Below are positions 1 through 7,401 of a stretch of DNA of 7,401 nt, one piece after another. The DNA lies in contig PRDJ01000008.1 of assembly GCA_003345555.1 (NCBI GenBank), positions 1 to 7,401 of the forward strand, read 5' to 3'. This DNA comes from Candidatus Thorarchaeota archaeon (GTDB lineage Archaea; Asgardarchaeota; Thorarchaeia; Thorarchaeales; Thorarchaeaceae). The notes beneath the pieces were generated by a model. It made no database searches. It saw only the letters and a list, made by a program, of their open reading frames with translations, and was not told where the DNA came from. How positions within the stretch are numbered: the stretch's first letter is position 1; the number at the start of each line of letters is the position of its first letter. The position numbers were made by a program, and so were the translations under genes.

Positions 1-301
1 GCGTGCCTTCGGCCGTGGTCAGGCTGTAGAATCCGGGCTTGGGTACTTCTCTTAGTCGTATTTTCCCGTCGTATAGCCAGATACCCTTCTTGCCTGTAGG
101 CACCAGAGAAACGGGACCGTATCTTCGGATCATCTTGCCTGTTCGTACGGGGACTCCACATGCGCGGCCGTTCGGCAATACGAAATACCGACTGCCCACT
201 GGTCCAGCGCCGCCACGCCTACCCGCCCACTCTCCTTCGGGCAGAGTCACACCTTGAATCAATAGACGGACCTTGAGTGTGAGCATGTCTTCCGCATTCA
301 T
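1..301 (-). CDS. N-terminal part (100 codons, continues off the left edge) of a probable radical SAM protein, MSMEG_0568-like
   Basis: Manual translation from ATG at 301 gives a stop-free frame to the window edge: MNAEDMLTLKVRLLIQGVTLPEGEWAGRRGGAGPVGSRYFVLPNGRACGVPVRTGKMIRRYGPVSLVPTGKKGIWLYDGKIRLREVPKPGFYSLTTAEGT. It lies 39 nt after the upstream stop, on the same strand, with a weak AGGA 5 nt before the ATG (alternative ATG at 286). RRGGAGP and PxPxFYxLTTxxG match my recollection of the MSMEG_0568 family N-terminus. The CxxxCxxC motif would lie outside the window, so the family call is less certain than the CDS call. Confidence 0.65.
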   Translation of the reverse strand, partial: MNAEDMLTLKVRLLIQGVTLPEGEWAGRRGGAGPVGSRYFVLPNGRACGVPVRTGKMIRRYGPVSLVPTGKKGIWLYDGKIRLREVPKPGFYSLTTAEGT

Positions 302-340
302 AGCGTTCCTGCACTCACAATCATTTGCCCTAATCTGTCT

Positions 341-1465
341 TCACATCTTGACCTTTGAGGTTGAGTCGAAGGCCGCCAAGACCATTTCTGGGAGGTCAAG
401 AACGATAAGCATCTTTCCTGCTCGAGAAGCCAGCATGTTCTTGCAGAAGGGACATGAGGTTACCAAGAACTTGGCTCCAACCTCCCTCGCCTGTGACACG
501 CGGGCATCGCCGATAGTGCTGGCTTGATCAGTGAATAGTGTCCTCATACCAGCACCATTGCCGCAGCACATGGCATTTTCCCTACTGCGGGCCATCTCGA
601 CCACTTTCGTGCCGGAGACTCTTTCAATGACTTTTCTCGGGGGGTCGTATATGCCACTGTGTCGGCCGAGGTGGCATGGGTCATGGTATGTGATAGGGCC
701 GCCGAAGTCAACTGCCCTCAGAGCATCCAAGTGCTTTTCGAGCAACTGACTAATGTGAAGTACTGGCTTCTTTAGTTCAATCCCGAGCTGGGGGTAATCC
801 TTGGTGAACGCTCTGAAGCATCCTGGACACGTCACAACTATCTGCTCACCTTCAGATTTGTTCAGGGTGTCTGCATTATGGCGGGCCTGCTCAATTCCTA
901 GGTTTCGAAAGCCTGTCCTGAAGAGTGGAGAACCGCAGCACCATTCGTCAGGGGTCACGGACACCTTGTACCCGAGGTGAGAAAGTATTGAAACGGTACT
1001 ACGAGCGATGCCGTTTTCATGATAAGCCGCCGTACAGCCTGTGAAGTAGAGGATCTTCTTGCCTTGGGTCTTTGTTGGTACAAACCACTTGTTGCGCTTT
1101 CCATGAGGCTCGGCGAAGGGATTATGATTGGTCTTTATTGCAGAGGATATCTTATCGAGACCTCGAGGATATCGACCTTCATTGACCAGCCTCATTCGTT
1201 CATTCTCGACCATTGTGGCTATGTCAACTTGTGGCAAGCACCATGTGAGACACTGAGAGCATTCGAGACACTGGTAGAGCACTTCAATTGCGCGCTCATC
1301 AAGAGCGCGTGTTCCTTTTGCATCCTGATACATTAGGAGCGCACGGCCATGCGGCGTGGGAGAATCGGATCGCCAGGCCAGAAAAGTCGGGCACATGTGC
1401 CTGCACATCTTAGGACAACCTGCACAAAGACGAAGCTGCTCGATGGCCTCCGAATCTTCCATCAC
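341..1465 (-). CDS. (Fe-S)-binding oxidoreductase subunit: two [4Fe-4S] motifs plus two CCG domains (GlpC/GlcF/HdrD superfamily)
   Basis: 374 aa. Contains CAGCPKMCRHMCP and CLECSQCLTWC; CCG domain 1 (YFTGC..WCCGSP..VTCPGC); CCG domain 2 (YHDPCHLGR..MCCGNG..TSCPFC). Start is GTG 1465 or ATG 1462, overlapping the upstream TGA (GTGATG). RBS GGGAGGA at 1471-1477. Confidence 0.9.
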   Translation of the reverse strand: MMEDSEAIEQLRLCAGCPKMCRHMCPTFLAWRSDSPTPHGRALLMYQDAKGTRALDERAIEVLYQCLECSQCLTWCLPQVDIATMVENERMRLVNEGRYPRGLDKISSAIKTNHNPFAEPHGKRNKWFVPTKTQGKKILYFTGCTAAYHENGIARSTVSILSHLGYKVSVTPDEWCCGSPLFRTGFRNLGIEQARHNADTLNKSEGEQIVVTCPGCFRAFTKDYPQLGIELKKPVLHISQLLEKHLDALRAVDFGGPITYHDPCHLGRHSGIYDPPRKVIERVSGTKVVEMARSRENAMCCGNGAGMRTLFTDQASTIGDARVSQAREVGAKFLVTSCPFCKNMLASRAGKMLIVLDLPEMVLAAFDSTSKVKM

Positions 1466-2889
1466 GTATGTCCTCCCATCCCGAGCTTACCAGGGTTCAT
1501 GATGCCGTTGGGGTCCAGAACTTCCTTGATTTTCTTCAAGACTTCGAAGCTAGACCCGAGTTCAGCCTCGGTGTAGGTGCTTCGAGTGGTTCCGACTCCG
1601 TGCTGATGGCTCATGGTGCCTCCTTCTCTCAAGCAAGCCGCTACCCCGTCATCCCAGATTTCGCGGTATGTGGCCCACGCGCTTTCGGCATCCGGCTGCG
1701 AAACGAAGAATATCATGTAGATGCTGCCGCCGTTGGGATACATGTGCGAGAAATGAGACATGACAGCAGCACCGTGGGCTTCCATAACCCGCTTCATTTC
1801 ATGATATACATTCTCAAGTCTGTCGTAGGTCGCAACGATATCGATCGTATCGCCCACAGAAAAGCCGCTGGTGGCGAATTTCGTAGGATAGTACATATCG
1901 TACCTGTGTTCCCACCAGTATTTTGAGGGCCCTTCCCCATAGTCCTTTGCTCCGTTCTCGATGCAAATCCTGGCAGAGATGCTCTCGTCTATGTCCACCT
2001 TCTCCGGCCTGCCATCGAATGCGAGCATTAGCATACAATTCCCTTCCTCAACCTCAAAGTGAGTGCTTACATGCAGCGCCGTGTCCTCGGCATCGTACAG
2101 GCGGACCACTGATGGGAATATGCCCTCTCTGAATATGGCCCGAATGGCCATCAGCCCGCTATGAACATCTGGGAAGCACATGCTTCTGAAGTGTCTTGAA
2201 GGTGGAAGGGGAAATAGACGAAGAGTCGCTTCCGTTATCACGCATAGCGTTCCTTCGGAGCCTATGAAAAGCTGCCTCAAATCCGGCCCAACAGAGTGGC
2301 GCGGGACGGCCTTGCATCTTACGACACTTCCATCCGCTAGAACGACTTCGAGTCCTAGTGTCAAGTCCTCGATTTTGCCGTAGAGAGATGACATAGAGCC
2401 GCCGGAACGAGTAGCGATGAAACCGCCGACGTTTGATGCTCTAAGGGAAGTGGGTGTATGACCGGTCGTGTAGCCGTGCCTATTGACTTCCTCTTCCAAG
2501 TCTATGCCTACAGTCCCAGCCTGCACGCGGACCAGCAGGGACTCACCATCGATGGCAAGAATCTTGTCCATGCGTTTCAGGTCAAGCTGAATTCCACCAT
2601 AGGTAGGTTGTGTTCCTCCACAGGTACCAGCACCCCCGCCAACAGGAACTACCGGCACTCTCAGATCGTTGGCGACCCTTAGGATCTTAGATACCTCCTC
2701 TGTCGACGATGGGTAGACAATCACATCTGCTAGCGGAAGGGTCTCGCCTGCCCTAATCTTGGCTTCGCTAAGCGGCCACGCGTCGTGGGCATTCAGGACT
2801 GCATCAGTCTCGTCAGTCGTGAAATGGTCCGGGCCCACGATAGCTTCAATCTGCTCCACTAACTTGGCCTTAGTTCTAGTATCCAACAA
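1462..2889 (-). CDS. FAD-binding oxidoreductase of the VAO/PCMH fold, alkyl-dihydroxyacetonephosphate synthase (AGPS/ADPS)-like
   Basis: 475 aa. FAD_binding_4 motifs: VIVYPSSTEEVSKIL, VPVGGG, GHTPTS..SNVGGFIATRSGG..SLYGKIEDL, GPDLRQLFIGSEGTLCVITEA. C-terminal motifs: VRLYDAEDT, SHFSHMYPNGGSIY, SHQHGVG, DPNGIMNPGKL. These resemble AGPS (RxYD, SHxY..xY, SHHHGVG) more than GlcD/D-lactate dehydrogenases (GEHG). TTG start with RBS GAGGTGA 7 nt upstream. Confidence 0.85.
   Translation of the reverse strand: MLDTRTKAKLVEQIEAIVGPDHFTTDETDAVLNAHDAWPLSEAKIRAGETLPLADVIVYPSSTEEVSKILRVANDLRVPVVPVGGGAGTCGGTQPTYGGIQLDLKRMDKILAIDGESLLVRVQAGTVGIDLEEEVNRHGYTTGHTPTSLRASNVGGFIATRSGGSMSSLYGKIEDLTLGLEVVLADGSVVRCKAVPRHSVGPDLRQLFIGSEGTLCVITEATLRLFPLPPSRHFRSMCFPDVHSGLMAIRAIFREGIFPSVVRLYDAEDTALHVSTHFEVEEGNCMLMLAFDGRPEKVDIDESISARICIENGAKDYGEGPSKYWWEHRYDMYYPTKFATSGFSVGDTIDIVATYDRLENVYHEMKRVMEAHGAAVMSHFSHMYPNGGSIYMIFFVSQPDAESAWATYREIWDDGVAACLREGGTMSHQHGVGTTRSTYTEAELGSSFEVLKKIKEVLDPNGIMNPGKLGMGGHT
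1471..1477 (-). promoter_or_regulatory. Shine-Dalgarno site for the second CCG gene (GGGAGGA)
   Basis: The minus strand reads GGGAGGA-catac-GTG-ATG. Confidence 0.7.
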
Positions 2890-2896
2890 TCACAGG

Positions 2897-2903
2897 TCAC
2901 CTC
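2897..2903 (-). promoter_or_regulatory. Shine-Dalgarno site for the AGPS-like gene (GAGGTGA)
   Basis: The minus strand reads GAGGTGA-cctgtga-TTG. The motif includes the glpC stop codon and lies 7 nt before TTG 2889. Confidence 0.75.
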
Positions 2904-4135
2904 TTTTGTGGGAGTCTGCGTGCGAAGAAGACTGTGAGATCCTCAACAACAGTTTGGCTGCCGGCGCGAAACAGATTGCTTTCAATCTGGGCGGTGCACA
3001 GCGGGCACGGCGTGACAACAGTGTCGGCCTCCGTAGAAGAAATTGCGGCAACGTTCTCTGTGACTACCGCATCAGCTACGTCTCTCGAATGATACCCTAC
3101 CATTCCTCCACCGCCACAGCAAGAGTCTGACATACCAGATTCCTCGATTGTGACACCGGGTATGAGGTTGAGAATGGCGCGAGCATGCTCCGCTATCTGT
3201 CGTGATGTATGCCGGATTATGTGGCATGGGTCATGGATTGTCACCTTTGCTGGAGTGAACCGGCCTCGGCCCTTAAACGGGCGAGAGACCTTGTTGAACC
3301 CAATCTCCTCAGCAAGGAACTCAACTAGATGGTAGACCGGTATTCCCCATCCATCACGCGCACTGATATCGCATAGATTCGAAGTGCAACCAGCACACGT
3401 CGTGACTATCTTCTTCACACCGAGGGATTTCACCTTGTCCTGAAGACGCCCCGCCAGCAATCGTGCGGTCTCATCGTCGCCTATCAGTTTTGAAGGAAGG
3501 CCGCAACAACTCATCTGATCCAGCAGAGTGTAATTGATTCCGAAATAGCTGAGAATGTACTTGGCTGCTTCCTTTACTTCTTGGGCGCGCTCCTCGGCTT
3601 GACATCCGGGATAGAACAACACATCTGCACCAGGCACAACACGGTCAGGAACAGAAGGCAGCCCCAAGGTCTCAAGTCGAACCTTGCGGCTCTCAGATTT
3701 CTCTTCCTGGTCAGCCCAAGGTTCGAAAGCGAGAGAGTGCTTCACGATTACGTCGTGTTCGTCAAGTAGGGCTTTTGGTACGAGGTCCGGTCTCTGTGCG
3801 AAGATTCTCGTGCGAATCATATTGACTACAGCAGGAATATTCACCTTTCTAGGGCAGACTTCTCGGCATGTGCCGCATCCAGTGCAAAGATACACCTTGT
3901 CACTGGTTGTCCAGAATTCGGGGGGAGAGCGACTCAGTTCAACTGCGATACTTCTCGGACCACTGAACCTCTCAACACCCACCGCTCTCACAACGGGGCA
4001 GTGACCAATGCACAGACCACAGTTGATGCAGCCCTCAACCGAACGGACAGCTTCGAGCTCGTCTCTCTTGAAGGGCTGAATCCGCTCGGCTTTCAGTGTC
4101 GCCTTGACAGCCTCGTAAGCTTGCTCGTCGCTCAA
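2897..4135 (-). CDS. glpC: Anaerobic glycerol-3-phosphate dehydrogenase subunit C-like Fe-S protein (2x[4Fe-4S] + 2 CCG domains)
   Basis: 412 aa. Contains CINCGLCIGHCP and CTGCGTCREVCP; CCG motifs FYPGC..SCCGLP..TTCAGC and IHDPCH..SCCGGGG..TPCPLC. It directly follows glpB, with a TTG start overlapping the glpB TGA (TTGA, 4132-4135). The glpC name rests on synteny plus domain architecture. Confidence 0.8.
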   Translation of the reverse strand: MSDEQAYEAVKATLKAERIQPFKRDELEAVRSVEGCINCGLCIGHCPVVRAVGVERFSGPRSIAVELSRSPPEFWTTSDKVYLCTGCGTCREVCPRKVNIPAVVNMIRTRIFAQRPDLVPKALLDEHDVIVKHSLAFEPWADQEEKSESRKVRLETLGLPSVPDRVVPGADVLFYPGCQAEERAQEVKEAAKYILSYFGINYTLLDQMSCCGLPSKLIGDDETARLLAGRLQDKVKSLGVKKIVTTCAGCTSNLCDISARDGWGIPVYHLVEFLAEEIGFNKVSRPFKGRGRFTPAKVTIHDPCHIIRHTSRQIAEHARAILNLIPGVTIEESGMSDSCCGGGGMVGYHSRDVADAVVTENVAAISSTEADTVVTPCPLCTAQIESNLFRAGSQTVVEDLTVFFARRLPQKR

Positions 4136-5505
4136 GGTAATGCCCCCTTGACATAATCTGCCGCATTTGCACCCGCAGCATAGCCGGTAGCGAGTGCTAC
4201 ACCGAGTCCACTTTTCTCTGCCGAGTAATTGTAGCGAGAGAGAATCGAGCCTGCGGCGAACACGTTGTCTGCTACAGGTTGGCCATCGGTGCCTGTCGGT
4301 CGAAACATGCTATCAAAAGCTACACCGACGCCAAAGAGAGAATGACCCTCGGGGCTCAGAGCCAAGATGTTGGTATAGCGTTGAGGCCTTGCTCCCGCAG
4401 TCTGGTATGACTCAACATCGACCACTGGCAATTTCACGAGTGTCTCAACGAAACCGCTTTCATCACCCTTGATGCCGCCTCCGATGAATTTACCAGAGGC
4501 GAGCACGACCGCAGCCGGGATTATGTTGAAGGTCCGTTGAGGGGTTTTCACAGCGACGCTATCGATGTGCCCTTCTTTCTTTTCAAATGAGACAGCCTCG
4601 TGACCGATGAGCAATCTGCCGCCGTCGGTGCTCAGCGCAGACTCCAGAGCATTCTGTAATCTGAGACCGGGAACTGAGGGTGGAAATGCCAGAAGCTCGA
4701 ATACTTTGGCACCCATCTTGTCTTCGAGCTCGAACTTGTTTGCCCTCGCTCGACGCAGACCCAAGACAGGAGGGAAGGCAATGAAGTCAGCTCCTGTACT
4801 TCTCACATGGTCTTTCAATGTCTTAGCCAGTTCAGCAAAGCCTTCCTCGCGATCCATATAGCGAGCAATATCAAACGAATAGATATTGTGAGGCTGCCCA
4901 AAAGGCAATACGTCCAATGTGCAGTTTGCCACTCTTCGGGGTCTGTTTTCTCCCGGTAGACGACTAGCTAAGAAGTTCTTGGCGGTAATCGATGAATTGC
5001 AGTCAGGGAAACCCCGAAAGCCAACAAAAAGAACGATGCTATCGTGCCAATCATCAGAACCTTCAACGAACATGGTTCCTTGGACCAATGATGTTGGCTT
5101 GGATGAGCCCAGCAATGTCACAGCCTGAATAGTACGTCCAAGGTCTCCAACCAATGCAGACGGCGAACCATTCAGCTTGCCCTTAATCCAGTCGACGGCC
5201 TCACTAACGCGCGCTACAACTCTTTCTGGATCCACAGGAAGACCTCCATCGGAATACCCCAGTACTGAATATGGGTGAAGAGGATAGATTTCCGACACCG
5301 CATTCAGGCCCTCAATCGCGTTCGCAAAAGGAACATTCGCACCGGGCAGGTAACTCATGATGTCTACAGCACCAGAGGATATTGCTGTCGCGCCTTGCCC
5401 CTTACGTAAGACGACAACCTTCAGGCCTGCTTCCGCACCAACCATTCCTGCAACAAGACCAGCCATTCCACCGCCAACGACGAGCAGGTCAGCCTTGATA
5501 TCCAT
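4132..5505 (-). CDS. glpB: Anaerobic glycerol-3-phosphate dehydrogenase subunit B (flavoprotein)
   Basis: 457 aa. N-terminal VVGGGMAGLVAG, GQGATAISSGAVD, FPPSVPGLRLQNAL, VLASGKFIGGGI, NVFAAGSIL and SGLGVALATG match GlpB motifs as I recall them (e.g. SSGSLDLL, PPSVLGIRL, LASGSFFSGGL). The ATG immediately follows the glpA TAG. RBS GAGGAGG at 5514-5520. Confidence 0.92.
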   Translation of the reverse strand: MDIKADLLVVGGGMAGLVAGMVGAEAGLKVVVLRKGQGATAISSGAVDIMSYLPGANVPFANAIEGLNAVSEIYPLHPYSVLGYSDGGLPVDPERVVARVSEAVDWIKGKLNGSPSALVGDLGRTIQAVTLLGSSKPTSLVQGTMFVEGSDDWHDSIVLFVGFRGFPDCNSSITAKNFLASRLPGENRPRRVANCTLDVLPFGQPHNIYSFDIARYMDREEGFAELAKTLKDHVRSTGADFIAFPPVLGLRRARANKFELEDKMGAKVFELLAFPPSVPGLRLQNALESALSTDGGRLLIGHEAVSFEKKEGHIDSVAVKTPQRTFNIIPAAVVLASGKFIGGGIKGDESGFVETLVKLPVVDVESYQTAGARPQRYTNILALSPEGHSLFGVGVAFDSMFRPTGTDGQPVADNVFAAGSILSRYNYSAEKSGLGVALATGYAAGANAADYVKGALP

Positions 5506-7158
5506 CTAGCTCGCCTCCTCCCAAGGCTTGGGCTCGTAATGCGCGTCGGAGCGGTCTAGGTTTGCCACGCAGGCATAGATTCCCTGTACAACTTCCTCCT
5601 GACTGAGCTGCTCTCCTCTCATCGGCGGTCTCTTGCCCTTCCATCGCTCAGATAGGTAATCCAGTATTTCGAGCTGGAATTGCTCTCCGGAGAGTCCGAG
5701 TTCGTCTGCCAATATGCCCGCGGCCTTGAATGTGCATAGTGTGCCTTGACAGGGTCCCGTACCTAATCTGACACGCCGCCTGAGGTCGTTCAATGTCTGG
5801 GGGAATTCCTCACGTATTGCATACCTAATCTCCGCCTCGATTACTGGCTCGCAAGCGCATATAGTTGAAAGCCATTCTGGATGCTCGCGAGTGAGTTCAA
5901 GCACTTTGCCAAGCTCGGTTCCTCTTCTCGCCCTCAGTCTCTCAACTGCGTGCCGAGAGATATTGTACTGCGCAGCCAAGGCAAGTACATCAACACTTGC
6001 TTCATTGCCAGGCAAAGGCTCGATATGGGTTGTGCACTTAATGTCCTTGCCGAGCTTCTTGCACACCATGTCTGTGACACTCTCAGCCATGTGGCGGCAC
6101 ATGACAAGCTTCCCGCCGGTGAAGCTCAGTAGTCCATCAATGCCGTCCGGTGCGTGGTCCACCACCTGATAGCCCCGAGTGACCTTCCCTTCTGGTATCT
6201 TCCACTGCGCTACTAGAGGGCGTGCACCTTCCATGGTTCTGATTATCCGAGCTTGCCTTATCGATGGTACTACCCATTCGATGCTCTTTAGCAGGTACTC
6301 TATCTCATCGTACGACGCAACTAGAGTATCTGGGTCTTCCCAGCTATCTAGCGCAGTTGTGCCTAACAAAGCGGTGTTCTCGTGCGGAAAGAGGTATATC
6401 ATTCGCCCGTCAACAGCCTTCGCAATTATACCAACATTCACGACCCGTCTGTCCAATATCACGTGTGCGCCCTTGTTCAGACGGATTTCGAGACGAGCAT
6501 TCAGTAGACCTGCAATCTTGTCCGCCCAAGGACCCCCTGCGTTCACAACTACCTTTGCTGTGACCAACTCCTTCTGAGCGGTCAACCGGTTGAAGAAGGC
6601 GACTTCAATCATGTTGCCTGAAGTTTTCTTCATTTCGGTGACTTCACAGTAGGTGCGGATGTCTGCGCCTCGCCTACGCGCATCAAGAGCCTGCAGGATG
6701 CATAGACGGAATGGATCAATGAAGTACTCCTCGAAGTACATCGAAGCAATCAGCTCGGGGTTTATCTTCGGTTCAATCTTCAGTGAATCCTCCGGTGTGA
6801 GAAACAAAACAGGGGGGACATCGCGGCTAGCTGCACGCTTGGAATACTCTTCAGCAAAGTTCCCTCCGCTTGATAGGTCACTCATTTCCAGCATCGGAGT
6901 GAGAATGGGATTCTTCATTATGATGTTCTGGGCTATGCGTTTGAAATAGACTACTTCCTGAGAGCACATGTCGACAATGTCTGGTTCTTCCATGTACTTC
7001 AGACCAGACGATATCATGCCGGCACAGGTTCCCACTGTTGCAGATGCTATGTCGTCTCGTTCCAGCATTAGGGTCTTCAGGCCACGCATAGCGCAATCAC
7101 GGGCGACAGCAGTCCCGGTGCTGCCACCGCCAATGATAATCACATCATACTCATTCAT
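5506..7158 (-). CDS. glpA: Anaerobic glycerol-3-phosphate dehydrogenase subunit A-like FAD enzyme with C-terminal BFD-like [2Fe-2S] domain; divergent active-site motifs
   Basis: About 550 aa from ATG 7158 (MNEYDVIIIGGGSTG). Contains ERDDIA, VVNAGGPWA, KGAHV, GTT, GARPL, TRGY..DH, GGKL and C-terminal CACE..RRRVRLGTGPCQGTLC. The ORF track start (TTG 7191) adds 11 residues before the Rossmann motif and is less likely. Confidence 0.92.
   Translation of the reverse strand: MNEYDVIIIGGGSTGTAVARDCAMRGLKTLMLERDDIASATVGTCAGMISSGLKYMEEPDIVDMCSQEVVYFKRIAQNIIMKNPILTPMLEMSDLSSGGNFAEEYSKRAASRDVPPVLFLTPEDSLKIEPKINPELIASMYFEEYFIDPFRLCILQALDARRRGADIRTYCEVTEMKKTSGNMIEVAFFNRLTAQKELVTAKVVVNAGGPWADKIAGLLNARLEIRLNKGAHVILDRRVVNVGIIAKAVDGRMIYLFPHENTALLGTTALDSWEDPDTLVASYDEIEYLLKSIEWVVPSIRQARIIRTMEGARPLVAQWKIPEGKVTRGYQVVDHAPDGIDGLLSFTGGKLVMCRHMAESVTDMVCKKLGKDIKCTTHIEPLPGNEASVDVLALAAQYNISRHAVERLRARRGTELGKVLELTREHPEWLSTICACEPVIEAEIRYAIREEFPQTLNDLRRRVRLGTGPCQGTLCTFKAAGILADELGLSGEQFQLEILDYLSERWKGKRPPMRGEQLSQEEVVQGIYACVANLDRSDAHYEPKPWEEAS
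5514..5520 (-). promoter_or_regulatory. Shine-Dalgarno site for glpB (GAGGAGG)
   Basis: The minus strand reads GAGGAGG-cgagc-TAG-ATG, placing the motif 8 nt before the glpB ATG, inside the last codons of glpA. Confidence 0.75.
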
Positions 7159-7269
7159 CGATGGTCCGAGCTCCGGTACAGTTCCCGGCAAGGAAACCGC
7201 GTGTTCATGGGTTCAGCACTTCGACAGTAGTAGCTGATTCATGTCGCAAATAGAAGTGTTTCGGATTAT

Positions 7270-7346
7270 GGTATATTCAGACGTGGCACATTAAAACAAG
7301 ACAGACAAATCGTGGCAACCGCTCACGTCCACGATAGATTAAAAGG
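7270..7346. promoter_or_regulatory. Probable promoter/operator region: two ATTAAAA (TTTTAAT) boxes flanking a 7-bp inverted repeat
   Basis: No convincing ORF upstream of glpA. ATTAAAA occurs at 7290-7296 and 7338-7344. ATCGTGG (7309-7315) and CCACGAT (7329-7335) form a perfect inverted repeat with a 13-nt spacer. The functional assignment is inference. Confidence 0.4.
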
Positions 7347-7401
7347 TCTGCAACCGCCAAGTACGATTCGAGAGAGCTATTCTTGGCTTTTGAGGGTGAC
7401 T

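Follow-up and report, generated by a model that had tools for sequence, protein, structure and literature searches.

Gene Content and Organization of the Locus

The window, meaning the whole stretch of DNA that was analyzed, is the entire 7.4-kb contig C8 of a Thorarchaeota (Asgard archaeon) MAG. ORF calling in the window revealed six close-packed genes, all on the minus strand, which encode in order a GlpA-like protein, GlpB, a GlpC-like CCG protein, an AGPS-like flavoprotein, a second CCG protein (CCG2) and a partial variant radical SAM protein, as shown in Table 1. The intergenic spacings were recomputed as 0 (the glpB start abuts the glpA stop), −4 (the GlpC-like gene overlaps glpB by 4 nt), +7, −4 or, from the next ATG, −1 (overlap of the flavoprotein and CCG2 genes) and +39 nt. 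These values are identical to those of an earlier note on this DNA, which had reported six co-directional genes, and its family assignments for all six were upheld by the Pfam and NCBIfam profiles and the PDB relatives. The ATG of the GlpA-like gene at 7158 agrees with the profile start, while a TTG at 7191 is a possible alternative (561 aa). No minus-strand ORF of ≥80 aa was found in 7159–7401.

Table 1. Positions and profile matches of the features detected in the window.
Feature	Position	Strand	Length and matches
GlpA-like FAD/[2Fe-2S] dehydrogenase subunit	5506..7158	-	550 aa; Pfam DAO, DAO_C, Fer2_BFD
GlpB subunit	4132..5505	-	457 aa; TIGR03378, FAD_binding_2
GlpC-position iron-sulfur subunit, HdrD/TfrB-like	2897..4135	-	412 aa; Pfam CCG x2, Fer4_8
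AGPS-like VAO-family flavoprotein	1462..2889	-	475 aa; FAD_binding_4 + FAD-oxidase_C
CCG2, predicted partner of the AGPS-like flavoprotein	341..1465	-	374 aa; CCG x2, Fer4_8
Variant radical SAM (MSMEG_0568-like), first 100 codons, gene cut by the contig end	2..301	-	TIGR04043 at 4e-5
Non-coding stretch from the upstream side of glpA to the contig end	7159..7401	.	FGGY kinase-glpA spacer in relatives

Contig C66 overlaps positions 1–1081 of the window with 93% identity and then carries the radical SAM, GNAT, ALDH and RsmB genes, while contig C58 ends in an FGGY kinase gene, which precedes glpA in every relative. The corresponding locus of one relative (G003) aligns to window positions 6374–7272 and then to the kinase-bearing tail of C58, and the host genome repeats the order of its relatives across C58, C8 and C66. 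The full radical SAM protein on C66 (371 aa) has a CX8CX2C motif, scores 294.4 bits against TIGR04043 (cut-off 303.7) and also matches the NF045502 variant radical SAM model.

Conservation and Recurrent Linkage

The FGGY kinase, glpA, glpB, glpC, AGPS-like, CCG2, radical SAM, GNAT and ALDH genes occur in this order in all 13 family genomes examined, belonging to many genera, and the FGGY-GlpABC-AGPS-like-CCG2 core was also present in three further Asgard families. The earlier note had named conservation in related genomes as the check on its own proposal, and in this respect the proposal held. The radical SAM, which it had placed in the candidate pathway, is a family-specific addition outside the conserved core. 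Triads of FGGY kinase, AGPS-like and CCG2 genes were detected in another four families and among Promethearchaeia, and triads of this kind lacking a nearby GlpABC were found in several Asgard families, Promethearchaeia, Bacillota, Spirochaetota and Planctomycetota.

Most members of the flavoprotein clade are bacterial. Both bacterial and archaeal members adjoin sugar-type kinases, GlpA/GlpD-like dehydrogenases and CCG proteins, with varying orders and fusions, such as AGPS-like, CCG, GlpA, GlpB and GlpC (L152), or an AGPS-like::CCG fusion followed by a GlpA-like gene (L153). A fusion of an AGPS-like domain with HAD, a sugar phosphatase, is followed by FGGY and GlpD-like genes, and a PfkB::AGPS-like fusion is clustered with a DeoR regulator, DeoC aldolase, GPI, ROK kinase and a sugar ABC transporter. 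GlpK-like, GlpD-like and AGPS-like genes are neighbors in Acidimicrobiia, Actinomadura and Paraburkholderia, and in Nocardia the AGPS-like gene has a GlpD-like gene on one side and a lipid kinase gene of the DAGK/YegS family on the other, so that the actinobacterial linkage named in the earlier note is real. Aerobic actinobacterial clade members have no CCG neighbor. No paper describing a module of FGGY, GlpABC, AGPS-like and CCG proteins was found in the literature.

The GlpABC-Type Dehydrogenase and the Linked Kinase

The GlpA-like protein, which is 65–90% identical among family relatives, scores 417 bits against TIGR03377 GlpA, below the cut-off of 552.8, with residue 16 of the longer version as the first matched position. 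GlpB passes TIGR03378 with 202 bits (cut-off 174). The GlpC-like protein contains two 4Fe-4S motifs and two CCG domains; its best NCBIfam model is TfrB (175.6 bits), while the score with the GlpC model is 124 bits (cut-off 278). No TM helix was predicted in it, and a membrane anchor or membrane-binding segment is absent from all products of the gene set. The Thor kinase is nearest to LsrK, XylB and GntK, with 22–25% identity, and the genome yielded no bona fide GlpK.

Identity of the AGPS-Like Flavoprotein

The best solved sequence relatives of the flavoprotein are AGPS structures (2uuu, E 9e-62; 4bby, 2.5e-54), and AGPS is also its best relative by fold (E 3e-34, TM 0.83). The signature residues R263, Y391 and H428-Q429-H430 were located in it, and throughout the phylum R263, Y391, H428 and H430 do not vary. 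By alignment, R263 corresponds to R352 of Dictyostelium and R419 of guinea-pig AGPS, and Y391 to Y508 and Y578, respectively; this Arg and Tyr are required for AGPS catalysis (PMC3509576; PDB entry titles). However, Dictyostelium R447, a third Arg needed by AGPS, aligns to T336, the HHH loop of AGPS reads H-Q-H, and the N-terminal region of AGPS (90–175 residues) has no counterpart in the Thor protein. The PY[LIM]RD motif, which holds the R447-type Arg, is kept only in the Nocardia/Saprospiraceae-type clade and not in the Thor clade. No biochemical data for any clade member were found in the literature.

It was also considered whether the flavoprotein and CCG2 might form an ordinary GlcD/GlcF- or LdhH-type dehydrogenase of 2-hydroxy acids (D-lactate or glycolate) that merely lies beside glpABC. 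The best NCBIfam match of the flavoprotein is indeed TIGR00387 GlcD, its LDHD fold match is nearly as good as that to AGPS, and CCG2 resembles LdhH, GlcF and TfrB. Nevertheless, the GlcD score of 226.6 bits is far under the cut-off of 567.9, the GlcD/LDHD signature (E, G-H-G, G-E-H-G) is missing at every diagnostic column, where the AGPS signature is found instead, and a clean signature split with a 100/100 tree branch divides the AGPS-signature clade from the GlcD/LDHD type. Moreover, no kinase or GlpA linkage was found among the GlcD-signature homologues, whereas the GlpA/GlpD-like linkage of AGPS-like genes recurs in independent arrangements. Such an unrelated neighbor is thus very improbable, and by signature and tree the flavoprotein is a member of the AGPS-signature clade, as the earlier note had proposed, and not of the GlcD/D-lactate clade.

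Predicted Pairing of the Flavoprotein with CCG2

CCG2 contains two 4Fe-4S motifs and two CCG domains, is best fitted by TfrB/HdrD-type models, and is just 24% identical to the GlpC-like protein. Its gene adjoins and overlaps the flavoprotein gene in all Asgard relatives examined, and a natural fusion of AGPS-like, Fer4 and CCG parts, with the full signature kept, occurs in a relative (P0145). The flavoprotein/CCG2 complex model scored 0.88, with the best control at 0.00; 58 of 80 solved complexes reach this mark, as do 2 of 110 mismatched pairs. The pass may stem from the model's memory of solved VAO-type/iron-sulfur assemblies. At least 91% of contacts agree between runs, the partner pLDDT is at least 91, and the N-terminal ferredoxin part of CCG2 rests on the FAD domain in the model. 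The overlapping CCG2 gene, the fusion in a relative and the control-passing complex model together support a net redox role for the flavoprotein, since an obligatory CCG partner implies net electron transfer, unlike true AGPS. In AGPS itself, flavin reduction is driven by the substrate (PMC3509576).

Proposed Function

The Asgard operon joins a GlpABC-type dehydrogenase to an unstudied AGPS-like flavoprotein with its own iron-sulfur partner. We tentatively suggest that the conserved Thorarchaeial operon, of which the gene set is the core, might serve to oxidize a small soluble glycerol-like phosphate anaerobically, with the two flavoprotein/iron-sulfur dehydrogenases working in series. The FGGY-family kinase would phosphorylate a glycerol-type polyol or ketose, and the GlpABC-type enzyme would oxidize the secondary alcohol beside the phosphorylated carbon to a DHAP-type alpha-hydroxyketone phosphate. 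Following AGPS chemistry, the conserved Tyr of the flavoprotein would take the C1 proton of the DHAP moiety, assisted by the conserved Arg, and the resulting carbanion would attack flavin N5. Unlike in AGPS, the adduct would then collapse to reduced FAD and a C1-oxidized product, possibly a 2-oxoaldehyde phosphate, alone or together with a 1-O substituent set free in the reaction. The FAD would be re-oxidized by way of CCG2, through its 4Fe-4S clusters and CCG domains, with a quinone or a disulfide as candidate final acceptor. Of the variant radical SAM, GNAT and ALDH appended in the host family only, the ALDH could oxidize the aldehyde product. The idea, taken from the earlier note, that one enzyme yields the class of compound on which the other acts appears reasonable, as coupling to GlpA/GlpD-type enzymes recurs in different orders. 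Against this serial scheme, a 2-oxoaldehyde product brings no obvious energetic gain over glycolysis, the products carry no membrane anchor, and a CCG neighbor is missing in the aerobic actinobacterial clade members.

The triads without a nearby GlpABC indicate that the flavoprotein does not strictly depend on an adjacent GlpABC for its substrate, and they are equally compatible with a parallel arrangement. GlpABC and AGPS-like/CCG2 would then oxidize different phosphorylated substrates, made or imported, each with its own CCG output, for instance sn-glycerol-3-phosphate for one and sn-glycerol-1-phosphate (the archaeal lipid backbone) or another polyol phosphate for the other, and the DHAP-type products of both would feed central metabolism. 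The divergent CCG paralogue of each flavoprotein is in line with this, and non-glycerol substrates are plausible given the sub-cut-off GlpA-like score and the missing GlpK. We nonetheless hold the arrangement to be unlikely: the conserved AGPS residues handle the ketone-activated C1 of DHAP and not a secondary alcohol, the repeated co-occurrence with GlpA/GlpD-like genes in varied orders suggests dependence over redundancy, and the mostly bacterial clade has no specific tie to sn-glycerol-1-phosphate.

The earlier note had interpreted the locus in terms of lipids, with a variant GlpABC oxidizing 1-O-alkyl- or 1-O-acyl-glycerol-3-phosphate to alkyl- or acyl-DHAP and the AGPS-like enzyme stripping or exchanging the C1 substituent, in an oxygen-independent breakdown or remodelling of ether lipids. 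On such a route, the released chain would pass to the ALDH and to the products of the beta-oxidation genes close by. The AGPS-type Arg/Tyr/His core, the recurrent coupling to glycerol-3-phosphate-type dehydrogenases, the Nocardia lipid kinase neighbor, the ALDH within the operon and the enoyl-CoA hydratase and MBL hydrolase genes just upstream of the gene set in relatives are consistent with such a route, and oxidative hydrolysis of an iminium intermediate, possible in principle, would account for the CCG partner. However, the missing R447 equivalent and N-terminal region and the H-Q-H loop argue against it, and PY[LIM]RD is kept only in the clade with the lipid-kinase link. In addition, the linked kinases are of sugar type (FGGY, PfkB) and not lipid kinases, relatives carry PfkB or HAD fusions and sit in sugar clusters, no PlsC/GNPAT-type acyltransferase was found in the 93%-complete genome, no product has a membrane-binding segment, and net electron transfer is implied by the obligatory CCG partner. 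A substrate of lipid or ether type is accordingly judged distinctly unlikely, while the conserved unit, the AGPS-like identity and the dehydrogenase coupling in that interpretation were retained; a second redox step, acting on a small glycerol-like compound that carries a phosphate, fits the evidence better than ether-lipid chemistry.

Comparison with Known Systems

The Thor flavoprotein shares with AGPS/ADPS (EC 2.5.1.26; 2uuu, 4bby) the VAO-family fold, the catalytic Tyr and Arg, and two of the three His of the HHH loop, namely the first and the third. It differs in its length (475 aa versus 584–658 aa), in the Thr, loop and N-terminal features described above, in its constant pairing with a CCG iron-sulfur protein (fused in relatives), and in its linkage to sugar-type kinases and GlpABC and not to FAR or GNPAT.

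GlpABC is reported to be almost confined to Gammaproteobacteria and haloarchaea (Schut et al. 2026, PMC13689815). The Thor enzyme has the A-B-C order and the BFD [2Fe-2S] tail of GlpA in common with GlpABC of E. coli and Haloferax volcanii, together with a GlpB over the equivalog cut-off and a C subunit with two 4Fe-4S motifs and two CCG domains. Unlike these systems, its GlpA and GlpC are under the equivalog cut-offs, the linked kinase is no bona fide GlpK, the operon goes on with a second flavoprotein/CCG pair, and the host is an anaerobic Asgard archaeon.

The GlcDEF glycolate oxidase and the LdhH/Dld-II-type D-lactate dehydrogenases have the same layout of a FAD_binding_4 flavoprotein delivering to a 4Fe-4S/CCG protein, whereas the signature residues of the 2-hydroxy-acid enzymes are missing from the Thor flavoprotein, which belongs to the AGPS-signature clade. 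In the erythritol route of Brucella, the sugar-type FGGY kinase EryA is followed by the GlpD-like EryB, a flavoprotein of the GlpA/GlpD family whose substrate is a polyol phosphate, and this route is not known to include an AGPS-like flavoprotein, unlike the Thor gene set. The FngABC polyol-phosphate enzymes (PMC13689815) likewise employ, after a sugar-type kinase, a GlpA/GlpD-family flavoprotein on a polyol phosphate other than, or besides, glycerol-3-phosphate, and it is again the AGPS-like flavoprotein, absent from FngABC, that sets the Thor gene set apart.

Locus organization and contig assembly

The window covers the entire contig C8 (7401 bases) of a MAG of 2.28 Mb that comprises 82 contigs and is 93%-complete, and every long ORF of interest in it is carried by the minus strand, as shown in the table. 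The spacings of the six genes were recomputed as 0, -4, +7, -4 (or -1) and +39 nt, the same values as in the earlier note, and none of the gene products has a predicted transmembrane helix.

Genes of the window, with positions on contig C8
Feature	Position	Strand	Basis
GlpA-like	5506-7158, alternative start TTG at 7191	-	ORF and profile search
GlpB	4132-5505	-	ORF and profile search
GlpC-position CCG protein	2897-4135	-	ORF and profile search
AGPS-like flavoprotein	1462-2889	-	ORF and profile search
Second CCG protein (CCG2)	341-1465	-	ORF and profile search
Radical SAM gene, first 100 codons, truncated by contig end	2-301	-	

Positions 1-1081 of the window and 1-1081 of the neighbouring contig C66 (locus L003 on G000:C66) overlap with 93% identity, which is most simply an assembly break from strain variation, the MAG mixing close strains here. 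A true gene duplication was rejected, since the overlap is at the termini of two contigs, in keeping with an assembly break between strain variants. Beyond the overlap, C66 contains the full radical SAM (rSAM) gene, a GNAT gene, a 555-aa aldehyde dehydrogenase (ALDH) and an RsmB/NOP2 methyltransferase. Contig C58 terminates in an FGGY kinase with 89% identity to the one that immediately precedes glpA in the nearest relative, and the kinase-glpA spacer of this relative matches the ends of C58 and of C8. Based on the kinase identity, the spacer alignment and the C66 overlap, the operon is split over C58, C8 and C66 in this MAG.

Conservation of the operon in Asgard archaea

Orthologues of the flavoprotein were detected in 22 of the 24 family genomes searched, with identities ranging from 69 to 92%, and their source names show the closest homologues to be from Thorarchaeota/Promethearchaeota MAGs, with the JGI label "alkyldihydroxyacetonephosphate synthase". 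Stretches of 20 kb from 20 genomes were extracted and all operon proteins were mapped onto them. Among these relatives, which are kin genomes and not independent samples, the order FGGY, GlpA, GlpB, GlpC, AGPS-like, CCG2, rSAM and GNAT was observed in all 13 family genomes (13/13), spanning many genera, with ALDH coming next in 11 of the 13 stretches. Three other families of the phylum harbor FGGY-GlpABC-AGPS-like-CCG2 without rSAM, GNAT and ALDH, while triads of FGGY, AGPS-like and CCG2 without GlpABC were found in four more families and also in Promethearchaeia. The rSAM homologues of other Asgard families lie at unlinked loci, with GNAT beside two of six and ALDH beside none of the six, and the rSAM-GNAT-ALDH group is an add-on limited to the operon's own family. 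Since three other families keep the first six genes and the rSAM homologues outside the operon's own family are unlinked, the conserved core consists of the kinase, GlpABC and the AGPS-like/CCG2 pair.

The full rSAM protein (L003:781-1896) carries a CX8CX2C motif instead of the canonical CX3CX2C and a C-terminal CX2CX2C, and scored 294.4 against the MSMEG_0568 family model TIGR04043, just under the cut-off of 303.7; a solved structural relative was not found. The adjacency of rSAM and GNAT resembles the Nit1C pairing (PMC1199592), and neither a Nit1C-type nitrilase nor an AIR-synthase-like gene was seen next to the rSAM gene.

The kinase-glpA spacer ranges from about 30 to 550 nt across the relatives, one of which has a 90-aa ORF without a family match inside it (L035:15438-15710), and the kinase is possibly transcribed separately. 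One wetland metatranscriptome run contained 0.10 of the words sampled from the window, which does not count as evidence for expression. A conserved MBL-fold hydrolase gene adjoins the kinase gene; it points away from the kinase in most loci of the family, weakly resembles glyoxalase II, B3 lactamases and lactonases, and is followed by an enoyl-CoA hydratase in L034 (L034:16871-17806 and 17834-18622, with corresponding positions in other family loci). Two of the AGPS-like orthologues, from two other Asgard families, G036:C1:2608527-2609903 and G040:C10:41560-42954 (L048 and L053), contain one in-frame stop each, TAG and TAA, respectively, which could be a sequencing error, a pseudogene or recoding.

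The flavoprotein is AGPS-like, but not an AGPS

The Thorarchaeota flavoprotein has the VAO-type fold in common with AGPS (EC 2.5.1.26), with FAD_binding_4 and FAD-oxidase_C domains. Its best solved sequence relatives are the AGPS of Dictyostelium (Dd; PDB 2uuu, E 9e-62) and of guinea pig (Cp; 4bby, E 2.5e-54), with LctD and D-lactate dehydrogenase ranking behind. With a predicted model of only moderate confidence (pLDDT 75.6), Foldseek placed AGPS 5ae3 first (E 3e-34, TM 0.83) and LDHD nearly as high; the fold search does not tell AGPS from LDHD, and only sequence signatures separate them.

Scanning prokaryotes with each species represented by a single genome yielded 80 loci, which were compared at the diagnostic columns and fell cleanly into an AGPS-signature group and a GlcD/LDHD group. 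The former carries H144, R161, R263, Y265, D266, H379, S381, H382, Y384, Y391 and a loop ending in His-Gly (numbering of the Thorarchaeota protein); the latter has, at the same columns, Glu at 263, Gly-His-Gly at 381-384 and Gly-Glu-His-Gly at 428-431. The Thorarchaeota protein has the AGPS residues at all these columns and does not show the GlcD/LDHD signature, and an ordinary D-lactate or glycolate dehydrogenase, a reading with which the LDHD fold match is compatible, is unlikely. The maximum-likelihood tree, built without a true-AGPS anchor, split the two groups with 100/100 support; the long representatives P0238 and P0269 are no nearer to solved AGPS than the Thorarchaeota protein, and no FAR/GNPAT neighbour that would mark a true AGPS was found at the myxobacterial loci L086 and L101. 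The AGPS signature was present in about 140 of the top 150 cluster representatives.

R263 and Y391 are invariant in the phylum and align with Dd R352 and Y508 and with Cp R419 and Y578, which mutagenesis showed to be needed for catalysis, the Tyr being the catalytic base (PMC3509576); PDB entries 4bc7 and 4bca are, by their titles, mutants of AGPS catalytic residues. Dd R447, which is also needed for AGPS catalysis and lies in the PY[LIM]RD motif, aligns to T336 of the Thorarchaeota protein in both PDB alignments, and this motif is missing from the Thorarchaeota clade and kept only in a Nocardia/Saprospiraceae-type clade. The HHH loop (Cp H615-H617) reads S-H-Q-H-G, with the first and third His kept and Gln in the middle, an H-Q-H loop found in only 2 of the 150 cluster representatives. 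In addition, the protein begins at about residue 93 of 2uuu and residue 178 of 4bby, leaving the N-terminal 90-175 residues of AGPS without a counterpart. The extra AGPS domain with the gate-keeping helix and the long-chain channel presumably lies in this missing part. The 22-23-residue insert of AGPS is lacking as well, and the extra domain has been described as unique to ADPS (PMC3509576). A PF01553 search for a PlsC/GNPAT-type acyltransferase gave no match in the 93%-complete MAG, while a PF07993 (FAR-type) search matched all 14 control genomes and is hence uninformative.

Identity of GlpABC and the kinase

The Pfam profile search detected DAO, DAO_C and BFD [2Fe-2S] domains in the GlpA-like protein, which scored 417 against TIGR03377 (cut-off 552.8) and 372 against NF008313 (cut-off 425), and GlpB passed its equivalog model TIGR03378 (202, above the cut-off of 174). 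The domain set of the GlpC-like protein fits, but the protein failed the GlpC equivalogs, with 124 versus 278 for NF008369 and 78 versus 280 for TIGR03379. Both CCG proteins contain two 4Fe-4S motifs and two CCG domains, match TfrB/HdrD-type models better than GlpC models, and are 24% identical to each other.

The operon FGGY kinase reached 179-181 bits against the TIGR01311 GlpK cut-off of 590 and is not a GlpK. Its model is nearest to LsrK, XylB (xylulokinase) and GntK (gluconokinase), with 22-25% identity and no specific assignment, and neither GK5 nor GlpK tops its matches. No bona fide GlpK over the TIGR01311 cut-off was found in the MAG, the best score being 377 bits. This score belongs to a second FGGY kinase (G000:C1:23408-24913; L055, L146), the most GlpK-like in the genome, which is 38% identical to the operon kinase and has no AGPS-like gene adjoining.

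Gene neighbours and fusions across prokaryotes

All AGPS-signature loci with enough context have at least one of a sugar-type kinase, a CCG protein and a GlpA/GlpD-like dehydrogenase, and none of the GlcD-signature loci has a kinase or GlpA link. AGPS-like, CCG and FGGY genes occur together in Bacillota, Spirochaetota, Planctomycetota and Promethearchaeia, and GlpK-like, GlpD-like and AGPS-like genes in Acidimicrobiia, Actinomadura and Paraburkholderia, with the kinase and dehydrogenase below the equivalog cut-offs. AGPS-like, CCG, GlpA, GlpB and GlpC were found in another assembly, and at one locus an AGPS-like::CCG fusion lies with a GntR regulator and a gene of GlpA type. Further arrangements include an HAD-phosphatase::AGPS-like fusion, then FGGY and GlpD-like genes, and a PfkB-kinase::AGPS-like fusion with a DeoR regulator, DeoC aldolase, GPI, ROK kinase and sugar ABC transporter. 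The proteins P0145, P0208 and P0221 (L153, L140-L142 and L139) are AGPS-signature fusions to Fer4+CCG, a Cof-type HAD phosphatase and a PfkB sugar kinase, one each. That the arrangements vary by lineage argues for functional coupling, not just inheritance. What these arrangements have in common is a kinase together with a G3P-type dehydrogenase and an AGPS-like flavoprotein, the latter with an iron-sulfur outlet in anaerobes. Forms of about 950 aa, such as P0121, bear a second FAD_binding_4 domain.

In Nocardia puris (L091:9749-12351), the AGPS-like gene is flanked by a divergent GlpD-like gene on one side and a DAGK_cat/YegS_C lipid kinase on the other. The Nocardia lineage does point to lipids. 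The Nocardia-type clade, which alone keeps PY[LIM]RD and is separate from the Thorarchaeota clade in the tree, may be the prokaryotic group nearest to AGPS in function.

CCG2 as the predicted partner of the flavoprotein

In the loci of the relatives, the CCG2 gene comes after the flavoprotein gene without exception and in most cases overlaps it, and P0145 joins an AGPS-signature flavoprotein to Fer4 and CCG domains in a natural fusion. The complex model of the flavoprotein with CCG2 scored 0.88 versus 0.00 for the best of three controls, a mark that 58 of 80 solved complexes attain, as do 2 of 110 mismatched pairs; its runs had at least 91% contact agreement and a partner pLDDT of at least 91, with residues 9-78 of CCG2, its N-terminal ferredoxin part, placed on the FAD domain. 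The complex model supports a putative binding between the two proteins, and its pass may owe something to memorised solved VAO-type/iron-sulfur assemblies. The gene linkage, the P0145 fusion and the complex model speak for a net redox role of the flavoprotein.

Discussion

True AGPS catalyses no net redox change, and substrate-driven flavin reduction has been observed in AGPS itself (PMC3509576). Because the residues shared with AGPS activate C1 of the DHAP moiety and bind it near the flavin N5, and AGPS shows flavin reduction, we favour a two-step oxidation series with putative substrate, product and acceptor. The kinase would produce a glycerol-type phosphate, from which GlpABC would yield a DHAP-type ketone; the AGPS-like enzyme would then use carbanion/N5 chemistry of the AGPS type for a net oxidation of C1 by two electrons, CCG2 would remove these, and the ALDH of the operon's family could oxidise an aldehyde product. 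A parallel arrangement, with two dehydrogenases acting on two substrates, is nearly as compatible with the data, since triads without GlpABC do exist.

The earlier note read GlpABC and the AGPS-like enzyme as a candidate anaerobic route for ether-lipid breakdown or remodelling. The AGPS-likeness and the conserved link to GlpABC speak for that reading, and a CCG partner would likewise be required for cleaving a 1-O-substituted DHAP oxidatively, but it is weakened by the sugar type of the kinases, by the fusions and by the lack of both an acyltransferase and several AGPS features. A related and improbable reading is that the AGPS-like/CCG enzyme acts as an oxygen-independent oxidative C-O lyase. 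Such an enzyme would bind a 1-O-substituted DHAP made by the kinase and GlpABC, its substituent being alkyl, acyl or glycosyl, form an AGPS-type flavin-N5 iminium, expel the alcohol or acid, and pass two electrons to the CCG protein, leaving a 2-oxoaldehyde phosphate for ALDH to oxidise. If true, this would be an Asgard anaerobic route dismantling glycerol-ether or glycerol-glycoside compounds, lipid backbones included, and the eukaryotic ether-lipid enzyme would have in it a prokaryotic relative that works in reverse logic.

No functional study was found in literature searches for AGPS with Asgard, for AGPS with CCG/heterodisulfide reductase and glycerol-3-phosphate, or for the mycobacterial homologue (Rv2251/glpD1); the literature likewise yielded no biochemical study of any AGPS-signature clade member and no paper describing a module of kinase, GlpABC and AGPS-like/CCG2. 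Manoharan et al. 2019 (PMC6737245) reported that Loki- and Thorarchaeota have glpA/D and kinases other than GlpK, and Schut et al. 2026 (PMC13689815) reported GlpABC almost only from Gammaproteobacteria and haloarchaea, neither mentioning the cluster; a 2025 survey of archaeal glycerol metabolism mentions neither Asgard nor the cluster.

Glycerol-phosphate metabolism is central to the lipid divide between archaea and bacteria, and no known lineage is closer to eukaryotes than the Asgard archaea. In Thorarchaeia, a GlpABC-type enzyme is permanently linked to a relative of AGPS, the ether-lipid enzyme of eukaryotes, and the prokaryotic clade that contains this relative is very large. Identifying the substrate of this relative would establish a new flavoenzyme reaction, clarify the role of the AGPS ancestor and correct the many metagenome annotations automatically labelled "alkyldihydroxyacetonephosphate synthase", and the conserved pair, with its natural fusions and passing complex model, makes a tractable expression target. 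Whereas AGPS has no electron-transfer partner, the Thorarchaeota protein is accompanied by a conserved CCG gene, is fused to such a protein in relatives, and passes with it as a predicted complex.

Follow-up and report, generated by a model that had tools for sequence, protein, structure and literature searches.

AGPS, the alkyl-DHAP synthase of ether-lipid synthesis (also ADPS), is a textbook flavoenzyme that carries out no net redox change. The locus described here encodes a flavoprotein with AGPS-type signatures beside an iron-sulfur protein and a GlpABC-type dehydrogenase, and raises the question of what chemistry such a protein performs in an Asgard archaeon of the Thor clade. The window, that is, the whole stretch of DNA analysed, comprises 7,401 nt. 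Wetland metagenomes from two studies are DNA sequencing runs that share much of this stretch; no RNA sequencing run is among the runs listed as containing it. All features lie on the reverse strand:

2..301 (-), MSMEG_0568-family radical SAM gene, N-terminal part, cut by the contig end (TIGR04043 match)
341..1465 (-), CCG2, 374 aa, two [4Fe-4S] motifs and two CCG domains (Pfam CCG 2.2e-37, Fer4_8; conserved Cys pattern)
1462..2889 (-), AGPS-like FAD subunit, 475 aa, TTG start (Pfam, PDB sequence and fold matches)
1483..2205 (-), FAD-oxidase_C (cap/substrate) domain of the FAD subunit, residues 229-469 (Pfam)
1600..1608 (-), His428-Gln429-His430, the HHH loop of ADPS (alignment)
1717..1719 (-), Tyr391 codon, corresponding to the ADPS catalytic Tyr508 (Dictyostelium)/Tyr578 (guinea pig) (alignment; at least 90% conserved)
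2101..2103 (-), Arg263 codon, corresponding to ADPS Arg352 (Dictyostelium)/Arg419 (guinea pig) (alignment; invariant in 69 sequences)
2314..2727 (-), FAD_binding_4 domain of the FAD subunit, residues 55-192 (Pfam)
2897..4135 (-), GlpC-like Fe-S/CCG subunit, 412 aa (Pfam and NCBIfam)
4132..5505 (-), GlpB, 457 aa (TIGR03378, 202 bits, above the cut-off of 174)
5506..7191 (-), GlpA-like FAD/[2Fe-2S] dehydrogenase, 561 aa (DAO, DAO_C, Fer2_BFD; TIGR03377, 417 bits, below the cut-off of 552.8)

The flavoprotein, its family and its gene neighbours

The Pfam domains of the flavoprotein, FAD_binding_4 (2.5e-40) and FAD-oxidase_C (3.3e-37), indicate a VAO/PCMH fold with a cap domain. ADPS is its top solved match both by sequence in the PDB (9e-62) and by fold, where the AF2 model (pLDDT 94) reached a TM score of 0.90 to 5ae3/4bby in Foldseek; normalised to the ADPS target, the score was only 0.74-0.80, and the fold alignments held only 25-28% identity. 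A preliminary description of this DNA had expected the protein to be mislabelled as glycolate oxidase or lactate dehydrogenase, which did not turn out to be so: proteins of this kind are called alkyl-DHAP synthase by JGI and FAD-binding oxidoreductase by NCBI.

Sequence comparison places the flavoprotein in a large AGPS-like family of prokaryotes, distinct from AGPS proper, with members in more than 10 bacterial and archaeal phyla and in over half of the sampled Asgard genomes. Its distance to eukaryotic ADPS appears equal to that of every other prokaryotic subclade tested, as judged from PDB searches, the tree containing neither the eukaryotic nor the M. xanthus AGPS. Its score against 2uuu was 213 bits, similar to the 190-218 bits of the other subclades and short of orthology-level similarity to AGPS proper; the M. 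xanthus AGPS, for comparison, is ~42% identical to the human enzyme (PMC9131029).

Relatives with longer contigs carry an FGGY kinase gene upstream of the operon, for instance at 1759-3213 of locus L009. We ruled out that this Asgard kinase is GlpK (148 bits, the cut-off being 590); the archaeal operon kinase is closest to LsrK/XylB. Since the kinase is not GlpK and GlpA falls below the equivalog cut-offs, neither gene points to one particular substrate. The DHAP-like phosphorylated substrate put forward in the preliminary description does fit the conserved neighbours, which are of the G3P-dehydrogenase and FGGY-kinase types. A full-length orthologue of the radical SAM gene at the contig end (locus L009) scores 280 bits, slightly below the TIGR04043 cut-off of 303.7.

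Gene linkage extends well beyond the Asgard archaea. Among 80 loci from GTDB genomes of many phyla, 52 are linked to a GlpD/GlpA-type gene and 40 to an FGGY kinase; these loci were collected with a narrow alignment of the family. One bacterial locus (L065) has the same gene set in another order. Fusions join AGPS-like proteins to DAO/DAO_C domains (P0351, P0352, P0356, P0358, P0370), to FGGY (P0364, P0374), to a PfkB kinase (P0222) and to a HAD phosphatase (P0208), and the PfkB fusion adjoins a DeoC-type aldolase and a sugar transporter, as expected for a step from a polyol phosphate to a ketose phosphate.

GlpABC and the pair of flavoprotein and CCG2 co-occur and are therefore probably not redundant. 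That the pair replaces GlpABC as G3P dehydrogenase was rejected, since this would leave both the co-occurrence and the GlpD-type fusions unexplained; in favour of the idea, one genome (G007) has the order kinase-flavoprotein-CCG with no GlpA match, and in family f12 the flavoprotein is found in 15 of 19 genomes and GlpA in 2 of 19. A role of the pair in making sn-G1P for archaeal lipids from G3P was downgraded because the genome holds an EgsA-like gene (below cut-off) and, further, because the module is common in bacteria.

Active-site residues

The translation places the three motifs named in the preliminary description where they had been reported: VRLYD spans residues 262-266 (RLYD at 2092-2103), GGSIY ends in Tyr391 (codon 1717-1719) and SHQHGVG covers residues 427-433 (1591-1611). 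Their assignment to the ADPS catalytic site also held in HMMER alignments to 2uuu (Dictyostelium) and 4bby (guinea pig), which pair Arg263 with the Arg of RVYD/RLMD, Tyr391 with the Tyr of CLYF/CIYF and HQH with HHH. Arg263 and His382 are invariant among 69 aligned family members, and Tyr391, His428 and His430 are conserved in at least 90% of them. With a mean column identity of 39% in this alignment, such near-invariance takes the AGPS signature beyond chance. All signatures of the prokaryotic AGPS-like family, namely RLYD, SHxY...Y and SH[HQ]HG[IV]G, are found in the flavoprotein.

In the HHH loop the outer two His are retained and the middle one is Gln. This HQH is fixed in 121 of 121 close homologues (Thor clade) and recurs in one other Asgard family, f12; HHH is found elsewhere in the AGPS-like family, including the bacterial loci fetched. 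Being a clade trait of two Asgard families, the His-to-Gln change carries in itself no evidence for a new substrate; the earlier suggestion of a different substrate fits the loss of the ADPS N-terminal domain, of an insert and of a second Arg, to which we return below.

GlcD-type enzymes had been said to carry GEHG instead, and the GlcD-type relative P0243 indeed reads SGEHGIG and HAGDGNFH where the flavoprotein has SHQHGVG and SHMYPNGGS. As in the LDHD and D2HGDH structures, the HxGDGNxH and GEHG motifs form the His-His-Glu metal site of GlcD and the D-2-hydroxyacid dehydrogenases. Only His382 of this triad is left in the flavoprotein, the second His being replaced by Ser389 and the Glu by Gln429, and the GlcD-type Glu facing the Arg263 position is Arg. 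The AGPS-type signatures are confirmed at the sequence level; the interpretation first attached to them is partly supported.

The iron-sulfur partner and the chemistry of the pair

The genes of CCG2 and the flavoprotein share 4 nt. Of 20 Asgard loci, drawn from many families, 19 have a CCG gene immediately downstream of the flavoprotein gene, and the remaining one has it within 3 kb; the complete Thor genome CP070658 (L010) retains the CCG gene only as a remnant. AGPS-like proteins are also fused to Fer4/CCG (P0146, P0329, P0335, P0368), and a Myxococcota-type form has an additional FAD_binding_4 domain and a CCG gene after it, which is the GlcD-GlcE-GlcF layout of a true dehydrogenase. The iron-sulfur partner is not universal, as ~61 of 80 bacterial loci have no nearby CCG gene. 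We found CCG partners in archaeal loci (Asgard, Thermoplasmatota), one Dehalococcoidales locus, Bacillota fusion proteins and Myxococcota forms, and not in most other bacterial loci, for example those of Acidimicrobiia, Binatia, Mycobacterium and Streptomyces.

A complex prediction for the flavoprotein and CCG2 scored 0.89, and the best of 3 controls 0.00. Of 80 solved complexes 58 attain this mark, and of 110 mismatched pairs 2 do, counts that are only approximate here because our own alignments were used. The runs share at least 93% of contacts with a partner pLDDT of at least 91, and the predicted interface sets CCG2 residues 9-78, the [4Fe-4S] part, against the FAD domain of the flavoprotein. 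On the flavoprotein side it comprises residues 24-48, 85-89, 103-108, 127-133, 148-151 and 330-340. Likeness to a solved complex may account for such a pass, and we know of no solved complex of the flavoprotein/CCG2 kind.

We regard it as roughly an even call that the flavoprotein and CCG2 are the two subunits of a flavin/iron-sulfur oxidoreductase for a DHAP-like phosphate, the flavoprotein being the catalytic subunit with the FAD. Such an oxidoreductase is suggested by the conserved AGPS-type residues together with the lost GlcD-type metal site, by the CCG adjacency, by the linkage to GlpD/GlpA-type and FGGY-kinase genes, by the fusions and by the complex model. Other observations point away from it: the Tyr/His/Arg set is the one that AGPS uses for a non-redox reaction, a second flavin/iron-sulfur dehydrogenase beside GlpABC in one operon is left without explanation, most bacterial loci lack CCG and CP070658 keeps but a remnant, and deletion of the corresponding P. 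aeruginosa operon gave no growth phenotype on glycerol (PMC8151288).

In the proposed mechanism, the AGPS-type site (Arg263, Tyr391, His428/His430, His382) would, given its residues, bind and deprotonate a small compound with a C(=O or OH)-CH2-O-phosphate group. Most likely this is a small phosphorylated compound of three to five carbons, the candidates being DHAP itself, a glycerol phosphate and a C4-C5 polyol or ketose phosphate, and it would be supplied by the co-transcribed GlpABC-type dehydrogenase and by the FGGY kinase that lies upstream in relatives with longer contigs. The flavin would take up two electrons and pass them to the ferredoxin-like [4Fe-4S] domain, which is docked on the FAD domain in the model, then to the CCG clusters and on to an acceptor. 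We observed that the protein belongs to the family, that its residues are conserved, that the genes are linked and in places fused, and that an interface is predicted; that the catalysis is redox overall, which class of substrate it uses and which way the electrons flow are what we infer.

The same site could instead act on a small DHAP derivative by non-redox chemistry of the AGPS type, in which the enolised substrate adds to N5 of the flavin and then exchanges or loses its C1 substituent, and the Fe-S/CCG protein would only keep or restore the oxidised flavin needed in a strongly reducing anaerobic cytoplasm. This would agree with the family-wide Arg, Tyr and outer two His, with the requirement of ADPS for oxidised FAD at no net redox change (PMC3509576), and with the distribution of CCG genes over the archaeal loci, one Dehalococcoidales locus and the Bacillota fusions but not most other bacterial loci. 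We nevertheless think it unlikely, as the Myxococcota forms have their CCG partners in a GlcDEF-like layout, the stable Fer4/CCG fusions point to stoichiometric electron transfer and the neighbouring genes offer no candidate for a leaving group or nucleophile. To our knowledge, there is also no precedent for an iron-sulfur "re-oxidiser" of this kind. Still less probable is a GlcD/Dld-type 2-hydroxyacid dehydrogenase with a GlcF-like iron-sulfur subunit, acting for instance on D-lactate formed from DHAP via methylglyoxal. Triose-phosphate overflow is known to yield D-lactate as a by-product, CCG pairing is typical of GlcDEF, mouse LDHD is a fold match (TM 0.86, Foldseek) and GlcD (TIGR00387) is the best NCBIfam model. 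However, its 226.6 bits are far under the cut-off of 567.9 (NF008408 gave 138 bits against 897), two of the three metal positions and the Glu opposite Arg263 are replaced, and the genome holds other FAD-oxidase paralogues. In the tree, the flavoprotein also lies apart from the GlcD-type outgroup (support 94), which, with ADPS as the top match in sequence and fold, upholds the earlier view that it is AGPS-like rather than GlcD/Dld-like.

That the flavoprotein is a true alkyl-DHAP synthase, making (or, run backwards, cleaving) ether-lipid precursors from GlpABC-made DHAP, seems very improbable. The case for it is that ADPS is the nearest solved relative, that JGI/KEGG-style annotation gives this name, that DHAP is the expected product of the neighbouring GlpABC-type enzyme if it acts on G3P, and that the same in-silico proposal exists for PA3026 of P. 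aeruginosa (PMC8151288). However, the ADPS N-terminal domain has no counterpart (the alignments begin at chain residue 93 of 2uuu and 178 of 4bby), and it is this extra domain that carries the gate-keeping helix closing the C16 lipid channel (PMC3509576). A ~23-residue insert that follows the Arg in ADPS is absent as well, and Dictyostelium Arg447, which is important for catalysis (PMC3509576), aligns with Thr336 (Lys337 being adjacent) in both the 2uuu and the 4bby alignments. Profile searches of the 93% complete genome found neither a GNPAT-type gene (no PF01553 acyltransferase) nor a FAR-type gene, PF07993 giving only weak matches (30-43 bits, open frames of 329-346 aa). The ADPS score is no better than that of unrelated prokaryotic subclades, and a survey saw no evidence of a plasmalogen biosynthesis pathway in Archaea (PMC13012113). 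The synthase reaction would also leave the iron-sulfur partner without a role, and the translational coupling of this partner, a point beyond the preliminary description, argues against a non-redox AGPS reaction. Most likely, the protein is a redox enzyme rather than an ether-lipid synthase.

If the synthase reading were true, an Asgard archaeon would have an ether-lipid route of the bacterial/eukaryotic type. There is only a slim chance that ether bonds on DHAP are made or broken by the AGPS-like/CCG pair, with GlpABC supplying the DHAP on the spot. Thor-type Asgard archaea would then make, or feed on, G3P-based alkyl ether lipids like those of bacteria and eukaryotes, a matter of direct relevance to the lipid divide in the origin of eukaryotes. 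On present evidence, "alkyl-DHAP synthase" labels in Asgard genomes are unfit for arguments on archaeal and eukaryotic membrane lipids.

Relation to known systems

A large sister family of AGPS is wired, and in places fused, to iron-sulfur proteins, G3P-type dehydrogenases and sugar kinases. Solving one member would provide a missing step of glycerol- or polyol-phosphate metabolism and the chemistry from which AGPS evolved, and would settle the use of such labels in Asgard membrane-lipid arguments.

With ADPS/AGPS (EC 2.5.1.26; 2UUU, 4BBY), the flavoprotein shares the two-domain VAO/PCMH fold, the RxYD Arg, the catalytic Tyr and the first and third His. It lacks the N-terminal gating domain, the post-Arg insert, the second Arg and the middle His of ADPS, and, unlike ADPS, has an iron-sulfur partner encoded alongside and neither GNPAT nor FAR found in its genome. 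GlcDEF and the FAD-dependent D-lactate dehydrogenases resemble it in fold and in having an FAD subunit that passes electrons to a 2x[4Fe-4S]/CCG protein, and some AGPS-like relatives bear a GlcE-like extra domain; in contrast to the GlcD type, the metal triad is cut to one His and the AGPS-type Arg and Tyr are present. GlpABC, encoded in the same operon, likewise combines a flavoprotein with a CCG iron-sulfur subunit and acts on a phosphorylated C3 compound, but its flavoprotein belongs to the DAO family, whose fold is unrelated to that of the VAO family of the AGPS-like protein.

A bacterial arrangement of this kind already described is the GliR-activated PA3026-PA3025-PA3024(-PA3023) operon of P. 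aeruginosa, in which PA3026, an FAD-binding oxidoreductase predicted to turn acyl- into alkylglycerone phosphate, lies beside a GlpD homologue and a carbohydrate kinase (PMC8151288). By that paper's description, it has the same gene set as the bacterial loci fetched. The bacterial module comprises a GlpD-type dehydrogenase, a GlpK-related kinase, usually no iron-sulfur partner and HHH, whereas the archaeal module combines GlpABC, an LsrK/XylB-like kinase and an obligate-looking CCG partner with, in this flavoprotein, HQH.

A glp-type operon in Thorarchaeota

The window corresponds to contig 8 in a genome of 2.28 Mb (93% complete), and a sequencing-run search places its DNA in wetland metagenomes. 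All six of its ORFs lie on the minus strand:

5506-7191, minus: GlpA-like; no gap to the GlpB gene
4132-5505, minus: GlpB; overlaps the GlpC-like gene by 4 nt
2897-4135, minus: GlpC-like; 7-nt gap before the flavoprotein gene
1462-2889, minus: AGPS-like flavoprotein, with Pfam domains FAD_binding_4 (residues 55-192) and FAD-oxidase_C (residues 229-469); 4-nt overlap with the CCG2 gene
341-1465, minus: CCG2, with two [4Fe-4S] motifs and two CCG domains; 39-nt gap to the radical SAM gene
2-301, minus: start part of a radical SAM gene, running into the contig end

Close homologues of the flavoprotein (71-89% identical) are from organisms named Thorarchaeota or Promethearchaeota, and are labelled alkyl-DHAP synthase by JGI and FAD-binding oxidoreductase by NCBI. 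Thor-type operons continue beyond the Fe-S gene with an MSMEG_0568-family radical SAM gene (280 bits, slightly below the cut-off of 303.7) and a GNAT acetyltransferase gene (window 2-301; L009:10551-13991; loci L052, L053 and L054). Bacterial radical SAM genes of this type reportedly belong to a different cluster. Farther downstream, three of the four relatives carry a 555-aa aldehyde dehydrogenase, which lies immediately after GNAT in L009 and L053 and about 1.5 kb off in L054, and was not seen in L052. Both glpA and the CCG gene match as two adjoining pieces in L054 (genome G152, near-identical and of the window's genus), which suggests frameshifts of that assembly.

Relation to AGPS and to GlcD-type dehydrogenases

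The 475-aa translation of ORF 1462-2889 places the motifs where the preliminary description had put them: VRLYD at residues 262-266 (RLYD at 2092-2103), Tyr391 (1717-1719) as the last residue of GGSIY, and SHQHGVG at residues 427-433 (1591-1611). These motifs are real. The closest solved relative in a PDB sequence search was Dictyostelium ADPS 2uuu (9.2e-62, 213 bits), followed by guinea-pig ADPS 4bby (2.5e-54), with the putative oxidoreductase 3pm9 (1e-46), LctD and LDHD ranked below both. Alignments to 2uuu and 4bby set Arg263 on the ADPS Arg, Tyr391 on the catalytic Tyr and His428-Gln429-His430 on the HHH loop. In the 69-member alignment (mean column identity 39%), Arg263 and His382 are invariant, and Tyr391, His428 and His430 are kept in at least 90%.

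The AF2 model of the flavoprotein (pLDDT 94) superposes on LDHD with a TM-score of 0.86, and one of the three GlcD-type metal-binding positions, His382, is kept. A GlcD/Dld-type 2-hydroxyacid dehydrogenase is nevertheless very unlikely, and we rejected it on model scores, metal site and tree. GlcD models score well under their cut-offs (226.6 versus 567.9); relative to a GlcD-type protein, the second metal His is Ser389, the Glu of GEHG is Gln429, and a Glu stands opposite Arg263. The proposed phylogenetic check against the GlcD type bore this out: in a 144-sequence FastTree tree, AGPS-like proteins, the flavoprotein among them, split from the GlcD-type outgroup with support of 94.

A true ether-lipid synthase is most improbable despite the ADPS-type residues. 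The TM-score against AGPS is 0.90 on the query and only 0.74-0.80 on the target, and the alignments begin at chain residues 93 (2uuu) and 178 (4bby), so that the flavoprotein lacks a counterpart of the ADPS-specific domain whose gate-keeping helix shuts the C16 channel (PMC3509576). It also lacks about 23 residues after the Arg, and in both alignments has Thr336 in place of Dictyostelium Arg447, which is important for catalysis (PMC3509576). Four other prokaryotic subclades match ADPS equally well (190-218 bits); the true AGPS of M. xanthus shares about 42% identity with human AGPS (PMC9131029). In the window's genome (93% complete) we found no PF01553 acyltransferase and only weak matches to PF07993. 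The absence of the domain, the insert and Arg447, the ADPS scores and the PF01553 result together led us to reject AGPS proper. A recent survey likewise reported no evidence for plasmalogen biosynthesis in Archaea, and could not resolve AGPS phylogeny (PMC13012113).

CCG2, the predicted partner

CCG2 shows the Cys pattern that is conserved in proteins of the GlpC/GlcF/HdrD type. Its predicted complex with the flavoprotein scored 0.89, whereas none of three controls exceeded 0.00. Among solved complexes 58 of 80 reach this mark, and among mismatched pairs 2 of 110, counts that are only roughly valid because our own alignments were used. At least 93% of contacts agree between runs, with partner pLDDT of at least 91. 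In the model, CCG2 places its ferredoxin-like part (residues 9-78) on the FAD domain and in contact with loop 330-340, the loop which in ADPS bears Arg447. The prediction supports binding of CCG2 to the flavoprotein, although such a model is not proof. A pass may arise from likeness to a solved complex, though none of this type is known to us.

Distribution and pathway context

Across the phylum, 114 of 201 sampled genomes have a flavoprotein match at E <=1e-80, including 38 of 43 in the window's own family. At 20 Asgard loci from 13 families, the CCG gene lies directly downstream in 19 (3 kb off in the other), and the locus is adjoined by an FGGY kinase in 16 and by GlpABC in nine. The complete Thor genome CP070658 has the CCG gene reduced to a remnant of about 109 codons after the flavoprotein gene (L010:9431-9757), near genes for triose-phosphate isomerase and a Pfam FBPase_3-domain protein. 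GlpA does not always accompany the flavoprotein: in family f12, 15 of 19 genomes encode the flavoprotein and 2 of 19 encode GlpA, and a search of genome G007, which has the flavoprotein, found no GlpA. GlpA-like genes without the flavoprotein occur as well. In the tree, Asgard sequences form two clades, one of Thor-type and allied families only (support 98), the other uniting Promethearchaeota families and Thermoplasmatota. All 121 close homologues and f12 carry HQH as a fixed motif; every other Asgard family and the bacterial loci have HHH. Lone in-frame stops interrupt otherwise intact orthologues, namely TGA in GlpA of genomes G075 and G164 and a single TAG, TAA or TGA in the flavoprotein genes of G012, G017 and G056; recoding, selenocysteine and sequencing errors are all conceivable explanations.

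Among 1.84 billion cluster representatives searched, 2,290 matched at E <=1e-30, and nearly all of the best 150 of these carry RLYD, SHxY...Y and SHHHG[IV]G. Architectures comprise compact proteins of about 475 aa such as the query, proteins of about 520 aa with an insert, and proteins of 800-1000 aa that contain an additional FAD_binding_4 domain and whose gene precedes a CCG gene. Database proteins also include fusions to Fer4+CCG (P0146, P0329, P0335, P0368), to DAO/DAO_C G3P-dehydrogenase-type domains (P0351, P0352, P0356, P0358, P0370), to FGGY kinases (P0364, P0374), to a PfkB kinase (P0222) and to a HAD phosphatase (P0208). At 80 loci from GTDB species genomes (Binatia, Acidimicrobiia, Myxococcota, Mycobacterium, Streptomyces, Thermoplasmatota, Promethearchaeota, Vulcanisaeta and others), adjoining genes encode GlpD/GlpA-type proteins (52/80), FGGY kinases (40/80) and CCG proteins (19/80); bacterial locus L065 shares five genes with the window, in a different order. 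Single open frames join a GlpD-type dehydrogenase to an AGPS-like protein at L070:5171-8383 (1070 aa) and L105:5258-8428 (1056 aa). Both are long-read MAGs, in which assembly error could produce fused frames; DAO and FAD_binding_4 also co-occur in the independent proteins P0351, P0356 and P0370. Adjoining the kinase-flavoprotein-CCG set of L048 (genome G112), the opposite strand (3664-6860) encodes a DAO+BFD flavoprotein, a Pyr_redox_2 protein and a 120-aa ORF, a group that may resemble the G3P dehydrogenase set of the Thermococcus type; in that case the AGPS-like pair would accompany two different kinds of G3P dehydrogenase.

The Asgard operon differs from a simple glycerol operon. An FGGY kinase heads it in relatives (L009:1759-3213, with orthologues upstream of glpA in L010, L040-L042, L052-L054 and L056); we rejected it as GlpK, since it scores 148 bits on TIGR01311 against a cut-off of 590, and matches LsrK and XylB best. 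No FGGY kinase over the GlpK cut-off was found in the window's own genome. GlpA (5506-7191, minus) falls under both equivalog cut-offs (417 versus 552.8; 372 versus 425), unlike GlpB, which exceeds its own. Next to the PfkB fusion lie a sugar transporter and a DeoC-type aldolase. Taken with the AGPS-type site, the evidence from kinase, GlpA and PfkB context suggests that the substrate is a small compound whose phosphorylated end resembles that of DHAP. We give about even chances to the flavoprotein being the putative catalytic subunit of an AGPS-like flavin/Fe-S oxidoreductase that acts on such a phosphate in a kinase/dehydrogenase pathway. The ADPS-type residues and the Fe-S partner are also consistent with AGPS-type non-redox chemistry in which the Fe-S protein re-oxidises the flavin, a reading we hold to be unlikely.

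Our literature search found nothing tying AGPS homologues to Asgard archaea or glp operons. In P. aeruginosa the bacterial form is the GliR-activated operon PA3026-PA3024, whose deletion gave no phenotype and which was proposed in silico to lead from glycerol to alkylglycerone phosphate (PMC8151288). The bacterial modules carry a GlpK-related kinase, whereas the kinase of the Asgard operons is nearest to LsrK and XylB.

Follow-up and report, generated by a model that had tools for sequence, protein, structure and literature searches.

The window, that is the whole 7,401-nt stretch of a Candidatus Thorarchaeota contig (PRDJ01000008.1) that was analysed, carries on its minus strand a run of genes in the order glpA-glpB-glpC, an AGPS-like flavoprotein, an iron-sulfur/CCG protein and a radical SAM gene (Table 1). 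The gaps along this operon are 0, -4, 7, -4 and 39 nt, so close packing is not peculiar to the flavoprotein-CCG pair. No membrane segment was found in any of the five operon proteins (the glpABC-like proteins, the flavoprotein and the CCG protein). The glpA-like protein scored below the equivalog cut-off (TIGR03377, 417 bits against 553) and the glpC-like protein did not reach the GlpC cut-off, so the substrate of these subunits may not be plain G3P. The radical SAM gene was located downstream of the pair in all Thorarchaeota-family loci, and its full-length orthologue scored 280 bits against TIGR04043 (cut-off 303.7).

Table 1. Features of the locus, in window coordinates
Feature	Coordinates	Strand	Remarks
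glpA-like FAD glycerol-3-phosphate dehydrogenase subunit	5506..7191	-	DAO, DAO_C, BFD-like 2Fe-2S
glpB-like subunit	4132..5505	-	TIGR03378 202 bits, above 174 cut-off
glpC-like 2x[4Fe-4S]+2xCCG subunit	2897..4135	-	also a CCG protein
AGPS-like (HHH-clade) VAO/PCMH flavoprotein, 475 aa	1462..2889	-	presumed catalytic FAD subunit
Arg263, AGPS Arg419 equivalent (VVRLYD)	2101..2103	-	alignment to 4bby, codon checked
Tyr391, AGPS Tyr578 equivalent (GGSIYMIF)	1717..1719	-	alignment, codon checked
His428-Gln429-His430, H-Q-H form of the AGPS HHH loop (SHQHGVG)	1600..1608	-	alignment, codon checked
Coupling junction	1460..1482	-	GGGAGGA, then GTG (1465-1463) or ATG (1462-1460); TGA stop 1464-1462
HdrD/GlcF/GlpC-like iron-sulfur protein, 374 aa, soluble	341..1465	-	presumed electron-transfer subunit
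First ferredoxin-type cluster motif CAGCPKMCRHMC	1391..1426	-	unusual C-x2-C-x3-C-x3-C spacing
Second ferredoxin-type cluster motif CLECSQCLTWC	1238..1270	-	
CCG domain 1 (C144 ... C176-C177-G ... C213-x2-C216)	818..1036	-	
CCG domain 2 (C264 ... C300-C301-G ... C338-x2-C341)	443..676	-	
Radical SAM gene (MSMEG_0568-like), 5' part	2..301	-	co-oriented with the pair

The junction between the flavoprotein and CCG genes reads GGGATGGGAGGACATACGTGATGGAAGA on the minus strand. The flavoprotein TGA overlaps the GTG start by 4 nt, or the next ATG by 1 nt, and GGGAGGA lies 6-9 nt ahead of the CCG gene start. This agrees with a preliminary description of this DNA, which had reported a stop/start overlap (GTGATG) and a strong RBS. 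The RBS-like G-run falls within conserved Gly-rich C-terminal codons of the flavoprotein.

The same description had labelled the downstream product as 2x[4Fe-4S]+2xCCG, and all 18 cysteines of this protein fit two ferredoxin-type motifs (C14-x2-C-x3-C-x3-C25 and C66-x2-C-x2-C-x3-C76) and two complete C..CCG..CxxC motifs (C144/176/177/213/216 and C264/300/301/338/341). Pfam CCG was matched in two stretches (2.2e-37), together with Fer4_8, and no hydrophobic segment was found in the protein. Its NCBIfam scores were all below cut-off (TfrB 196 bits against 385, GlpC 116 against 278, GlcF 75 against 333, HdrB 55 against 345, and likewise LdhH), which places it in the CCG family but in no named equivalog.

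The flavoprotein matched Pfam FAD_binding_4 (2.5e-40) and FAD-oxidase_C (3.3e-37). Its top sequence matches among solved structures were AGPS from Dictyostelium (2uuu, 9.2e-62) and guinea pig (4bby, 2.5e-54), ahead of LctD (1.4e-45) and LDHD. AGPS also gave the top fold matches of the AF2 model (pLDDT 93.8; TMq 0.90 to 4bby/5ae3), so the label 'AGPS-like' holds for sequence and fold alike. No substitution of the Arg263 equivalent was seen among 50 family members or in any sampled Asgard orthologue, and the Tyr391 equivalent was kept in all of these orthologues. In the loop corresponding to AGPS His615-His616-His617, Thorarchaeota and family f12 have Gln between two retained outer histidines, while HHH is present in other Asgard orthologues and nearly all relatives, SHHHG[VI]G being the majority form. 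Arg419 and Tyr578 are presumably catalytic in AGPS; PDB entries 4bc7 and 4bca are mutants at these positions, and the residue roles are taken here from background on AGPS and the titles of those entries. A GGGH-type covalent-FAD histidine was not found in the FAD loop of the flavoprotein (PVGGGAGT).

Two long candidates for AGPS itself, P0238 and P0269, were no nearer to it than the flavoprotein is. A phylogenetic tree, built without eukaryotic AGPS sequences, placed the flavoprotein inside an HHH clade, apart from the GlcD/LDHD clade (SH-aLRT 95 vs 99). This placement bears on whether the pair is an ordinary GlcD/GlcF-type dehydrogenase for D-lactate, glycolate or a D-2-hydroxy acid, for example for D-lactate from a methylglyoxal bypass of glycerol metabolism. 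The VAO-plus-CCG architecture matches GlcDF and Dld-HdrD, the GlcD model TIGR00387 scored 227 bits, and a lactaldehyde-dehydrogenase-like ALDH lies downstream, at the operon end, in relatives. However, 227 bits is far under the GlcD cut-off of 568, and SHQHGVG and Tyr391 stand where the GlcD-type clade has G-E-H-G and a metal-binding histidine. The genome also has several true GlcD-like paralogues with CCG partners of their own (at least five GlcD-like VAO paralogues adjoin a CCG gene). An ordinary dehydrogenase of this kind is therefore very unlikely.

A genuine alkyl-DHAP synthase, with which an Asgard archaeon would build ether lipids on a backbone of G3P/DHAP, appears less likely still and is hardly credible, even though its nearest solved relatives are AGPS, the catalytic residues are retained and a DHAP-producing GlpABC adjoins. 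The N-terminal domain of AGPS is absent: residue 9 of the flavoprotein aligns to residue 93 of the Dictyostelium enzyme and residue 26 to residue 178 of the guinea-pig enzyme, and the two references have 584 and 658 aa. In mammalian AGPS this domain carries a gating helix and contributes to a long hydrophobic tunnel for acyl and alkyl chains. Of the partners that would provide acyl-DHAP and fatty alcohol, no PF01553 (GNPAT-type) acyltransferase was found in the genome (93.5 % complete), and for a FAR there were only weak PF07993 (NAD_binding_4) matches. Like ordinary archaea, the genome does have a candidate EgsA-like G1P dehydrogenase. The redox partner also argues against such a synthase, as does a recent survey in which the plasmalogen pathway was not found in Archaea (bioRxiv 10.1101/2025.10.10.681575). 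The pair is most likely not an ether-lipid synthase.

At every one of the 29 Thorarchaeota-family loci surveyed, and likewise at loci L009 and L010, the CCG gene lay directly 3' of the flavoprotein orthologue. With start codons as assigned in the present analysis, a -4 or -1 overlap was seen in 27 of these 29 relatives and also in the window, L009 and L010. The complete Thorarchaeota genome with locus L009 had seemed to lack the CCG gene, but its start can be read there, overlapping by 4 nt, before the sequence gives way to a run of N, so the apparent absence reflects an assembly gap. Among 20 loci from 13 other Asgard families, 18 had the CCG gene following the orthologue; one exception carries a 3.1-kb insert, and the other has a CCG gene split in two at a distance of about 0.6 kb. 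Of the 201 Asgard genomes sampled, 116 had a detected orthologue, and many bacterial phyla include members of the family. In the bacterial sample, a CCG neighbour was found at about 6 of ~45 HHH-type loci. This suggests that the flavoprotein is able to work without the CCG protein. Myxococcota members have tandem VAO-VAO plus CCG genes, and distant Actinomycetota and Proteobacteria-type members have a GlpD-like partner gene instead of the CCG gene. The preliminary description had named usual absence of the CCG gene beside orthologues as evidence against a functional pair. Absence as the usual state was seen in the more distant Actinomycetota and Proteobacteria-type members, but not in Asgard archaea or the nearest bacterial subclades.

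Natural fusions of the two genes, for which that description had proposed to search, exist in some bacteria. Flavoprotein, FeS and CCG parts are united in each of four proteins (P0145, P0329, P0335 and P0370), which retain the AGPS-type signature: SHHHG[VI]G, HxSHxY..Y, the Arg motif (VVRLYD, or VLRVYD in P0370) and two CCG motifs. The unusual type of first cluster motif recurs in these fusions, and the fused Fe-S module scored 92.8 bits, over the full length, against the flavoprotein's CCG partner but 64.3 bits against GlpC. Other fusions of the family are to GlpD-like dehydrogenases, FGGY or PfkB kinases and HAD phosphatase.

A complex model of the flavoprotein with the CCG protein scored 0.89, while the best of three controls scored 0.00; the mark for this score is reached by 58 of 80 solved complexes and by two of 110 mismatched pairs. 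Runs shared at least 94 % of contacts, and the CCG partner had a pLDDT of at least 91. In the predicted interface, CCG-protein residues 9-78, which include both ferredoxin motifs, sit on FAD-domain loops of the flavoprotein (85-88, 103-108, 127-137 and 148-151), with residues 15-23 of the first cluster motif inside it. No VAO-CCG complex was so named among the PDB sequence matches of either protein, which makes it unlikely that the model passed by reproducing a memorised structure. The model thus agrees with the proposal that the two proteins bind one another, with the ferredoxin domain docked on the FAD domain.

The family's genomic context was always that of glycerol-phosphate or a sugar kinase. 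An FGGY kinase adjoins the module in most Asgard loci and heads the operon in relatives, and GlpD-like genes neighbour family members in many bacteria. An assignment of the operon kinase as glycerol kinase was unsupported (150-180 bits against a cut-off of 590); it is nearer to XylB and AI-2 kinase models, all under their cut-offs. Replacement of GlpA/GlpD by the VAO-CCG module was rejected as a rule: a DAO_C protein accompanies the module in most of the Asgard families that bear it and is mostly missing above cut-off only from families f2, f8, f20 and f23, and several Asgard families have GlpA/D and lack the module. Some kinase-VAO-CCG genomes are without a detected GlpA/GlpD (DAO_C), for example G112 and G007, both 96 % complete.

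These observations point to the overlapping genes encoding the two subunits of a soluble flavin/iron-sulfur dehydrogenase for the FGGY-kinase product or a derivative, of glycerol-phosphate/DHAP type, a reading to which we give a probability of about 0.6. The Asgard-wide pairing, the fusions and the complex model support the earlier proposal of a redox enzyme on the AGPS scaffold with a CCG subunit of its own, as does the similar wiring of the GlcD-like VAO paralogues that adjoin a CCG gene. The two narrower options in that proposal, a glycerol-phosphate dehydrogenase of complementary stereospecificity and an oxidative or reductive release of the flavin adduct, would be candidate forms of such an enzyme. 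To our knowledge, every known VAO-family member other than AGPS carries out redox chemistry, which is accordingly what one would first expect of the flavoprotein. The AGPS-like subunit would hold FAD non-covalently and oxidise a small phosphorylated glycerol-type compound. This compound would be formed directly by the FGGY kinase at the head of the operon of relatives, or would derive from the kinase product. Candidates are sn-glycerol-3-phosphate, sn-glycerol-1-phosphate, and DHAP or a DHAP derivative. Catalysis would use the Arg/Tyr/His active site common to AGPS. The flavin would hand two electrons to the pair of [4Fe-4S] clusters in the docked ferredoxin domain, from which they would reach a soluble acceptor through two CCG (HdrB-type) clusters. 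This acceptor might be a disulfide, as it is for HdrD and TfrB. Some points count against a dehydrogenase. The conserved active-site residues are those that serve non-redox enolate/flavin-N5 adduct chemistry in AGPS, and they are not the His/His/Glu metal site of related 2-hydroxy-acid dehydrogenases. A complete GlpABC with its own CCG subunit is already in the operon, so a second glycerol-phosphate dehydrogenase looks redundant. The scarcity of CCG neighbours in the bacterial sample, the low score of the operon kinase as a glycerol kinase, the absence of membrane segments from the five proteins and the lack of a phenotype on deletion of P. aeruginosa PA3026-PA3024 (PMC8151288) weigh in the same direction.

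Under a redox-neutral, AGPS-type reaction, a flavin-N5 adduct would expel the C1 substituent of a 1-O-substituted DHAP and free DHAP. The kinase and GlpABC/GlpD would turn a glycerol derivative (a glyceryl ether or glycoside) into this substrate, and the CCG protein would be an accessory that serves only to hold the flavin in its oxidised state within a reducing cytoplasm, or to regulate. The catalytic set (Arg419, Tyr578 and the outer HHH-loop histidines) is kept throughout the clade, and the order of kinase, GlpD/GlpABC-like dehydrogenase and AGPS-like protein mirrors the AGPS substrate type. GlpD-VAO fusions, the lack of need for an Fe-S partner in most bacterial members and the sub-cut-off scores of GlpA and GlpC also fit. 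However, a dedicated, overlapping and sometimes fused four-cluster protein is a costly accessory, and the N-terminal domain of AGPS is missing. Kinase-VAO-CCG modules also occur without adjacent GlpABC, and the few genomes without any detected GlpA/GlpD would have no enzyme to make the keto substrate. This makes a redox-neutral reaction unlikely, although it is the foremost alternative.

A somewhat more doubtful reading combines the two chemistries. An AGPS-type enolate-flavin N5 adduct would form with DHAP, or with a C1-substituted DHAP that the co-encoded kinase and GlpABC supply, and would collapse oxidatively, two electrons leaving via Fe-S/CCG. The 2-oxo-aldehyde phosphate released would go to the aldehyde dehydrogenase encoded last in the operon of relatives. 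If true, the pair would preserve to this day the redox ancestor behind eukaryotic ether-lipid synthesis. The pair may also be the missing flavin-linked sn-glycerol-1-phosphate dehydrogenase beside a G3P-specific GlpABC, which we rank equal to oxidative collapse.

The pair might, quite improbably, run as a reductase and internal electron sink in fermentative growth, with G3P electrons passing via GlpAB/GlpC to the second CCG protein, the AGPS-like flavin and a co-substrate. One tightly packed operon does hold two CCG proteins and two flavoenzymes, with neither a membrane anchor nor an external acceptor evident. TfrB, the best NCBIfam match (below cut-off) of both CCG proteins, serves in TfrAB an enzyme that reduces a substrate at its flavin. 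However, VAO-family enzymes are overwhelmingly oxidative, and a candidate oxidant is not encoded nearby. The module also lacks an adjacent GlpABC in most other Asgard families, Spirochaetota, Clostridia, Planctomycetota and the Bacillota fusion proteins. The dehydrogenase reading is preferred on these grounds.

We know of no member of the prokaryotic AGPS-like family with a known reaction. Solving it would close a gap in anaerobic glycerol and glycerolipid metabolism and relate AGPS chemistry to ordinary flavin dehydrogenation. It would also put right an automatic label that is widespread in archaeal genomes, 'alkyldihydroxyacetonephosphate synthase', which could be misread as eukaryote-like ether-lipid synthesis in Asgard archaea.

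Several known systems resemble the pair in part. TfrAB and HdrD are soluble flavoprotein-plus-CCG enzymes in which a flavin reaction is coupled to thiol/disulfide chemistry at CCG clusters, and TfrB is the closest NCBIfam model to the CCG protein. The flavoprotein partner in TfrAB, however, comes from a different fold family, and we know of no CoM/CoB-type thiol in Asgard archaea. Of the module, the literature yielded only a bacterial counterpart, the uncharacterised Pseudomonas aeruginosa operon PA3026-PA3025-PA3024 of the GliR regulon. This encodes a GlpD homologue, an FGGY kinase and an FAD-binding oxidoreductase that is assigned to the AGPS step; its deletion (PA3026-PA3024) gave no phenotype (PMC8151288). 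This gene set, likened by annotation only, is that around many bacterial HHH-clade members, but it is without a CCG subunit and its host is an aerobe. A literature search on mycobacterial Rv2251/glpD1 found nothing useful.

Glycolate oxidase GlcDEF and Dld-HdrD-like D-lactate dehydrogenases share a VAO flavoprotein with an adjacent 2x[4Fe-4S]+2xCCG subunit. HdrD-GlcD complexes in archaea are a recognised proposal (PMC6783470), and the GlcD-GlcE-GlcF layout is mirrored by the tandem Myxococcota members. Unlike GlcD/GlcF, the window flavoprotein belongs to the HHH clade and not to the G-E-H-G metal-site clade, and both subunits are far under the GlcD and GlcF cut-offs. Escherichia coli YdiJ (D-2-hydroxyglutarate dehydrogenase, NF049975) has the fused VAO+FeS+CCG architecture of the four bacterial fusions, but those bear the AGPS-type signature, and the window match is 122 bits against a cut-off of 1350, in the FAD domain only. 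AGPS (EC 2.5.1.26; 2uuu, 4bby), which uses FAD for a reaction without net redox change, shares the VAO/PCMH two-domain fold and the equivalents of Arg419, Tyr578 and His615/His617. It differs in its N-terminal domain of 90-170 residues and in its middle HHH-loop histidine, which is Gln in the window flavoprotein, whereas the latter has a dedicated Fe-S/CCG partner and a kinase/GlpABC operon. The window exemplifies a large prokaryotic sister family that shares the AGPS active-site residues, as judged from alignment, and is firmly tied to a presumed electron-transfer subunit, through overlapping genes in Asgard archaea and through fused ones in some bacteria.

The VAO-type flavoprotein and the Fe-S/CCG protein whose gene overlaps its own are best read as a soluble two-subunit flavin/Fe-S dehydrogenase acting on a small phosphorylated glycerol-type substrate, with a probability of about 0.6. 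The flavoprotein had been labelled as similar to alkyl-dihydroxyacetonephosphate synthase (AGPS), a redox-neutral ether-lipid enzyme, and this label is correct by sequence, fold and residues. Its closest solved relatives by sequence were AGPS from Dictyostelium (9.2e-62) and guinea pig (2.5e-54), followed by LctD (1.4e-45), LDHD and a glycolate oxidase. The predicted structure (pLDDT 93.8) had AGPS chains as its top fold matches (TMq 0.88–0.91), with mouse LDHD next (TMq 0.85–0.86). In the HMMER alignment, Arg263 and Tyr391 correspond to AGPS Arg419 and Tyr578, and SHQHGVG aligns with the AGPS 'HHH loop' SHHHGVG. These AGPS-type Arg, Tyr and loop residues were invariant or nearly so across 50 family members, and were present in every sampled Asgard orthologue and in none of the GlcD-like paralogues of the same genome. 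Two large protein collections yielded 263 relatives, of which about 230 carried xHHHG[VI]G and about 12 the G-E-H-G motif of 2-hydroxy-acid dehydrogenases; in a maximum-likelihood tree of 111 rows, HHH-type proteins formed one clade (SH-aLRT 95) and G-E-H-G proteins a separate one (SH-aLRT 99). With the motifs divided in this way, an ordinary D-lactate or glycolate dehydrogenase is very unlikely. Loop variants were seen in the window (1600-1608, minus strand) and at loci L045 and L046. The middle histidine of the loop is Gln (H-Q-H) in Thorarchaeota and in Asgard family f12, the loop of family f13 is SHHHSIG, and the remaining Asgard orthologues retain HHH.

Unlike AGPS, the flavoprotein lacks the N-terminal domain, since its start aligns to AGPS position 93 in Dictyostelium and 178 in guinea pig, and no PF01553 acyltransferase able to make acyl-DHAP was found in its genome (assembly 2.28 Mb, 93.5 % complete). 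The N-terminal domain of AGPS supplies the gating helix and lipid tunnel. A candidate EgsA-like G1P dehydrogenase was present and GpsA was not found in the same genome, a pattern that fits the usual lipid backbone of archaea. No plasmalogen pathway was reported for Archaea in a recent survey (bioRxiv 10.1101/2025.10.10.681575). For all the likeness in catalytic residues, that the flavoprotein is a true ether-lipid synthase is the least probable reading of those considered.

The genes fill contig C8 (7.4 kb, coextensive with the window) of a Thorarchaeota-type Asgard genome, as an operon that is generally compact; close homologues bear Thorarchaeota names. The GTGATG overlap claimed between the flavoprotein and CCG genes is real, with the RBS-like run GGGAGGA 6–9 nt upstream, and is one of two such overlaps.

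Genes of the window, all on the minus strand, in gene order
Gene	Coordinates	Strand	Product	Gap to next gene (nt)
glpA-like	7191-5506	minus		0
glpB-like	5505-4132	minus		-4
glpC-like	4135-2897	minus		7
VAO-type flavoprotein	2889-1462	minus	475 aa	-4
Fe-S/CCG protein	1465-341	minus	374 aa	39
radical SAM gene	from 301 (2-301)	minus	5' part only	

In a genome of the same genus (G152, locus L143), the operon runs FGGY kinase, glpA, glpB, glpC, VAO, CCG, radical SAM, GNAT, IS605 insertion, aldehyde dehydrogenase, and gene order was the same in L010, a more distant Thorarchaeota-like contig. The orthologous kinase gene of the window's own genome sits right at one end of contig C58 (G000:C58:10669-12132, plus strand), so that C58 probably adjoins the window contig; its product is 89 % identical to that encoded upstream of glpA in G152. 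The IS605 OrfB/TnpB-type gene of L143 (4225-5448, plus strand) interrupts the operon between its GNAT and aldehyde dehydrogenase genes, and glpA and the CCG gene each form two ORF pieces there, possibly through frameshifts or assembly errors. In these Thorarchaeota relatives, the CCG gene is followed by genes for a radical SAM protein, a GNAT acetyltransferase and a long aldehyde dehydrogenase (L010:10551-13991; L143:2476-7269). The radical SAM protein matches the TIGR04043 MSMEG_0568 family at 280 bits, just below cut-off, and the best match of the aldehyde dehydrogenase is lactaldehyde dehydrogenase, also below cut-off; we take the radical SAM–GNAT pair to resemble part of a Nit1C-type cluster.

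The description of the partner as 2x[4Fe-4S]+2xCCG was borne out, with 18 of 18 cysteines in two ferredoxin-type motifs, the first unusually spaced (C-x2-C-x3-C-x3-C), and two complete CX(n)CCGX(m)CXXC motifs. Because it has no hydrophobic segment and its matches to the TfrB, LdhH, GlpC, GlcF and HdrB models all fall below cut-off, the protein is classed from sequence as a soluble HdrD/GlcF-class protein with no named equivalog; public sources name it '(Fe-S)-binding protein' or 'heterodisulfide reductase subunit D'. Complex prediction from alignments of both proteins agreed with the proposed association, scoring 0.89, 0.88 and 0.89 in three runs (best of three controls, 0.00). The mark applied passes 58 of 80 solved complexes and, among mismatched pairs, 2 of 110. 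Contact agreement between runs was at least 94 % and partner pLDDT at least 91. In the model, partner residues 9–78, which include both ferredoxin motifs, pack against loops of the FAD-binding domain, among them 85–88 (the PVGGGAGT loop) and 148–151. At the level of contacts, this arrangement is what flavin-to-cluster electron transfer would call for. No VAO–CCG complex stands by name among the PDB entries that match either protein in sequence, which makes it improbable that the predictor merely reproduced a known structure. The prediction supports binding of the two proteins.

The pairing is also conserved. Of the 201 Asgard genomes sampled, 116 had an orthologue of the flavoprotein (E <= 1e-60). 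All 29 fetched Thorarchaeota-family loci had the order glpB, glpC, VAO, CCG, radical SAM, and 27 of them, together with the window, L010 and a complete Thorarchaeota genome (L009), showed the VAO and CCG genes overlapping by 4 or 1 nt under our own start assignments. In 13 other Asgard families, the CCG gene directly followed the flavoprotein gene in 18 of 20 loci, with gaps <170 nt by rough start calls. Of the two exceptions, one (L043:3884-6988; genome G038, family f19) has about 3.1 kb between the genes, holding four opposite-strand ORFs without a Pfam match, and the other (L045) has a CCG gene in two pieces about 0.6 kb away. An apparent absence in one complete genome was rejected as an assembly gap. 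The CCG gene therefore follows Asgard orthologues almost throughout, the reverse of the usual absence that the preliminary description had named as counter-evidence.

The search for fusions that the preliminary description had proposed gave four natural flavoprotein–FeS–CCG fusions: P0145 (894 aa), P0329 and P0335 (Bacillota, about 908 aa) and P0370 (1139 aa). All have SHHHG[VI]G, HxSHxY...Y and two CCG motifs, with the Arg motif VVRLYD (VLRVYD in P0370), and they share the odd first cluster motif (CAICPNMCRFDC vs CAGCPKMCRHMC in the window CCG protein). The fused Fe-S module aligned with the window CCG protein over its full length (92.8 bits) and with the operon GlpC from the second cluster motif only (64.3 bits). 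Other fusions join the VAO protein to DAO+DAO_C (GlpD/GlpA-like; P0357, P0372), DAO only (P0352, P0353, P0359), FGGY kinase (P0365, P0376), PfkB kinase (P0221) or HAD phosphatase (P0208); the GlpD-like, kinase and phosphatase fusions point to the likely substrate class.

Bacterial members with a CCG gene occurred in Spirochaetota, Clostridia and Planctomycetota (N[DE]HH variant). Tandem VAO–VAO proteins (~950 aa, mostly Myxococcota; P0121, P0272, P0286 and about 100 more) have the HHH signature in the first half only and, in the cases examined, are followed by a CCG gene, a GlcD-GlcE-GlcF-like arrangement on an AGPS scaffold. In the N[DE]HH subclade (e.g. Thermoguttaceae), the VAO–CCG genes lie ahead of one for a class II aldolase and one for a PfkB kinase (L063:9574-11321 and two related loci), which hints at a ketose-phosphate substrate there. 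In loci of Asgard family f9, an alpha/beta hydrolase (Abhydrolase_1) follows the VAO–CCG–kinase module (L049:11319-12149).

The constant set across Asgard families was FGGY kinase, VAO and CCG, with GlpABC adjoining in some families only. No DAO_C protein was found in two well-assembled kinase–VAO–CCG genomes (G112 and G007, both 96 % complete), which suggests that the pair could act directly on the kinase product. It is not simply an alternative G3P dehydrogenase, because most Asgard families carry both the module and DAO_C and GlpA/GlpD occur in several that lack the module. A canonical glycerol kinase was likewise rejected for the operon kinase; since, in addition, the window GlpA and GlpC score below equivalog cut-offs, the substrate may be not glycerol as such but a derivative of it.

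The main rival, in which a C1-substituted DHAP would undergo redox-neutral chemistry of AGPS type with the CCG protein as an auxiliary, is unlikely. It accounts for the conserved AGPS catalytic set and for the bacterial kinase–GlpD–VAO sets, but poorly for a four-cluster partner that is strictly kept and sometimes fused. In Actinomycetota, Binatia, Caulobacterales and Bacteroidales, a GlpD-like gene, usually with an FGGY kinase, replaces the CCG gene. The only literature found on the family concerns the Pseudomonas aeruginosa operon PA3026-PA3025-PA3024, whose genes are annotated as encoding an FAD oxidoreductase assigned to the AGPS step, a homologue of GlpD and a kinase of the FGGY family. 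The operon is induced >100-fold by GliR and has neither a deletion phenotype nor a known function (PMC8151288); the likeness of PA3026 to the window flavoprotein is one of annotation.

For the dehydrogenase reading, we infer binding, electron transfer, its direction and the acceptor, which may be a disulfide, as suggested solely by likeness to HdrD and TfrB. A reductase or electron sink, the opposite direction for the same pair, is a weaker proposal than redox-neutral chemistry and rather improbable. At least five other VAO paralogues in the genome have a CCG gene alongside (L002, L005, L006, L007, L008; contigs C20, C6, C35, C25), so the AGPS-like protein is wired as its dehydrogenase paralogues are. 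With about 15 CCG proteins in all (30 domain hits), this set of flavoprotein/CCG modules is unusually large. HdrD–GlcD complexes have been proposed for other archaea (PMC6783470). The pairing of a VAO flavoprotein and a CCG subunit is already known; a flavoprotein with the AGPS signature in that role is undescribed.

Follow-up and report, generated by a model that had tools for sequence, protein, structure and literature searches.

GlpA' (P0001), the putative catalytic subunit of a GlpABC-type dehydrogenase from a Candidatus Thorarchaeota archaeon, carries Ser and Lys at the positions where the GlpA/GlpD/GlpO family has its proposed catalytic His and a following Arg, a pattern that neither chance nor error can account for. 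The gene lies on the minus strand of the stretch of DNA analysed here as a whole, hereafter the window (contig PRDJ01000008.1, positions 1 to 7,401; 7,401 nucleotides), from what we call the Thor genome. Proteins of this Ser type form a distinct, so far Asgard-only subfamily, and we put at about one in two the probability that GlpA' is active and oxidises a compound that resembles glycerol phosphate but is not ordinary sn-glycerol-3-phosphate (G3P). The activity of GlpA', its differing substrate and the order of the steps around it are what we infer from the comparisons below.

The open frame of glpA' runs over 5506-7191(-), 561 codons, and reaches TTG 7191, but ATG 7156-7158 is the likely start, because homologues are 548-554 aa long. 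The product matches DAO (PF01266, 1e-43), DAO_C (PF16901, 5e-14) and Fer2_BFD (PF04324, 4e-9) in Pfam, and thus has the domain set of GlpA, namely a DAO FAD domain, DAO_C and a BFD-type [2Fe-2S] domain with four Cys. Its scores nevertheless fall below the curated cut-offs for GlpA equivalogs, with 417.1 bits against 552.8 for TIGR03377 and 371.7 against 425 for NF008313. On the GlpD/GlpO side, NF008899 gives 212 bits against a cut-off of 360. An AF2 model (pLDDT 92) confirms the fold, and the fold only; Foldseek ranks E. coli GlpD and Streptococcus GlpO highest (TM 0.78-0.83). The GxGxxG FAD motif is intact, as are R263, R324 and K361, positions that we take to be the phosphate site of GlpA/GlpD/GlpO. 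The earlier note had held that the gene is intact with all [2Fe-2S] cysteines and that the two other substrate arginines appear to be retained, and both statements hold, since the frame is unbroken, C445, C447, C481 and C486 are present, and the Arg residues of GARPL and VTRGY are R324 and R339. Interspersed with this retained anion site are the clade-specific residues Tyr266, Phe268, Ala280 and Val363, and beside conserved active-site motifs the Ser clade has GTTA for GTTD/S and GGKLV for GGKLT. Coordinates are collected in Table 1.

Table 1. Features of the window, with the codons of the residues discussed in the text.
Feature	Position	Strand	Basis or remark
GlpA': FAD (DAO-fold) + DAO_C + BFD [2Fe-2S] putative catalytic subunit, Ser-type subfamily	5506..7158	-	Pfam, AF2
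Substrate/flavin loop GTCAGMISSGLKY	6994..7032	-	aligned to GlpD Ser46/His50/Arg54/Tyr55 and MpGlpO Ser47/His51
Ala57 (GCC)	7021-7023	-	Ser/His position, four residues before Ser61
Ser61 (TCG)	7009-7011	-	position of proposed catalytic His
Lys65 (AAG)	6997-6999	-	position of Arg, four residues after Ser61
Tyr66	6994-6996	-	opposite GlpD Tyr55
Retained anion-site residues with interspersed clade-specific changes	6103..6405	-	alignment to 4x9m
Arg263	6403-6405	-	opposite 4x9m Lys258
Arg324	6220-6222	-	opposite 4x9m Arg320
Arg339	6175-6177	-	VTRGY Arg, anion site
Lys361	6109-6111	-	GGK motif, anion site
BFD-like [2Fe-2S] domain, Cys445, Cys447, Cys481, Cys486	5707..5865	-	PF04324 over residues 443-495
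GlpB' (FAD_binding_2)	4132..5505	-	TIGR03378 202 bits, above cut-off 174; abuts glpA' with zero gap
GlpC'-like Fe-S subunit: two 4Fe-4S motifs + two CCG domains	2897..4135	-	Pfam CCG 4e-29, Fer4_8 2e-13
AGPS-like flavoprotein P0004 (FAD_binding_4 + FAD-oxidase_C)	1462..2889	-	motifs RLYD, SH.Y..G..IY, SHQHGVG
Second CCG Fe-S protein (CCG2)	341..1465	-	Pfam CCG 2e-37; 4-nt overlap with AGPS-like gene
MSMEG_0568-family radical SAM gene, N-terminal 100 codons	2..301	-	53% identity to the radical SAM gene of locus L003

The minus-strand translation of window positions 6994-7032 is GTCAGMISSGLKY, where E. coli GlpA has GRNHGLLHSGARY, so that EcGlpA His51, His55 and Arg59 are replaced by Ala, Ser and Lys. 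In HMMER alignments to proteins of solved structure, Ser61 falls on the His of LVHGGLRY (3da1), LVHGGIRY (2rgh) and LIHGGLRY (E. coli GlpD 2qcu, His50) and on His51 of M. pneumoniae GlpO (4x9m), while Lys65 falls on the Arg of GlpD/GlpO; GlpA' therefore lacks both the His of the (L/I)H(S/G)GxRY loop and the Arg four residues on. The replacements of the family His by Ser and of the Arg by Lys were thus read correctly in the earlier note, as was the point that the codon of Ser61 differs from CAC/CAT at three of three bases. Its further claim, that a single sequencing error is an insufficient cause, is borne out more broadly: across 41 distinct DNA versions of the motif neither Ser nor Lys ever varies, which, with the intact frame, rules out both sequencing error and a pseudogene.

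Both residues are kept in all 120 closest homologues and in 15 of 15 more distant Asgard orthologues that were fetched, a set ranging from 41 to 91% identity (fetched orthologues at 41-52% and 64-78%). Over the 41 DNA versions the Ser codon is TCN in 36 and AGY in five, with all six codons in use, and Ala57, Ser61 and Lys65 are under strict selection throughout the Ser clade. The Ser-type proteins form a single clade with support of 1.0 and no His-type member; outside it, His is found in 139 of 151 family members, paired with Arg in all but one of these (138/139), and no sampled member of the canonical GlpA or GlpD/GlpO groups lacks it. The tree places the GlpA' branch outside the canonical GlpA clade. 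Because the sister-group branches are poorly supported (0.06-0.34), no claim is made on the direct ancestor of the Ser clade. The Ser-type version is present in 76 of 85 Thorarchaeota-family genomes and in several other Asgard families. The nearest non-Asgard relatives (P0126, P0127, P0129 and P0130) sit on short metagenome contigs, so that their gene neighbourhoods are of little informative value.

Every Ser-type locus with enough flank shows the same operon order, namely a non-GlpK FGGY kinase, GlpA', GlpB', GlpC', an AGPS-like flavoprotein and a second CCG Fe-S protein, the last of which follows the AGPS-like gene wherever the operon is complete. As in GlpABC, glpB and glpC genes are adjacent, and the glpC'-like gene overlaps glpB' by 4 nt, with its GlpC-like product scoring below the GlpC cut-offs (78 vs 280 and 124 vs 278) and closest to TfrB/HdrD-type proteins. 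The AGPS-like protein P0004 finds its best PDB sequence matches in AGPS (2uuu, 213 bits; 4bby, 188 bits), with D-lactate/glycolate enzymes ranking lower, and it keeps the equivalents of AGPS Arg419, Tyr578, His615 and His617 (Cavia numbering), with Gln for His616. At 475 aa it is shorter than true AGPS (584-658), whose N-terminal domain it lacks, and it has a CCG Fe-S partner of its own. In relatives the last gene of the operon is the radical SAM gene, which in L003 scores 289 bits against TIGR04043, just below the cut-off of 303.7. One relative's operon is flanked by beta-oxidation, SCP2 and acyl-CoA-ligase-like genes.

The earlier note had asked whether the His-to-Ser subclade coincides with AGPS-linked operons, and the coincidence runs in one direction. 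Ser-type genes are AGPS-linked in 13 of 15 fetched loci, the other two ending at a contig edge, but the reverse fails, since His and Arg are kept in 12 bacterial and three other-Asgard GlpD-type genes and in one Asgard GlpA-like gene (L054) that are likewise AGPS-linked. The idea that the substitution typifies AGPS-linked G3P dehydrogenases in general was accordingly rejected.

The kinase of the operon has changed in parallel with GlpA'. It scores 162-205 bits against the GlpK cut-off of 590, reads TTRDC/TQRAT in place of the GlpK motif TNQRET and has no DPYFS loop, so that GlpK Glu84 and the Tyr135 loop, presumably glycerol-site residues, are lost. A second kinase of the Thor genome, with the GlpK signature, retains all five GlpK glycerol-site motifs. 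In two other Asgard families, most genomes have both the Ser-type operon and a separate one with a GlpK-signature kinase, a His-type GlpA (TIGR03377 616 bits, above the cut-off), GlpB and a CCG protein. Across the other Asgard loci with a His-type GlpA, this score lies at 616-633 bits, also above it. Such a canonical operon alongside the Ser-type one argues against redundancy, and together with the losses in the operon kinase it points to a changed substrate. In addition, the comparative evidence supports an active enzyme rather than a decayed gene: Ala57, Ser61 and Lys65 are strictly kept, and the FAD, phosphate-site and Fe-S residues are intact. With the parallel kinase change and the coexisting His-type operons, this evidence lends partial support to the earlier proposal that the enzyme is active but altered in specificity or mechanism, upholding its general form. 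That GlpA' is instead dead, serving only as a scaffold or electron conduit, would fit the missing base but is extremely unlikely, given an intact GxGxxG FAD motif, phosphate-site residues and Fe-S cysteines, and replaced positions that are invariant and show no drift.

On the preferred reading, P0001 would serve as catalytic subunit in an active dehydrogenase of the GlpABC type with FAD and a [2Fe-2S] cluster. It keeps the fold, the FAD and Fe-S parts and an anion (phosphate) site formed by Arg263, Arg324, Arg339 and Lys361. The loop predicted to face the substrate carbinol carbon is altered, with Ala57 for Ser/His, Ser61 for the proposed base His and Lys65 for Arg. A small alcohol resembling glycerol would be phosphorylated by the operon FGGY kinase and its phosphate oxidised by GlpA', the alcohol/phosphate pair being other than ordinary glycerol and sn-glycerol-3-phosphate; electrons would leave via GlpB' and the CCG-type GlpC', and the AGPS-like flavoprotein, with its own CCG Fe-S partner, would take over the resulting keto-phosphate (DHAP or something like it). 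As a speculation, proton abstraction without the His may fall to the Lys65/Tyr66 pair, or no base may be needed; some flavoprotein dehydrogenases of the superfamily need no catalytic base.

Against a changed substrate count the unchanged phosphate-site residues and the gene content of the Thor genome, and both lend weight to a possible alternative, in which the reaction is still sn-G3P to DHAP and only the chemistry is new, the His base being replaced by a Lys65/Tyr66 dyad, water or base-free hydride transfer as a lineage quirk; we hold it tentatively, and lean against it. The Thor genome encodes two likely G3P sources, a GDPD phosphodiesterase and the GlpK-signature kinase, and glpA' is its sole G3P-dehydrogenase-type gene. 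A search of this genome, which is 93% complete, for a second G3P dehydrogenase found no other GlpA/GlpD, no GpsA and no GpsA C-terminal domain; at that completeness, absence is not proven. Two candidates were rejected: the weak TIGR03377 match on contig 10 belongs to a geranylgeranyl reductase, and contig 64 has another gene of the DAO family, but one that is sarcosine-oxidase-like. Since no other G3P dehydrogenase was found there, plain sn-G3P stays a serious candidate substrate, and GlpA' may be required to handle it. An unchanged reaction also agrees with GlpB' scoring above the curated GlpB cut-off, and with the AGPS-like partners that are paired elsewhere with His-type G3P dehydrogenases; AGPS-like genes lie beside His-type GlpD in many bacteria, so that the pathway there uses the normal G3P-to-DHAP step. 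Published Asgard reconstructions likewise read GlpABC as G3P dehydrogenase (PMC6737245; 10.1101/2023.11.21.568159). An unchanged reaction fits poorly, however, with three loop residues that were altered together and fixed afterwards, with the loss of GlpK glycerol-site residues from the operon kinase, with the canonical kinase/His-GlpA operon that stands beside the Ser-type one in some genomes, and with the abolition of activity by His-to-Ala in the related L2HGDH.

Two more specific forms of the preferred reading, an active dehydrogenase with a changed substrate, were also considered. The first is stereochemical: the kinase would make sn-glycerol-1-phosphate (G1P), which GlpA' would oxidise to DHAP. 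We regard it as unlikely; in this form Ser61 and Lys65 would occupy positions fitted to C2-OH and CH2OH groups arranged as mirror images. The Ser-type clade is confined to archaea whose lipids are built on G1P, there is a G1PDH-like gene, bacterial AGPS-linked modules use His-type GlpD, and the substrate-contact residues of kinase and dehydrogenase have changed in parallel; since both enantiomers give DHAP, the conserved downstream AGPS-like enzyme need not change. This form is purely inferential, and in one Asgard genome (L054) the module works with a His-type enzyme. Moreover, we know of no FAD-dependent G1P dehydrogenase and no G1P-forming glycerol kinase, and the NAD-dependent G1PDH already interconverts G1P and DHAP. 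The corresponding mirror-image pathway, from glycerol (or 3-O-alkylglycerol) through an sn-glycerol-1-phosphate(-type) ester to a DHAP(-type) ketone feeding the AGPS-like enzyme, is improbable; if true, an FAD-dependent G1P dehydrogenase and an FGGY kinase that forms G1P, each the first of its kind, would make up a dedicated Asgard route for salvage or breakdown of archaeal-handed glycerol lipid backbones.

The second form concerns ether or acyl lipids and seems very unlikely. The kinase would phosphorylate a 1-O-alkyl- or acyl-glycerol, GlpA' would convert the lyso-lipid phosphate by oxidation into alkyl/acyl-DHAP, and the AGPS-like protein would remove or exchange the C1 substituent without oxygen. 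It could draw on the retained AGPS Arg419, Tyr578 and His615/617 equivalents, on the more hydrophobic or aromatic character of most GlpA' clade changes (Ala57, Ile96, Tyr152, Phe157, Tyr266, Phe268, Ala280, Val363) and on the lipid-related neighbours (beta-oxidation, SCP2, acyl-CoA-ligase-like) in one relative, but the AGPS-like protein's own Fe-S partner would be superfluous for a redox-neutral exchange, the N-terminal domain of true AGPS is missing, and there is no sign of a lipid-sized pocket.

In metabolic reconstructions, Asgard "GlpA/GlpABC" genes routinely count as glycerol-3-phosphate dehydrogenase, and the same scoring enters arguments on how eukaryotic membranes arose and on the lipid divide (PMC6737245, PMC6431249, 10.1101/2023.11.21.568159). 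For Ser-type "GlpABC" genes, ordinary glycerol-3-phosphate oxidation should not be assumed; they represent a separate subfamily in which the proposed base and two neighbouring loop residues were replaced and then frozen, with a partner kinase other than a glycerol kinase. This leaves two outcomes: the family can do without the accepted mechanism based on His, or the phosphorylated alcohol that these archaea oxidise is a different one. Either would help to assign a function to the widespread, uncharacterised AGPS-like/YgcU family common to the operon.

Compared with known systems, GlpA' shares with canonical GlpABC the DAO FAD domain, DAO_C and the BFD [2Fe-2S] domain with four Cys in the same order, the glpA-glpB-glpC arrangement, the GTT, GxRPL, xxSR and GGK motifs and a GlpB' that passes TIGR03378, but it reads GTCAGMISSGLKY for GRNHGLLHSGARY, its GlpC' is HdrD/TfrB-like, its operon kinase is not GlpK, and the Thor-type operon extends to AGPS-like, CCG and radical SAM genes. 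The aerobic GlpD/GlpO enzymes (2qcu/2r4e, 2rgh, 4x9m) are the best structural matches and share a homologous loop and the Arg/Lys phosphate-site positions, whereas GlpD Ser46/His50/Arg54 and MpGlpO Ser47/His51 are replaced in GlpA', and the BFD domain and GlpB/GlpC partners of GlpA' are absent from them. The nearest relatives, at 40-45% identity, are an uncharacterised 'GMIHGG' GlpA-like group (P0127, P0129-P0134; Asgard L054), which the tree places between GlpA and GlpD; like GlpA' it stays below the TIGR03377 cut-off (438-458 bits) and has GlpB/GlpC partners, but it keeps His and Arg (GMIHGGxRY). In L054, the closest His-type relative, the FGGY'/AGPS-like/CCG2 module is 2.5 kb away. Drosophila L2HGDH (PDB 8w78) has the superfamily loop, with Ser88 at i-4 and His92, yet it uses a carboxylate substrate, has no Fe-S domain and is only ~16% identical to GlpA'. 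Its H92A variant has undetectable activity, and S88A, at the Ala57 position, lowers kcat/KM about 28-fold (PMC10726252); in the same paper, the MpGlpO His equivalent to Ser61 is the proposed catalytic base. P0004 is unlike AGPS (2uuu/4bby) in having HQH for HHH, no N-terminal domain and a dedicated Fe-S partner. To our knowledge, no function is known for prokaryotic AGPS-like/YgcU members, and a full-text literature search on ygcU function returned nothing. P0004 nevertheless shares RLYD, SH.Y..G..Y and SH(H/Q)HG(I/V)G with both AGPS and E. coli YgcU, which is encoded in the ygc cluster with the FGGY kinase YgcE, and the AGPS-like family, YgcU included, recurs beside FGGY kinases and G3P-dehydrogenase-type genes.

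The segment of the GlpA-like protein GlpA' encoded at window positions 6994-7032 (minus strand) reads GTCAGMISSGLKY, and the translation, together with HMMER alignments to solved structures, bears out the claim of the earlier note that Ser replaces the family His in this motif. Ser61 (TCG, 7009-7011) aligns with the His of LVHGGLRY (3da1) and LVHGGIRY (2rgh), with His50 of E. coli GlpD (LIHGGLRY) and with His51 of M. pneumoniae GlpO (MpGlpO). Lys65 aligns with GlpD Arg54, and Ala57 with GlpD Ser46, MpGlpO Ser47 and E. coli GlpA His51. The substrate arginines of GARPL and VTRGY and the [2Fe-2S] cysteines, described as retained, are indeed present (R324, equivalent to MpGlpO Arg320; R339; all four BFD-domain cysteines), as are R263, opposite MpGlpO Lys258, the GGK lysine and the GxGxxG FAD motif. 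MpGlpO His51 has been proposed to take the C2-hydroxyl proton, and the equivalent His92 of L2HGDH is the sole residue touching the C2 oxygen, the H92A mutant having no measurable activity (PMC10726252). L2HGDH Ser88, at the position of Ala57, binds both substrate and flavin, and S88A cuts kcat/KM ~28-fold (PMC10726252). These alignments and roles thus indicate a joint change of three residues on one substrate-facing loop (i-4, i and i+4), with the anion-binding residues left as they were. Further positions are fixed in the Ser-type clade and rare elsewhere, namely Ile96, Tyr152, Phe157, Tyr266, Phe268, Ala280 (GTTD/S to GTTA), Val363 (GGKLT to GGKLV), His414 and Arg525, and the majority of clade-specific changes are toward hydrophobic or aromatic side chains. 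The AF2 model (pLDDT 92, pTM 0.93) finds the GlpD/GlpO fold in Foldseek (TM 0.78-0.83), which supports the fold only. Judged by sequence, GlpA' is a variant form of a known kind of enzyme, and the variation defines one Asgard clade; this matters for published reconstructions of Asgard metabolism and of the lipid divide, in which these genes are taken as ordinary G3P dehydrogenases (PMC6737245, PMC6431249, 10.1101/2023.11.21.568159).

The window is an entire contig of 7401 bases from a 2.28 Mb, 93% complete genome of a Thorarchaeota-type Asgard archaeon, and its genes all lie on one strand with little space between them. In relatives, an FGGY kinase lies upstream of glpA. The orthologue of this operon kinase (72% identity) in the source genome stops ~125 bases short of the end of contig C58 (locus L006, 1501-2946), and the window contig starts just upstream of glpA' (window 7192-7401), so that C58 probably joins the window contig at position 7401. 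In the relative GCA_021498125.1, the operon is flanked (L003:74-9489, 16832-21157) by a fatty-acid-type neighbourhood of 3-hydroxyacyl-CoA dehydrogenase, two enoyl-CoA hydratases, thiolase with a DUF35-type partner, SCP2, MBL hydrolase, GNAT and an acyl-CoA-ligase-like gene.

Genes of the window and their positions
Feature	Position	Strand	Remark
GlpA-like protein, GlpA' (P0001)	5506-7191	-	likely start ATG 7156-7158
GlpB-like protein (P0002)	4132-5505	-	
GlpC-like Fe-S/CCG protein (P0003)	2897-4135	-	
AGPS-like flavoprotein (P0004)	1462-2889	-	
Second CCG Fe-S protein (P0005)	341-1465	-	
Radical SAM gene	2-301	-	first 100 codons

With 417 bits, GlpA' misses the TIGR03377 cut-off (552.8), and it is also below the GlpD model cut-offs. 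In a tree of 183 sequences it belongs neither to canonical GlpA (GLLHSGxRY) nor to GlpD/GlpO (KLIHGGLRY) but to a third group lying between them. The His-type members of this third group (GMIHGGxRY, 438-458 bits) are likewise under the GlpA cut-off; canonical GlpA of other Asgard genomes reaches 616-633 bits, above it. The Ser-type proteins group in a single clade (SH-like support 1.0) whose 31 tips include no His-type sequence; its sister relations have low support (0.06-0.34). Outside this clade, His is present in 139 of 151 family members, with Arg in 138 of these 139, and neither residue is missing from any sampled sequence of canonical GlpA or GlpD/GlpO; the 12 members without His are scattered long-branched offshoots. 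The observation that the note named as a refutation, frequent occurrence of this substitution in verified G3P enzymes, was thus not made: His stands opposite Ser61 in GlpA and GlpD of E. coli and in each of the GlpO/G3PDH structures 2rgh, 3da1 and 4x9m. One small separate clade (L055:8971-10599 of Asgard genome G001, and P0136) has the loop GMIGGPVG or GMMGGPVG without His, Arg or Tyr; at L055 it neighbours GlpB and GlpC, with no AGPS-like gene within 9 kb. In another long-branched offshoot (P0172, P0216, P0260), Ser again takes the place of the His, within a different motif (GILSGEPHW or similar) that lacks Arg-Tyr; this indicates that His was lost several times in the family. Many His-type members (P0131, P0132, P0167, P0185, P0186, P0192, P0238) are 920-1000 aa, about twice the length of GlpA, and are probably GlpA-GlpB fusions; an Asgard Ser-type frame (G117:C1:682279-683889) is likewise open over 999 aa.

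Among the 120 closest database proteins (66-91% identity, mostly from Asgard MAGs labelled Thor, Loki, Hod and Odin), Ser is present in every one whose N-terminal region was shown, and MISSG(L/F/Y)KY in all of these except P0051, in which Met replaces Lys. When 400 Asgard species genomes were surveyed, 76 of the 85 in the same family gave matches, and nearly all of these 76 hold an orthologue, complete or fragmentary, with ≥64% identity; several other families have orthologues at 41-52%. From the 40 loci fetched out of this survey, all 15 proteins scoring >530 bits against GlpA' show GMIS(S/G/A)GxKY. Over 41 distinct DNA versions, Ser61 is encoded by TCN in 36 and AGY in 5, and Lys65 by AAG or AAA. 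Retention of Ser across the two codon families is typical of purifying selection, and the Ser/Lys replacement is confirmed, at the level of sequence, as a selected, clade-defining feature.

The operon kinase, FGGY', is not GlpK as judged from its scores (162-205 bits against a GlpK cut-off of 590; best partial matches LsrK and XylB). In an alignment with E. coli GlpK, the catalytic Asp of GDQQ, the Trp and GTGxF are conserved in FGGY', but TTRDC/TQRAT stands in place of TNQRET, so that Glu84 is lost, and the DPYFS loop bearing Tyr135 is missing. In GlpK, Glu84 and Tyr135 are glycerol-contact residues. A second kinase of the source genome (contig C1, 23420-24904; L007:1495-3015 (+)) keeps all five GlpK glycerol-site motifs, scoring 378 bits against GlpK and 397, above the cut-off, against XylB; no dehydrogenase adjoins it, and its convergent neighbour (L007:3074-4474 (-)) is a LarA-like gene of the lactate-racemase family. 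In two other Asgard families, the second kinase lies in an operon with canonical His-type GlpA, GlpB and a CCG protein; a second GlpA-family match accompanies the Ser-type gene in 9 of 10 of their genomes, and both operons were confirmed at fetched loci in three (G114, G116, G117). One set has the textbook residues and the other is altered at substrate-contact positions in both enzymes, and two full kinase/dehydrogenase sets per genome argue against redundancy.

The proposal of an active enzyme with changed specificity or mechanism is upheld in part, by the selected clade-wide replacement and the altered FGGY'; against a changed substrate, no other G3P dehydrogenase was found in the source genome, which is 93% complete. 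The TIGR03377 search returned only the GlpA' gene, GpsA was not found, and the remaining DAO-family matches are a geranylgeranyl reductase and a sarcosine-oxidase-like protein. Weighing the two, we put it at about even odds that the substrate is something other than ordinary sn-G3P. Retention of the same sn-G3P reaction with a rebuilt proton-abstraction site is a less probable alternative: the genome retains the GlpK-signature kinase, a GDPD phosphodiesterase and a G1PDH-like gene, and if sn-G3P is formed by the first two, no enzyme but GlpA' can be seen that would return it to DHAP, yet canonical and altered sets coexist in other Asgard genomes and FGGY' is changed at its own contacts. Ser61, Lys65 and the conserved Tyr66 lie on one short segment, where the Lys/Tyr pair could stand in for His as base and Ser61 could hydrogen-bond a hydroxyl; such an arrangement would be compatible with hydride transfer that needs no base, or with a C2-OH moved to the mirror-image position. 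Within the changed-substrate reading, G1P would be an unlikely substrate, and an ether lipid a decidedly improbable one.

All Ser-type genes with enough flanking DNA lie in the order FGGY', GlpA', GlpB', GlpC', AGPS-like and CCG2, usually followed by radical SAM, and to this extent the suggested coincidence of the Ser subclade with AGPS operons holds. The Ser/Lys pair is nevertheless a trait of one Asgard clade and not a general mark of AGPS linkage, since AGPS-associated enzymes elsewhere keep His: the closest His-type relative (L054, GMIHGGFRY) has an FGGY'-AGPS-like-CCG2 module 2.5 kb off, and at three Loki-type loci (L069:8893-12268, L070:8935-12250, L079:1321-6374) a GlpD-type gene (LVHAGLRY or LIHGGFRY) is directly beside a longer AGPS-like gene. 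Scanning species-representative genomes with the AGPS-like alignment gave 80 loci, 13 of them with a GlpA/GlpD-family neighbour (Acidimicrobiia, Caulobacter, Bacteroidota, Leptospirales, Kribbella, Clostridiaceae), and LxHGGxRY is kept in 12/12 alignable neighbours. Pairing of longer AGPS-like genes (~550 aa, SHHHGIG) with intact-LxHGGxRY GlpD-type genes is widespread, in Loki-type Asgard, Acidimicrobiia, Caulobacter and Bacteroidota (bacterial loci L107, L110, L113-L116, L124, L127, L129, L140). As AGPS-like genes are often paired with ordinary G3P dehydrogenases, the intermediate common to both enzymes is suggested to be DHAP or a very similar compound.

The AGPS-like character of the flavoprotein P0004 is borne out: among PDB entries it matches AGPS best (2uuu, 4bby), and it retains counterparts of Cavia Arg419 (RLYD), Tyr578 and His615/617 (SHQHGVG) rather than the GEHG metal site of GlcD/D-lactate dehydrogenases. 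These motifs, the comparison with its relative E. coli YgcU and the bacterial loci are in keeping with P0004 being probably a redox enzyme for a small, phosphorylated, glycerol-like compound. The His-Gln-His of its SHQHGVG (window 1591-1611, minus strand) recurs in the fetched orthologues of the window's own family, the Thor type, whereas the triplet is His-His-His in other Asgard, in E. coli YgcU and in true AGPS.
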